From the UHGV virus genome UHGV-1964375: 12,612 nucleotides of DNA; one strand, given 5' to 3'. A program made the translations under genes and the position numbers. The DNA is from a virus. This document shows, piece by piece, positions 1 through 12,612 of this stretch; positions within the stretch are counted from its first letter, which is position 1, and the number at the start of each line of letters is the position of its first letter. Below the pieces are notes generated by a model. That model did not search any database. It worked only from the letters and a program-made list of their open reading frames with translations, and was not told the origin of the DNA.

Positions 1-59
1 ATTAATTCTTTCATCTGACGAATGAATTCTTCGTCTGACCAGTTATCTGTAAAACTCAT
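1..59 (-). CDS. hypothetical protein, N-terminal fragment only (continues past window start); begins MSFTDNWSDEEFIRQMKEL
   Basis: ATG at 59..57 on the minus strand overlaps the TGA of the upstream Kil-like ORF (ATGA). Open to the window edge. Does not resemble lambda Gam, which occupies this position in lambda. Confidence 0.3.
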   Translation of the reverse strand, partial: MSFTDNWSDEEFIRQMKEL

Positions 60-208
60 TTCCTGCGATACCACGGAAGGTTGATAGCTGATTTCATCGC
101 TTTATTTGCTTCAAGCCACATTTTTGAATCACCAATAAATCTGGCTATTACTGCTTTGTTTTGTGCCGCACGAAGCATCTGGTGATTGATGGCTATTTCA
201 TTGCGCAT
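56..208 (-). CDS. Kil-like small protein (50 aa), called mainly by position
   Basis: My own translation: MRNEIAINHQMLRAAQNKAVIARFIGDSKMWLEANKAMKSAINLPWYRRK. GGAGG lies 4 nt upstream of the ATG. The start overlaps the cIII-like 3' end by 16 nt, as kil does in lambda. Below the 60-aa cutoff of the ORF track. Confidence 0.4.
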   Translation of the reverse strand: MRNEIAINHQMLRAAQNKAVIARFIGDSKMWLEANKAMKSAINLPWYRRK

Positions 209-327
209 AACGCCTCCAGTTGTTTCTTTGCTGCTCTGATTAATTGTTTAACTCGGCGTGATAATTCAGATTCGTGCGGGTAGAAAGCGGACATGACGCC
301 GCTACCCGCGAGCTGAAAGTGCATCAT
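193..327 (-). CDS. cIII: CIII-like regulator (44 aa; FtsH inhibitor that stabilises CII in lambda)
   Basis: Internal start of the 193..378 ORF: AAGGAG, 6 nt, then ATGATG. MMHFQLAGSGVMSAFYPHESELSRRVKQLIRAAKKQLEALCAMK shares the AG...ES.L.R..K.L pattern of lambda CIII. Sits in the pL operon where cIII is expected. Confidence 0.5.
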   Translation of the reverse strand: MMHFQLAGSGVMSAFYPHESELSRRVKQLIRAAKKQLEALCAMK

Positions 328-410
328 GGGTAACTCCTTATATTTGATTGCATAACGAAAATGCCTCTCGTGAAGCATTATTGGTATGCGGTAAAGCCGC
401 GCTCAGGCGG

Positions 411-659
411 CTACTCTATTTCTTCTTCGAATGATTTTATTAGTCGGTCAATAACATCATCCGTTTCAATATCATTTCCGTCTGATTGCTTTAATACATC
501 TATTGATTCTGCAGCGGTAAATTCCATCGCTGTGAGAAACTCGACAATTGCACACTCAACGACATATCGTTCTTCATCTGTACGACATGAGATAAAAGAG
601 CATTTAATTGCTGTTATTACTTTTTGTTTAAGCTCTGCAGGGTAATCAGTTTTTATCAT
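411..659 (-). CDS. hypothetical small acidic protein (82 aa)
   Basis: Intact ORF with GGAG 6 nt before the ATG. About 20 Asp/Glu against 9 Lys/Arg. Lies between ral and cIII in the pL operon. No family recognised. Confidence 0.55.
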   Translation of the reverse strand: MIKTDYPAELKQKVITAIKCSFISCRTDEERYVVECAIVEFLTAMEFTAAESIDVLKQSDGNDIETDDVIDRLIKSFEEEIE

Positions 660-672
660 CGTTTACTCCGTC

Positions 673-700
673 AAAAAAAACTGCCCTCACATTGGAGGGC
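673..700 (-). terminator. intrinsic terminator within the pL operon (tL1-like), just upstream of the 82-aa gene
   Basis: Minus-strand RNA reads GCCCTC-CAAUGU-GAGGGC followed by U8. The plus strand has the A8 run at 673..680 and the stem at 683..700. Confidence 0.55.
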
Positions 701-820
701 AAAGAAGATTTCCAATAATCAGAACAAGTCGGCTCCTGTTTAGTTACGAGCGACATTGCTCCGTGTATTCACTCGTTGGAATGAATACACAGTGCAGTGT
801 TTATTCTGTTGTTTATGCCA

Positions 821-846
821 AAAATGAAGGCCGACTATGCGGCCTG
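821..846 (-). terminator. possible weak intrinsic terminator after the 121-aa membrane-protein gene
   Basis: Minus-strand hairpin AGGCCG-CAUAGU-CGGCCU directly after the TAA stop, followed by UCAUUUUUGG. Confidence 0.3.
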
Positions 847-849
847 AAA

Positions 850-1215
850 TTACTTAACCAATGATGCTGCATATTCGATAAGGTAAAGTTTTGGAGCAAG
901 CCAGATTTTCAGCCAGTCGAAATAATTGAAGAAAACAACAATAGAAGTAATCGCTATTCCTGATGTTACAAGTAGCGATAAAAGAACAACATCCGCATCA
1001 TCTCCTTTATTCCATGCAAAAATCATCAGATAAACACACGCTATAATCACCAATACACAGATAGCCTGAATTCCAGCTGATGATACGGCGTGCCACATCA
1101 AAAGCTGATGGATGACATCAGGAATCTGTGCCTGGCTAAATGAAACAGCCGCGTCTATTCCATTACTGGCTTTTTGCAGTAGTTCTACGAGAATCTTGTT
1201 TGCTTGTTCTTCCAT
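850..1215 (-). CDS. hypothetical small membrane protein (121 aa, 2-3 predicted TM helices)
   Basis: Intact ORF with AAGGGG 4 nt before the ATG. Hydrophobic stretches AICVLVIIACVYLMIFAW and VVLLSLLVTSGIAITSIVVFF. Located immediately downstream of ral. Confidence 0.6.
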   Translation of the reverse strand: MEEQANKILVELLQKASNGIDAAVSFSQAQIPDVIHQLLMWHAVSSAGIQAICVLVIIACVYLMIFAWNKGDDADVVLLSLLVTSGIAITSIVVFFNYFDWLKIWLAPKLYLIEYAASLVK

Positions 1216-1274
1216 ATATCCCCTTGATTGTAATAAGCATGAAATTATTTACGGCCAAAAAATAAAGGCCACCA

Positions 1275-1475
1275 TCAGGCAGCCTTGTTATTCTGTTTAC
1301 CAAGTTCTCTGGCAATCATTGCCGTTGTTCGTATTGCCCATTTATCGACATATTTCCCATTCTCCATTACAGGAAACATTTCTTCAGGCTTAACCATGCA
1401 TTCCGATTGCAGCTTGCATCCATTGCATCGCTTGAATTGCCCACACCATTGATTTTTATCAATAGTCGTAGTCAT
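1275..1475 (-). CDS. ral: restriction alleviation protein Ral (66 aa)
   Basis: MTTTIDKNQWCGQFKRCNGCKLQSECMVKPEEMFPVMENGKYVDKWAIRTTAMIARELGKQNNKAA matches my recollection of lambda Ral / Rac Lar almost residue for residue. Lies downstream of N in the pL operon. Confidence 0.65.
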   Translation of the reverse strand: MTTTIDKNQWCGQFKRCNGCKLQSECMVKPEEMFPVMENGKYVDKWAIRTTAMIARELGKQNNKAA

Positions 1476-1545
1476 ACGGATAGTCCTGGTATTGTTCCAT
1501 CACATCCTGAGGATGCTCTTCGAACTCTTCAAATTCTTCTTCCAT
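1459..1545 (-). CDS. possible 28-aa acidic, Tyr-rich micro-ORF between N and ral
   Basis: My own translation: MEEEFEEFEEHPQDVMEQYQDYPYDYDY. GAGGTGA SD 3-4 nt before the ATG. Starts 9 nt after the N stop and its TGA overlaps the ral start region. Confidence 0.25.
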   Translation of the reverse strand: MEEEFEEFEEHPQDVMEQYQDYPYDYDY

Positions 1546-1553
1546 ATCTCACC

Positions 1554-1880
1554 TCAAATAAGTGGTTTGCTGCCTAATTTCATTTTCTGGCGACCAACAC
1601 AAGTCACACCCATTTCACTGCGTGGCTTGCTGTACCATGTGCGCTTATTCTTTCGCTCAATACGTTGCAGGTTGCTTTCAATCTGTTCGTGGTATTCAGC
1701 CAGCACCGTAAGGTCTATCGGATTCAGTGCGCTTTCTACTCGTGATTTCGGTTTGCGATTCAGCGAGAGAATAGGGCGGTTAACTGGTTTTGCGCTTACC
1801 CCAACCAACAGGGGATTTGCTGCTTTCCATTCGGCCTGTTTAGCTGCGCGACGTTCGCGACGGCGTGTTTGAGAGTCCAT
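1554..1880 (-). CDS. N: antitermination protein N (107 aa)
   Basis: MDSQTRRRERRAAKQAEWKAANPLLVGVSAKPVNRPILSLNRKPKSRVESALNPIDL... is near-identical to lambda N, including the Arg-rich boxB-binding motif QTRRRERRA. Lies downstream of pL and nutL. Confidence 0.92.
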   Translation of the reverse strand: MDSQTRRRERRAAKQAEWKAANPLLVGVSAKPVNRPILSLNRKPKSRVESALNPIDLTVLAEYHEQIESNLQRIERKNKRTWYSKPRSEMGVTCVGRQKMKLGSKPLI

Positions 1881-1921
1881 ATATCATCCTCAGATAAATG
1901 GCCCCTCAGCGGGGCCGACAG

Positions 1922-2050
1922 TTATTGGCAGGTTGCGTACTTGCTGATGCAGGAGAAGATTTCCACGATTCGCGTCATTGTTGTTTCAGGACGCTTTGCT
2001 TCATCACGCATTGACTTCAACCAAGCCATAAAGTGTTCGTTATGTTTCAT
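1922..2050 (-). CDS. possible 42-aa ORF between the N-leader Shine-Dalgarno and the N gene
   Basis: My own translation: MKHNEHFMAWLKSMRDEAKRPETTMTRIVEIFSCISKYATCQ. Preceded by CACCACCAAAGCTAACTGACAGGAG, which I recall as the leader/SD that sits directly before N in lambda; here AGGAG is 6 nt before this ATG. Confidence 0.3.
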   Translation of the reverse strand: MKHNEHFMAWLKSMRDEAKRPETTMTRIVEIFSCISKYATCQ

Positions 2051-2221
2051 GTTCATCTCCTGTCAGTTAGCTTTGGTGGTGTGGTAGGTGGGAGACCCAT
2101 TTCGACCTGTTTCGGCCGACTTCAATTCGGCAATAGTTCCGCAGGCCTCGCCGCTTTACGTGCGACATATTCCCATCCATGAACCCTTCACCACACCCCA
2201 AAGCCTTCTGCTTTGAATGCT

Positions 2222-2252
2222 GCCCTTCTTCAGGGCTTAATTTTTAAGAGCG
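2222..2252 (-). promoter_or_regulatory. nutL: nutL (boxA CGCTCTTA, spacer, boxB GCCCTGAAGAAGGGC)
   Basis: The minus strand reads CGCTCTTAAAAATTAAGCCCTGAAGAAGGGC, matching the lambda nutL sequence as I recall it. boxB is at 2222..2236 and boxA at 2245..2252. Confidence 0.8.
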
Positions 2253-2291
2253 TCACCTTCATGGTGGTTAGTGCGTCCTGCTGATGGCTTA

Positions 2292-2320
2292 AAATTACAA
2301 GAAAGATTGTATGTTGTAAA
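2292..2320 (-). promoter_or_regulatory. pL early-left promoter (-35 TTTACA, 17-bp spacer, -10 TAATTT)
   Basis: The hexamers are read from the minus strand. OL1 lies in the spacer and OL2 abuts the -35, the usual lambdoid arrangement. Confidence 0.45.
2297..2310. promoter_or_regulatory. operator OL1 (434-type 14-bp site ACAAGAAAGATTGT)
   Basis: 14-bp ACAA-N6-TTGT palindrome of the 434 operator family. Confidence 0.75.
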
Positions 2321-2333
2321 CAAGAAATATTGT
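2320..2333. promoter_or_regulatory. operator OL2 (ACAAGAAATATTGT)
   Basis: 14-bp ACAA-N6-TTGT site, 9 bp from OL1. Confidence 0.75.
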
Positions 2334-2350
2334 AAATGGAGGTGCAAAAA

Positions 2351-2364
2351 ACAAACTCCATTGT
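2351..2364. promoter_or_regulatory. operator OL3 (ACAAACTCCATTGT)
   Basis: 14-bp ACAA-N6-TTGT site. The reverse complement is ACAATGGAGTTTGT. Confidence 0.7.
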
Positions 2365-2414
2365 TTTTAAACGGAAAATAGTTTGTTTTTGGGTTACTGA
2401 GATTGAGGTGGGGA

Positions 2415-3767
<1,353 letters not shown>

Positions 3768-3775
3768 GACATTCC

Positions 3776-3807
3776 CGCTCTTACACATCCCAGCCCTGAA
3801 AAAGGGC
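3776..3807 (+). promoter_or_regulatory. nutR: nutR (boxA CGCTCTTA, boxB GCCCTGAAAAAGGGC)
   Basis: CGCTCTTACACATCCCAGCCCTGAAAAAGGGC lies just after the cro stop, matching lambda nutR as I recall it. Confidence 0.8.
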
Positions 3808-3886
3808 ATCAAATTAAACCACACCTATGGTGTATGCATTTATTTGCATACATTCAATCAATTGTTATCTAAGGAAATACTTACAT

Positions 3887-4165
3887 ATGCAACTTACAAG
3901 TACTCGCAAGAAAGCGAATGCAATTACAAGCAACATCCTGAATCGAATTGCTGTACGTGGTCAGCGAAAGGTGGCCGACGCGTTAGGGATTAATGAATCG
4001 CAAATTTCACGATGGAAAGACAGCTTCATCCCAAAAATGGGAATGCTTCTGGCTGTTCTTGAATGGGGTGTTGAAGACGAGGAGTTGGCGGAACTGGCTA
4101 AGAAAGTAGCCAGAATGCTGACAAAAGAAAAAGCCCCGAAGAACGGCGAATTCTTCGAGGCCTGA
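3887..4165 (+). CDS. cII: transcriptional activator CII (92 aa)
   Basis: Internal Met of ORF 3827..4165, with AAGGAAAT upstream. [41 protein letters not shown] parallels lambda CII ([25 protein letters not shown]). Confidence 0.85.
3920..3933 (-). promoter_or_regulatory. pRE -35 region / CII binding site (TTGC-N6-TTGC)
   Basis: The minus strand reads TTGCTTGTAATTGC inside the 5' part of cII, antisense to it, which is where pRE sits in lambda. Confidence 0.55.
4122..4161 (-). terminator. intrinsic terminator antisense to the cII 3' end (oop-RNA-like terminator)
   Basis: Minus-strand 11-bp stem (one mismatch) with a 7-nt loop, followed by UUUUUCUUUUG. A possible -10 (CATAAT, minus strand, plus coordinates 4197..4202) would give a transcript of about 70 nt. 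Confidence 0.5.
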
Positions 4166-4199
4166 TGTAGAAAGACTGGATCAATCCACAGGAGTAATT

Positions 4200-4346
4200 A
4201 TGACAAAACAACTCAGTCCTTACCAGGACAAAATTCACAAACACATACTACGTGATCGCTTCCTGTCCAGCTTCAAGCAGCCTGGTCGATTCCGGGCTGA
4301 GTTGGAAAAAGTGAAGCTGATGCAGAAGGAGAAAGGTCATGAGTAA
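4200..4346 (+). CDS. possible 48-aa ORF between cII and O
   Basis: My own translation: [53 protein letters not shown] is 5 nt before the ATG. The 3' end overlaps the O start by 8 nt. Confidence 0.3.
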
Positions 4347-5199
4347 TCTTGCAACCGTAACACATTTAAGGCCTTCACAACGGCCTGTGGAGCGTCGTGT
4401 GGCAGAAGTTGAAGATGGTTATACCCGTCTTGCAAATGCCCTGTATGAAGAGCTTATCGGCGCAGATTTAACGAAAAATCAGAGCAAGGTTGCCCACGCC
4501 ATATGCCGTAAAACATACGGCTACGGTAAAAAGATGGATCGCATCTCTGATAGTCAGTTAGCTCAAATTACCAGGCTGCCAAGACAGAAGGTAAACAAGG
4601 CCAAGAATGAGCTTATCGCGATGAAGGTTATCCTTCGCGAAGGCCAGCAAATCGGGCCTAACAAGAACATCGAGGAATGGCAAATCGAAGGGTGTCACTA
4701 CTCTGGTGATAATGTCACTGCATTGGTGACAAAAAGTGTCACCAAAACGGTGACAGCGCTGTCACCAAAACAGGGACACACAAAAGAAACTATTACAAAA
4801 GAAAAAAGAAATAATAAAAACACTATGTCCGAAAGTGTTCGGACGGAGTGTGAAAAATCACCTGACCGTCACGAAGAAACCGACAAGGCATTCGAGGAAA
4901 TATTCTGGTGTGCAGGCATGCGGAAAGCCGGGAAGAAAAACGCAGCTTCGGCATTCAGAACACAGTTCAGGGAATGGCGTAAAACTACCAAGGGTACCGC
5001 AAGCGAGTTTGCCACGATGCTGGCAGAAGACATCGCATGCAGGAATGGTAAGCAGTTCGGATTCGACAGGTTGTTACCATCGAGCTACCTGAACGGTCAA
5101 CGCTGGAACGACGAGAAGCCAGAAACTATTCAACCACAATCCAAACCATCATCCGCAATCACCGTATCGAAAACTGGCTACGTGTTTTTCGACAGGTGA
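4339..5199 (+). CDS. O: replication initiator, lambda O-like N-terminal domain (286 aa)
   Basis: [56 protein letters not shown] parallels the lambda O N-terminus. Iteron-like palindromes and an AT-rich tract lie inside the gene, as for ori-lambda. The C-terminal half is unlike lambda O. Confidence 0.85.
4684..4812. repeat. putative replication origin: iteron-like palindromes plus AT-rich tract inside the O gene
   Basis: Repeated TGTCAC...GGTGA units at 4684..4700 and 4704..4721, then palindromes GGTGACA-aaaag-TGTCACC (4716..4734) and GGTGACA-gcgc-TGTCACC (4740..4757), followed by an A-rich 40-bp tract at 4771..4812. Confidence 0.6.
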
Positions 5200-5306
5200 A
5201 CCATGAAATCAAAAATCAAATCGCTACTGGTCGCTGGTTATAACCACGGCTGGTTAAGTATTTCGTTTGTCGATTTCTGGTTTAAAAATCTCAATCTGAG
5301 GGAATC

Positions 5307-5801
5307 ATGATGAGCCTTGAAGTTGGAGAATATATACCTGGTTATGAGGGTAAATACTCTGTAACCAAAGACGGTCGTGTTTATTCACATTTAAGAGGCA
5401 GGTTTTTGAATCCATCTCCGGATAACAAGGGTTATCTAAGAGTCACTTTGTGTTCCGATGGGATTCAGAAGACGTTAAAAGTTCATCGTCTTGTAGCTCA
5501 ATTATTTATCCCAAATCCGTATTGCAAGCCAGAAGTAAATCATATCAACGGCGACAAATCGGATAACGCCATTTGGAACTTGGAATGGTGTACCTGCTCA
5601 GAGAATTTAAAACATGCTTTTAGCATCGGACTGAAAAGCGCAAAGGGAGTTTTTAATGGTAGGGCAAAACTATCTGAAACTGATGTGATTGATATCAGGA
5701 ATTCTGTTGGTATGAAACTAAGCGAACTATCCACTAAATACGGAGTGAGTGAAATGCAAATTTCCACAATCCGCAGAGGAAACGCATGGAGGCACCTTTG
5801 A
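5307..5801 (+). CDS. HNH homing endonuclease (164 aa), apparently intact
   Basis: N-terminal YEGKYSVTKDGRVYS motif (NUMOD4-like) and HRLVAQLFIPNP...VNHINGDKSDNAIWNLEWCTCSENLKHA (HNH). GAGGGA SD upstream. Lies between O and the helicase gene. Confidence 0.85.
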   Translation: MMSLEVGEYIPGYEGKYSVTKDGRVYSHLRGRFLNPSPDNKGYLRVTLCSDGIQKTLKVHRLVAQLFIPNPYCKPEVNHINGDKSDNAIWNLEWCTCSENLKHAFSIGLKSAKGVFNGRAKLSETDVIDIRNSVGMKLSELSTKYGVSEMQISTIRRGNAWRHL

Positions 5802-7678
5802 GTCCATCAGAACTTAGCGACCTGCTTTGGGCGCAGGTTGACAGGGTGGCTCCGCACCTGTTGCCAAACGGCAAGAAAGAGGGGCATGAGTGGGTTGCCG
5901 GTAACGTCAACGGTGACAAGGGAAACAGCCTTAAGGTCAACCTTAGCGGCAAGAAAAAATGGGCTGATTTCGCTGAGGGAGACGGCGGTGACATGCTTGA
6001 TTTGTGGATGGCATGTCGTGGAATTAACCTGCATCAGGCTATGCAGGAAGCGAAAGCATTTCTCGGTATCAAGGATGACGATCACCATTTCGATGCCAAA
6101 CGTGAGAAAAAATTCTCCAGACCTGATCGCAAGAAAATCGCCCGCTACGTTACCAGAACAGAATCCCATCTTGAGTACCTGCAATCGCGTGGCATATCGC
6201 CAGAAGTCGTAAAGCGCTACGAGGTTGTCAGCGGCAAGGTGTGGAATGGAGAGCGAGAACTGGATGCTCTGGTGCTTCCGTACAAACGCGATGGTGAGTT
6301 GTTGCAGGTCAAGCGAATCAGCACTGAGCGCCCGGACGGGAAGAAAGTCATTATGGCAGAAGGTGATTGCGAACCTTGTCTGTTCGGATGGCAGGCTCTG
6401 GACGCTGGCGTAAGGGCGGTTGTACTTTGCGAAGGCGAAATTGATTGTATGAGCTATGCGCAATACGGCATCTCGGCGTTATCCGTGCCGTTTGGTGGCG
6501 GGAAAGGCGCTAAGCAACAGTGGATTGAGTTTGAGTATCACAACCTCGACAGGTTTGAGGAAATATTCATCTCGATGGACGTTGATGATGTTGGTCGTGA
6601 AGCCGCAAGGGAAATCGCAAGCCGACTCGGTGAACATCGTTGCCGTCTTGTTACTCTGCCGTACAAAGACATCAACGAATGCCTGATGAACGGTGTTACC
6701 GAGGATGAAATCTGGCAGTACATCGGCACGGCATCCTACTTCGATCCTGAAGAACTCTACAGCGCGCGAGAGTTTTACCAGGACACTATCAACGCTTTCT
6801 ACGGCAAGCAGCAGTATCTGTTTAATCCACCGTGGGAATCTCTGGCAGATAAATTCCAGTTCCGTGAGGCCGAGTTGACGCTGGTCAATGGTGTGAACGG
6901 TCACGGAAAAACGGAGGTTGTCGGGCATATGGCACTTGAGGCAATGCGTCAGGGTGTGAAGACGTGCATCGCGTCACTTGAGCTGAAGCCAGGCATTCTC
7001 CTTAAGCGACTTACCCGTCAGGCGACGTGCTGCAAGATGCCGCCAGTGCTGGAAATTGACTCTGCATTTAAATTTTATGACGAAAGACTTTGGGTGTTTG
7101 GCCTGACCGGAACGGCGAAAGCCGACAGGCTGATCGAAATATTCGACTACGCTCGCCGCCGATACGGGATCCAGTTATTCATCATCGACAGCCTGATGAA
7201 ATGCGGCATAGGTGACGATGACTATAACGGGCAGAAAGCATTTGTTGACTCGATTTGTGACTTCAAAAACAAAACAAACTCCCACGTCATTCTCGTTACT
7301 CACTCCAGAAAAGGAGACAGCGAAGAAAAACCAACCGGGAAAATGGACGTAAAAGGCTCTGGAGCGATAACAGACCTGACAGACAACCTTTTTATCATCT
7401 GGCGTAACAAGGCTCGCGAGAGAGCGTTACAGAGAGTTCAGAGTGGTGAAAAGATGTCAGAGAAGGACGAACAGCTACTGGCATCTCCGGCATCTGTTTT
7501 GATGCTTGAAAAACAACGTAACGGCGAAGGTTGGGAAGGTGGTGTCCCGTTGTTCCTTGACGAGCAATCGCACCAGTTCCTGCAACTTGAATCAGGATCG
7601 CCATATAGCTACATCGCCAATATGCCGAAATCGGAATATGACGAGGCGTGGCGACAGGAAAACGTGACGGAGTATTAA
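5786..7678 (+). CDS. bifunctional DNA primase/helicase (Toprim domain plus DnaB/SF4-like ATPase), 630 aa
   Basis: Toprim motifs VVLCEGEIDCMSYA and ISMDVDDVGREAA. Walker A NGVNGHGKTE and Walker B LFIIDSLMK. The start overlaps the HNH gene by 16 nt. Confidence 0.85.
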   Translation: MEAPLSPSELSDLLWAQVDRVAPHLLPNGKKEGHEWVAGNVNGDKGNSLKVNLSGKKKWADFAEGDGGDMLDLWMACRGINLHQAMQEAKAFLGIKDDDHHFDAKREKKFSRPDRKKIARYVTRTESHLEYLQSRGISPEVVKRYEVVSGKVWNGERELDALVLPYKRDGELLQVKRISTERPDGKKVIMAEGDCEPCLFGWQALDAGVRAVVLCEGEIDCMSYAQYGISALSVPFGGGKGAKQQWIEFEYHNLDRFEEIFISMDVDDVGREAAREIASRLGEHRCRLVTLPYKDINECLMNGVTEDEIWQYIGTASYFDPEELYSAREFYQDTINAFYGKQQYLFNPPWESLADKFQFREAELTLVNGVNGHGKTEVVGHMALEAMRQGVKTCIASLELKPGILLKRLTRQATCCKMPPVLEIDSAFKFYDERLWVFGLTGTAKADRLIEIFDYARRRYGIQLFIIDSLMKCGIGDDDYNGQKAFVDSICDFKNKTNSHVILVTHSRKGDSEEKPTGKMDVKGSGAITDLTDNLFIIWRNKARERALQRVQSGEKMSEKDEQLLASPASVLMLEKQRNGEGWEGGVPLFLDEQSHQFLQLESGSPYSYIANMPKSEYDEAWRQENVTEY

Positions 7679-7707
7679 ATGACCATCTACATCACTGAGC
7701 TAATAAC

Positions 7708-7739
7708 AGGCCTGCTGGTAATCGCAGGCCTTTTTATTT
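7708..7739 (+). terminator. intrinsic terminator between the replication and nin modules (tR2-like)
   Basis: AGGCCTGC-TGGTAATC-GCAGGCCT followed by TTTTTATTT, 30 bp after the helicase stop and before ninB. Confidence 0.6.
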
Positions 7740-7755
7740 GGGGGAGAGGGAAGTC

Positions 7756-8196
7756 ATGAAAAAACTAACCTTTGAAATTCGATCTCCTGCACATCAGCAA
7801 AACGCTATTCACGCAGTACAGCAAATTCTTCCAGACCCAACCAAACCAATCGTAGTAACCATTCAGGAACGCAACCGCAGCTTAGACCAAAACAGGAAGC
7901 TATGGGCCTGCTTAGGTGACGTCTCTCGTCAGGTTGAATGGCATGGTCGCTGGCTGGATGCAGAAAGCTGGAAGTGTGTGTTTACCGCAGCATTAAAGCA
8001 GCAGGACGTTGTTCCTAACCTTGCCGGGAATGGTTTTGTGGTAATAGGCCAGTCAACCAGCAGGATGCGTGTAAGCGAATTTGCGGAGTTATTAGAGCTT
8101 ATACAGGCATTCGGTACAGAGCGTGGCGTTAAGTGGTCAGACGAAGCGCGACTGGCTCTGGAGTGGAAAGCGCGATGGGGAGACCGGGCAGCATGA
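7756..8196 (+). CDS. ninB: NinB (146 aa)
   Basis: [66 protein letters not shown]... matches lambda NinB as I recall it. Internal start of ORF 7738..8196. Confidence 0.9.
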
Positions 8197-8366
8197 TGCG
8201 ATGTTATCGGTGCGGTGAATGCAAAGAAGATAACCGCTTCCGACCAAATCAACCTTACTGGAATCGATGGTGTCTCCGGTGTGAAAGAACACCAACAGGG
8301 GTGTTACCACTACCGCAGGAAAAGGAGGACGTGTGGCGAGACAGCGACGAAGTATCACCGACATAA
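8193..8366 (+). CDS. ninD: NinD (57 aa, Cys-rich)
   Basis: [36 protein letters not shown]... The ATG overlaps the ninB stop (ATGA). Confidence 0.8.
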
Positions 8367-8509
8367 TCTGTGAAAACTGCAAATACCTTCCAACGAAACG
8401 CTCCAGAAATAAACGCAAGCCAATCCCAAAAGAATCTGACGTAAAAACCTTCAACTACACGGCTCACCTGTGGGATATCCGGTGGCTAAGACATCGTGCG
8501 AGGAAATGA
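8333..8509 (+). CDS. ninE: NinE (58 aa; GTG start)
   Basis: My own translation: (V/M)[65 protein letters not shown] is 4 nt before the GTG. There is no in-frame ATG upstream before a stop. Confidence 0.7.
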
Positions 8510-8913
8510 CAATGCTTTTAATTCAACCTGGATTTGGCCTTAGCATCAAAAAAGGCCACATGTTTGGCGAGAAAGAGTCTCAACGAAAAATGGTGCTTAT
8601 CAAGTTGCCATTTATCAGTATTTGTTGGCTAAACAGGGAGGCCGCAAATTATTTGTCTACATGCGCCAGAGCAGCATTTAACGACCCTGAGTGGTTTGTA
8701 GAAAACCATCACGCTGTTCGTCAGGCAAAGAGAAAGGCCAAAACGACATACATGAAGGCGTATCGAAAAGCATGGAAAGAACACCGCGATCGATACCAAC
8801 AAGACATGGAAAAGCTTGAATCAGAAAACATGGAATTAAGACGAAAGCTCGGTGAAACAAAACGAGACATTGATGCTTACAAGCGACTTTTTAATGGTGA
8901 AAGCCATGCTTAG
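8506..8913 (+). CDS. hypothetical nin-region protein (135 aa) with a basic, coiled-coil-like C-terminus
   Basis: Internal Met of ORF 8470..8913; the ATG overlaps the ninE stop (ATGA). Not a lambda nin protein that I recognise. Confidence 0.55.
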
Positions 8914-9091
8914 CCCATCCCAATCCCTTCAATACCAGAAAGAAAGCGTCGAGCGGGCTTTAACGTGCGCTAACTGCGGTCAGAAGCTGCATGTGCTGGA
9001 AGTTCACGTGTGTGAGCGTTGTATATATGAATGCTTAAATATGGTGGAACATAATGAGAAATATAAGCAACATAGACGAATTAAGAAATAA
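8906..9091 (+). CDS. ninF: NinF-like protein with insertion-derived C-terminus (disrupted ninF, 5' part)
   Basis: [39 protein letters not shown] matches the lambda NinF N-terminus as I recall it, then diverges (IYECLNMVEHNEKYKQHRRIKK) where the HNH gene is inserted. Confidence 0.6.
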   Translation: MLSPSQSLQYQKESVERALTCANCGQKLHVLEVHVCERCIYECLNMVEHNEKYKQHRRIKK

Positions 9092-9561
9092 ATTATCATA
9101 TGATGATGTTTTAGGTGTACTTAGATGGAAAGTGTCTCCTTCTAATAATGTTAAGGTTTGCAGTGTTGCTGGTTACATTAGGAGTGATGGTTATAGGATG
9201 TTAACTATCGATGGTGTAATTACTTATGCTCACCACGTTATATGGATGATAAATAATGGTGAGATTCCATTAGGGTATAAAATTGATCATATAAATGGAG
9301 TAAGGGTCAGATAATAGGCTATCTAATCTTCGATTGGTTACACACCAACAGAATGCACAGAACCAAAAGAGAAAAATAACCAATTCGTCAGGAGTGACTG
9401 GAGTATATTTCAATAAAGAGAGATGTAAGTGGATTGCGAATATATGCGTAGATGGGCGCACCAAATATCTTGGAATATTTGCTAGCATCATTGACGCTAT
9501 TGCAGAAAGGAAGAGGGCAGAAAAAGAACTGGGTTTTCATGAAAACCATGGTAGACCATAA
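9054..9561 (+). pseudogene. HNH homing endonuclease (HNH plus AP2-like DNA-binding domain) inserted in ninF; reading frame broken by a +1 shift near 9303..9306
   Basis: Frame A reads ...YAHHVIWMINNGEIPLGYKIDHINGVRVR then stop. The +1 frame from 9304 reads GSDNRLSNLRLVTHQQNAQNQKRK...SGVTGVYFNKERCKWIANICVDGRTKYLGIFASIIDAIAERKRAEKELGF. Removing one G from the GGG run would restore HINGVRSDNRLSNLR. Confidence 0.7.
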
Positions 9562-9562
9562 C

Positions 9563-9622
9563 TGCGCAGAACTGATGAGCGATCCGAATAGCTCGATGCA
9601 CGAGGAAGAAGACGATGGCTAA
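9563..9622 (+). pseudogene. ninF: ninF 3' remnant ([19 protein letters not shown])
   Basis: In frame with the ninF 5' part across a 540-bp insertion (9023..9562). Matches the C-terminus of lambda NinF as I recall it. Its stop overlaps the ninG start. Confidence 0.5.
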
Positions 9623-10226
9623 ACCAGCGCGAAGACGATGTAAAAACGATGAATGTCGGGAATGGTTTCACCCTGCATTCGCCAATCAGTGGTGGTGCTC
9701 TCCAGAGTGTGGAACCAAGATAGCACTCGAACGACGAAGCAAAGAACGCGAAAAAGCGGAAAAGGCAGCAGAGAAGAAACGACGACGAGAGGAGCAGAAA
9801 CAGAAAGATAAACTTAAGATTCGAAAACTCGCCTTAAAGCCCCGCAGTTACTGGATTAAACAAGCCCAACAAGCCGTAAACGCCTTCATCAGAGAAAGAG
9901 ACCGCGACTTACCATGTATCTCGTGCGGAACGCTCACGTCTGCTCAGTGGGATGCCGGACATTACCGGACAACTGCTGCGGCACCTCAACTCCGATTTGA
10001 TGAACGCAATATTCACAAGCAATGCGTGGTGTGCAACCAGCACAAAAGCGGAAATCTCGTTCCGTATCGCGTCGAACTGATTAATCGCATCGGGCAGGAA
10101 GCAGTAGACGAAATCGAATCAAACCATAACCGCCATCGCTGGACTGTCGAAGAGTGCAAGGCGATCAAGGCAGAGTACCAACAGAAACTCAAAGACCTGC
10201 GAAATAGCAGAAGTGAGGCCGCATGA
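9615..10226 (+). CDS. ninG: NinG / Rap recombination protein (203 aa)
   Basis: [41 protein letters not shown]... with Cys-rich motifs, matching lambda NinG as I recall it. Confidence 0.9.
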
Positions 10227-10429
10227 CGTTCTCAGTAAAAACCATTCCAGACATGCTCGTTGAAGCATACGGAAACCAGACAGAAGTAGCACGCAGACTG
10301 AAATGTAGTCGCGGCACGGTAAGAAAATACGTTGATGATAAAGACGGGAAAATGCACGCCATCGTCAACGACGTTCTCATGGTTCATCGCGGATGGAGTG
10401 AAAGAGATGCGCTATTACGAAAAAATTGA
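10223..10429 (+). CDS. ninH: NinH (68 aa)
   Basis: [68 protein letters not shown]. The ATG overlaps the ninG stop. Confidence 0.85.
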
Positions 10430-11072
10430 TGGCAGCAAATACCGAAATATTTGGGTAGTTGGCGATCTGCACGGATGCTACACGAACCTGATGAAAAAAC
10501 TGGAGACGATAGGATTCGACACCAAAAAAGACCTTCTTATCTCGGTTGGCGATTTGGTCGATCGCGGTACAGAGAACGTTGAATGCCTGGAATTAATCAC
10601 ATTCCCCTGGTTCAGAGCTGTACGTGGAAACCATGAGCAAATGATGATTGATGGCTTATCAGAGCGTGGAAACGTTAATCACTGGCTGCTTAATGGCGGT
10701 GGCTGGTTCTTTAATCTCGATTACGACAAAGAAATTCTGGCTAAAGCTCTTGCCCATAAAGCAGATGAACTTCCGTTAATCATCGAACTGGTGAGTAAAG
10801 GAAAAAAATATGTCATCTGCCACGCCGATTATCCTTGTGATAAATACGAGTTTGGAAAGCCAGTTGATCATCAGCAGGTAATCTGGAACCGCGAACGAAT
10901 CAGCAACTCACAAGACGGGATCGTGAAAGAAATCAAAGGCGCGGACACGTTCATCTTTGGTCATACGCCAGCAGTGAAACCACTCAAATTTGCCAACCAG
11001 ATGTATATCGATACTGGCGCAGTGTTCTGCGGAAACCTCACATTGATTCAGGTACAGGGAGAAGGCGCATGA
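10407..11072 (+). CDS. ninI: NinI serine/threonine protein phosphatase (221 aa; lambda PPase family)
   Basis: [29 protein letters not shown]...GDLVDRG...RGNHE metallophosphatase motifs. Internal start of ORF 10332..11072. Confidence 0.9.
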
Positions 11073-11692
11073 GACTCGAAAGCGTAGCTAAATTTCATTC
11101 GCCAAAAAGCCCGATGATGAGCGACTCACCACGGGCTACGGCTTCTGACTCTCTTTCCGGTACTGATGTGATGGCTGCTATGGGGATGGCGCAATCACAA
11201 GCCGGATTCGGAATGGCTGCATTCTGCGGTAAGCACGAACTCAGCCAGAACGACAAACAAAAGGCTATCAACTATCTGATGCAATTTGCACACAAGGTAT
11301 CGGGGAAATACCGTGGTGTGGCAAAGCTTGAAGGAAATACTAAGGCAAAGGTACTGCAAGTGCTCGCAACATTCGCTTATGCGGATTATTGCCGTAGTGC
11401 AGCGACGCCGGGCGCAAGATGCAGGGATTGCCACGGTACAGGTCGGGCGGTTGATATTGCCAAAACAGAGCAGTGGGGGAGAGTTGTCGAGAAAGAGTGC
11501 GGAAGATGCAAAGGTGTCGGCTATTCAAGAATGCCAGCAAGCGCCGCATATCGCGCTGTAACGATGCTAATCCCAAACCTTACTCAACCCACCTGGTCAC
11601 GCACTGTTAAGCCGCTGTATGACGCTCTGGTGGTGCAATGCCACAAGGAAGAGTCAATTGCAGACAACATTTTGAACGCGGTCACACGTTAG
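11069..11692 (+). CDS. Q: late-gene antiterminator Q (207 aa)
   Basis: [48 protein letters not shown]... is essentially lambda Q over its full length. Confidence 0.95.
11356..11369 (-). promoter_or_regulatory. paQ-like CII binding site (TTGC-N6-TTGC) antisense within Q
   Basis: The plus strand reads GCAAGTGCTCGCAA, so the minus strand reads TTGCGAGCACTTGC. Lambda has the CII-dependent antisense promoter paQ at a comparable position. Confidence 0.45.
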
Positions 11693-11734
11693 CAGCATGA
11701 TTGCCACGGATGGCAACATATTAACGGCATAATA

Positions 11735-11763
11735 TTGACTTTTTGAATAAAGTTGGGTAAATT
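11735..11763 (+). promoter_or_regulatory. late promoter pR' (-35 TTGACT, 17-bp spacer, -10 TAAATT), with the Q-utilisation (qut) region
   Basis: TTGACTTTTTGAATAAAGTTGGGTAAATTTGAC closely resembles lambda pR' (TTGACTTATTGAATAAAATTGGGTAAATTTGAC as I recall it). Confidence 0.6.
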
Positions 11764-11798
11764 TGACCTAACGATGGATAAATGCACTCGTTAAATAA

Positions 11799-11834
11799 AG
11801 CCCTGAGTTAATAGCTCGGGGCTTTTTGCGTTTT
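11799..11834 (+). terminator. tR'-like intrinsic terminator about 60 nt downstream of the pR' start
   Basis: AGCCCTGAG-TTAATAG-CTCGGGGCT (9-bp stem with one G-U pair) followed by TTTTTGCGTTTT. Confidence 0.55.
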
Positions 11835-12125
11835 AAGCACGGCCTTTCTGAAAGCACATCAAACCAAATACCAGACAGACAAAAATAATCACCTTATCCG
11901 CTGTGGCTACGGTGCGGTGTGCTTTGCATAAAAGAAAACCAGCGCAATGGCTGGCTTCGTGAAGGCGGGTGGCAAGAGGCTGCGCTAACAACCTCCTGCC
12001 GTTTTGCCCGTGCATATCGGTCACGAACAAATCTGATTACTAAACACAGTAGCCTGGATTTGTTCTATCAGTAATCGACCTTATTCCTAAATAAATAGAG
12101 CAAATCCCCTTATTGGGGGTAAGAC

Positions 12126-12449
12126 ATGAAGATGCCAGAAAAACATGACCTGTTAGCCGCCATTCTCGCGGCAAAGGAACAAGGCATCGGGGCAATCCTT
12201 GCGTTTGCAATGGCGTACCTTCGCGGCAGATATAATGGCGGTGCGTTTACAAAAACAGTAATCGACGCAACGATGTGCGCCATTATCGCCTGGTTCATTC
12301 GTGACCTTCTCGACTTCGCCGGACTAAGTAGCAATCTTGCTTATATAACGAGCGTGTTCATCGGCTACATCGGCACTGACTCGATTGGTTCGCTTATCAA
12401 ACGCTTCGCTGCTAAAAAAGCCGGAGTAGAAGATGGTGGAAATCAATAA
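12126..12449 (+). CDS. S: holin S (class I, S107/S105 dual start)
   Basis: [64 protein letters not shown]... is near-identical to lambda S, with the Met1-Lys2-Met3 dual-start motif. Confidence 0.95.
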
Positions 12450-12612
12450 TCAACGTAAGGCGTTCCTCGATATGCTGGCGTGGTCGGAGGGAACTGATAA
12501 CGGACGTCAGAAAACCAGAAATCATGGTTATGACGTCATTGTTGGCGGAGAGCTATTCACTGATTACTCCGATCACCCTCGCAAACTTGTCACGCTAAAC
12601 CCCAAACTCAAA
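12433..12612 (+). CDS. R: endolysin R (lytic transglycosylase), 5' part; continues beyond window
   Basis: [60 protein letters not shown] matches the lambda R N-terminus as I recall it. The start overlaps the 3' end of S. Confidence 0.9.

What the first reader, a model, noticed from the sequence alone, without database searches (positions are those of the whole stretch)
411..659. Small acidic protein in the pL operon next to ral: candidate anti-restriction or anti-defence factor
The 82-aa protein has roughly 20 acidic against 9 basic residues and a C-terminal DIETDDVIDRLIKSFEEEIE tail. It lies in the N-antiterminated early-left operon between ral and cIII, where lambdoid phages accumulate host-takeover and counter-defence genes. 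Small, strongly acidic early proteins are often DNA mimics or inhibitors of host defence. I do not recognise the sequence.
Basis: inference. Interest (0 to 1): 0.55.

Follow-up and report, generated by a model that had tools for sequence, protein, structure and literature searches.

The report
Small acidic early phage protein, untested label
This is a real, conserved 82-residue acidic protein made early by lambda-like phages; databases call it "anti-restriction", but that name has no experimental basis, the published tests so far argue against it, and its true target is unknown.

Summary
Window 411-659 (minus strand) encodes an 82-aa protein with 20 acidic and 9 basic residues (pI 4.3). It has a good ribosome-binding site and lies in the N-dependent early-left operon.

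The protein is not unknown. It is identical to HK446 gp36, matches PHROG 14587 over its full length, and occurs in 58 of 5,426 complete E. coli genomes. It belongs to a small family of stand-alone proteins: 32 representatives among 1.84 billion. All aligned members are acidic, and the family is found in lambdoid prophages and in virulent Skatevirus-type siphoviruses.

AlphaFold gives a confident four-helix bundle, with no significant relative among solved structures or named viral proteins.

The "anti-restriction protein" label probably traces to a GenBank record that mislabelled the gene as "ral". I found no experiment behind it. The exact protein was in the Silas et al. accessory-gene screen as orf194, and no phenotype is reported for it. 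For EcoKI, only Ocr, Ral and ArdA were noted as hits. Skatevirus phages that carry the homologue remain markedly sensitive to restriction.

The gene travels with cIII-kil (33 of 35 loci), not with ral (8 of 35).

My best guess is a narrow-spectrum acidic decoy against an untested defence or exclusion protein. Confidence is low.

The parts
411..659 (-). Coding sequence of the 82-aa acidic four-helix-bundle protein (PHROG 14587; identical to HK446 gp36 / AFH20664.1 and to Silas screen orf194).
   Evidence: ORF listing. Composition. PHROG match at E = 2e-48 over the full length. 100% identity in HK446, Kapi1 and ECP1. AlphaFold pLDDT 87.9 and pTM 0.76, with helices at 8-23, 28-44, 49-58 and 64-81. 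pN/pS about 0.05.
663..669 (-). Ribosome-binding site (GGAG within GACGGAGTAAACG, upstream of the ATG).
   Evidence: Read directly from the sequence. Conserved in all 24 other loci inspected.
681..702 (-). Intrinsic-terminator-like hairpin with a T8 run, immediately upstream of the gene. It corresponds to the lambda tL2 region, so transcription into the gene should need N antitermination.
   Evidence: Terminator scan. RNA fold. Conserved in all loci checked. Homology to lambda imm434 starts at window 674, which is lambda 33925, just upstream of the ea10 RBS.
703..849 (-). Conserved, structured non-coding leader. It contains a long perfect hairpin and a second terminator-like hairpin at 845-828.
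   Evidence: RNA fold z = -4.25, with 0 of 200 shuffles folding as well. Terminator scan. The 120 nt upstream of the ATG (to about window 779) is near-identical in every locus checked. No Rfam family matches.
193..378 (-). cIII, the constant downstream partner of the gene. Its true start is probably at residue 18 or 19 of the listed ORF.
   Evidence: Pfam cIII match at E = 4.6e-30. Follows the gene at a fixed +332 nt offset in most of the 33 of 35 loci where it is present.
56..208 (-). kil, the third gene of the conserved X-cIII-kil module.
   Evidence: Pfam Lambda_Kil match at E = 1.7e-20. Present in 33 of 35 loci at a fixed offset.

Best explanation
The gene encodes a non-toxic, strongly acidic four-helix-bundle protein made early in infection or induction. 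Transcription comes from pL and needs N-mediated read-through of the tL2-type terminators.

I think it most likely works as a stoichiometric protein binder. A conserved acidic face covers a basic, probably nucleic-acid-binding, surface on a host-encoded or resident-prophage-encoded defence or exclusion protein. That face is formed by E51 and D/E54 on helix 3 and by D67 and D71 on helix 4, which are joined through the invariant G61. The target would be something other than the classical restriction systems tested so far. In short, it would be a narrow-spectrum counter-defence or anti-exclusion decoy, a functional analogue of P22 gp17 in the same slot.

Shown: the gene, its selection, its acidity, its fold, its early-operon position, and the absence of broad anti-restriction activity. 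Inferred: that it binds a protein at all, the interface, and the kind of target.
For: 1. It is a real protein under selection: pN/pS about 0.05, and the family is conserved down to 24% identity.
2. Acidity is a family trait, net -7 to -20 in 26 of 26 members. Acidic positions E40, E51, D/E54, D67 (100%) and D71 are conserved, as is G61.
3. The fold is compact and confident, with no enzyme-like features. No catalytic family matches in Pfam, NCBIfam or PADLOC.
4. It is always at or near the start of an early or moron-like operon. Examples are N-...-X-cIII-kil in Escherichia, cI-N-X-cIII-ERF in Edwardsiella, a Cro-divergent X-RecT arrangement, the first gene of the X-ParB-like-MTase-RusA operon in Skatevirus, and the head of a 3-gene cassette within a tail module.
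5. It sits in a mosaic accessory slot whose upstream side is hypervariable. The slot holds other unrelated small acidic proteins, including P22 gp17, annotated as 'allows growth on phage Fels2 lysogen'.
6. It is patchy, present in 58 of 5,426 E. coli genomes, as expected for an accessory counter-defence gene.
7. No toxicity phenotype is reported in about 20 wild E. coli strains. This argues against an essential host target.
Against: - No counter-defence phenotype is reported for the exact protein in 45 phage-host combinations.
- No target is identified, and no complex could be modelled with these tools.
- The interface was inferred from a sequence alignment plus predicted secondary structure, not from coordinates.
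- Early position and acidity are also compatible with regulatory or recombination-accessory roles.
Confidence: 0.35

Rival explanations
1. It is a general anti-restriction protein, that is, an Ocr/ArdA-like DNA mimic that blocks Type I (or other) restriction-modification enzymes. This is what the PHROG and RefSeq label implies.
For: - It is strongly acidic.
- It is early and in the same operon as ral in this window.
- In Skatevirus it is followed by a DNA methyltransferase gene.
- Database labels read 'anti-restriction protein'.
Against: - The label has no experimental source that I could find. It plausibly stems from the ECP1 record calling the gene 'antirestriction protein ral', yet the protein is unrelated to Ral.
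- In the MG1655/unmodified-lambda EcoKI screen, only ardA, ral and ocr were noted as hits in three replicates, although orf194 was in the pool.
- There is no similarity to Ocr or Arn, and no Pfam anti-restriction family matches.
Confidence: 0.07
2. It is a phage-internal accessory factor of the early-left programme. It would modulate the lysis-lysogeny decision or host physiology together with cIII and Kil, or assist the recombination module (Erf, RecT, Rad52), rather than acting on host immunity.
For: - It is fixed in an X-cIII-kil module, usually at constant spacing, in 33 of 35 loci.
- It is directly followed by RecT, or lies just upstream of annealase genes, in distant members.
- In Skatevirus it heads an operon of DNA-metabolism genes: ParB-like, MTase, RusA.
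- A phage-internal role would explain the absence of any phenotype when it is expressed alone in uninfected or heterologously infected cells.
Against: - Virulent Skatevirus phages lack cIII and kil yet keep the gene, so a cIII/Kil-specific role cannot be general.
- The annealase type varies (Erf, RecT, Rad52) and is sometimes far away, so a specific recombinase partner is unlikely.
- Linkage to cIII-kil may simply reflect lambdoid gene order.
Confidence: 0.22
3. It is a host-takeover factor that binds a conserved, non-essential host DNA-binding protein by charge mimicry. Candidates are nucleoid proteins such as H-NS, HU or StpA, or a repair nuclease such as RecBCD or SbcCD.
For: - It has a conserved acidic face.
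- The family spans Escherichia, Salmonella, Klebsiella, Edwardsiella, Enterobacter and Shewanella/Aeromonas-type phages. This fits a conserved target.
- It is near recombination genes, where Gam and Abc2 sit in lambda and P22.
Against: - Abc2, the anti-RecBCD protein, coexists in 22 of 35 loci, so the gene is not a replacement for anti-RecBCD function.
- There is no similarity to any solved DNA mimic.
- The gene is rare, in about 1% of E. coli genomes, which fits a variable target better than a universal one.
Confidence: 0.15
4. It is not a functional gene but a chance ORF or a decaying remnant.
For: None beyond the lack of a known function.
Against: - It has a good RBS.
- Synonymous to non-synonymous changes are 5 to 1.
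- Family members at 24-46% identity keep the same length and helix pattern across several phage types.
- The predicted fold is confident.
Confidence: 0.01

Closest known systems
PHROG 14587 ('anti-restriction protein'); HK446 gp36 (AFH20664.1), ECP1_057, and the Kapi1 homologue
   Same: Identical sequence and a full-length HMM match. This is the family the protein belongs to.
   Different: The family name is an annotation, not a result. The GenBank originals say 'hypothetical protein', except ECP1, which says 'antirestriction protein ral'. PGAP calls it 'hypothetical protein' in all the E. coli genome rows listed.
P22 gp17 (gene 17, 'allows growth on phage Fels2 lysogen')
   Same: It occupies the same slot immediately upstream of c3/cIII in the N-dependent early-left operon. 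It is a small acidic protein of 103 aa with net charge -17. It is the nearest working analogy for a counter-exclusion role.
   Different: No detectable sequence relationship, hhalign probability 0.3%. The composition suggests a different fold.
Lambda Ea10 ('ssb')
   Same: The exact positional allele. Homology between this window and lambda resumes just upstream of the ea10 RBS. It is also small and acidic, 122 aa with net charge -14.
   Different: Unrelated sequence, hhalign probability 0.2%.
Ocr / ArdA / Arn-type acidic DNA mimics
   Same: Small, early and strongly acidic. Net charge reaches -20 in 86 aa in the Skatevirus branch.
   Different: No sequence similarity to Ocr or Arn, and no solved DNA mimic among the fold-search hits. 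No anti-EcoKI hit was noted in the screen where Ocr, ArdA and Ral all scored.
N-terminal four-helix-bundle cap of cobalamin-binding photoreceptors (AerR 7te2, CarH 5c8d, photocobilin 8j2w)
   Different: Sequence identity is 5-6%. There is no Pfam B12-binding_2 match and no Rossmann B12-binding domain. Foldseek does not rank it. I treat it as shared topology only.
Colicin E7 immunity protein (Im7)
   Same: A small acidic helical nuclease inhibitor. There is a single-sequence local match of residues 45-78, including TDDV(I/L)D, at E = 0.23.

Membership tests
PHROG 14587 | Full-length match to the family HMM. | tested here: met
   E = 2.2e-48, residues 1-82 on profile positions 1-82 of 82.
Ral (Pfam PF11058), as labelled in the ECP1 GenBank record | Sequence match to the Ral family. 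| tested here: not met
   Pfam gives no Ral hit for this protein, while the true Ral at 1275-1475 scores 1.2e-47. BLASTP of the two proteins gives E = 16.
Ocr/ArdA/Arn-type anti-restriction DNA mimics | Sequence or fold similarity to a characterised mimic. | tested here: not met
Ocr/ArdA/Arn-type anti-restriction DNA mimics | High density of surface negative charge. | tested here: met
   Net charge is -11 in 82 aa. Family members range from -7 to -20. The spatial pattern of charge could not be examined because model coordinates are not exposed.
Ocr/ArdA/Arn-type anti-restriction DNA mimics | Relieves restriction of unmodified phage in vivo. | not testable with these tools
   Published data point the other way. 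orf194 was in the pool, but only ardA, ral and ocr were noted as hits on MG1655/lambda. Skatevirus Bas77-81 are markedly RM-sensitive.
Lambda Ea10 / P22 gp17 (occupants of the slot upstream of cIII) | Same genomic slot. | tested here: met
   Lambda homology starts just upstream of the ea10 RBS position. P22 gene 17 lies directly upstream of c3.
Lambda Ea10 / P22 gp17 (occupants of the slot upstream of cIII) | Sequence homology. | tested here: not met
   hhalign probabilities are 0.16% for Ea10 and 0.31% for gp17.
Colicin immunity proteins (Im7-like) | A significant sequence or profile match that is collinear over the domain. | tested here: not met
   The single-sequence match has E = 0.23 over 34 residues. 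The family profile no longer hits Im7. The match is not collinear with the Im7 helix order.
B12-binding_2 helical cap domain (AerR/CarH) | A four-helix bundle associated with a Rossmann cobalamin-binding domain, plus a Pfam PF02607 match. | tested here: not met
Anti-CRISPR (Acr-Aca operon architecture) | A small acidic protein followed by an HTH 'Aca' regulator gene. | tested here: not met
   The small genes downstream of X in the Skatevirus, L007, L059 and L060 contexts have no HTH or any other Pfam match. In lambdoid phages the downstream gene is cIII.
Known anti-phage defence components (PADLOC) | Match to a defence-system protein model. | tested here: not met
   0 families matched at E <= 1.

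The most novel reading that the evidence does not exclude
The protein is the founding member of a new anti-defence family with its own four-helix-bundle fold. Its conserved acidic helix-3/helix-4 face would neutralise a defence or superinfection-exclusion protein that was absent or non-limiting in the Silas and BASEL panels. Examples are a prophage-encoded exclusion system of the kind P22 gp17 overcomes, or one of the many recently described systems. On this reading, the slot upstream of cIII is a general 'acidic counter-exclusion' cassette site that has recruited at least three unrelated proteins: Ea10, gp17 and this one.
Probability: 0.3. Interest if true: 0.6.

Novelty: new member of a known kind. 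Interest (0 to 1): 0.3.

Why it matters
If the protein does disarm a specific defence or exclusion system, it would add a new structural family to the anti-defence repertoire. It would also give a handle on whatever system it targets, in both temperate lambdoid phages and virulent Skatevirus phages of Salmonella and E. coli.

The practical result today is a caution. The "anti-restriction protein" label has spread through PHROGs, RefSeq and pharokka-type annotations into many phage genomes, and I found no evidence behind it. Two published data sets point against it. Anyone using such annotations to predict phage host range or to choose therapeutic phages should not count this gene as an anti-restriction function.

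Tried and rejected
2. **Zinc or metal site from the CxxxxC...C pattern.** The cysteines are not conserved across the wider family. Rejected.
3. **EF-hand-like loop at DGNDIETDD.** By eye, the residues do not fit the canonical 1-3-5-12 pattern, and D60 is acidic in only 23% of members. Rejected.
4. **A second paralogue in Skatevirus.** This was hinted by a BFVD hit to a 74-aa SeSz-2 protein. An HMM scan of the whole Bas77 genome found only a marginal hit to a signal-peptide protein, with hhalign probability 2.4%. Not supported in Bas77, and the SeSz-2 protein itself was not retrieved.
5. **Gam/Abc2 replacement (anti-RecBCD).** Abc2 coexists in 22 of 35 loci. Disfavoured.
6. **Acr-Aca architecture.** No HTH gene lies downstream. 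Rejected.
7. **Domain fusions or named distant relatives.** None were found in the exhaustive profile search or in the 5.8-billion-cluster search with the diverse profile.
8. **Searches that could not run or gave nothing.**
   - The search for related loci with the diverse alignment failed for lack of a conserved block.
   - Per-gene fitness values for orf194 are not in the held supplementary files.
   - Literature searches for the accessions returned nothing.
9. **Terminology.** I first called the virulent-phage homologues 'Jersey-like'. The BASEL paper places Bas77 in Skatevirus, and I corrected this.

Full report
**1. The observation**

It has 8 Asp and 12 Glu against 6 Lys and 3 Arg, giving pI 4.27 and net charge about -11. 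It ends in DIETDDVIDRLIKSFEEEIE. A GGAG Shine-Dalgarno sequence lies 7 nt upstream of the ATG.

The neighbours are secure:
- kil at 56-208
- cIII at 193-378
- a 121-aa membrane protein at 850-1215
- ral at 1275-1475
- N at 1554-1880
- a 434-type cI at 2816-3448

So the gene lies between ral and cIII but is not adjacent to ral.

On the minus strand there are three terminator-like hairpins between N and the gene, at 1286-1265, 845-828 and 702-681. No promoter-like site lies directly upstream. The last hairpin with its T-run ends about 20 nt before the RBS. Expression should therefore depend on N antitermination from pL. This is an inference from lambda biology.

The gene is real. The most diverged E. 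coli allele differs by five synonymous changes and one non-synonymous change, so pN/pS is about 0.05. Relatives at 24-46% identity keep the same length and helix pattern.

**2. It is not an unknown sequence**

- The protein matches phrog_14587 over its full length at E = 2e-48.
- It is 100% identical to proteins of phages HK446, Kapi1 and ECP1.
- It occurs in 58 of 5,426 complete E. coli genomes, always on the chromosome. In every row listed, PGAP annotates it as 'hypothetical protein'.
- Relatives at about 41% identity sit in roughly 100 records of small virulent siphoviruses of Salmonella, E. coli, Klebsiella and Shigella. These include BASEL phage Bas77, which that paper classifies as Skatevirus.
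- An exhaustive profile search of 1.84 billion representatives found only 32 family members. All are stand-alone proteins, most of 68-89 aa.
- A second search with a more diverse profile found no fusion, no name and no Pfam domain. It added members from Edwardsiella, Enterobacter and Shewanella/Aeromonas.
- Pfam, NCBIfam and PADLOC give nothing significant.

**3. Where the 'anti-restriction' name comes from**

GenBank originals call the gene 'hypothetical protein', as in HK446, Kapi1 and the Skatevirus records. The one exception is ECP1, whose record calls it 'antirestriction protein ral'. The protein has no similarity to Ral, with BLASTP E = 16, and the true Ral is a separate gene in this window.

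PHROGs, RefSeq and pharokka-style records then carry 'anti-restriction protein'. A literature search for the accessions and the PHROG id found nothing. I infer that the label is propagated annotation without an experiment behind it.

**4. Structure**

With an 18-sequence alignment, AlphaFold2 gives a confident four-helix bundle: pLDDT 87.9 and pTM 0.76, with helices at 8-23, 28-44, 49-58 and 64-81.

- Foldseek against BFVD finds only the family's own Skatevirus members.
- Foldseek against the PDB finds nothing, with a best E of 0.9.

With 5-6% identity, no Pfam match and no B12-binding domain, I treat the AerR match as shared topology only. No solved DNA mimic or anti-defence protein appears in the lists.

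A weak single-sequence match to the colicin immunity protein Im7 (E = 0.23) vanished with the family profile.

**5. What is conserved**

All 26 aligned family members are acidic, with net charge -7 to -20. The conserved acidic positions are:

| Position | Fraction acidic |
|---|---|
| E30 | 81% |
| E40 | 92% |
| E51 | 92% |
| D/E54 | 77% |
| D67 | 100% |
| D71 | 92% |

G61, in the helix-3/helix-4 loop, is invariant. E51 and D54 are spaced i, i+3. D67 and D71 are spaced i, i+4. Each pair lies between hydrophobic core positions, so the two pairs probably form one acidic face on the helix-3/helix-4 hairpin. This is an inference, because I could not inspect coordinates.

The three cysteines are not conserved, so a metal site is unlikely.

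**6. Genomic context**

Homology between this window and lambda imm434 resumes at window 674, which corresponds to lambda 33925. That is just upstream of the ea10 ribosome-binding site. The gene is therefore a positional allele of lambda ea10.

Counts across 35 lambdoid loci carrying the gene (some are redundant) are as follows:

| Neighbour | Loci of 35 |
|---|---|
| cIII and kil downstream, mostly at a fixed offset | 33 |
| ral within 4 kb upstream | 8 |
| Abc2 (anti-RecBCD) present | 22 |

The upstream neighbour varies: ral, an Nmad5-family gene, the 121-aa membrane protein, an antisense HK620p16-like gene, and others.

The 120 nt of non-coding leader immediately upstream, including the terminator hairpin, is nearly identical in all 24 other loci checked. 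It folds far better than shuffled controls, z = -4.25.

Distant members obey the same positional rule:
- Edwardsiella tarda prophage: cI-N-X-cIII-ERF.
- A metagenomic phage: a Cro-divergent X-RecT arrangement.
- Two other lambdoid-type contigs: X a few genes after N, or just before cIII-RecT-YqaJ.
- Skatevirus: the first gene of an X-ParB-like-methyltransferase-RusA operon.
- A Shewanella/Aeromonas-type siphovirus: the head of a small opposite-strand cassette inside the tail module.

P22 carries gene 17 in the same slot, annotated as 'allows growth on phage Fels2 lysogen'. Both gp17 (103 aa, net -17) and Ea10 (122 aa, net -14) are acidic but unrelated to this family.

**7. Published experiments that bear on function**

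The exact protein, AFH20664.1, is entry UDP0194 (orf194) in Supplementary File 3 of Silas et al., bioRxiv 10.1101/2023.04.06.535777. That study synthesised 200 phage accessory genes, expressed them in E. coli strains, and scored both host fitness and sensitisation to eight phages in 45 phage-host combinations.

- The follow-up paper, PMC12373910, lists the constructs that failed: orf25, 36, 52, 84, 88 and 94. orf194 is not among them.
- Neither main text mentions orf194.
- The named sensitising hits are ocr, aop1, gnarl1-3, ral, abc1, IpII and ardA.
- In the EcoKI control (MG1655 with unmodified lambda), all three replicates note 'ardA, ral, ocr are hits'.
- Per-gene values are not in the files I could read, so sub-threshold effects cannot be excluded.

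[quoted passage not shown] Bas77 carries the homologue.

Together these results argue against a broad anti-restriction function. They do not test defences that were absent or non-limiting in those panels.

**8. Most likely function**

I commit, with low confidence (0.35), to the following. The protein is an early, non-toxic acidic four-helix bundle that binds and masks a basic surface of a defence or exclusion protein not covered by the published panels. This makes it a narrow-spectrum counter-defence decoy, analogous in role and slot to P22 gp17.

The main rival (0.22) is a phage-internal accessory role in the early-left programme. This is suggested by its fixed linkage to cIII-kil and its proximity to annealase genes. 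It is weakened because virulent Skatevirus phages, which lack cIII and kil, retain the gene.

The other rivals are:
- A host-takeover binder of a conserved nucleoid or repair protein (0.15). Coexistence with Abc2 and the gene's rarity count against this.
- A general restriction inhibitor (0.07).
- A spurious ORF (0.01).

**9. Novelty and verdict**

What is new here:
- The label lacks support, and two data sets contradict it.
- The family is a self-contained acidic four-helix-bundle fold with a conserved acidic face.
- The gene travels as an X-cIII-kil module rather than with ral.
- The slot upstream of cIII has recruited three unrelated small acidic proteins.

If the function is counter-defence, this is a new family of a known kind. 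Interest is modest at 0.3. The decisive experiments are simple: deletion mutants, pull-downs and defined defence panels.

Noticed in passing
window 660-860 (minus strand): A conserved, highly structured non-coding leader lies upstream of the gene. It has two terminator-like hairpins (845-828 and 702-681) and a long perfect hairpin between them. The RNA fold z-score is -4.25. The 120 nt next to the gene is nearly identical in all 24 other loci checked and is shared with lambda's tL2 region. No Rfam family matches.
   Followed up: partly
window 850-1215 (minus strand): A 121-aa predicted two-TM membrane protein (phrog_3054, unknown function) sits between ral and the target gene, flanked by terminator-like hairpins. 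It was also in the Silas screen as UDP0047, with one residue different, and no phenotype is mentioned. It is present in only 3 of 35 loci carrying the target gene.
   Followed up: partly
window 411-659, compared with L004:1037-1405 (lambda ea10) and L018:28414-28725 (P22 gene 17): The slot immediately upstream of cIII holds three mutually unrelated small acidic proteins in different phages: Ea10 (net -14), gp17 (net -17, counter-exclusion of Fels-2) and this protein (net -11). This recurring 'acidic cassette' position may deserve a systematic survey.
   Followed up: partly
L001:2768-3016 (phage ECP1, KY979108.1): The GenBank record annotates the gene as 'antirestriction protein ral', although it is unrelated to Ral. 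This is the only non-'hypothetical' original annotation I found. It is the probable seed of the PHROG and RefSeq 'anti-restriction protein' label now present in many phage records.
   Followed up: partly
window 2415-2891 (minus strand): A 158-aa ORF overlaps the 3' end of cI. The corresponding lambda imm434 gene is annotated as 'Hex' repressor-protection protein, with a note that the start codon was wrongly inferred. The window ORF has a hydrophobic, signal-peptide-like stretch near its N-terminus ([19 protein letters not shown]). No PADLOC match.
   Followed up: no
window 193-378 (minus strand): The mechanical ORF for cIII is 61 aa, starting from an upstream ATG. The Pfam cIII match begins at residue 19, and E. 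coli annotations give a 44-aa product. The true start is probably the MMHFQ methionine. The kil ORF (56-208) overlaps the end of cIII.
   Followed up: no
L014:2702-3325 and L016:2703-3326 (E. coli prophages): In some prophages the gene directly upstream of the target is an 'Nmad5 family putative nucleotide modification protein'. It occupies the variable position that ral or the membrane protein holds elsewhere.
   Followed up: no
L013 (Bas77 genome), 16967-19738 and 11697-11945: In Skatevirus the homologue heads an operon with a ParB-like protein, a DNA methyltransferase and RusA. The same genome carries a separate 'Lar-like restriction alleviation protein'. Even so, the BASEL paper reports these phages as markedly RM-sensitive.
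   Followed up: partly
window 361-645 (plus strand): A 94-aa Ser-rich ORF runs antisense to the target gene. It has no family match and is most likely a by-product of the acidic coding strand's complement.
   Followed up: no

What the first reader, a model, noticed from the sequence alone, without database searches (positions are those of the whole stretch)
850..1215. Unrecognised 121-aa membrane protein downstream of ral (possible exclusion or abortive-infection function)
The protein has two or three strongly hydrophobic helices and a good RBS. It sits in the pL operon where lambda and P22 carry sieB-type functions, but it is much shorter than SieB (about 190 aa) and I do not recognise it. 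Two minus-strand terminator-like hairpins lie just downstream at 821..846 and 673..700, so its expression may be separated from the genes further left.
Basis: inference. Interest (0 to 1): 0.5.

Follow-up and report, generated by a model that had tools for sequence, protein, structure and literature searches.

The report
Uncharacterised early phage inner-membrane hairpin protein
The ORF is a real, conserved 121-residue two-helix membrane protein from a very large phage family that nobody has characterised; it is unrelated to SieB and its exclusion role is still only a guess.

Summary
ORF 850..1215(-) encodes a 121-aa protein with a good RBS and two transmembrane helices, and it lies between terminator-like hairpins. 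It is under purifying selection (dN/dS 0.06-0.29).

It belongs to PHROG 3054 (function unknown, no Pfam, NCBIfam or PADLOC model). A profile search found 4,384 clusters at 50% identity. An acidic ~45-aa N-terminal helix and a Trp-rich ~22-aa C-terminal helix are near-invariant. The membrane hairpin and its loop (9-75 aa) are hypervariable.

The gene is a mobile single-gene cassette. Relative to lambda it is a 406-bp insertion after the ral hairpin. Relatives sit in pL operons, after spanin genes, antisense between terminase and portal, and in early regions of virulent N4-like and phi92-like phages.

It has no promoter of its own and lies downstream of pL-nutL-N. It is therefore probably an early lytic gene that is silent in the lysogen.

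It is not SieB-like: no homology, opposite orientation logic, and it coexists with sieB in phage SPN9CC. A 120/121-identical protein was one of 200 accessory genes screened by Silas et al. and gave no reported phenotype.

My best guess, at low confidence, is an envelope-level exclusion function acting from the periplasmic face.

The parts
850..1215 (-). Coding sequence of the 121-aa PHROG 3054 family protein (stop codon 850-852)
   Evidence: ORF list and sequence. PHROG 3054 E=6e-47 over the full length. dN/dS 0.06-0.29. 120/121 identical to AEW47744.1 of phage SPN9CC.
1220..1225 (-). Shine-Dalgarno sequence AAGGGG, 4 nt upstream of the ATG
   Evidence: Read directly from the sequence.
1078..1215 (-). 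Codons 1-46: conserved acidic N-terminal helix. Near-invariant residues: L9, G19, F26, P32, D33, V34, Q37, L38, L39, W41, S46.
   Evidence: Alignments A1 and A2 and per-column conservation over 149 sequences, that is 148 cluster representatives plus the query. AF2 helix 2-70, pLDDT 89-98.
1012..1077 (-). Codons ~47-68: transmembrane helix 1. Hydrophobic, but the sequence is hypervariable across the family.
   Evidence: Hydropathy; conservation profile.
991..1011 (-). Codons ~69-75: minimal acidic loop (W)NKGDDAD. The loop is 9-75 aa in relatives and rich in K/R there.
925..990 (-). Codons ~76-97: transmembrane helix 2
   Evidence: Hydropathy; AF2 helix 74-97.
853..924 (-). Codons 98-121: conserved Trp-rich amphipathic C-terminal segment WLKIWLAPKLYLIEYAASLVK. 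K109 is invariant in A2; I104, A107, P108, L112, E114, Y115 and L119 are at least 90% conserved.
   Evidence: AF2 helices 100-106 and 108-120.
1257..1286 (-). Terminator-like hairpin plus T-run overlapping the ral stop. It is also present in lambda and forms the upstream boundary of the cassette.
   Evidence: Scan; dG -13.9 kcal/mol, z -3.3; alignment to lambda.
818..845 (-). Terminator-like hairpin plus T-run directly after the ORF. Its 3' half and T-run duplicate the hairpin after ral.
   Evidence: Scan; dG -9.7, z -2.3; direct repeats 817-843 / 1254-1280 and 842-856 / 1237-1251.
839..1244 (-). The 406-bp cassette (leader, ORF and 5' half of the hairpin) that is absent from lambda imm434 at this joint
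   Evidence: blastn break points: window 675-838 and 1245-1570 are contiguous or overlapping in lambda (locus 2501-2663 and 2635-2957); three-way alignment.
673..702 (-). Strong hairpin plus T8. It aligns to the site the Sf6 record annotates as the lambda tL2A homologue. It belongs to the lambda-like backbone, not to the cassette.
   Evidence: Scan; dG -12.7, z -3.6; Sf6 annotation and alignment.

Best explanation
Shown:
- The ORF encodes a small inner-membrane helical-hairpin protein of a very large phage-specific family (PHROG 3054).
- The functional module is the pair of near-invariant segments that flank the hairpin: an acidic ~45-aa N-terminal helix and a Trp-rich ~22-aa C-terminal helix. 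Hairpin geometry puts both on the same face of the membrane.
- The two transmembrane helices and the loop are only a variable anchor.
- The gene is a self-contained mobile cassette with no conserved partner gene.

Inferred from sequence:
- In this phage the gene has no promoter and lies on the pL-nutL-N-ral transcript. It should therefore be made early in lytic growth or after induction, by N-antiterminated read-through of the hairpins, and not in the lysogen.
- The charge and cysteine statistics of the family favour an N-out/C-out topology. That places the conserved module on the periplasmic face and the K/R-rich loop in the cytoplasm. I put this at about 70%.

Proposed mechanism (inference, about 30%):
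It works like the early superinfection-exclusion proteins of virulent phages (T4 Imm/Sp type). The periplasm-facing helices, probably as an oligomer, act on a conserved envelope component at the inner-membrane surface. This makes an already infected cell refractory to genome entry or envelope damage by later-arriving phages.
For: Architecture and conservation. AF2 with 146 sequences gives pLDDT 94.3 with three or four helices.

Family size: 4,384 clusters at E<=1e-3, all 110-185 aa among those listed.

No conserved neighbour in 46 diverse loci.

Mobility:
- The same subfamily (94% aa identity) occurs in the pL operon here and antisense between terminase and portal in L027.
- Cassettes are bracketed by duplicated hairpin halves.

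Early-gene setting:
- nutL boxB lies at 2222-2236 and N at 1554-1880, upstream on the same strand. No promoter-like site lies upstream of the ORF.
- In many prophages the gene starts 12 nt after the N stop.
- It lies in early regions of N4-like, phi92-like and other virulent phages.

Antisense stand-alone copies inside late operons are the classical position of exclusion and conversion genes.

Topology:
- The N-tail averages 1.9 K/R and 5.6 D/E per 41 aa.
- Loops are 17% K/R, with a K/R cluster right after TM1.
- Unpaired cysteines in loops: 33 sequences have one Cys and 6 have two.

Host range: found only in phages and prophages of Gram-negative hosts, mainly Gamma- and Betaproteobacteria.
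Against: - There is no sequence or fold similarity to any known exclusion protein: SieB, Imm, or a 54-aa fragment of SieA.
- The near-identical orf47/UDP0047 was in the 200-gene pooled screen of Silas et al. It is not among the genes reported as protective, sensitising or conditionally lethal against T2-T7, P1 and lambda. That screen was not tuned for exclusion and tested no P22-like phage, with lambda as the only lambdoid phage.
- The conserved parts are the same from Vibrio to Pusillimonas phages. This points to a conserved host target and fits host take-over equally well.
- In at least 7 prophages the gene is coupled to the end of the lysis cassette. That is late expression, when exclusion is of little use.
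- The query's own 9-aa loop is acidic with one Lys, so its topology is ambiguous taken alone.
- Topology was inferred from simple statistics, not from a dedicated predictor or an experiment.
Confidence: 0.3

Rival explanations
1. Host take-over or counter-defence factor. The conserved helices bind and neutralise a conserved host inner-membrane or periplasmic machine. Candidates are a membrane-embedded defence or abortive-infection sensor or effector, or an envelope-stress or division component. This would benefit the phage's own early development.
For: The gene sits in the accessory region that holds ral, a PHROG 14587 'anti-restriction' ORF, cIII and kil. Abc1 and abc2 lie in the same region in SPN9CC. 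It is expressed early here and in virulent phages. The termini are near-invariant across phages of very different hosts, as expected for a conserved host target. Silas et al. chose accessory genes from such regions, 54 of them from regions with known counter-defence factors, but I did not read their rationale for this gene.
Against: No host-sensitising or conditional-lethal phenotype was reported in the ECOR strains screened with 8 phages. PADLOC and Pfam give no link to any defence partner. Late expression in the lysis-cassette copies and the antisense copies in late operons fit poorly.
Confidence: 0.27
2. Lysis-timing modulator. A membrane protein that tunes holin triggering, spanin action or membrane integrity, for example by delaying premature lysis or lysis from without.
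For: It is a small two-TM protein. In at least 7 diverse prophages (Buttiauxella, Dryocola, Proteus, Providencia, Xenorhabdus, two Yersinia) the gene follows the Rz-like spanin, on the same strand. In five of them it is within 7 nt or overlaps by ATGA; in the two Yersinia loci the gap is about 110 nt. A periplasm-facing helical module would meet the periplasmic domains of spanins and holins.
Against: Most copies are nowhere near lysis genes. In this window the holin is 11 kb away, at 12126-12449. Holins and spanins of the carrier phages are unrelated to each other, whereas the family's termini are invariant. There is no similarity to any holin or antiholin model. The region after the spanin gene is itself a known hot spot for unrelated accessory genes, on the basis of established knowledge of lambda bor.
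Confidence: 0.12
3. SieB-like abortive-infection or exclusion protein expressed from the prophage.
For: It is a membrane protein in the immunity-left region. This phage lacks sieB.
Against: No homology: Pfam gives nothing at E<=1 and hhalign gives 0.2%. It lies on the pL-sense strand with no promoter, unlike lambda sieB, which is on the opposite strand. It coexists with sieB in SPN9CC. It is present in strictly virulent phages. No toxicity was reported on induction in the screen.
Confidence: 0.05

Closest known systems
PHROG 3054 (includes Shigella phage Sf6 gene 34 protein, Salmonella phage SPN9CC_0015 = 'orf47/UDP0047' of Silas et al., phi92 gp220, Pseudomonas phage Bjorn gp18)
   Same: Full-length homology (E=6e-47). 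Same architecture and the same invariant residues. Sf6 gene 34 has the same position after ral.
   Different: This copy has the shortest loop class (9 aa, against about 28 aa in Sf6 gp34). It is about 52% identical to Sf6 gp34. No member has a known function.
T4 Imm (Pfam PF14373, superinfection immunity protein)
   Same: A small early phage inner-membrane protein with a two-TM hairpin that acts alone. This is the mechanistic analogy I propose.
   Different: No sequence relationship (no Pfam hit; hhalign probability 0.35%). Imm lacks the conserved 45-aa N-terminal helix. In the Silas screen notes Imm is flagged as an exclusion hit and orf47 is not.
Lambda/P22 SieB
   Same: A membrane protein encoded left of the immunity region of lambdoid phages.
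   Different: About 160-190 aa, unrelated in sequence, encoded on the opposite strand in lambda and, from established knowledge, expressed from the prophage. It coexists with this family in SPN9CC. Not a member.
HK97 gp15 / P22 SieA type prophage exclusion morons
   Same: Single-gene inner-membrane accessory cassettes found at hot spots in late operons. Some family members occupy such positions on the antisense strand.
   Different: No homology was detected to the 54-aa SieA fragment I tested; I did not test HK97 gp15 or full-length SieA. The copy in this window has no promoter and lies in an early lytic operon.
Class II (two-TM) holins and antiholins
   Same: Size and two-TM hairpin. Some relatives are adjacent to lysis cassettes.
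   Different: No match to any holin model in Pfam or PHROGs. Conservation lies outside the membrane rather than in the TM helices. The phage has its own holin at 12126-12449.

Membership tests
PHROG 3054 (unnamed phage membrane-protein family) | Full-length match to the family profile | tested here: met
   E=6.2e-47, residues 1-121 against profile 1-137. All 146 aligned sequences (145 representatives plus the query) also match it.
PHROG 3054 (unnamed phage membrane-protein family) | Architecture: conserved N-terminal helix, two TM helices with a variable loop, and the conserved C-terminal WLKIWxAPKxYLxEYAAxLxK motif | tested here: met
   All near-invariant residues are present in the query. 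Two TM segments.
SieB (lambda/P22 superinfection exclusion B) | Sequence homology to SieB | tested here: not met
   No Pfam family at E<=1 apart from a chance Vma12 hit. hhalign of A1 against lambda SieB gives probability 0.2% over 8 columns.
SieB (lambda/P22 superinfection exclusion B) | Own transcription unit expressed in the lysogen, antisense to pL in lambda | tested here: not met
   The ORF is on the pL-sense strand. No sigma-70-like site lies between 1215 and 1300. Lambda sieB is on the + strand. Expression itself is not testable here.
SieB (lambda/P22 superinfection exclusion B) | Abortive-infection phenotype against heteroimmune phages | not testable with these tools
   There is only indirect evidence: no phenotype was reported for the 120/121-identical orf47 in a pooled screen with T2-T7, P1 and lambda.
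T4 Imm (PF14373) | Match to the Imm profile or sequence | tested here: not met
   No Pfam hit. hhalign of A2 against T4 Imm gives probability 0.35%.
Holin / antiholin families | Match to a holin model and position in the lysis cassette | tested here: not met
   No holin family in Pfam or PHROGs. hhalign against a PHROG 198 holin gives 0.08%. The window's holin is at 12126-12449. Some relatives do follow spanin genes.
Moron (autonomous promoter-gene-terminator cassette) | Own promoter upstream and own terminator downstream | tested here: inconclusive
   A terminator-like hairpin is present. No promoter-like site was found here or in L033, L100 or L088. Instead a hairpin plus T-run lies immediately upstream. 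The consensus scan cannot exclude weak or non-sigma-70 promoters.
Known anti-phage defence proteins (PADLOC-DB) | Match to a defence-system protein model | tested here: not met
   The best hits are generic '2TM effector' models at E=0.065-0.078, which are not significant.

The most novel reading that the evidence does not exclude
PHROG 3054 is a previously unrecognised, very widespread class of periplasm-facing phage inner-membrane proteins, with at least 4,000 clusters at 50% identity in temperate and virulent phages of Proteobacteria. Under this reading its near-invariant N- and C-terminal helices target one conserved envelope component. That would give a generic, host-independent way to close an infected cell to further phage entry or to envelope-level defence. 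It would move between genomes as a terminator-bracketed cassette.
Probability: 0.2. Interest if true: 0.7.

Novelty: new member of a known kind. Interest (0 to 1): 0.35.

Why it matters
Small phage membrane proteins are among the least understood accessory genes. This one has exceptionally clear features: a huge family, about twenty near-invariant residues outside the membrane, no partner gene, and presence in model phages (Sf6, HK633, SPN9CC, phi92) where knock-outs are easy.

If the conserved module acts on a shared envelope component, it would reveal a general step of phage entry or envelope defence that both virulent and temperate phages manipulate. It would also give a name to thousands of 'hypothetical proteins'.

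If it has no phenotype, it remains an ordinary hypothetical accessory gene. The immediate practical result is negative: it should not be annotated as SieB-like.

Tried and rejected
Family and model searches:
- Pfam, NCBIfam and PADLOC scans of the query gave nothing significant.
- A Pfam scan of the 146 sequences in alignment A2 (145 diverse members plus the query) gave only scattered chance hits to membrane DUFs, in at most 2 members each.

Structure searches:
- A PDB sequence profile search gave 0 hits at E<=10.
- Foldseek against BFVD with the high-confidence model found only family members.
- The afdb50 library was not available.

Direct comparisons: hhalign against lambda SieB, T4 Imm and a PHROG 198 holin gave probabilities below 1%. 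The comparison with P22 SieA used only a 54-aa fragment and is uninformative.

Conserved partner gene: blastp clustering of 4 neighbours on each side in 46 loci found none. The recurrent neighbours are context markers (spanin, endolysin, terminase, portal) and not partners.

Own promoter: none was found by consensus scan here or in three antisense-cassette loci.

GC content: the gene (39%) is no different from the surrounding AT-rich accessory region, so GC gives no evidence of separate origin.

Literature: there is nothing on phrog_3054 or Sf6 gene 34 function. The SNIPE paper is unrelated. I first suspected that 'orf184', the ral-linked trigger of gop-beta-cII, was this protein. It is not; this protein is orf47/UDP0047.

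I fetched the P22 record with wrong coordinates and did not pursue it.

Full report
1. THE OBSERVATION

The minus-strand ORF 850..1215 is present as described: 121 aa with an ATG start. An AAGGGG Shine-Dalgarno sequence lies 4 nt upstream, at 1225-1220.

A Kyte-Doolittle scan gives two strong hydrophobic segments, at aa ~47-68 and ~76-97. The C-terminal 22 residues are amphipathic and Trp-rich, not a third membrane span.

Both downstream hairpins exist. Hairpin 845-828 has dG -9.7 kcal/mol and z -2.3. Hairpin 702-681 has a T8 tail, dG -12.7 and z -3.6. Terminator-like sites are enriched in 1..3600, with 10 found against 3.1 +/- 1.7 in shuffles.

The ORF is a real gene. It has hundreds of homologues. 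dN/dS against close relatives is 0.06-0.29.

2. GENOMIC SETTING

The window is the early region of a lambdoid or P22-like phage with 434 immunity.
- Leftward from the repressor (2816-3448) lie a homologue of the 434 'Hex' ORF, pL/nutL, N, a 28-aa acidic ORF, ral, the ORF in question, an 82-aa ORF (PHROG 14587, 'anti-restriction'), cIII and kil.
- The nutL boxB sequence GCCCTGAAGAAGGGC is at 2222-2236 on the minus strand. This is read directly from the sequence using the established lambda consensus.
- Rightward lie cro, cII, O, an HNH endonuclease, primase/helicase, nin genes, Q and a holin.
- The nearest phages are Sf6, HK633 and HK446, at 96-98% identity over mosaic segments.

Comparison with lambda imm434 shows two things.
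- The sieB segment of lambda is absent here.
- The ORF is part of a 406-bp insertion (839-1244) placed right after the hairpin and T-run that follow ral in lambda. The 3' half of that hairpin and its T-run are duplicated at the other end of the insertion.

Hairpin 702-681 belongs to the lambda-like backbone. It aligns to the site annotated as the tL2A homologue in Sf6.

No sigma-70-like site precedes the ORF. In many related prophages the gene starts 12 nt after the N stop codon. I therefore infer that the gene is transcribed from pL, with N-dependent read-through, early in lytic growth and not in the lysogen.

3. THE PROTEIN FAMILY

PHROG 3054 ('unknown function') matches over the full length at E=6e-47. 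Nothing significant was found in any of the following:
- Pfam, NCBIfam or PADLOC;
- the PDB by sequence;
- the PDB by fold.

BFVD returns only family members. Every source name is 'hypothetical protein' or 'Gene 34 protein'.

A profile search of 1.84 billion cluster representatives found 4,384 clusters at E<=1e-3 and 1,859 at E<=1e-10. The 150 that were listed are all 70-185 aa.

Alignments show a striking pattern.
- The first ~46 residues are near-invariant at L9, G19, F26, P32-D-V, Q37-L-L-x-W41 and S46.
- The last ~22 residues are near-invariant in the motif W-L-K-I-W-x-A-P-K-x-Y-L-x-E-Y-A-A-x-L-x-K.
- The two membrane helices vary freely.
- The loop ranges from 9 to 75 residues, with subfamily-specific motifs. 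The query has the shortest loop class.

AlphaFold2 with 146 sequences gives pLDDT 94.3 and pTM 0.69. It predicts one long helix (2-70) running from the N-terminus through TM1, then TM2 (74-97), then two short C-terminal helices.

Hairpin geometry puts the two conserved segments on the same side of the membrane. I take them to be the functional module, probably in an oligomer.

4. TOPOLOGY (INFERENCE)

Statistics across the aligned family (149 sequences; 144 passing the hydrophobicity filter):
- The N-tail is acidic and poor in K/R (mean 1.9 K/R and 5.6 D/E).
- Loops are 17% K/R, with a K/R cluster directly after TM1.
- The K/R excess of the loop over the flanking tails grows with loop length.
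- Loops more often carry a single cysteine (33 sequences) than a pair (6 sequences).
- The termini carry almost no cysteine.

By the positive-inside rule this favours a cytoplasmic loop and periplasmic termini (N-out/C-out). I put this at about 70%. The query's own acidic 9-aa loop is uninformative.

5. DISTRIBUTION AND MOBILITY

The family occurs in temperate lambdoid and P22-like phages and in strictly virulent ones. The virulent carriers include:
- phi92-like myoviruses;
- N4-like Ithacavirus and Vibrio Pariacacavirus;
- other Vibrio phages;
- Rheinheimera phage Barba19A;
- Pseudomonas phage Bjorn.

It also occurs in prophages of Enterobacterales, Pseudomonas, Thalassotalea and several Betaproteobacteria.

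Its position is not fixed.
- In pL operons it follows N or ral.
- In at least 7 prophages it follows the holin-endolysin-spanin cassette on the same strand. In five it is tightly coupled; in the two Yersinia loci the gap is about 110 nt.
- In 7 loci it lies antisense between terminase and portal.
- In Vibrio phage K366 it lies antisense inside tail genes.
- In virulent phages it lies in early or middle regions.

A 94%-identical copy (L027) sits in the terminase-portal context.

No neighbouring gene is conserved.

Antisense cassettes share a GC hairpin plus T7 immediately upstream of the RBS. A similar hairpin lies downstream. This matches the duplicated hairpin in this window and suggests that cassettes move by recombination at terminator hairpins.

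6. PRIOR EXPERIMENTAL CONTACT

The protein of Salmonella phage SPN9CC (AEW47744.1) differs at one residue. It is 'UDP0047' among the 200 accessory genes synthesised by Silas et al. (bioRxiv 10.1101/2023.04.06.535777, Supplementary File 3; TMHMM 2, no comment).

It is not among the genes reported as conditionally lethal, host-sensitising or protective. The screen notes name only UDP79, UDP183, cor and Imm as exclusion hits. The follow-up paper, PMC12373910, does not mention it.

The screen used T2-T7, P1 and lambda and was not tuned for exclusion. This is therefore weak negative evidence.

In SPN9CC the gene lies next to an intact sieB.

7. INTERPRETATION

The SieB analogy fails on four counts: homology, strand and promoter logic, co-occurrence with sieB, and presence in virulent phages.

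What remains is an early-expressed, stand-alone inner-membrane protein with an invariant module that probably faces the periplasm.

My ranking of the possible functions:
- About 30%: an Imm/Sp-like role at the envelope that protects an already infected cell from later-arriving phages. This fits the early position in virulent and temperate phages, the moron-like antisense copies, and the restriction to Gram-negative hosts.
- About 27%: a host take-over or counter-defence role on a conserved membrane target. This fits the neighbourhood of ral, cIII and kil and the cross-host conservation.
- About 12%: a lysis-timing role, suggested by the spanin-adjacent copies.
- About 5%: prophage-expressed SieB-like abortive infection.
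- The remainder is 'something else or nothing measurable'.

8. NOVELTY AND VERDICT

The gene is already catalogued as a hypothetical protein and PHROG member, and it has even been synthesised once. The sequence is therefore not new. No member has a function, and the family has no Pfam model.

It is a new member of a known kind, namely small phage accessory membrane proteins. Interest is moderate to low as it stands (0.35). It would be higher if the conserved module proves to act on a shared envelope component.

Noticed in passing
window 1459-1545 (-): A 28-aa, extremely acidic ORF (MEEEFEEFEEHPQDVMEQYQDYPYDYDY) lies between N and ral. Its end overlaps the ral start by 17 nt. The same 87-nt ORF is annotated as a hypothetical protein in lambda imm434 (record 34271-34357), and the segment is 95% identical. 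It could be a DNA mimic or decoy-like peptide, or a translational coupler for ral.
   Followed up: partly
window 2415-2891 (-): The ORF directly downstream of the 434-type repressor matches PHROG 2651 and the lambda imm434 gene annotated as 'Hex, repressor protection protein' (PMID 23303392 in the record's note). From the internal Met it begins [20 protein letters not shown], which looks like a signal or lipoprotein-type leader. That is odd for a protein said to protect a cytoplasmic repressor.
   Followed up: no
window 411-659 (-): An 82-aa acidic ORF (PHROG 14587, labelled 'anti-restriction protein') replaces lambda ea10 between the tL2a-like hairpin and cIII. It is 100% identical in HK446, and about 40% identical copies occur in many Salmonella phages.
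   Followed up: partly
window 5307-5801 (+): An HNH endonuclease ORF (PHROG 59, E=1e-56) sits between the O-like initiator and a 630-aa primase/helicase. It is possibly a homing-endonuclease insertion in the replication module.
   Followed up: no
window 801-856 and 1237-1297; L033 3449-3461 / 4054-4066; L032 3971-3980 / 4378-4387; L100 3972-3983 / 4609-4620: Family cassettes are bracketed by direct repeats that consist of the 3' half of a GC hairpin plus its T-run. Antisense cassettes share a conserved hairpin followed by CATTTTTTTAA immediately before the RBS. This suggests cassette movement by recombination at intrinsic-terminator hairpins. It leaves open how the antisense copies are transcribed.
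   Followed up: partly
L106, L108, L116, L125, L126 (match start ~4001 or 937); L111, L115: In Buttiauxella, Dryocola, Proteus, Providencia, Xenorhabdus and Yersinia prophages the family gene follows the Rz-like spanin gene on the same strand. In the first five genera the gap is 7 nt or less, or the genes overlap by ATGA. In the two Yersinia loci the gap is about 110 nt. In the tightly coupled cases it should be co-expressed late with the lysis genes.
   Followed up: partly
L033 ~3460-3670, L109, L035 (just upstream of the family gene): In three antisense cassettes a small ORF of about 65-70 aa lies between the upstream hairpin and the family gene, separated from it by only a short RBS-containing spacer. 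In L033 it begins MSILNTEKDIRTQEEREASF and ends AAFDKIKL. It is absent from this window and from most loci.
   Followed up: no
L001 (HK633, NC_019719.1) 4440-4805: The HK633 record annotates only a 58-aa C-terminal fragment (F848_gp42), although the full 121-aa ORF is intact and 99% identical. This is probably a start-codon mis-annotation.
   Followed up: partly
L060 3717-3793 (+): A tRNA-Arg(tct) gene lies about 200 nt upstream of, and on the same strand as, an antisense family cassette between terminase and portal. Together they form a small accessory islet inside the late operon.
   Followed up: no

What the first reader, a model, noticed from the sequence alone, without database searches (positions are those of the whole stretch)
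1900..2056. Extra 42-aa ORF plus GC hairpin inserted between the N-leader Shine-Dalgarno and N
The sequence CACCACCAAAGCTAACTGACAGGAG, which I recall as ending directly at the N start codon in lambda, here precedes a different ATG. That ATG opens a 42-aa ORF (MKHNEHFMAWLKSMRDEAKRPETTMTRIVEIFSCISKYATCQ). N follows about 40 nt after its stop, behind a GC-rich hairpin (GGCCCCGCTGAGGGGCC, 1900..1916) and its own GAGGA SD. So a small gene, or a translated leader, has been placed between nutL and N. It could couple or attenuate N translation, or the hairpin could be an RNase III-type processing site.
Basis: partly seen in the sequence, partly recalled or inferred. Interest (0 to 1): 0.5.

Follow-up and report, generated by a model that had tools for sequence, protein, structure and literature searches.

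The report
Stp-like small gene before N
The 42-codon reading frame wedged between the lambda-type N leader and the N gene is a real, conserved small-protein gene whose first eleven residues copy the active core of phage T4's anti-restriction peptide Stp, so it is most likely an early anti-defence gene and not a regulatory leader for N.

Summary
On the minus strand a 184-nt segment (2055..1872) replaces the 15 nt that join the N leader to N in lambda. It carries a 42-codon ORF (2050..1922), a 6-bp GC hairpin (1916..1900) and a new SD for N (1880..1554).

The ORF is a real gene:
- It belongs to a family of about 40 clusters of 40-57 aa proteins.
- dN/dS is 0.11-0.16 against the 71%-identical group. 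Within groups there are 0 non-synonymous and 2-5 synonymous changes.
- AlphaFold2 predicts a helical hairpin (pLDDT 91.7).
- No Pfam, PHROG or NCBIfam model covers it.

Family residues 2-12 (KHNEH[VF]MxWLx) match T4 Stp residues 4-14, where Stp loss-of-function mutations cluster (hhalign 95.4%, E 1.9e-8; score 34.3 against at most 16.9 in 200 shuffles).

Relatives are the first gene of early-left operons, ahead of three N types and of non-N genes. Others lie in Pseudomonas ICE and megaplasmid arrays. The function is therefore independent of N.

Best reading: an extended Stp-like anti-restriction peptide made first from pL. Its function is untested.

The hairpin is allele-specific. It is at most a weak terminator or 3' stabiliser, and it is too short to be an RNase III site.

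Novelty: a new variant of a known kind.

The parts
2245..2285 (-). Start of the pL transcript (about 2285, ATCAGCAGG) and nutL boxA CGCTCTTA (2252..2245)
   Evidence: Read. Identical to the lambda, CL707 and Louie leaders in the alignment. CL707 carries annotated pL, boxA and boxB features at the homologous positions.
2222..2236 (-). nutL boxB hairpin GCCCTGAAGAAGGGC
   Evidence: Forms a hairpin in the MFE and centroid folds. Annotated as boxB in CL707.
2069..2205 (-). Long N-leader stem. GGCTTTGGGGTGTGGT pairs with ACCACACCACCAAAGCT, and the interior is mosaic. This is the RNase III-type structure of lambda-like N leaders.
   Evidence: MFE and centroid folds. The closing stem is kept in 6 different leader versions with compensatory changes. 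That it is an RNase III substrate is inferred from lambda literature recalled from memory and was not tested here.
2057..2060 (-). Shine-Dalgarno GGAG. In lambda this is the SD of N; here it serves the small ORF.
   Evidence: There are 6 nt between GGAG and the ATG at 2050.
1872..2055 (-). The cassette: a 184-nt segment with no counterpart in lambda-type N regions of sequenced phages
   Evidence: Megablast homology stops at 2056 on the leader side and resumes at 1871 inside N. blastn and tblastn find no match in 50,697 phage records. The DNA is invariant or differs by a single base in 13 further loci with different immunity regions.
1922..2050 (-). 42-aa small-protein gene (including the stop) with an N-terminal Stp-core motif KHNEHFMAWLK and a predicted helical hairpin
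   Evidence: Family found, aligned. Purifying selection. AF2 pLDDT 91.7, with helices at residues 5-19 and 25-41. Stp similarity.
1900..1916 (-). GC hairpin GGCCCC-GCTGA-GGGGCC followed by ATTTATCT. It marks the cassette boundary and is a possible weak terminator or 3' stabiliser.
   Evidence: -14.7 kcal/mol. Listed as terminator-like. Not conserved in other family loci.
1887..1891 (-). New SD (GAGGA) for N, brought in with the cassette
   Evidence: There are 6 nt between it and the N ATG at 1880.
1554..1880 (-). Antitermination protein N (108 aa, lambda type, N-terminus MDSQTRRRERRA)
   Evidence: PF11438 N36, E 1.7e-23. 95-97.5% DNA identity to N of HK542, Sf101, CL707 and others from codon 4 onward.
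1275..1475 (-). ral (66 aa), the known restriction-alleviation gene further down the same operon
   Evidence: PF11058 Ral, E 1.2e-47, full length.

Best explanation
The 42-codon ORF is a genuine protein-coding gene and the first cistron of the pL (early-left) transcript of an imm434-type lambdoid prophage.

A 184-nt cassette carrying the ORF, a hairpin and a new SD was inserted exactly between the ancestral SD of N and codon 4 of N. Two consequences follow:
- The small gene now uses the old N ribosome-binding site, 12-13 nt after the conserved RNase III-type leader stem.
- N is translated from the SD that came with the cassette.

The product is a two-helix micro-protein. Residues 2-12 (KHNEHFMAWLK) reproduce the functional core of T4 Stp (residues 4-14). 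Stp is the 26-aa peptide that blocks type IC restriction enzymes.

Inferred, not shown: the protein acts like Stp. It would bind and disable a type I restriction-modification complex (or a related defence complex) as soon as the phage genome is transcribed, before N and independently of N. This would complement Ral, which is encoded further down the same operon.

The GC hairpin is an allele-specific cassette boundary. At most it acts as a weak terminator or 3'-end stabiliser for the short early transcript.

Confidence by step:
- real gene: 0.95
- Stp-core motif truly shared: 0.85
- anti-restriction or anti-defence function: about 0.45
For: It is a gene:
- phmmer over 1.84 billion representatives finds 40-57 aa relatives at 40-67% identity. 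A profile search gives 40 clusters.
- Against the 71%-identical group, pS is 0.60-0.69 and pN 0.17, so dN/dS is 0.11-0.16. Within groups there are 0 non-synonymous and 2-5 synonymous differences.
- AF2 predicts a helical hairpin with pLDDT 91.7.

It is related to Stp:
- The PHROG for Stp (phrog_6763) is the best or second-best weak hit for 3 of 6 members, residues 3-10 against profile 5-12.
- BLASTP of Stp against P0011 gives 9/13 identical, E 3e-6. Against the window ORF it gives E 1e-3.
- hhalign of the family (34 sequences) against Stp (7 sequences) gives probability 95.4%, E 1.9e-8, columns 2-12 against Stp 4-14.
- The real hhalign score is 34.3. Column shuffles give mean 8.0, sd 2.0 and maximum 16.9 over 200 runs.
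- Stp suppressor mutations cluster at residues 4-14 and the C-terminal 8 codons are dispensable (PMC3014915).
- The recalled Stp sequence was verified by tblastn.

Its role is independent of N and fits early expression:
- Relatives are the first gene of early-left operons. They precede lambda-type N, P22-24-type and other N genes, unknown genes, and CsrA-like and Arc-like genes.
- Others lie in Pseudomonas ICE and megaplasmid arrays of small genes.
- There is no promoter-like or terminator-like site between pL and the ORF.
- Ral lies in the same operon.

Cassette anatomy.
Against: - There are no functional data.
- The shared motif is only 11 residues long. It could be convergence, or a common structural N-cap, and not a shared target.
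- The window allele departs from the Stp invariants at three positions: V9 to F, Q11 to A, R14 to K.
- The PHROG Stp model does not hit the window allele at E <= 1.
- The family is 42-45 aa with a second conserved helix (E17, A18, R27, E30, I31) that Stp lacks. The interaction surface may therefore differ.
- Stp's own mechanism is unknown (PMC12707154).
- Fold and PDB searches give nothing.
- A phage without Pnk/Rnl repair enzymes would be exposed to PrrC if it carried a true Stp.
Confidence: 0.5

Rival explanations
1. Regulatory leader. The main job of the ORF and hairpin is to control N. In one version, translation of the ORF up to the UAA, 5 nt before the hairpin, decides whether the hairpin forms. 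In the other, it decides whether the hairpin's 3' arm pairs with the N AUG. In the first version a terminator-like hairpin sits between nutL and N and makes N transcription depend on N.
For: - Position: between nutL and the leader stem on one side and N on the other.
- The hairpin passes a loose terminator scan.
- When N codons 1-4 are included, the MFE fold pairs UGAGGGGCCAU with AUGGACUCUCA and leaves the SD in the loop (-22.2 kcal/mol). The N codons that pair (GAC UCU) are the ones that differ from lambda.
- The ORF has taken over the RBS that in lambda is subject to RNase III and N control (lambda facts are recalled).
Against: - Selection acts on the amino-acid sequence.
- The family occurs where there is no N.
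- The hairpin is absent or different in other family loci, including those directly upstream of other N genes.
- The alternative fold is not better than shuffles (z -1.64, 13 of 200).
- The U-tract is poor: A then UUUAUCU, 5 T in 8.
- The ORF and N are in different frames, 41 nt apart, and N has its own SD.
Confidence: 0.12
2. A real early small protein with a different target. Candidates include another defence system, a host takeover target in the manner of Kil or cIII, or a factor acting with antitermination complexes. The resemblance to Stp would then be a shared helix-capping motif without a shared function.
For: - The gene is real.
- Lambdoid early-left operons are full of small host-directed proteins. 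cIII, Kil, Ral and Gam are seen in the neighbouring loci.
- The second helix is as conserved as the Stp-like motif.
- In enterobacterial loci the gene is very often directly before an N gene.
Against: - The match falls on exactly the Stp residues shown by genetics to matter and at the same distance from the N-terminus.
- It is far above the shuffle null.
- The non-N contexts argue against an N-specific partner.
Confidence: 0.33
3. Spurious ORF or decaying remnant: the frame is open by chance inside a non-coding insertion.
For: The E. coli copies are invariant at the DNA level. Within that group, selection cannot be read, and all six protein variants are single non-synonymous changes.
Against: Homologues at 40-74% identity keep their length, start and frame. 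Synonymous sites are saturated while dN is about 0.2. The structure prediction is confident.
Confidence: 0.02

Closest known systems
Phage T4 Stp (26-aa 'suppressor of three-prime phosphatase' peptide; PHROG 6763; inhibitor of type IC restriction enzymes EcoprrI and EcoR124I and activator of the PrrC anticodon nuclease)
   Same: - N-terminal core HNEH[VIF]M-x-[WF] at the same offset from the start. This is the segment where Stp loss-of-function mutations cluster.
- A very small early phage product.
- Stp-like 25-27 aa peptides are also scattered in unrelated phages (Drexlerviridae, Kagunavirus, Skatevirus), so the motif is mobile.
- The 3' flank of stp in phage PH1062 (hairpin-ATTTA-GAGG-TGATATATG) resembles the window's (local score 27 against shuffles 12.5 +/- 2.1).
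   Different: - 42-45 aa instead of 25-27, with a second conserved helix.
- The Q11 and R14 equivalents are not conserved.
- Found in temperate-phage pL operons and in ICEs and megaplasmids, not in virulent phages.
- Does not reach significance against the Stp PHROG model.
- Activity is untested.
Lambda Ral (restriction alleviation, PF11058)
   Same: A small anti-restriction product of the same early-left operon. It is present in this window at 1475..1275.
   Different: No sequence similarity. By recalled knowledge Ral acts on type IA enzymes by stimulating modification. Stp has no effect on type IA (PMC3014915). The two would therefore be complementary. Ral lies downstream of N.
Lambda N leader: nutL, RNase III-processed stem, and the autoregulated N ribosome-binding site
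   Same: boxA, boxB, the closing stem and the SD are retained almost base for base.
   Different: The cistron served by that RBS is now the small gene. N has a different SD, 41 nt after the small gene's stop.
Phage 'morons' and small-ORF shuffling cassettes bounded by stem-loops (for example the promoter-early stem-loop cassettes of T4-type phages; recalled)
   Same: - A self-contained ORF plus stem-loop inserted between two conserved genes.
- Identical DNA in prophages with different immunity regions.
- In L021 the homologous cassette is flanked by a 14-nt direct repeat, GGAGGTCAACATGA.
   Different: It has no promoter of its own. It is expressed from pL and so is silent in the lysogen, unlike classic lysogenic-conversion morons.

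Membership tests
T4 Stp-like anti-restriction peptides (PHROG 6763) | Conserved N-terminal core HNEH[VI]MQ[FWL][YH]R, Stp residues 4-14, where loss-of-function mutations cluster | tested here: met
   hhalign of the family against the Stp alignment gives probability 95.4%, E 1.9e-8, columns 2-12 against 4-14. The score is 34.3 against a shuffle maximum of 16.9. The window allele keeps H3, N4, E5, H6, M8 and W10 but has F7, A9 and K12 in place of V, Q and R.
T4 Stp-like anti-restriction peptides (PHROG 6763) | Significant match of the whole protein to the family's profile | tested here: not met
   phrog_6763 hits P0019, P0009 and P0038 only at E 0.04-0.11. It does not hit the window ORF at E <= 1.
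T4 Stp-like anti-restriction peptides (PHROG 6763) | Length of about 25-27 aa with a variable, dispensable C-terminal tail | tested here: not met
   42 aa (45 aa in the Pseudomonas branch), with a conserved second helix: E17, A18, R27 and I31 invariant, E30 nearly so.
T4 Stp-like anti-restriction peptides (PHROG 6763) | Inhibits type IC restriction (EcoprrI, EcoR124I) and activates PrrC | not testable with these tools
   Needs plating and tRNA-cleavage assays. No solved structure of Stp or of this family exists to model on.
Translated regulatory leader / attenuator | Conservation lies in the RNA structure and ORF position, not in the peptide sequence. The ORF is tied to the regulated gene. | tested here: not met
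   The peptide is under purifying selection. Homologues precede unrelated genes or sit in ICE arrays.
Translated regulatory leader / attenuator | Terminator or SD/AUG-sequestering structure next to the ORF stop, conserved in relatives | tested here: not met
   The 45 nt after the stop fold better than shuffles only in the window (z -1.68) and the P0019 group (z -4.84 and -2.0). The P0017 group, which also precedes N genes, gives z -0.76 and +0.23. The AUG-pairing fold gives z -1.64.
RNase III processing site | Roughly 20 bp or more of (imperfect) double-stranded RNA | tested here: not met
   The hairpin at 1916..1900 has 6 bp. The long stem at 2205..2069 upstream does fit and is conserved with compensatory changes. 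The length requirement is established knowledge and was not tested here.
Intrinsic (Rho-independent) terminator | GC-rich stem-loop immediately followed by a U-tract | tested here: inconclusive
   The stem has 6 of 6 GC pairs. The tail ATTTATCT has 5 T in 8 with an A next to the stem, so it passes the loose scan. That scan found 3 sites in the region against 1.7 +/- 1.5 expected.
nut site (boxA + boxB) | A boxA (CGCTCTT(T)A) a few nt upstream of a boxB hairpin with a GNRA-like pentaloop | tested here: not met
   The sequence upstream of 1916 (GCAACCTGCCAATAACTGTC) has no boxA, and the loop is GCUGA. The true nutL lies at 2252..2222.

The most novel reading that the evidence does not exclude
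The ORF founds an unannotated family of 'long Stp' micro-proteins. The family would be a general first-in anti-restriction module of temperate phages (first cistron of pL) and of conjugative elements and megaplasmids, from Escherichia to Pseudomonas.

In this allele the insertion would also rewire N control. The RNase III/N-regulated ribosome-binding site is handed to the anti-defence gene. A terminator-like hairpin is placed between nutL and N. Transcription of N would then become dependent on N (positive feedback).
Probability: 0.15. Interest if true: 0.75.

Novelty: new variant of a known kind. Interest (0 to 1): 0.55.

Why it matters
Stp was described in 1995 as a type IC anti-restriction peptide and as the trigger of the PrrC abortive-infection nuclease. 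Its mechanism is still unknown (PMC12707154), and it has been treated as a feature of T-even and a few virulent phages.

This finding adds a longer relative. It is confidently foldable and widespread in temperate phages, ICEs and megaplasmids. It sits in the position transcribed first after DNA entry.

If confirmed, this would give:
- a tractable handle on how the HNEHVM motif disables type I enzymes;
- a new entry for anti-defence catalogues, since the family is 'hypothetical' in RefSeq and absent from Pfam, PHROGs and NCBIfam;
- an example of a cassette that captures the regulated start site of the key lambda regulator N.

If it is not confirmed, it is still a correctly identified small gene that annotation pipelines treat unevenly.

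Tried and rejected
- Searching for the cassette in sequenced phages. blastn ('distant') of 1885..2056 and tblastn of the ORF and of P0017 against 50,697 phage records found no real match. No isolated phage carries it.
- dN/dS among the E. coli and Klebsiella copies. This is impossible: the cassette DNA is invariant or differs by one base in the 13 loci compared with the window. It was solved only after the index-free phmmer search found distant relatives. The word-indexed search had found a single cluster.
- Pfam, NCBIfam and PHROGs: nothing significant. The large proteins P0012 and P0016 in the phmmer list are repeat artefacts.
- Foldseek against BFVD and PDB, and sequence searches of the PDB: no match with E < 1. 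A 42-aa helical hairpin is too generic.
- Rfam over 1500..2500: no family.
- Alternative RNA fold hiding the N AUG: it is the MFE fold but is not significant (z -1.64), and covariation cannot be tested because the sequences are invariant.
- Hairpin as a conserved partner of the ORF: rejected.
- Hairpin as a boxB-like nut element or an RNase III site: rejected on anatomy.
- MAFFT alignment of PH1062 stp with the window was uninformative. Only the 3' flank aligns locally. I treat that as suggestive only, because it was noticed post hoc among six loci.
- Literature: three searches found no report of Stp relatives in lambdoid phages. Only T1-like 'Stp-like' annotations turned up.

Full report
**1. 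Setting.** The window carries the early region of a lambdoid prophage, with the early-left operon on the minus strand.
- The repressor (2816..3448, minus) and Cro (ending at 3767, plus) read as the phage 434 proteins. This is from memory of their sequences, compared with the translations.
- Downstream on the minus strand lie operator-like ACAA..TTGT repeats, then a pL transcript start identical to lambda's (ATCAGCAGG, about 2285).
- nutL follows: boxA at 2252..2245 and boxB at 2236..2222.
- Then come a long leader stem (2205..2069), the finding itself, and N (1880..1554; PF11438, E 1.7e-23).
- After N there is a 28-codon acidic ORF and ral (1475..1275; PF11058, E 1.2e-47).

**2.
- The alignment with lambda, CL707 and Louie shows the leader is shared to CAGGAGA. 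In those phages AATCCAG-ATG(N) follows.
- In the window, megablast homology to phage records stops at 2056 and resumes at 1871, which is codon 4 of N.
- The 184 nt in between contain the 42-codon ORF (ATG 2050, stop 1924..1922), the hairpin GGCCCC-GCTGA-GGGGCC (1916..1900, -14.7 kcal/mol), a GAGGA SD (1891..1887) and the first three codons of N.
- An in-frame ATG at 2056 sits too close to the SD. PGAP and the other gene callers use 2050.
- The ORF and N are in different frames, and N has no upstream in-frame start.

**3. Distribution of this allele.**
- The 191-nt cassette is present at 100% identity in 8 of 5,426 complete E. coli genomes. The ordinary leader-to-N junction is present in 616.
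- It is annotated only as 'hypothetical protein' (WP_000682198.1).
- The exact protein is on 296 contigs, with six single-residue variants. One is from Klebsiella aerogenes.
- In 13 loci with several different immunity regions and three different leader interiors, the ORF is always 41 nt before a lambda-type N. The cassette DNA is invariant or differs by one base, while the flanks vary.
- No sequenced phage among 50,697 records has it.

**4. Is it a gene? Yes.**
- The word-indexed search found only its own cluster. The exhaustive phmmer search found 40-57 aa relatives at 40-67% identity. A profile search then gave 40 clusters.
- The clusters include Citrobacter and several Pseudomonas species.
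- The alignment shows a fixed start (MKHNEH), E17, A18, R27 and I31 invariant, and N4, H6, W10, L11, L14, E30 and Y38 nearly so.
- Nei-Gojobori counts: against the 71%-identical group, pS is 0.60-0.69 and pN 0.17, giving dN/dS 0.11-0.16. Against the Citrobacter group, synonymous sites are saturated (pS 0.81-0.86) with pN 0.21.
- Within each group there are 2-5 synonymous and 0 non-synonymous differences.
- AlphaFold2 on the family alignment gives a helical hairpin (helices 5-19 and 25-41) at pLDDT 91.7.

**5. What is it like?** No Pfam, NCBIfam or PHROG model covers it. The evidence for a link to T4 Stp is as follows.
- The one recurring weak PHROG hit was phrog_6763, 'activator of host PrrC lysyl-tRNA endonuclease', which is T4 Stp. 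It matched residues 3-10 against profile positions 5-12.
- I checked my recalled Stp sequence by tblastn. It is 100% identical in T4-like phages next to ndd, and it is annotated stp in T2.
- I collected 25-27 aa Stp-like peptides from six other phages.
- BLASTP of Stp against family member P0011 gives 9/13 identical (E 3e-6). Against the window ORF it gives 5/11 identical and 8/11 similar (E 1e-3).
- Profile-profile comparison gives probability 95.4%, E 1.9e-8, family columns 2-12 against Stp 4-14.
- With 200 column shuffles of the family alignment, the score is 8.0 +/- 2.0 with a maximum of 16.9. The real score is 34.3.

According to the T4 review PMC3014915:
- Stp is 26 residues long and alleviates type IC restriction (EcoprrI, EcoR124I) but not type IA.
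- Eight C-terminal codons can be deleted with only a moderate loss of activity.

The family therefore shares precisely the part of Stp that matters, at the same distance from the N-terminus. It adds a second conserved helix.

**6. Context of relatives.**
- The 71% group sits 36-39 nt before three different N genes (P22 gene-24-like and others). It again follows a long leader stem and a GGAGG SD.
- The Citrobacter group is the first gene after the immunity region, but it lies upstream of the leader stem. It is followed at 160-240 nt by unknown 57-100 aa genes.
- P0040 precedes a CsrA-like gene and P0021 an Arc-like gene.
- The 45-aa Pseudomonas branch lies in long one-directional arrays of small unknown genes in ICE-like and megaplasmid DNA. 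Neighbours include UvrD, MvaT, DotM, RadC, UmuDC, ParA and an integrase.
- The common denominator is not N. It is 'first or early transcribed accessory gene of a mobile element'.
- That fits an anti-defence role and argues against a leader-peptide role.
- The window also encodes Ral. From recalled knowledge, Ral handles type IA enzymes, which is the class Stp does not touch.

**7. The hairpin and N.**
- The hairpin passes a loose terminator scan, but its tail is A-UUUAUCU.
- Once the first codons of N are included, the predicted MFE switches to a fold that pairs UGAGGGGCCAU with AUGGACUCUCA (-22.2 kcal/mol). That fold is not better than shuffles (z -1.64).
- Across family loci, a stable hairpin after the stop is found only in this allele and the Citrobacter group.
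- A 6-bp stem cannot be an RNase III substrate. The RNase III-type element is the leader stem, whose closing helix is kept in six leader versions through compensatory changes.
- In lambda, N's own SD follows that stem by 12-13 nt. Here the small gene's SD does.
- By inference from the lambda literature (recalled, not tested), any RNase III- or N-dependent control of that initiation region now falls on the small gene, and N is translated from a new SD.
- A secondary effect on N dosage therefore remains possible but is unsupported.

**8. How the cassette got there.**
- The junctions fall at SD and ATG microhomologies. On the left this is CAGGAGA, shared with lambda. On the right ATGGA is shared, then three diverged codons.
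- In L021 the homologous cassette is bracketed by a 14-nt direct repeat, GGAGGTCAACATGA.
- The 3' flank of stp in the Drexlerviridae phage PH1062 (GGCCC-ATTTA-GAGG-TGATATATG) resembles the window's GGGCC-ATTTATCT-GAGGA-TGATATATG. The local score is 27 against 12.5 +/- 2.1, with 0 of 2,000 shuffles reaching it. This was noticed post hoc, so it is only suggestive.

**9. Verdict.**
- Observation: confirmed.
- Interpretation: partly supported. It is a small gene. It is not shown to be a regulatory leader, and the hairpin is not an RNase III site.
- Best explanation: an extended Stp-like early anti-restriction or anti-defence micro-protein that has captured the N ribosome-binding site.
- Confidence by step: 0.95 that it is a gene, about 0.85 that the Stp core is truly shared, and about 0.45 for the function. 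Overall 0.5.
- Novelty: a new variant of a known kind.
- Interest: 0.55.

Noticed in passing
L001 6192-8780 (E. coli Ecol_545) and L009 3130-5760 (E. coli C1): An IS21-family ISEc12 element (istA/istB) is inserted about 25 nt into N, just after the small ORF and hairpin. PGAP then calls a 109-aa 'N' downstream of the IS. These prophages are probably N-defective.
   Followed up: partly
window 1459-1545 (minus strand): A 28-codon, extremely acidic ORF (MEEEFEEFEEHPQDVMEQYQDYPYDYDY) starts 9 nt after the N stop and overlaps the start of ral. It has no Pfam hit. An acidic early peptide next to two (putative) anti-restriction genes might be a DNA-mimic-like product, or it might be nothing.
   Followed up: no
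L021 3740-4000: Another small insert lies between the leader stem and the small ORF. It has an 11-codon ORF (MRRQSLNNENI) plus a strong 9-bp hairpin (AGCCTCTCG/CGAGAGGCT). The stretch between the leader stem and N looks like a hot spot where small cassettes pile up.
   Followed up: no
L021 3986-3999 and 4161-4174: The small-ORF cassette is flanked by a 14-nt direct repeat, GGAGGTCAACATGA (SD plus ATG). This suggests insertion or exchange by recombination at translation-initiation microhomology.
   Followed up: partly
window 2069-2205 and the homologous leaders in L001, L002, L004, L015, L019, L022: The closing helix of the N-leader stem (GGCUUUGGG... / ...CCAAAGC) is preserved in six leader versions. 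Their interiors are unrelated and their inner stem bases change in a compensatory way, for example GUGUGGU/ACCACAC against AUUGGAU/AUCCAAU. No Rfam family matches this region.
   Followed up: partly
window 2415-2891 (minus strand): The ORF downstream of cI, in the position of rex, has a signal-peptide or lipoprotein-like start ([20 protein letters not shown]) and no Pfam hit. Gene callers give 103- and 134-aa versions in related prophages. It is probably a lysogen-expressed secreted or membrane moron.
   Followed up: no
L025 301-440 (Escherichia phage PH1062, Drexlerviridae): An unannotated 25-aa Stp-like ORF (MSSHHNEHVMQLYRHNLKSHGRLGK) is followed by a GC hairpin and an SD-ATG stretch that resembles the window's 1905..1878. 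Stp-like peptides are unannotated in most of the siphovirus records inspected.
   Followed up: partly
L038 1-2861 (P. syringae plasmid pMG4_1215): The 45-aa family member lies in an array of about 20 small hypothetical genes. The array begins just after a nucleotidyltransferase / ThiF-type adenylyltransferase / MPN-protease trio, which is CBASS-like. The small ORF itself is not annotated there.
   Followed up: no

What the first reader, a model, noticed from the sequence alone, without database searches (positions are those of the whole stretch)
4339..7678. Mosaic replication module: lambda-O-like initiator with internal iterons paired with a Toprim-primase/SF4-helicase fusion instead of lambda P
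The initiator keeps the O-type N-terminal DNA-binding domain and an ori-like iteron/AT-rich block inside its coding sequence (4684..4812). Its C-terminal half is unlike lambda O, and no P or ren gene follows. Instead there is a 630-aa protein with Toprim primase motifs and a DnaB-like Walker A/B core. This predicts replication independent of host DnaB and DnaG, and an O C-terminal domain adapted to recruit the phage helicase.
Basis: partly seen in the sequence, partly recalled or inferred. Interest (0 to 1): 0.45.

Follow-up and report, generated by a model that had tools for sequence, protein, structure and literature searches.

The report
Known ES18-type lambdoid replication module
This is an ordinary, already described prophage replication module: a lambda-O-like origin-binding protein with the origin inside its own gene, followed by a T7-like primase-helicase.

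Summary
Gene 4339-5199 encodes an O-type initiator: Phage_rep_O, E 1e-37, and 49% identity to lambda O over aa 1-157 only. A lambda-style origin lies inside it, with four 19-bp dyad iterons (4693-4778), the most AT-rich stretch of the window (4779-4822) and a palindrome. Gene 5786/5798-7678 encodes a T7-gp4/Twinkle-like primase-helicase. This rests on sequence (E 3e-23 to T7 gp4), on fold (Foldseek E 4e-22) and on conserved Toprim and SF4 catalytic residues.

The module is not new. It is 99% identical to phages Sf101 and mEp043 and 88% identical to ES18, where the genes are annotated gp59/ori/gp60/gp61. It corresponds to the 'O2/P2' and 'Eru5' types of Stx phages. The junction occurs in 292 of 5426 complete E. 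coli genomes.

One is a conserved 35-aa ORF (5203-5310), present in 107 of 108 primase-helicase loci. The other is a NUMOD4/HNH homing-endonuclease gene (5307-5801) inserted at the primase-helicase start codon, found in only 5 of those 292 genomes.

The O C-terminal domain belongs to a broad family with no Pfam model. Elsewhere that family pairs with lambda-P-like or DnaC-like loaders, so it is not specific to the primase-helicase. Independence from host DnaB and DnaG is plausible but untested. The primase's zinc-finger-like domain has no cysteines.

The parts
4339..5199 (+). O-type replication initiator gene (286 aa): N-terminal winged-helix origin-binding domain, disordered linker, C-terminal helical domain
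   Evidence: Pfam PF04492 at 1.1e-37, aa 20-114. TIGR01610. 49% identity to lambda O over aa 1-157 only. The AF2 model shows a winged helix at aa 27-116, disorder at 119-170 and helices at 177-252.
4693..4778 (.). Four 19-bp dyad-symmetric iterons (TGTCAC-N6-GGTGACA), spaced 20, 24 and 23 bp apart
   Evidence: 8 strand-matches against 0.26 expected. In register with lambda ITN1-4 but with a different sequence.
4779..4822 (.). AT-rich, A/T strand-asymmetric unwinding element
   Evidence: 82-85% A+T, the highest 41-mer in the window, 29 A against 5 T. Nearly identical to the lambda and ES18 AT-rich segment ACACAAAAGA.ACTATTACAAAAGAAAAAA.
4820..4851 (.). Inverted repeat (14-nt arms) on the right side of the origin
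   Evidence: pair I6. Conserved in ES18.
4867..5118 (+). Region encoding the O C-terminal helical domain (aa 177-260), signature AF..FW.AGMRK...FGFDKL.P..YLNG.RW
   Evidence: pLDDT 94-98. 370 representative clusters at E<=1e-3. No Pfam model. Not related to the lambda O C-terminus.
5203..5310 (+). Conserved 35-aa ORF (homologue of ES18 gp60, phrog_21848). Its stop overlaps the next start codon (ATGA)
   Evidence: Present in 107 of 108 loci that hold the primase-helicase N-terminus. Not detected in the 51 loci that hold neither. There are 36 protein variants, 29 of them exactly 35 aa.
5307..5801 (+). Free-standing NUMOD4 + HNH_3 homing-endonuclease gene, inserted between the 35-aa ORF and the primase-helicase gene
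   Evidence: Pfam NUMOD4 at 1.6e-10 and HNH_3 at 2.3e-9. PHROG 59. Absent from Sf101, ES18 and 24B at exactly this point. Present in 5 of 292 E. coli genomes and 3 of 80 IMG/VR loci. Diverged copies (70% and 61% identity) sit at the same site in L056 and L085.
5786..7678 (+). T7-gp4/Twinkle-like bifunctional primase-helicase gene. The start is ATG 5786 (630 aa) or the ancestral-position TTG 5798 (626 aa)
5864..6070 (+). Region encoding the zinc-ribbon-like N-terminal domain, which has no cysteine ligands
   Evidence: TIGR01391 dnaG positions 27-155 match aa 30-147. The model shows beta-strands followed by two helices at pLDDT 72-90. Aquifex DnaG ZBD+RPD 2au3 matches at E 2.7e-12. The segment has no cysteine pairs (sequence). 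It is strongly conserved in the family.
6422..6685 (+). Region encoding the Toprim domain (aa 213-300), with E216/E218/D220, D265/D267 and D295
   Evidence: Pfam Toprim_2. These residues align with T7 gp4 E157, D207/D209 and D237 and are invariant.
6860..7579 (+). Region encoding the SF4 RecA-type helicase domain (aa 359-598): Walker A G372-x-G374-K375-T, E399, Walker B D468, H506
   Evidence: AAA_25 and DnaB_C. Alignment to the T7 gp4 helicase. Family invariants.

Best explanation
This is the early-right replication module of a P22-like or lambdoid prophage of the ES18/Sf101 type.

Proposed mechanism:
1. Transcription from pR expresses the O-type initiator.
2. Its N-terminal winged-helix domain binds the four dyad iterons that lie inside its own gene. 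This bends and opens the adjacent AT-rich segment, as in lambda.
3. Its C-terminal helical domain, possibly with the co-transcribed 35-aa protein, brings in the phage's own hexameric T7-gp4-like primase-helicase. Lambda instead uses P to capture host DnaB.
4. The primase-helicase unwinds the origin and probably lays down primers. Host Pol III holoenzyme does the synthesis.

Shown here: the domain identities, the origin architecture, conservation of the catalytic residues, and strict three-gene linkage.
Inferred: the recruitment step, the lack of need for DnaB and DnaC, and, less securely, the lack of need for DnaG.

In this particular allele a free-standing HNH homing-endonuclease gene has inserted at the start codon of the primase-helicase gene. 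It takes over the old ribosome-binding site and ATG. It supplies a new Shine-Dalgarno sequence and start codon for the primase-helicase, so the module stays intact.
For: - Domains and fold: (Twinkle 7t8c at 4e-22, T7 gp4 5ikn at 1.8e-21, Aquifex DnaG at 2.7e-12).
- Catalytic residues are invariant with T7 gp4.
- The origin is built like lambda ori and sits in register with it. It encodes exactly the disordered linker of O, aa 119-170, which is nt 4693-4848.
- The same module is 99% identical in the viable phages Sf101 and mEp043 and 88% identical in ES18. ES18 is annotated 'similar to lambda ori' and 'putative primase/helicase; similar to phage T7 gene 4'.
- No loader or helicase is annotated elsewhere in Sf101.
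- All 80 of the closest IMG/VR loci carry the O C-terminal domain, the 35-aa ORF and the primase-helicase in this order.
- Eleven loci have a swapped N-terminal/iteron type but keep the C-terminal domain and the primase-helicase. Spearman correlation of identity is 0.85 for C-terminal domain against primase-helicase and 0.69 for N-terminal domain against primase-helicase.
- The similarity breakpoints with ES18 and 24B fall at the origin, at about window 4766 and 4815.
- The HNH gene is a precise insertion with an intact ORF.
Against: - No experiment on this module type was found in the searchable literature. PMC8951638 states that nothing is known about the replication proteins of Eru-type Stx phages.
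- The zinc-binding-domain-like region has no zinc ligands. T7 gp4 without its zinc-binding domain lacks template-directed primase activity, and metazoan Twinkle has lost primase activity (established knowledge).
- The O C-terminal domain family is not specific to the primase-helicase. Distant members are followed by Phage_lambda_P (8), IstB/DnaC-like (7) or DnaB (1) genes.
- The helicase half of the model is of moderate to low confidence (pLDDT 30-77).
- The arginine finger could not be placed by alignment.
Confidence: 0.8

Rival explanations
1. The fusion protein supplies only the replicative helicase. Its primase half is degenerate, as in metazoan Twinkle, or is only an accessory. Host DnaG would then still be needed for priming. 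This would parallel P22, whose gp12 helicase works with host DnaG.
For: The N-terminal zinc-ribbon-like domain has no cysteine or histidine ligand set (sequence). phmmer aligned only aa 195-543 with T7 gp4. The precedents are P22 gp12 working with DnaG (Wickner 1984, cited in PMC8022706) and the primase-dead human Twinkle (established knowledge).
Against: All Toprim metal-binding acidic residues (E216, D265, D267, D295) are invariant across relatives of 69-99% identity and match T7 gp4. The zinc-less N-terminal domain is itself among the most conserved parts of the protein and is modelled with confidence. That pattern argues for selection on primase function.
Confidence: 0.2
2. Host DnaB is still the fork helicase. 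The O C-terminal domain contacts host DnaB/DnaC directly or through the 35-aa protein. The primase-helicase serves a later stage, such as the rolling-circle or recombination-dependent phase.
For: The same C-terminal domain family is paired with lambda-P-like and DnaC-like loaders of host DnaB in other phages. Thirty-four of 314 lambdoid phages encode only an O homologue and must use host factors (PMC12315714).
Against: The primase-helicase has a full set of SF4 motifs and is tightly linked to O in 107 of 108 loci. No loader is annotated in the Sf101 genome. T7-type helicases self-load without a loader (established knowledge).
Confidence: 0.08
3. In this particular prophage the module is inactive, because the HNH insertion has displaced the original start of the primase-helicase gene.
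For: The insertion replaces the original SD-ATG context. The homologous start is now TTG.
Against: All four ORFs are intact. Two good Shine-Dalgarno and start combinations exist: AGAGGA-N6-ATG at 5786 and GGAGG-N5-TTG at 5798 (sequence). The same allele is 99-100% conserved in 5 E. coli genomes and 3 IMG/VR contigs with different flanking prophage regions. Diverged HNH genes sit at the same site in otherwise intact modules.
Confidence: 0.07

Closest known systems
Salmonella phage ES18 genes 59-60-61 with ori inside gene 59 (Casjens et al. 2005, cited in PMC2629481). Also epsilon34 gp50-52 and g341c
   Same: Same three-gene order: O-like initiator, 35-aa ORF, primase/helicase. DNA identity is 88% from the fourth iteron onward. 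The O C-terminal domain is 95-97% identical. The AT-rich segment and palindrome are the same.
   Different: ES18 carries lambda-type iterons (ATCCCTC...GAGGGAT) and a lambda-type N-terminal domain. The window has TGTCAC-N6-GGTGACA iterons and a 47-49% identical N-terminal domain. ES18 has no HNH gene.
Phages Sf101 (gp44, gp45) and mEp043
   Same: 99% nucleotide identity over O, the origin, the small ORF and the primase-helicase. The iterons are the same.
   Different: They lack the 0.5-kb HNH endonuclease gene. Their primase-helicase starts MTPSELS from the original ATG. RefSeq does not annotate the 35-aa ORF.
Stx phage phi24B / Min27 'O2/P2' (Smith et al. 2012, PMC3430580), which is Eru5 of Stx2a_F403 (PMC8951638)
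   Same: The O C-terminal domain is 95% identical. The primase-helicase is about 97% identical at the DNA level.
   Different: The N-terminal domain is HTH_36-type, not Phage_rep_O. The primase-helicase (968 aa) is interrupted by a LAGLIDADG intein in the helicase domain. There is no HNH gene.
Lambda O / ori-lambda / P
   Same: Same initiator N-terminal family. Four iterons, an AT-rich segment and a palindrome lie inside the initiator gene in the same register. Same position in the pR operon after cII.
   Different: The C-terminal domain is unrelated at the sequence and HMM level. There is no P loader and no ren. The phage encodes its own helicase and primase.
P22 gene 18 / gene 12
   Same: A lambdoid module in which an O-like initiator is paired with a phage-encoded DnaB-type (SF4) helicase rather than a loader (PMC8022706).
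   Different: P22 gp12 has no primase domain and works with host DnaG. In the window a DnaG-type Toprim primase is fused to the helicase.
T7 gp4 and mitochondrial/plastid Twinkle
   Same: Same two-domain architecture, fold and catalytic residues. The C-terminal tail is acidic and ends in an aromatic residue.
   Different: T7 gp4 has a Cys4 zinc-binding domain, works with its own DNA polymerase and needs no separate origin-binding initiator. In the window the zinc ligands are absent and an O-type initiator is encoded upstream.

Membership tests
Lambda O-type initiators (Phage_rep_O) | N-terminal winged-helix origin-binding domain (PF04492 / TIGR01610) | tested here: met
   1.1e-37 against a cut-off of 28.7 bits. 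1.7e-30. 49% identity to lambda O aa 1-157.
Lambda O-type initiators (Phage_rep_O) | Origin (about four iterons plus an AT-rich segment) located inside the initiator's own coding sequence | tested here: met
Lambda O-type initiators (Phage_rep_O) | C-terminal domain homologous to the P-binding domain of lambda O | tested here: not met
   No BLASTP similarity after aa 157. The C-terminal domain HMM scores lambda O at -1.4 bits.
Lambda O-type initiators (Phage_rep_O) | Sequence-specific binding of the protein to the iterons | not testable with these tools
   Needs EMSA or footprinting.
T7 gp4 / Twinkle bifunctional primase-helicases | DnaG-type Toprim domain with conserved acidic metal ligands | tested here: met
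   Toprim_2 at 3.2e-12. E216, D265, D267 and D295 align with T7 E157, D207, D209 and D237.
T7 gp4 / Twinkle bifunctional primase-helicases | C-terminal SF4 RecA-type helicase with Walker A, catalytic Glu, Walker B and motif 3 His | tested here: met
   K375, E399, D468 and H506 are invariant and align with T7 K318, E343, D424 and H465. Foldseek top hits are Twinkle and gp4 at E about 1e-21.
T7 gp4 / Twinkle bifunctional primase-helicases | Arginine finger (T7 R522) | tested here: inconclusive
   The family-invariant R578 in KQRNGEGW is a candidate, but MAFFT did not align this segment with T7.
T7 gp4 / Twinkle bifunctional primase-helicases | N-terminal Cys4 zinc-binding domain | tested here: not met
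   A zinc-ribbon-like fold is predicted but the segment has no cysteine pairs (sequence). This resembles metazoan Twinkle.
T7 gp4 / Twinkle bifunctional primase-helicases | Primase and helicase enzymatic activities, hexamer formation | not testable with these tools
   Biochemistry is required.
ES18-type lambdoid replication module | Gene order: initiator with this C-terminal domain, then the 35-aa ORF, then the primase-helicase, in the pR operon between cII and the nin genes | tested here: met
   80 of 80 closest loci share it.
Free-standing HNH homing endonucleases (NUMOD4/HNH_3, I-HmuI-like) | HNH nuclease motif plus a NUMOD-type DNA-binding module | tested here: met
   NUMOD4 at 1.6e-10 and HNH_3 at 2.3e-9. 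PHROG 59 at 1e-56.
Free-standing HNH homing endonucleases (NUMOD4/HNH_3, I-HmuI-like) | Presence/absence polymorphism at one precise site between otherwise near-identical alleles | tested here: met
   (5 of 292 genomes). Altered flanking codons are found only in occupied alleles.
Free-standing HNH homing endonucleases (NUMOD4/HNH_3, I-HmuI-like) | Cleavage of the empty allele and copying of the gene into it | not testable with these tools
   Needs a cleavage assay or a co-infection cross.

The most novel reading that the evidence does not exclude
The strictly linked 35-aa protein (5203-5310, the ES18 gp60 family) is a functional third component. It would act as a minimal adaptor or loader that couples the generic O C-terminal domain to the primase-helicase, taking the place that lambda-P-like or DnaC-like loaders hold next to the same domain in other phages. 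If so, the HNH endonuclease has settled exactly at the translational coupling point between adaptor and helicase without breaking the module.
Probability: 0.2. Interest if true: 0.5.

Novelty: already known. Interest (0 to 1): 0.15.

Why it matters
It matters little as a discovery. This replication-module type has been annotated since ES18. It occurs in about 5% of complete E. coli genomes and in Stx-converting phages.

What remains of value is practical. No experiment on this module type was found in the literature searched here, although it drives replication, and therefore toxin gene dosage, in some Stx2a phages ('Eru5'). A phage-encoded primase-helicase would make those phages insensitive to anything that acts through host DnaB, DnaC or DnaG.

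Three points from this analysis give concrete handles for such work:
- A conserved 35-aa gene is always linked to the primase-helicase.
- The initiator C-terminal domain family, which has no Pfam model, pairs with four different kinds of partner.
- A homing endonuclease is lodged at the start codon.

Tried and rejected
- Remote homology between the C-terminal domains of this O and lambda O. A MAFFT alignment hinted at shared residues. An HMM built from 80 diverse members did not detect lambda O, so the idea was rejected.
- The idea that the C-terminal domain is specific to primase-helicase partners. Partner genes in distant loci include lambda-P-like loaders, DnaC-like loaders and a DnaB-like helicase, so it was rejected.
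- The insertion at codon 267 of the primase-helicase in locus L050, considered as another intein or homing element. It is an IS3-family insertion sequence.
- Homology between the window's HNH and T7 gp3.8, which holds the same position upstream of T7 gene 4. Only the HNH motif is similar (E 0.006 in a pairwise comparison).
- A first iteron pattern with a 7-nt spacer found nothing. The spacer is 6 nt.
- The search for homologous proteins with the C-terminal domain returned only close, mostly partial sequences. The exhaustive representative search was needed.
- The ES18 genome paper (PMC545730) is not held. Its content is cited only through the GenBank annotation and PMC2629481.
- Literature searches for experimental tests of DnaB or DnaG dependence of this module found none.


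Full report
**Context.** The window is the early region of a lambdoid, P22-like prophage. It carries N (1554-1880, minus strand), a LexA-family cI-type repressor (2816-3448, minus strand) and cro. On the plus strand it then carries cII (3827-4165), a DUF2740 gene (4200-4346), the region of the finding, NinB, NinF-like, NinG, NinH, a Ser/Thr phosphatase, Q and a holin.

- The 286-aa product of 4339-5199 has the Phage_rep_O domain at aa 20-114 (1.1e-37; TIGR01610 1.7e-30).
- It is 49% identical to lambda O over aa 1-157 and shows nothing beyond that.

- Inside the gene are four 19-bp dyad repeats, TGTCAC-N6-GGTGACA, at 4693, 4713, 4737 and 4760. That is 8 strand-matches against 0.26 expected in the window.
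- Next is the most AT-rich 41-mer of the whole window (4779-4822, 82-85% A+T, 29 A against 5 T).
- Then comes an inverted repeat with 14-nt arms (4820-4851).
- Aligned with lambda, the four repeats fall in register with ori iterons 1-4 but have a different sequence. The AT-rich segment is nearly identical to lambda's.
- The AlphaFold model of O shows a winged-helix domain (27-116), a disordered linker (119-170) and a confident helical C-terminal domain (177-260, pLDDT 94-98).
- The linker is encoded by nt 4693-4848, which is exactly the origin.

**The downstream large protein is a T7-gp4-type primase-helicase.**
- Pfam finds Toprim_2 (3.2e-12), AAA_25 and, below threshold, DnaB_C. PHROG 239 'DNA primase/helicase' matches at 2e-171.
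- phmmer against PDB sequences gives T7 gp4 at 2.7e-23 and Twinkle at 6.5e-14 over aa 195-543.
- A model built from 24 homologues has pLDDT 80-95 in the primase half and lower confidence in the helicase half. It retrieves Twinkle (4e-22), T7 gp4 (1.8e-21) and Aquifex DnaG ZBD+RPD (2.7e-12) as top Foldseek hits.
- The Toprim acidic residues are E216, D265, D267 and D295. The helicase residues are K375, E399, D468 and H506. All align with their T7 counterparts and are invariant in the family.
- The N-terminal domain is predicted to be zinc-ribbon-like but has no cysteine ligands. It is nevertheless very conserved.

Two further genes lie between O and the primase-helicase.
- The first is a 35-aa ORF at 5203-5310, the homologue of ES18 gp60 (phrog_21848, 4e-26).
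  - Across 160 related loci from IMG/VR it is present in 107 of 108 loci that hold the primase-helicase N-terminus. It was not detected in the 51 loci that hold neither.
  - It has 36 protein variants, 29 of them exactly 35 aa. There is more variation at third codon positions. Its stop overlaps the next start codon.
  - It is conserved down to 49% identity in phage Fraca.
- The second is a 164-aa NUMOD4/HNH_3 endonuclease gene at 5307-5801.
  - Alignment with Sf101, ES18 and 24B shows it is a precise 0.5-kb insertion at the start codon of the primase-helicase gene. It uses the old Shine-Dalgarno sequence and ATG.
  - Downstream, the primase-helicase now begins either at ATG 5786 or at TTG 5798. 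TTG 5798 is the position homologous to the ancestral ATG and is the PGAP call.
  - The first five codons read TTGAGTCCATCAGAA only in occupied alleles. All empty alleles read ATGAC(N)CCAAGTGAA or a close variant.
  - The insertion is rare. It is in 5 of the 292 complete E. coli genomes that carry the junction and in 3 of 80 IMG/VR loci.
  - Diverged HNH genes (70% and 61% identity) occupy the same site in two diverged modules.
  - No deposited phage genome has a close copy. The best DNA match is 71% over 138 bp and the best protein match is below 49%.

**The module is already known.**
- Megablast finds the whole region, minus the HNH gene, at 99% identity in Sf101 and mEp043. From the fourth iteron onward it matches ES18, epsilon34 and g341c at 88%. 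From just after the AT-rich block it matches Stx2 phages 24B, Min27 and Stx2a_F403 at 97%.
- The ES18 record annotates gene 59 as similar to lambda gpO, a rep_origin 'similar to lambda ori' inside it, gp60 as unknown, and gene 61 as 'putative primase/helicase; similar to phage T7 gene 4'.
- PMC2629481 describes the same region in epsilon34.
- Smith et al. 2012 describe the phi24B 'P' protein with an intact Toprim primase domain, a GP4d helicase domain and an intein. They class the pair as O2/P2.
- PMC8951638 lists the Stx2a_F403 arrangement as Eru5 and states that nothing is known experimentally about Eru replication proteins.
- The primase-helicase family has more than 3000 database members, almost all 624-629 aa, across Enterobacterales.

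**How far 'an O C-terminal domain adapted to the phage helicase' holds.**
- Evidence in favour:
  - The C-terminal domain is co-inherited with the 35-aa ORF and the primase-helicase in all 80 closest loci.
  - At least three unrelated N-terminal/iteron types sit in front of it: the window type, the lambda type of ES18, and the HTH_36 type of 24B.
  - Eleven loci have a swapped N-terminal domain with the C-terminal domain and primase-helicase unchanged.
  - Identity of the C-terminal domain tracks that of the primase-helicase more closely (Spearman 0.85) than identity of the N-terminal domain does (0.69).
  - The similarity breakpoints lie in the origin. This is the classical lambdoid module boundary.
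- Evidence against specificity:
  - An exhaustive HMMER search finds 370 representative clusters with this domain. It always sits at the C-terminus of proteins of 250-350 aa.
  - There is no Pfam model for it. Its N-terminal partners are HTH_36, Phage_rep_O, DUF1376, DnaD_N and others.
  - In distant loci the gene immediately downstream is a lambda-P-like loader (8), an IstB/DnaC-like ATPase (7), a DnaB-type helicase (1) or something else. Pseudomonas phage Skulduggery is an example with a DnaC-like loader.
- The domain is therefore a general partner-recruiting module of phage initiators, and the window carries the clade that travels with the primase-helicase.
- It is not detectably related to the C-terminus of lambda O, and no solved structure could be matched to it.

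**Mechanism.**
- The best-supported reading is the lambda scheme with the loader step replaced. O binds the iterons and opens the AT-rich segment. Its C-terminal domain, perhaps with the 35-aa protein, recruits the self-loading phage primase-helicase. Host Pol III replicates.
- The viable phage Sf101 has no loader or second helicase annotated anywhere in its genome.
- Independence from DnaB and DnaC is therefore likely. Independence from DnaG is probable but less secure because the zinc-binding-like domain lacks zinc ligands.
- No experimental test was found in the literature searched here.

**Verdict.** The finding is correct in substance but ordinary and already annotated in several phage genomes. 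The allele-specific feature is the homing-endonuclease insertion. The only lead with some novelty is the invariably linked 35-aa gene of unknown function.

Noticed in passing
window 9054-9561: A second HNH_3 (plus weak AP2-like) endonuclease gene is split into two ORFs (9054-9314 and 9334-9561). It lies in a low-GC patch (0.34-0.39). Relative to Sf101 it is a 0.54-kb insertion between ninF and ninG. It looks like a decayed homing-endonuclease gene.
   Followed up: partly
L003 2996-5902; L035, L046, L050: The primase-helicase gene is a hotspot for selfish DNA. A LAGLIDADG intein interrupts the helicase domain at about codon 370 in phi24B-type alleles and in L035 and L046. An IS3-family insertion sequence sits at codon 267 in L050. 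The HNH gene sits at the start codon here.
   Followed up: partly
L171/L172 (T7 11225-11590 and 11565-13265): T7 itself has an HNH endonuclease gene (3.8) that overlaps the start of its primase/helicase gene 4. This is the same arrangement as in the window. The two HNH proteins share only the HNH motif.
   Followed up: partly
window 5798-5812: Occupied (HNH+) alleles of the window type uniquely read TTGAGTCCATCAGAA at primase-helicase codons 1-5. No empty allele among about 100 loci has this version. This fits either co-converted flanking DNA or target-site immunity.
   Followed up: partly
window 7630-7675: The primase-helicase ends in an acidic tail with a terminal aromatic residue (...EYDEAWRQENVTEY). 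W622, N626 and T628 align with the polymerase-binding C-terminal tail of T7 gp4. The partner in a phage without its own polymerase is unknown.
   Followed up: no
window 2415-2891 (-): A 158-aa ORF lies directly downstream of the cI-type repressor and overlaps its 3' end. It has no Pfam match. It has an internal signal-peptide-like segment ([20 protein letters not shown]). Its position suggests a lysogen-expressed accessory or exclusion gene.
   Followed up: no
window 4200-4346; L001 2862-3008: The DUF2740 gene that overlaps the start of O (ES18 gp58 position) is named 'tail protein' in the RefSeq record of Sf101. Given its place in the early operon, this is probably a misannotation.
   Followed up: no
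L131 4327-4523: This is the only locus of 108 with a primase-helicase but no recognisable 35-aa ORF. A 196-nt non-coding spacer lies there instead.
   Followed up: partly

What the first reader, a model, noticed from the sequence alone, without database searches (positions are those of the whole stretch)
5203..5801. Second, intact HNH endonuclease wedged between O and the primase/helicase gene, with a 35-aa hydrophobic micro-ORF
A free-standing HNH endonuclease (5307..5801) sits between the two replication genes, and its 3' end overlaps the helicase start by 16 nt. Just upstream, a 35-aa ORF (5203..5310, MKSKIKSLLVAGYNHGWLSISFVDFWFKNLNLRES) has an AGGTGA SD and an ATGA overlap with the endonuclease start. 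Two unrelated HNH genes in 12 kb suggests active homing traffic in this phage lineage. The micro-ORF may be a remnant of the insertion or a small membrane peptide.
Basis: partly seen in the sequence, partly recalled or inferred. Interest (0 to 1): 0.4.

Follow-up and report, generated by a model that had tools for sequence, protein, structure and literature searches.

The report
Homing endonuclease gene in prophage replication module
A small selfish nuclease gene has inserted itself precisely between two translationally linked replication genes of a lambda-like prophage and appears to have spread recently among related E. coli prophages; the tiny 35-codon gene next to it is not debris from that insertion but a genuine, widely conserved phage gene of unknown function.

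Summary
Window 5307-5801 encodes an intact 164-aa I-HmuI-like HNH endonuclease (NUMOD4 + HNH_3 + C-terminal HTH). It lies between a 35-aa ORF (5203-5310) and the Toprim/DnaB-like primase-helicase.

Phages Sf101, mEp043, SEN22 and ES18 have the empty site. There the 35-aa ORF is ATGA-coupled directly to the primase. The insert is a net 491 nt. The HNH takes over the old primase SD and ATG, and its last codons supply a new SD (GGAGG) and start for the primase.

Only 5 of 292 complete E. coli genomes holding this module carry the HNH, and 0 of 28 species-representative genomes do. Diverged relatives (66-81% identity) occupy the same site in Cronobacter, Enterobacter and Pantoea prophages.

Among 13 distinct carrier haplotypes the HNH body has 0 segregating sites. 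The adjacent primase has about 4 per 100 nt. Several carrier flank haplotypes are identical to empty-site haplotypes. This fits recent homing.

The 35-aa ORF is a conserved gene (ES18 gp60, phrog_21848; dN/dS about 0.1-0.6), not an insertion remnant and not membrane-grade hydrophobic.

Verdict: an ordinary free-standing homing endonuclease, a new member of a known kind.

The parts
4339..5199 (+). Replication initiator O (286 aa). Its C-terminal part belongs to the conserved O / micro-ORF / primase module.
   Evidence: Phage_rep_O, E 1.1e-37. 99% identical to O of Sf101 and mEp043.
5194..5199 (+). AGGTGA Shine-Dalgarno-like site for the micro-ORF. Its TGA is the O stop codon, 3 nt before the micro-ORF ATG.
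   Evidence: Read directly from the sequence.
5203..5310 (+). 35-aa conserved small gene (ES18 gp60 / phrog_21848), function unknown. Its last codons (CTG AGG) carry the SD for the next gene, and its stop overlaps that gene's start (ATGA).
   Evidence: phrog_21848, E 4.4e-26. Exactly 35 codons in at least 21 of 28 species loci, and in every HNH-carrying and empty relative examined. dN/dS 0.11-0.58 against the window; median pN/pS 0.32 over 136 pairs.
5298..5303 (+). GAGGGA SD. It serves the primase in empty-site alleles and is used here by the HNH gene.
   Evidence: The alignment of occupied and empty alleles is identical up to ATGA at 5307-5310.
5307..5801 (+). Free-standing I-HmuI-like HNH endonuclease gene (164 aa): NUMOD4 domain, HNH_3 catalytic core (H79, N91, N100) and a C-terminal helix-turn-helix.
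   Evidence: Pfam. I-HmuI 1U3E is the only PDB sequence hit, E 7e-14. AF2 model pLDDT 92; best fold hit 1U3E, E 3.5e-9 over 165 columns. H79, N91 and N100 are invariant in 25 homologues. dN/dS 0.09-0.17.
5311..5809 (+). DNA that differs from type-1 empty-site alleles. It replaces the 8 nt CGCCAAGT, a net +491 nt, which equals the distance from ATGA (5307) to TTGA (5798).
   Evidence: Alignment with Sf101, mEp043 and vB_EcoP-720R6. Junction listing.
5776..5792 (+). Two SD-like sites inside the HNH 3' end: GAGGA (5776-5780), 5 nt before ATG 5786, and GGAGG (5788-5792, the HNH Trp-Arg codons), 5 nt before TTG 5798.
   Evidence: Read from the sequence. The AWRHL* / GGAGG arrangement is conserved in the Cronobacter carrier (L017), the unassigned metagenome carrier (L019) and the Enterobacter carrier (L021).
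5801..5809 (+). AGTCCATCA patch at the 5' end of the primase. It is invariant in all 13 carrier haplotypes and differs at 6 of 9 nt from type-1 empty alleles (ACGCCAAGT). It is a candidate co-converted or cleavage-immunity patch.
   Evidence: The same sequence starts the primase in HNH-less 'type-3' alleles (Klebsiella phage phiKp_30, E. coli RMDEC465) and in the Enterobacter carrier.
5798..7678 (+). Primase/helicase (Toprim_2 + AAA_25/DnaB_C). It is 626 aa from TTG 5798, the homology-supported start, or 630 aa from ATG 5786.
   Evidence: Pfam. phrog_239, E 2.9e-171. Start-codon comparison. PGAP annotation of identical alleles.
7708..7731 (+). Terminator-like stem-loop with a T-run after the primase gene. 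It marks the end of the module's coding block.
   Evidence: Consensus scan only.

Best explanation
Window 5307-5801 is a free-standing homing endonuclease gene of the I-HmuI type. It sits in the ES18-type lambdoid replication module (O, 35-aa gene, primase/helicase).

Shown:
- The ancestral, common state of the module has the 35-aa gene's stop overlapping the primase start (ATGA).
- The HNH ORF is inserted exactly at that junction.
- It inherits the primase's original SD and ATG.
- It ends in ...AWRHL-TGA. Those codons create a new SD (GGAGG) and a TTGA start/stop overlap for the primase. The chain micro-ORF, HNH, primase therefore stays translationally linked, and the essential downstream gene is not silenced.

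Inferred:
- The gene has no promoter of its own and is transcribed with the early-right (pR) operon. The enzyme would then be made only during lytic growth, when phage recombination functions are active.
- There it nicks or cuts HNH-less copies of the same junction in co-resident or co-infecting related phages.
- Repair from the HNH-carrying copy converts the empty site, together with a few adjacent nucleotides (the AGTCCATCA patch). That patch may also protect carriers from self-cleavage.

The neighbouring 35-aa ORF is an independent, conserved gene of the module. It is most likely a small partner of O and/or the primase-helicase.
For: Identity of the protein:
- NUMOD4 + HNH_3.
- I-HmuI is the only PDB relative by sequence, and the best fold hit for a pLDDT-92 model.
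- Catalytic H79, N91 and N100 are invariant.
- dN/dS 0.09-0.17 across lineages.

Precise insertion:
- Alignment to empty alleles in Sf101, mEp043 and 720R6, with 99% identical flanks.

Sporadic distribution:
- 5 of 292 complete E. coli genomes that hold the site carry the HNH.
- 0 of 28 species-representative loci carry it.
- No phage in the 50,697-record collection has it at 60% or higher protein identity.

Site fidelity:
- Relatives at 81, 80, 77 and 66% identity sit at the same junction in Cronobacter, Enterobacter, Pantoea and metagenome prophages.
- Relatives at 45-49% sit elsewhere, in the Q-holin gap.

Recent horizontal spread:
- 13 distinct carrier haplotypes lie in at least 10 different prophage mosaics.
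- They show 0 segregating sites in 485 nt of HNH, against 76 in the adjacent 1800 nt of primase. About 20 would be expected, so the Poisson probability of 1 or fewer is below 1e-7 (my arithmetic).
- Flank haplotypes of three carriers are identical to those of empty alleles: window matches L026 and L062 matches L003 on both flanks, and L006 matches L001 on the right flank. Polymorphisms lie 17-35 nt from the junctions.
- The 9-nt patch differs at 6 positions from type-1 empties and is invariant in carriers.

Precedent:
- T4 mobE is a free-standing HNH gene between nrdA and nrdB with a UAAUGA overlap suggesting translational coupling (PMC2988022).
- I-HmuI-like HNH genes of Skunavirus cluster by insertion site and cause marker exclusion (PMC12724721).
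Against: - No biochemical or genetic test of cleavage or homing exists for this protein. The target site and the strand cut are unknown.
- The O-primase module is itself a recombining mosaic unit that is about 99% identical between prophages. Ordinary homologous recombination could contribute to placing the HNH on several haplotypes.
- One carrier (E. coli elppa4) has 4 extra nt (CGCC) at the left junction. These leave the HNH without a canonical start, so at least some copies may be inactive.
- The AGTCCATCA patch also occurs in HNH-less alleles, so it is not unique to carriers.
- HNH divergence tracks primase divergence across genera. That is also compatible with long vertical co-residence.
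Confidence: 0.8

Rival explanations
1. The HNH gene is a passive, possibly inactive passenger. It entered the E. coli lambdoid pool once and was moved onto different prophages only by ordinary homologous or mosaic recombination of the conserved O-primase module. Endonuclease-driven conversion played no part.
For: The module flanks are about 99% identical in carriers and non-carriers and are bounded by mosaic breakpoints. One carrier has a start-disrupting CGCC insertion.
Against: Crossovers would have to fall within 17-110 nt on both sides repeatedly, in a time too short for a single substitution in 485 nt of HNH. The protein is under strong purifying selection in diverged lineages (dN/dS 0.09-0.17). 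The catalytic residues are invariant.
Confidence: 0.1
2. The HNH protein is a domesticated accessory of the replication module, for example a nickase that helps initiation or processing of replication intermediates. It is inherited vertically with the primase and has been lost repeatedly.
For: It always lies between O and the primase. Its divergence tracks that of the primase across genera (88/81, 88/77, 77/80 and 77/66% primase/HNH identity). It is under purifying selection.
Against: It is absent from about 98% of E. coli modules and from 28 of 28 species-representative modules, and the empty junctions are perfectly ATGA-coupled. Repeated exact deletions are implausible. The lack of diversity relative to the flanks argues against long vertical residence in E. 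coli. Related I-HmuI-type enzymes are mobility or marker-exclusion nucleases.
Confidence: 0.07
3. The 35-codon ORF is not a protein-coding gene. It is a leftover of the insertion, or a conserved leader whose only role is to carry the SD and couple translation into the next gene.
For: It is very short and has no Pfam match. Its 3' end does contain the SD of the next gene.
Against: It is present in all empty-site relatives. It is exactly 35 codons long in at least 21 species as far apart as Morganella, Arsenophonus, Xenorhabdus and Pantoea. Synonymous sites are near saturation while dN/dS stays at 0.11-0.58. It matches a phage protein family profile, E 4e-26.
Confidence: 0.03

Closest known systems
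I-HmuI (PDB 1U3E), the HNH nicking homing endonuclease of Bacillus phage SPO1
   Same: The three-part architecture is the same: an N-terminal beta-sheet DNA-binding (NUMOD4) domain, an HNH/HNN beta-beta-alpha-metal core and a C-terminal helix-turn-helix. It is the only PDB sequence hit (E 7e-14, residues 10-151) and the best fold hit (E 3.5e-9, 165 columns). Length is similar, 164 versus 174 aa.
   Different: I-HmuI is encoded inside a group I intron of a DNA polymerase gene. This gene is free-standing between two genes, and no intron or any other Rfam family was found in the window. Identity is only 28%. The residue before the catalytic His is Asn (N78) instead of Asp. Nicking activity has not been tested here.
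Phage T4 mobE, a free-standing HNH homing endonuclease between nrdA and nrdB
   Same: It is a free-standing HNH gene wedged between two functionally linked, co-transcribed genes. Its start codon overlaps the upstream stop, suggesting translational coupling. It depends on upstream promoters and is variably present among related phages (PMC2988022).
   Different: The phage type differs (virulent T-even versus temperate lambdoid prophage), as do the flanking genes. Here the 3' end of the HNH also overlaps, and supplies the SD and start for, the downstream essential gene. In T4, nrdB has its own middle promoter. No sequence relationship was tested.
I-HmuI-like HNH endonucleases of lactococcal Skunavirus phages
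   Same: These are free-standing I-HmuI-like genes that vary in number and position. They cluster phylogenetically by insertion site and show marker exclusion (PMC12724721). Here too, close relatives share the site and relatives at 45-49% sit at another site.
   Different: The host phylum and phage group differ. No activity assay exists for the present protein.
ES18 gp60 / epsilon34 gp51 / phrog_21848 (for the micro-ORF)
   Same: The 35-aa protein occupies the same position between the O-like gene and the primase/helicase. The ES18 version differs from the window's at 2 of 35 residues.
   Different: Nothing structural. No function has been assigned in any record seen.

Membership tests
I-HmuI-like HNH endonucleases (NUMOD4 + HNH_3 + HTH) | N-terminal NUMOD4 DNA-binding module | tested here: met
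   PF07463, E 1.6e-10, 41.5 bits against a cut-off of 23.4, residues 9-48.
I-HmuI-like HNH endonucleases (NUMOD4 + HNH_3 + HTH) | HNH (beta-beta-alpha-metal) catalytic core with the conserved His and two Asn | tested here: met
   PF13392, E 2.3e-9, residues 58-101. H79, N91 and N100 are invariant in 25 homologues. Aligned to the I-HmuI motif.
I-HmuI-like HNH endonucleases (NUMOD4 + HNH_3 + HTH) | Overall elongated three-domain fold with a C-terminal helix-turn-helix | tested here: met
   AF2 model pLDDT 92 with helices 124-131, 138-145 and 149-156. Foldseek best hit 1U3E over 165 columns, TM 0.60. The C-terminus also matches HTH proteins.
I-HmuI-like HNH endonucleases (NUMOD4 + HNH_3 + HTH) | Site-specific single-strand nicking of the cognate target | not testable with these tools
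   Needs purified protein and substrate DNA.
Free-standing homing endonuclease genes (T4 mob/seg type) | Located between conserved genes, not within an intron or intein | tested here: met
   Separate ORF with its own start and stop between the micro-ORF and the primase. No Rfam family, and so no group I or II intron, in the window.
Free-standing homing endonuclease genes (T4 mob/seg type) | Presence/absence polymorphism with precise empty sites in close relatives | tested here: met
   Empty alleles with 99% identical flanks. 287 of 292 E. coli genomes holding the site lack the HNH. 28 of 28 species loci are empty.
Free-standing homing endonuclease genes (T4 mob/seg type) | Population signature of recent horizontal spread: the element is younger than its flanks and found on several flank haplotypes | tested here: met
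   0 segregating sites in the HNH body versus 76 in the adjacent 1800 nt, among 13 haplotypes. Three carriers share flank haplotypes with empty alleles, two on both flanks and one on the right flank.
Free-standing homing endonuclease genes (T4 mob/seg type) | Carrier allele differs from the target at or near the cleavage site (self-immunity) | tested here: inconclusive
   A 9-nt patch next to the insertion differs at 6 positions from type-1 empties and is invariant in carriers. The cleavage site is unknown, and the patch also occurs in some HNH-less alleles.
Free-standing homing endonuclease genes (T4 mob/seg type) | Endonuclease-dependent, super-Mendelian gene conversion of empty alleles | not testable with these tools
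   Requires phage crosses with wild-type and catalytic-mutant donors.
phrog_21848 / ES18 gp60 small protein (micro-ORF) | Full-length match to the family profile, in the position between the O-like gene and the primase/helicase | tested here: met
   E 4.4e-26, residues 1-34 of a 35-position profile. Same position in all loci examined.
   The best 19-residue Kyte-Doolittle mean is 0.52-0.92 in seven homologues. The segment contains conserved N, H and D/E residues. Net charge is +3 to +4.
Packaging-associated HNH (HK97 gp74 type) | Gene adjacent to the terminase or portal genes, at the end of the late region | tested here: not met
   The gene lies in the early-right replication module between O and the primase. 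Its architecture is NUMOD4 + HNH_3 + HTH, not the short HNH-only type.

The most novel reading that the evidence does not exclude
The 35-aa protein (ES18 gp60 / phrog_21848) is a so far unrecognised third component of the ES18-type replication machinery. It could, for example, be a mini-adaptor that links the C-terminal domain of O to the primase-helicase, the role lambda P plays for DnaB. On this reading the homing endonuclease family has specialised on the translational-coupling junction of this essential pair, because that junction cannot easily mutate to escape. Hints: the ORF co-varies with the module across Enterobacterales, it is always start/stop-coupled to the primase, and in one metagenomic representative it is fused in frame to the C-terminus of O (P0125).
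Probability: 0.2. Interest if true: 0.5.

Novelty: new member of a known kind. Interest (0 to 1): 0.3.

Why it matters
The finding adds a clean natural example of a free-standing homing endonuclease in temperate lambdoid prophages. Most detailed work on such elements comes from virulent T-even and dairy phages.

The example has three useful properties:
- an exactly defined empty site;
- a seamless take-over of translational coupling signals;
- a population-genetic signature of recent spread across many E. coli prophage mosaics.

In practice the HNH/empty-site polymorphism gives an experimentally tractable pair, for example an HNH-carrying prophage crossed with mEp043 or Sf101. Such crosses could measure homing and marker exclusion in lambdoid phages, including Stx phages that share the module.

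The work also flags a conserved 35-aa gene that most genome annotations omit. That gene probably belongs to the replication module.

Tried and rejected
- **HNH remnant in the type-3 spacer.** I tested whether the 122-nt spacer of 'type-3' HNH-less alleles (Klebsiella phage phiKp_30, E. coli RMDEC465) is a decayed HNH. Short-word blastn against five HNH-family DNAs found only the shared 23 nt at the primase start. Rejected.
- **Intron or other structured RNA.** Rfam gathering-threshold scan of the whole window: no match.
- **Own promoter for the HNH.** Two promoter-like sites in 4300-7800 against 3.9 expected by chance, so no support.
- **phmmer of the micro-ORF against 1.8 billion representatives.** Only three genuine hits. 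The 872-aa and 1145-aa hits are repeat proteins matching 'GW.D..KVDFWLT' and are spurious.
- **ES18 genome paper (PMC545730).** Not held, so what its authors said about gp60 could not be read.
- **HK97 gp74-like packaging HNH.** Considered and rejected on position and architecture.
- **Close copy in a sequenced phage isolate.** Looked for at 60% or higher identity in the phage collection: none. The best is 48.8%, in Salmonella phage 29485 at a different site.

Full report
**What the window is.** The window is the immunity, replication and nin region of a lambdoid prophage. Its genes, in order:
- cI (2816-3448, minus strand), then cro and cII
- O (4339-5199; Phage_rep_O, E 1e-37)
- a 35-codon ORF (5203-5310)
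- the HNH ORF (5307-5801)
- a Toprim_2 + AAA_25/DnaB_C primase-helicase ending at 7678
- NinB, a second broken HNH, NinG, NinH, a Ser/Thr phosphatase, Q and a holin

**Checking the observation.** The coordinates, the peptide sequence, the AGGTGA at 5194-5199 (whose TGA is the O stop) and the ATGA overlap at 5307-5310 are all as described. So is the in-frame primase ATG at 5786, which gives a 16-nt overlap. The 164-aa protein matches NUMOD4 (E 1.6e-10) and HNH_3 (E 2.3e-9), both above the Pfam gathering scores. This is not a chance ORF.

**The empty site.** Phages Sf101, mEp043 and vB_EcoP-720R6 (98.4-99.3% identical) and SEN22 (91%) match O and the primase, but their match spans 2849 nt instead of 3340. 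In the alignment, the 35-codon ORF is present in these phages. Its stop overlaps the primase start: …GGGAATC-ATGA-CGCCAAGTGAACTT…. In the window, 5311-5809 replaces the 8 nt CGCCAAGT, a net +491 nt. That equals the distance from ATGA (5307) to TTGA (5798).

The HNH ORF has therefore taken over the original SD (GAGGGA, 5298-5303) and ATG of the primase. Its last codons (…A-W-R-H-L-stop = GCATGGAGGCACCTTTGA) contain GGAGG followed 5 nt later by TTG-A.

The start of the primase is supported by comparison:
- The homologous primase codon is TTG or GTG in other carriers.
- It is ATG, with its own AAGGAGG, in the Pantoea carriers, where the HNH stops 15 nt upstream.
- It is ATG in HNH-less 'type-3' alleles.
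- PGAP annotates identical alleles from this codon.

I therefore consider a 4-nt overlap (626-aa primase) more likely than the 16-nt overlap. ATG 5786, with GAGGA 5 nt upstream, is not excluded.

**What the protein is.**
- The only solved relative by sequence is I-HmuI (1U3E, E 7e-14, residues 10-151).
- An AlphaFold2 model built on 25 homologues has mean pLDDT 92. It shows an N-terminal beta-sheet domain, a beta-beta-alpha core and three C-terminal helices.
- The best fold hit is again 1U3E over 165 columns (E 3.5e-9, TM 0.60). Other HTH proteins match the C-terminus.
- H79, N91 and N100 are invariant in the alignment.
- Among the window copy and four diverged relatives, dN/dS is 0.09-0.17.

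The gene is intact and has been kept functional.

**Distribution.**
- Of 5426 complete E. coli genomes, 292 hold this junction and only 5 hold the HNH. All five copies are 100% identical over the 475-nt HNH query and at the same site.
- A scan of one genome per bacterial species with a primase alignment returned 28 loci, from Shimwellia, Pseudocitrobacter, Citrobacter, Leclercia, Enterobacter, Pantoea, Erwinia, Mixta, Xenorhabdus, Morganella, Providencia, Arsenophonus and others. None has an HNH within 3 kb.
- No record in the 50,697-record phage collection has the protein at 60% or higher identity.
- The protein cluster itself is nevertheless common in E. coli assemblies: 121 member sequences, listed in 363 index blocks.

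**Site fidelity.** The closest diverged relatives all lie at the same place, between the 35-codon ORF and the primase, in prophages that otherwise differ.

| Relative | HNH identity to window |
|---|---|
| Cronobacter sakazakii | 81% |
| An unassigned metagenome lineage | 80% |
| Enterobacter roggenkampii | 77% |
| Pantoea | 66% |

Empty sites also exist in Enterobacter and Pantoea. Relatives at 45-49% identity (Salmonella phage 29485, E. coli phage N7) lie at a different site, between Q and the holin. Clustering of I-HmuI-like genes by insertion site has been described for lactococcal Skunavirus phages, together with marker exclusion (PMC12724721).

**Evidence for recent mobility.** I collected 13 distinct carrier haplotypes: the window, five complete genomes and ten further contigs. 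They lie in at least 10 different mosaics, with different repressors, O types (including the Stx-type HTH_36 O) and nin regions.

- The HNH body (5311-5795) has no segregating site across these haplotypes. The only differences are a CGCC indel at the left junction in strain elppa4 and one SNP at 5796.
- The adjacent 1800 nt of primase has 76 segregating sites, about 4.2 per 100 nt. About 20 would be expected in the HNH. The Poisson probability of seeing one or fewer is below 1e-7. This is my arithmetic, and it assumes a uniform rate.
- The flanking haplotypes of three carriers are identical to those of empty alleles. The window matches Shimwellia L026 and L062 matches 720R6 L003 on both flanks; L006 matches Sf101 L001 on the right flank only.
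- Polymorphisms occur as close as 17-21 nt to the right of the junction and 34 nt to the left.

The HNH is thus much younger than the diversity of the sequences it sits in, and it has been placed on many haplotypes with very short exchanged tracts. A break at the junction followed by repair from a carrier, that is homing, explains this most simply.

The 9 nt next to the insertion (AGTCCATCA, 5801-5809) are invariant in carriers. They differ at 6 positions from the type-1 empty allele (ACGCCAAGT), including an AGT-to-TCA serine codon switch. The same sequence is native to the Enterobacter carrier and to 'type-3' HNH-less alleles. The patch therefore looks imported with the HNH by co-conversion. 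Whether it also confers immunity to cleavage is untested.

**Expression (inferred).** No promoter-like excess was found in 4300-7800, and a terminator-like hairpin follows the primase. The HNH is therefore probably co-transcribed with the pR operon and translated through the coupling chain. The closest described arrangement is T4 mobE. That free-standing HNH gene lies between nrdA and nrdB, and its AUG overlaps the nrdA stop (UAAUGA), which is read as translational coupling (PMC2988022). The present case goes one step further, because the HNH also supplies the SD and start context of the downstream essential gene.

**The 35-codon ORF.** It is not a remnant of the insertion.
- It is present in every empty-site relative. 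Some records annotate it (ES18 gp60, epsilon34 gene 51, vB_EcoP-720R6) and most omit it.
- It matches phrog_21848 over its full length (E 4e-26, function unknown).
- It is exactly 35 codons long in at least 21 of the 28 species loci and in all diverged carriers. Its stop always overlaps or abuts the next start.
- My consensus, read from the sequences, is MK[SP]xIKxLL[IV]AGYNHG[WL]LSxxFVxxWFxxLxLRxx.
- Against the window copy, dN/dS is 0.11-0.58 with synonymous sites near saturation. The median pN/pS over 136 pairs is 0.32.
- It is not membrane-grade hydrophobic: the best 19-residue Kyte-Doolittle mean is 0.5-0.9, conserved N, H and D/E residues sit in the 'hydrophobic' stretch, and net charge is +3 to +4.
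- A library-wide phmmer search found only three genuine representatives. One is a 131-aa ORF in which the C-terminus of O runs in frame into the micro-ORF.

The last point is a weak hint that the peptide works with O. I regard it as a small partner of the O / primase-helicase machinery. Its function remains inferred.

**Rivals.**
- A passive passenger spread only by ordinary recombination is not excluded, and I give it about 0.1. It would need many close double crossovers in a time too short for any substitution in the HNH. It also does not explain the purifying selection.
- A domesticated replication nuclease, about 0.07, is hard to reconcile with absence from about 98% of modules that have perfectly coupled empty junctions.
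- A non-coding micro-ORF, about 0.03, is contradicted by the codon-level evidence.

**Novelty and verdict.** This is a new member of a well-known kind, a free-standing I-HmuI-like HNH homing endonuclease. It is unusually well documented here by its empty site, its seamless use of coupling signals and its population signature. A specialist would not be surprised. The conserved and usually unannotated 35-aa gene is the less expected element. Interest 0.3.

Noticed in passing
window 8940-9622 (insert 9018-9561): The window's other HNH (HNH_3 + AP2-like, phrog_99; ORFs 9054-9314 and 9334-9561 in different frames) is a frameshifted pseudogene that lies inside ninF. Window 8940-9017 equals ninF nt 29-106 (78/78 identical) and 9562-9622 equals ninF nt 111-171 (59/61). 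An insert of about 544 nt therefore splits ninF at codon 36 (HVCE|HCCAEL). The 5' ninF fragment reads on into the insert as …HVCERCIYEC…*, which keeps a CxxC pair. No intron family was found.
   Followed up: partly
L004 1496-4402 (Stx2a phage F451); L005 782-3688 (Klebsiella phage phiKp_30); also O157:H7 locus L015: In Stx2-converting phages and phiKp_30 the same primase/helicase gene is 968 aa instead of 626. The extra 342 aa or so carry Hint (residues 379-424) and LAGLIDADG_3 (579-634) matches. This looks like an intein with a homing endonuclease inside the helicase domain, a second kind of homing element in the same gene.
   Followed up: partly
L006 about 7997-8000 (E. coli elppa4, NZ_CP083512.1), equivalent to window 5310/5311: One of the five complete-genome carriers has 4 extra nt, CGCC, at the left junction (ATGACGCC|TGAGCC). 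They are identical to the 4 nt that follow ATGA in the empty allele. They put the HNH out of frame with the ATG, and PGAP calls a shortened 155-aa protein. This is either an independent or older junction, or the beginning of decay.
   Followed up: partly
L005 about 658-781; L014 about 2659-2780: A third allele of the junction exists in phiKp_30 and E. coli RMDEC465. The micro-ORF ends …NLDLSSH*, then comes a spacer of about 122 nt with no similarity to the HNH, then the primase starts ATGAGTCCATCA…. In L005 the spacer holds a 38-codon ORF that is ATGA-coupled to the primase. Its frame is not conserved in L014.
   Followed up: partly
L006-L010, L054-L063 (nin and late-control regions of carrier prophages): These prophages carry several further HNH genes at other positions: after cII, after NinB, between NinF and NinG, between YbcO and RusA, and after Q. 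Up to three or four occur per 12 kb, so HNH genes are generally abundant in this lineage.
   Followed up: no
L002 1362-1508; L012 362-508 (RefSeq records of mEp043 and SEN22): The 48-aa DUF2740 gene just upstream of O is named 'tail protein' in the RefSeq records. This is very probably an annotation error, given its position in the early-right operon.
   Followed up: no
L058 4915-6001 (GCA_050420135.1): In one carrier contig no O gene is called between the repressor gene and the HNH, and homology to the window's O breaks at about window 5075. This is probably a deletion or rearrangement that removed most of O and left the HNH-primase part.
   Followed up: no

What the first reader, a model, noticed from the sequence alone, without database searches (positions are those of the whole stretch)
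8906..9622. HNH homing endonuclease inserted in-frame into ninF, and itself frameshifted
The first 39 codons of ninF (to ...HVCERC) and its last 19 codons ([19 protein letters not shown]) are in the same frame but separated by 540 bp (9023..9562). The insert carries an HNH/AP2-type endonuclease gene. That gene is broken by a +1 shift at a GGG run (9304..9306): frame A ends HINGVRVR-stop, while the +1 frame continues GSDNRLSNLRLVTHQQNAQ... A single-G deletion would give the canonical HINGVRSDNRLSNLR motif. This looks like a recent homing event followed by decay, or possibly a homopolymer sequencing error.
Basis: seen in the sequence. Interest (0 to 1): 0.6.

Follow-up and report, generated by a model that had tools for sequence, protein, structure and literature searches.

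The report
Frameshifted homing endonuclease splitting phage ninF
A common selfish DNA-cutting gene (an HNH-AP2 homing endonuclease) sits inside the small, non-essential lambdoid phage gene ninF, and this copy alone carries one extra G that breaks it, which is either a very recent mutation or a sequencing error; this is an ordinary finding.

Summary
ninF (8906-9622) is split after codon 39 by an AT-rich insert (9023-9562). The insert carries an HNH_3 plus AP2-fold endonuclease gene, and that gene is broken by a +1 shift at GGG 9304-9306.

Three points of the interpretation need correcting.

1. The same element, with identical junctions, occurs in 45 complete E. coli genomes, 29 IMG/VR loci and about 500 contigs. 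It is intact (168 aa) in all 30 complete copies I translated, and all 46 E. coli copies have GG at the shift site. Its flanks are very diverse, and pN/pS is about 0.16. A copy 84% identical in protein sits at the same position of a diverged ninF. So this is an old, actively maintained ninF-specific homing endonuclease lineage, not a recent event in this contig.

2. The element is 539 bp everywhere else. The "in-frame" 540 bp is produced by the extra G.

3. Three substitutions left of the insert (CAC TGC to CGT TGT) occur only in occupied alleles.

The extra G is private to this 12,612-bp JGI contig. The insert has no other private change, and the alignable rest of the contig has no other private indel. 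A genuine fresh mutation and a homopolymer error therefore cannot be separated without reads. A group I intron, an intein and an evolved frameshift site are rejected.

The parts
8906..9022 (+). 5' part of ninF. It has 39 codons and retains both CxxC pairs. Bases 9018 (G), 9019 (T) and 9022 (T) differ from every empty allele, which reads CAC TGC.
   Evidence: The Pfam NinF model (25 positions) is fully matched at 6.4e-12. None of 121 empty IMG/VR alleles has CGT TGT, and an exact-pattern scan for an empty CGTTGT allele found nothing.
8906..9091 (+). ninF' as it would be translated in this allele: 61 aa, made of the NinF zinc-ribbon core plus a new tail, IYECLNMVEHNEKYKQHRRIKK, read from the leader of the insert.
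   Evidence: This exact 61-aa product is on 498 contigs and is named NinF by NCBI. The tail is not conserved in the diverged copy L157, where it reads IYVLLNAGDDHEDNN.
9023..9562 (+). The inserted element. It is 540 bp here and 539 bp in all other copies. It has 33-35% GC, against 42-50% in the flanks.
   Evidence: The junctions GAGCGTTGT|ATATATG and CCATAAC|TG[C/T]GCAG are identical in the 30 other loci examined.
9043..9048 (+). Shine-Dalgarno-like GGTGGA, 5 nt before the endonuclease ATG at 9054.
   Evidence: Read directly from the sequence. L157 has AGGAG at the equivalent place. This is an inference.
9054..9314 (+). Endonuclease frame A. It gives 86 aa: the N-terminal beta-rich domain and the first strand of the HNH motif up to D78-H79, ending ..HINGVRVR-stop.
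   Evidence: This exact 86-aa product exists once among about 15 billion proteins, on a JGI/IMG contig of 12,612 bp.
9304..9306 (+). GGG run holding the private extra G. All other copies have GG.
   Evidence: The GGG 33-mer was not found in viral contigs or metagenome contigs.
9307..9561 (+). Endonuclease +1 frame, residues S85 to P168 plus the stop. It holds the rest of the HNH motif (N87, N91, N100/N103) and the AP2-fold DNA-binding domain.
   Evidence: -: this is the +1 reading frame, and Pfam AP2 scores only weakly on the 75-aa piece (E 0.0096).
- the conserved residues in the alignment of homologues.
- 29 of 45 homologues hit Pfam AP2.
- the AlphaFold2 model has pLDDT 90.5, and its C-terminal domain superposes on plant AP2/ERF domains.
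9563..9622 (+). 3' remnant of ninF: 19 codons plus the stop. It still carries the ninG ribosome-binding region, and its stop overlaps the ninG start.
9615..10226 (+). ninG (203 aa), intact, immediately downstream. This is context, not part of the element.
   Evidence: Pfam NinG at 1.1e-91.

Best explanation
The window is the early-right (immunity, replication, nin, Q) region of a lambdoid phage or prophage. Its ninF gene is occupied by a free-standing homing endonuclease gene (HEG) of the HNH_3 + AP2 class.

**Inferred mechanism, from the known biology of free-standing phage HEGs**
1. The gene is transcribed with the nin operon and translated from its own ribosome-binding site.
2. The AP2-fold domain and the N-terminal domain recognise the conserved, uninterrupted ninF sequence around ...GTGTGTGAGCACTGC|TGCGCAGAACTG... 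in another lambdoid genome in the same cell.
3. The HNH site nicks or cuts that sequence.
4. Recombinational repair copies the 539-bp element from the occupied allele.
5. The carrier is immune because its own site is split and also carries three substitutions (CAC TGC to CGT TGT).

**Effect on the host gene**
The insertion is tolerated because ninF is dispensable. In addition, the 5' fragment keeps the whole zinc-ribbon core.

**This copy**
In this contig one extra G (GG to GGG, 9304-9306) separates the catalytic histidine from the rest of the HNH motif and from the DNA-binding domain. As written, this copy is dead. I lean slightly towards a genuine, very recent inactivating mutation, the first step of the usual HEG decay cycle, rather than an error. 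The margin is small.

**Shown and inferred**
- Shown: the anatomy, the family, the presence/absence polymorphism, the selection on the ORF, and the fact that the extra G is private.
- Inferred: cleavage, target identity, immunity, and whether the G is real.
For: **Family**
- Pfam HNH_3 at 1.2e-19 and PHROG 99 'HNH endonuclease' at 2.3e-68.
- The AlphaFold2 model has pLDDT 90.5. Its best PDB match is the homing endonuclease I-HmuI (1u3e, E 6.4e-4), and its C-terminal domain superposes on AP2/ERF domains at rmsd 1.2-3.2 A.
- 29 of 45 homologues hit Pfam AP2.
- D78, N91 and N103 are invariant, and H79, N87 and N100 nearly so.

**Mobility signature**
- 45 complete E. coli genomes carry the element, against 1446 with an uninterrupted ninF.
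- 29 IMG/VR loci carry it, against at least 120 empty ones.
- The junctions are invariant, yet there are 19 distinct left flanks, 17 distinct right flanks, both ninF N-terminal types and at least 6 different downstream genes.
- GC falls to 33-35% in the insert.

**Function maintained**
- All 30 complete copies I translated encode 168 aa (27 IMG/VR loci and three RefSeq loci from the two E. coli prophages B7A and WP9).
- There are 13 synonymous and 8 non-synonymous variable sites on 105 and 399 sites respectively, P = 3e-5 to 5e-5.

**Immunity substitutions**
- They are found only in occupied alleles.

**Old association**
- L157 is 84% identical in protein, sits at the same position in a diverged ninF-like gene, and has GG at the shift site.

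**Genuine decay is plausible**
- Other copies are broken in other ways: an IS1 end inside the gene in L032, and truncated or frameshifted products P0075, P0078, P0076 and P0010.
- The contig shows no other private 1-bp indel inside well-aligned blocks, about 10 kb at 98-99.5% identity.

**Precedent**
- A frameshifted HNH/AP2 HEG split into two ORFs has been described in phage ICP1 (PMC10448857).
Against:
- The diverse flanks could also arise from ordinary lambdoid mosaic recombination in the conserved ninF sequence, without any endonuclease activity.
- The extra G lies in a homopolymer, is seen in one contig only, and is the only private change in the insert. That is exactly what an error would look like.
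- Pfam AP2 is below threshold for this protein itself (16.6 bits against 33.3).
Confidence: 0.5

Rival explanations
1. This rival accepts the same element and the same mechanism. It holds that the extra G is a sequencing or assembly error at a short homopolymer, so the real phage carries an intact 168-aa endonuclease and a 539-bp insert.
For: - Every one of the other copies has GG: 46 places in E. coli, 27 complete IMG/VR loci and the diverged L157.
- The insert has no other private change.
- The flanks are 100% identical to L004, L006 and L007 for -1000 to +1500 bp.
- The repaired protein is an exact sequence known from 47 contigs.
- The ORF is otherwise under purifying selection.
- The GGG variant was found nowhere else.
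Against: - A run of only 2-3 G is a weak error hotspot.
- About 10 kb of the same contig aligns to close relatives without another private indel, so the contig is not error-prone overall.
- Genuinely decayed copies of this HEG exist elsewhere.
Confidence: 0.43
2. The GGG is genuine and the gene is still expressed at a low level by +1 ribosomal frameshifting. The peptidyl-tRNA-Arg would slip from AGG to GGG, with the GGAG two nucleotides upstream acting like the prfB Shine-Dalgarno stimulator. A variant of this idea is that the two halves act separately, for example an AP2-only DNA-binding protein.
For: - The sequence GGAGUA AGG GUC allows AGG-to-GGG re-pairing. This rests on reading the sequence and on my own knowledge of prfB and of frameshifting at rare AGG codons.
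- A +1 slip there gives exactly the canonical HINGVRSDNRLSNLR sequence.
Against: - The site is not conserved as a shift site. All homologues, down to 37% identity, are single-frame.
- The 0-frame A-site codon GUC is neither a stop nor a hungry codon.
- The downstream 75-aa ORF starts at a TTG with no evident ribosome-binding site.
Confidence: 0.03
3. The insert is a self-splicing group I intron or an intein that restores an intact NinF after splicing, so ninF is not really disrupted.
For: In this window the two ninF parts are in the same frame and would join to a perfect NinF.
Against: - There is no Rfam match at E <= 1 in 8700-9800.
- Only 31 nt upstream and 1 nt downstream of the 507-nt ORF are non-coding, which leaves no room for a ribozyme core.
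- The ninF frame meets a stop at 9089-9091.
- The native element is 539 bp, so the two parts are out of frame.
- No intein motifs were found.
Confidence: 0.01
4. The gene is not a mobile HEG at all. It is a 'moron'-type nuclease, for example one with a role in defence or in competition between phages, that entered ninF once and has since spread only by ordinary homologous recombination between lambdoid phages.
For: - The flank diversity is what lambdoid mosaicism produces anyway.
- Occupancy is low, about 3% of E. coli genomes that have ninF.
- Purifying selection shows that the protein has a function, but not which function.
Against: - The architecture, and the family's behaviour elsewhere, are those of homing endonucleases. 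Relatives are free-standing in T1-like Klebsiella phages, and there are relatives in 3778 phage records.
- The same site is occupied in a diverged ninF.
- The target-adjacent substitutions are exclusive to occupied alleles.
Confidence: 0.03

Closest known systems
HNH-AP2 homing endonucleases of phages, cyanobacteria and protists (Magnani et al. 2004, as cited in PMC10448857; the 'IPA-HNH' HEGs of ICP1 in PMC10448857)
   Same: - The architecture matches: an N-terminal HNH nuclease and a C-terminal AP2-fold DNA-binding domain.
- The gene is free-standing in a phage genome.
- ICP1 even provides a precedent for a frameshift that separates the HNH and AP2 halves into two ORFs.
   Different: - This protein matches the canonical Pfam HNH_3 model strongly, whereas the ICP1 proteins do not, according to that paper.
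- This lineage sits inside a coding gene (ninF) of temperate lambdoid phages.
- No member of this lineage has been characterised biochemically.
I-HmuI (PDB 1u3e), the HNH homing endonuclease of Bacillus phage SPO1
   Same: - It is the best structural match (Foldseek E 6.4e-4).
- It is the only PDB sequence match over the HNH motif, and that match is weak (E 0.1).
- It shares the catalytic DH...N...N signature.
   Different: - I-HmuI is encoded in a group I intron and is a nicking enzyme with a different C-terminal DNA-binding module.
- Here there is no intron, and the C-terminal domain has the AP2 fold.
- Identity is only 23%.
Free-standing HEGs that split a host gene ('genes in pieces'): mobE in nrdA of Aeromonas phage Aeh1, and mobA in T4 topoisomerase gene 60/39 (PMC2988022)
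   Same: A free-standing HNH endonuclease gene has been inserted inside a coding region and divides it into two ORFs.
   Different: - Those cases split essential enzymes whose two halves reassemble.
- Here the host gene is a 58-aa non-essential protein. The 5' piece keeps the whole conserved core, and the 19-codon 3' piece has no evident translation start.
- Nothing suggests reassembly.
Seg and Mob endonucleases of T4 ('intronless homing', PMC2988022)
   Same: The proposed mechanism is the same: cleavage of the HEG-less allele, recombinational repair from the HEG+ allele, and protection of the carrier by sequence differences at the target.
   Different: - The T4 HEGs are mostly intergenic and often cut far from the insertion site.
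- Here the protective substitutions lie 1-5 nt from the insertion point.
- The cut site is unknown.

Membership tests
HNH (His-Me finger) homing endonuclease, Pfam HNH_3 class | A complete beta-beta-alpha-metal motif (DH ... N ... N/H) in one polypeptide | tested here: not met
   As written, the window splits the motif. The 86-aa frame A covers only profile positions 2-28 of 46, and N87, N91 and N100/N103 lie in the +1 frame. After removing one G the feature is met (1.2e-19; conserved residues). So the lineage is a member, while this copy as sequenced is a broken member.
HNH (His-Me finger) homing endonuclease, Pfam HNH_3 class | Fold similar to a solved HNH homing endonuclease | tested here: met
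   The AlphaFold2 model of P0001 (99% identical, 168 aa) has pLDDT 90.5. Its best PDB hit is I-HmuI, 1u3e, at E 6.4e-4 and probability 1.0.
HNH-AP2 homing endonucleases | C-terminal AP2 DNA-binding domain | tested here: met
   - By sequence the match is weak: Pfam AP2 scores 16.6 bits against a cut-off of 33.3, E 0.0096.
- 29 of 45 homologues hit AP2, best at 5e-8.
- The model's residues from about 113 to 160 superpose on the TEM1, ERF1 and WRI1 AP2 domains at rmsd 1.2-3.2 A, probability 0.99-1.0.
Mobile homing endonuclease gene (any class) | Presence/absence polymorphism at one precise site among otherwise homologous genomes | tested here: met
   - 45 complete E. coli genomes are occupied and 1446 are empty.
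- 29 IMG/VR loci are occupied and at least 120 are empty.
- The junctions are identical in all occupied loci.
Mobile homing endonuclease gene (any class) | Carrier allele lacks the intact target (self-immunity) | tested here: met
   The target sequence is split by the insert. The adjacent CAC TGC to CGT TGT change is found in 30 of 30 occupied alleles and in none of 121 empty ones. That this change confers resistance is an inference.
Mobile homing endonuclease gene (any class) | Site-specific cleavage of the empty allele, and gene conversion into it | not testable with these tools
   This needs enzyme assays and phage crosses.
Group I intron carrying an HEG | A ribozyme core (P1-P9) flanking or embedding the ORF | tested here: not met
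   There is no Rfam 15 match at E <= 1 on 8700-9800. Only 32 nt of the insert lie outside the ORF.
Intein | An uninterrupted reading frame with the host protein, plus splicing motifs | tested here: not met
   The ninF frame stops at 9089-9091. The native insert is 539 bp. Pfam found no intein domains.
Programmed +1 ribosomal frameshift (prfB-like) | A shift site and two-frame organisation conserved among homologues | tested here: not met
   All other copies and all homologues are single-frame.
NinF (Pfam PF05810) | The CxxC ... CxxC core matched by the family model | tested here: met
   The 61-aa NinF' matches all 25 model positions at 6.4e-12. An intact NinF scores 2.6e-13. Only the acidic C-terminal tail is lost.

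The most novel reading that the evidence does not exclude
The extra G is genuine and is not simply lethal to the gene. Either low-level +1 slippage at GGAGUA-AGG-G throttles the expression of a potentially toxic nuclease, or the frameshift releases an AP2-only DNA-binding protein (9334-9561). Such a protein could bind the ninF target without cutting it, which would be a first step towards domesticating a HEG DNA-binding domain, as proposed for CapR and the plant AP2 factors.
Probability: 0.03. Interest if true: 0.55.

Novelty: new member of a known kind. Interest (0 to 1): 0.2.

Why it matters
The significance is modest. The work documents a ninF-specific HNH-AP2 homing endonuclease lineage in temperate lambdoid phages of E. 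coli, E. albertii and Salmonella.

- RefSeq annotates it only generically, and sometimes wrongly as a pseudogene.
- No deposited phage record holds a copy above 60% protein identity.
- The one targeted literature search (terms 'ninF' and 'HNH') found no paper describing it.

**Possible uses**
- Lambdoid phages are genetically tractable, so this would be an easy system for measuring homing, co-conversion and HEG decay in temperate phages.
- The frameshifted copy is a ready-made natural null allele.
- The enzyme could serve as a new rare-cutting nuclease once its target is mapped.

The frameshift itself has no wider significance.

Tried and rejected
- **Group I intron.** The Rfam scan of 8700-9800 at E <= 1 found nothing.
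- **Intein or in-frame domain insertion.** Rejected because of the stop at 9089-9091 and because the native length is 539 bp.
- **Own promoter or terminator in the insert.** The consensus scan found nothing above shuffle expectation.
- **A second occurrence of the GGG variant.** I searched for one because it would have supported a real mutation. Exact 33-mer scans of viral contigs and metagenome contigs found nothing. The exact-protein look-up found only the window's own contig, and the look-up of encoding contigs had no record.
- **Empty ninF alleles already carrying CGT TGT**, which would be a resistant target without the HEG. None was found.
- **Genome-contig scan for the HEG.** It returned no confirmed locus. 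That collection holds one genome per species, so the scan says little.
- **Deposited phage genomes.** None has the insert or any protein above 60% identity.
- **Literature.** A search for 'ninF' with 'HNH' gave no relevant paper.
- **Other signs of poor sequence quality in the contig.** All other indels against close relatives lie at mosaic block edges.
Full report
**Context**

The window is the early-right arm of a lambdoid phage or prophage.
- Gene order: a LexA-type repressor, cro/cII, replication O (4339-5199), a toprim-helicase (5786-7678), ninB (7738-8196), ninD/E, a 147-aa ORF, ninF, ninG (9615-10226), ninH, the NinI phosphatase, Q (11069-11692) and the holin.
- The truncated 86-aa endonuclease product occurs exactly once among about 15 billion proteins, on a JGI/IMG contig of 12,612 bp. 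The window is therefore that whole contig.

**Check of the observation**

- ninF starts at 8906 and runs for 39 codons to ...HVCERC (TGT 9020-9022).
- Its last 19 codons, [19 protein letters not shown], lie at 9563-9619, with the stop at 9620-9622. They are in the same frame, 540 bp further on.
- Phage Sf101 has an uninterrupted, annotated 177-bp ninF. It reads GAGCACTGC|TGCGCAG where the window has GAGCGTTGT + ATATAT...CCATAAC + TGCGCAG.
- Inside the insert, ATG 9054 opens an ORF that ends ...HINGVRVR-stop at 9312-9314. The +1 frame continues SDNRLSNLRLVTHQQN... to the TAA at 9559-9561.
- Deleting one G of 9304-9306 gives a 168-aa protein that matches Pfam HNH_3 at 1.2e-19. The 86-aa piece covers only the first 27 of the 46 profile positions.

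**What the insert is**

- The repaired protein belongs to PHROG 99, 'HNH endonuclease' (2.3e-68).
- In an alignment of 45 homologues, D78, N91 and N103 are invariant and H79, N87 and N100 nearly so. This is the His-Me finger signature.
- An AlphaFold2 model of P0001 (99% identical, pLDDT 90.5) has the homing endonuclease I-HmuI as its best PDB match (E 6.4e-4). Its C-terminal three-stranded sheet plus helix superposes on plant AP2/ERF domains at rmsd 1.2-3.2 A.
- Pfam AP2 is sub-threshold on this sequence but is hit by 29 of the 45 homologues.
- The architecture is a recognised HEG class (PMC10448857).
- The element is not an intron or an intein. There is no Rfam hit, only 32 nt lie outside the ORF, and the ninF frame stops at 9089-9091.
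- GC falls to 33-35% in the insert, against 42-50% around it.

**The element in other genomes**

- The same element is present in 45 of 5426 complete E. coli genomes (47 places, all chromosomal). In the listed records it spans 539 bp at 98.9-99.6% identity.
- It is also present in 29 IMG/VR loci.
- In 27 complete IMG/VR loci and the three RefSeq loci I translated (two E. coli prophages), the ORF is intact at 168 aa. Where both junctions match exactly (all but L013), the spacing shows a 539-bp element. With a looser right-junction pattern, 29 of 29 inserts are 539 bp.
- L013 has the TGT variant of the right-flank codon.
- The 61-aa NinF' product is found on 498 contigs, including Salmonella and 'Enterobacteriaceae'. 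The exact repaired endonuclease is found on 47 contigs, and near-identical variants on about 150 more, including E. albertii.
- By contrast, 1446 complete E. coli genomes have an uninterrupted ninF, and the IMG/VR scan stopped at 120 empty loci. Occupancy is therefore only a few per cent.

**Signs of mobility and of function**

- Among 30 occupied loci there are 19 different 130-bp left flanks and 17 different 120-bp right flanks.
- Both major ninF N-terminal types are represented (MLSPSQ... and MIDPNR...), as are at least six different downstream genes. This mirrors the diversity of the empty alleles.
- The junctions never vary.
- The three substitutions just left of the insert (9018 G, 9019 T, 9022 T, making CAC TGC into CGT TGT) are in all occupied alleles and in none of 121 empty ones. 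An exact scan for an empty CGTTGT allele found nothing.
- Within the ORF there are 13 synonymous and 8 non-synonymous polymorphic sites, on 105 and 399 sites respectively. That gives pN/pS of about 0.16, P = 3e-5 to 5e-5.
- The protein is therefore kept functional. The simplest reading is an active homing endonuclease whose target is intact ninF and whose carrier allele is immune.
- Ordinary lambdoid recombination could contribute to the flank diversity, and nuclease activity itself is not shown.

**Age of the association**

- A relative 84% identical in protein and about 80% in DNA (P0002, L157) lies at exactly the same position of a diverged ninF-like gene. Its left side reads ...IHVCEKC|IY..., and its right remnant reads ...NGQMLEKDDG-stop.
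- Downstream of it is ybcO rather than ninG. It too has GG at the shift site.
- The tail that the 5' ninF fragment acquires differs between the two lineages, so it is incidental read-through of the HEG leader.
- More distant relatives (about 50% identity) are free-standing genes in T1-like Klebsiella phages.
- The HEG-ninF association is therefore old, and this is not a 'recent homing event'.

**Correction: the insertion is not in-frame**

The native element is 539 bp, so the two ninF parts are out of frame in every other copy. They are in frame here only because of the extra G.

**The frameshift**

- The extra G is private. All 46 E. coli copies align 70 of 71 nt across it. All IMG/VR copies and L157 have GG.
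- The GGG 33-mer is absent from the viral and metagenome collections.
- Apart from this G, the window's insert carries only two variants, both shared with other copies.
- The flanks are identical to L004, L006 and L007 from -1000 to +1500 bp.
- The lesion is therefore either very young or not real.
- Points in favour of a real mutation:
  - About 10 kb of the contig aligns to close relatives with no other private indel.
  - Independently broken copies exist. L032 has an IS1 end inside the gene (I recognised the IS1 end from memory). P0075 and P0078 are frameshifted products, and P0076 and P0010 have foreign C-termini.
- Points in favour of an error: the site is a homopolymer, the variant has been seen once only, and the gene is otherwise under selection.
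- I cannot separate the two and put them at roughly 50:43.
- Evolved +1 recoding is excluded because no homologue has two frames. Incidental slippage at AGG-G is conceivable, but there is no evidence for it.

**Consequence for the host genes**

- NinF' keeps the entire 25-position Pfam core (6.4e-12, against 2.6e-13 for intact NinF). It exchanges the acidic tail for a basic one.
- The ninG start and its upstream GAGGA are untouched.
- ninF lies in the dispensable nin region. This rests on my own knowledge of the lambda nin5 deletion.

**Verdict**

This is a correctly spotted but ordinary feature: a member of a well-known class of selfish genes, at a site that RefSeq already annotates generically, carrying a single private indel of undeterminable authenticity. 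Its main value is as a tractable homing system in a temperate phage.

Noticed in passing
window 5307-5801 (+): There is a second, intact free-standing homing endonuclease gene: 164 aa, Pfam NUMOD4 1.6e-10 plus HNH_3 2.3e-9, PHROG 59. It lies between the O-like replication gene and the toprim-helicase gene. The three closest prophages (L003, L004, L005) lack it. Only 5 of the 292 complete E. coli genomes that match this 701-bp query cover at least 80% of it, and those 5 carry the gene (annotated as a NUMOD4 HNH endonuclease). None of the 5 appears among the ninF-HEG carriers that were listed.
   Followed up: partly
L029 3561-4070; L075 7734-; L089 (- strand) 510-; L017 1540-: A third HNH endonuclease gene (169 aa, MSDVKEKDIPGFEGIYKV..., motif EVNHKDGNKLNNKVENLEW) sits immediately downstream of ninF in some lambdoid phages, next to both occupied and empty ninF alleles. 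In L017 it is reduced to 59 aa. The nin region looks like a hotspot for homing endonuclease genes.
   Followed up: partly
L032 1-200: One IMG/VR copy of the ninF endonuclease gene is interrupted at about codon 27 by sequence ending ...CAATAAGTTGGAGTCATTACC. I recognise this as an IS1 terminal repeat, from memory and without a tool test. It would be an independent inactivation of the same gene.
   Followed up: no
protein P0077 (NCBI EFO3049240.1, 178 aa): This is a chimeric endonuclease. Its first ~88 residues are nearly identical to the ninF HEG up to HINGVRSDNR. From there a different C-terminal half follows (PENLRECLPIENSRN...). This suggests recombination between paralogous HEGs exactly at the conserved HNH motif.
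   Followed up: no
L003 11090-11239 (E. coli B7A, NZ_CP035812.1): RefSeq annotates the endonuclease in B7A as an incomplete pseudogene. The ORF is nevertheless an intact 168 aa that matches the population consensus (it has Gly36 where this window has Cys). This is an annotation artefact and not decay.
   Followed up: yes
window 8470-8913 (+): A 147-aa ORF of unknown function (PHROG 1511, 1.1e-81) takes the place of ninX upstream of ninF in this mosaic, and it overlaps the ninF start by 8 nt.
   Followed up: no
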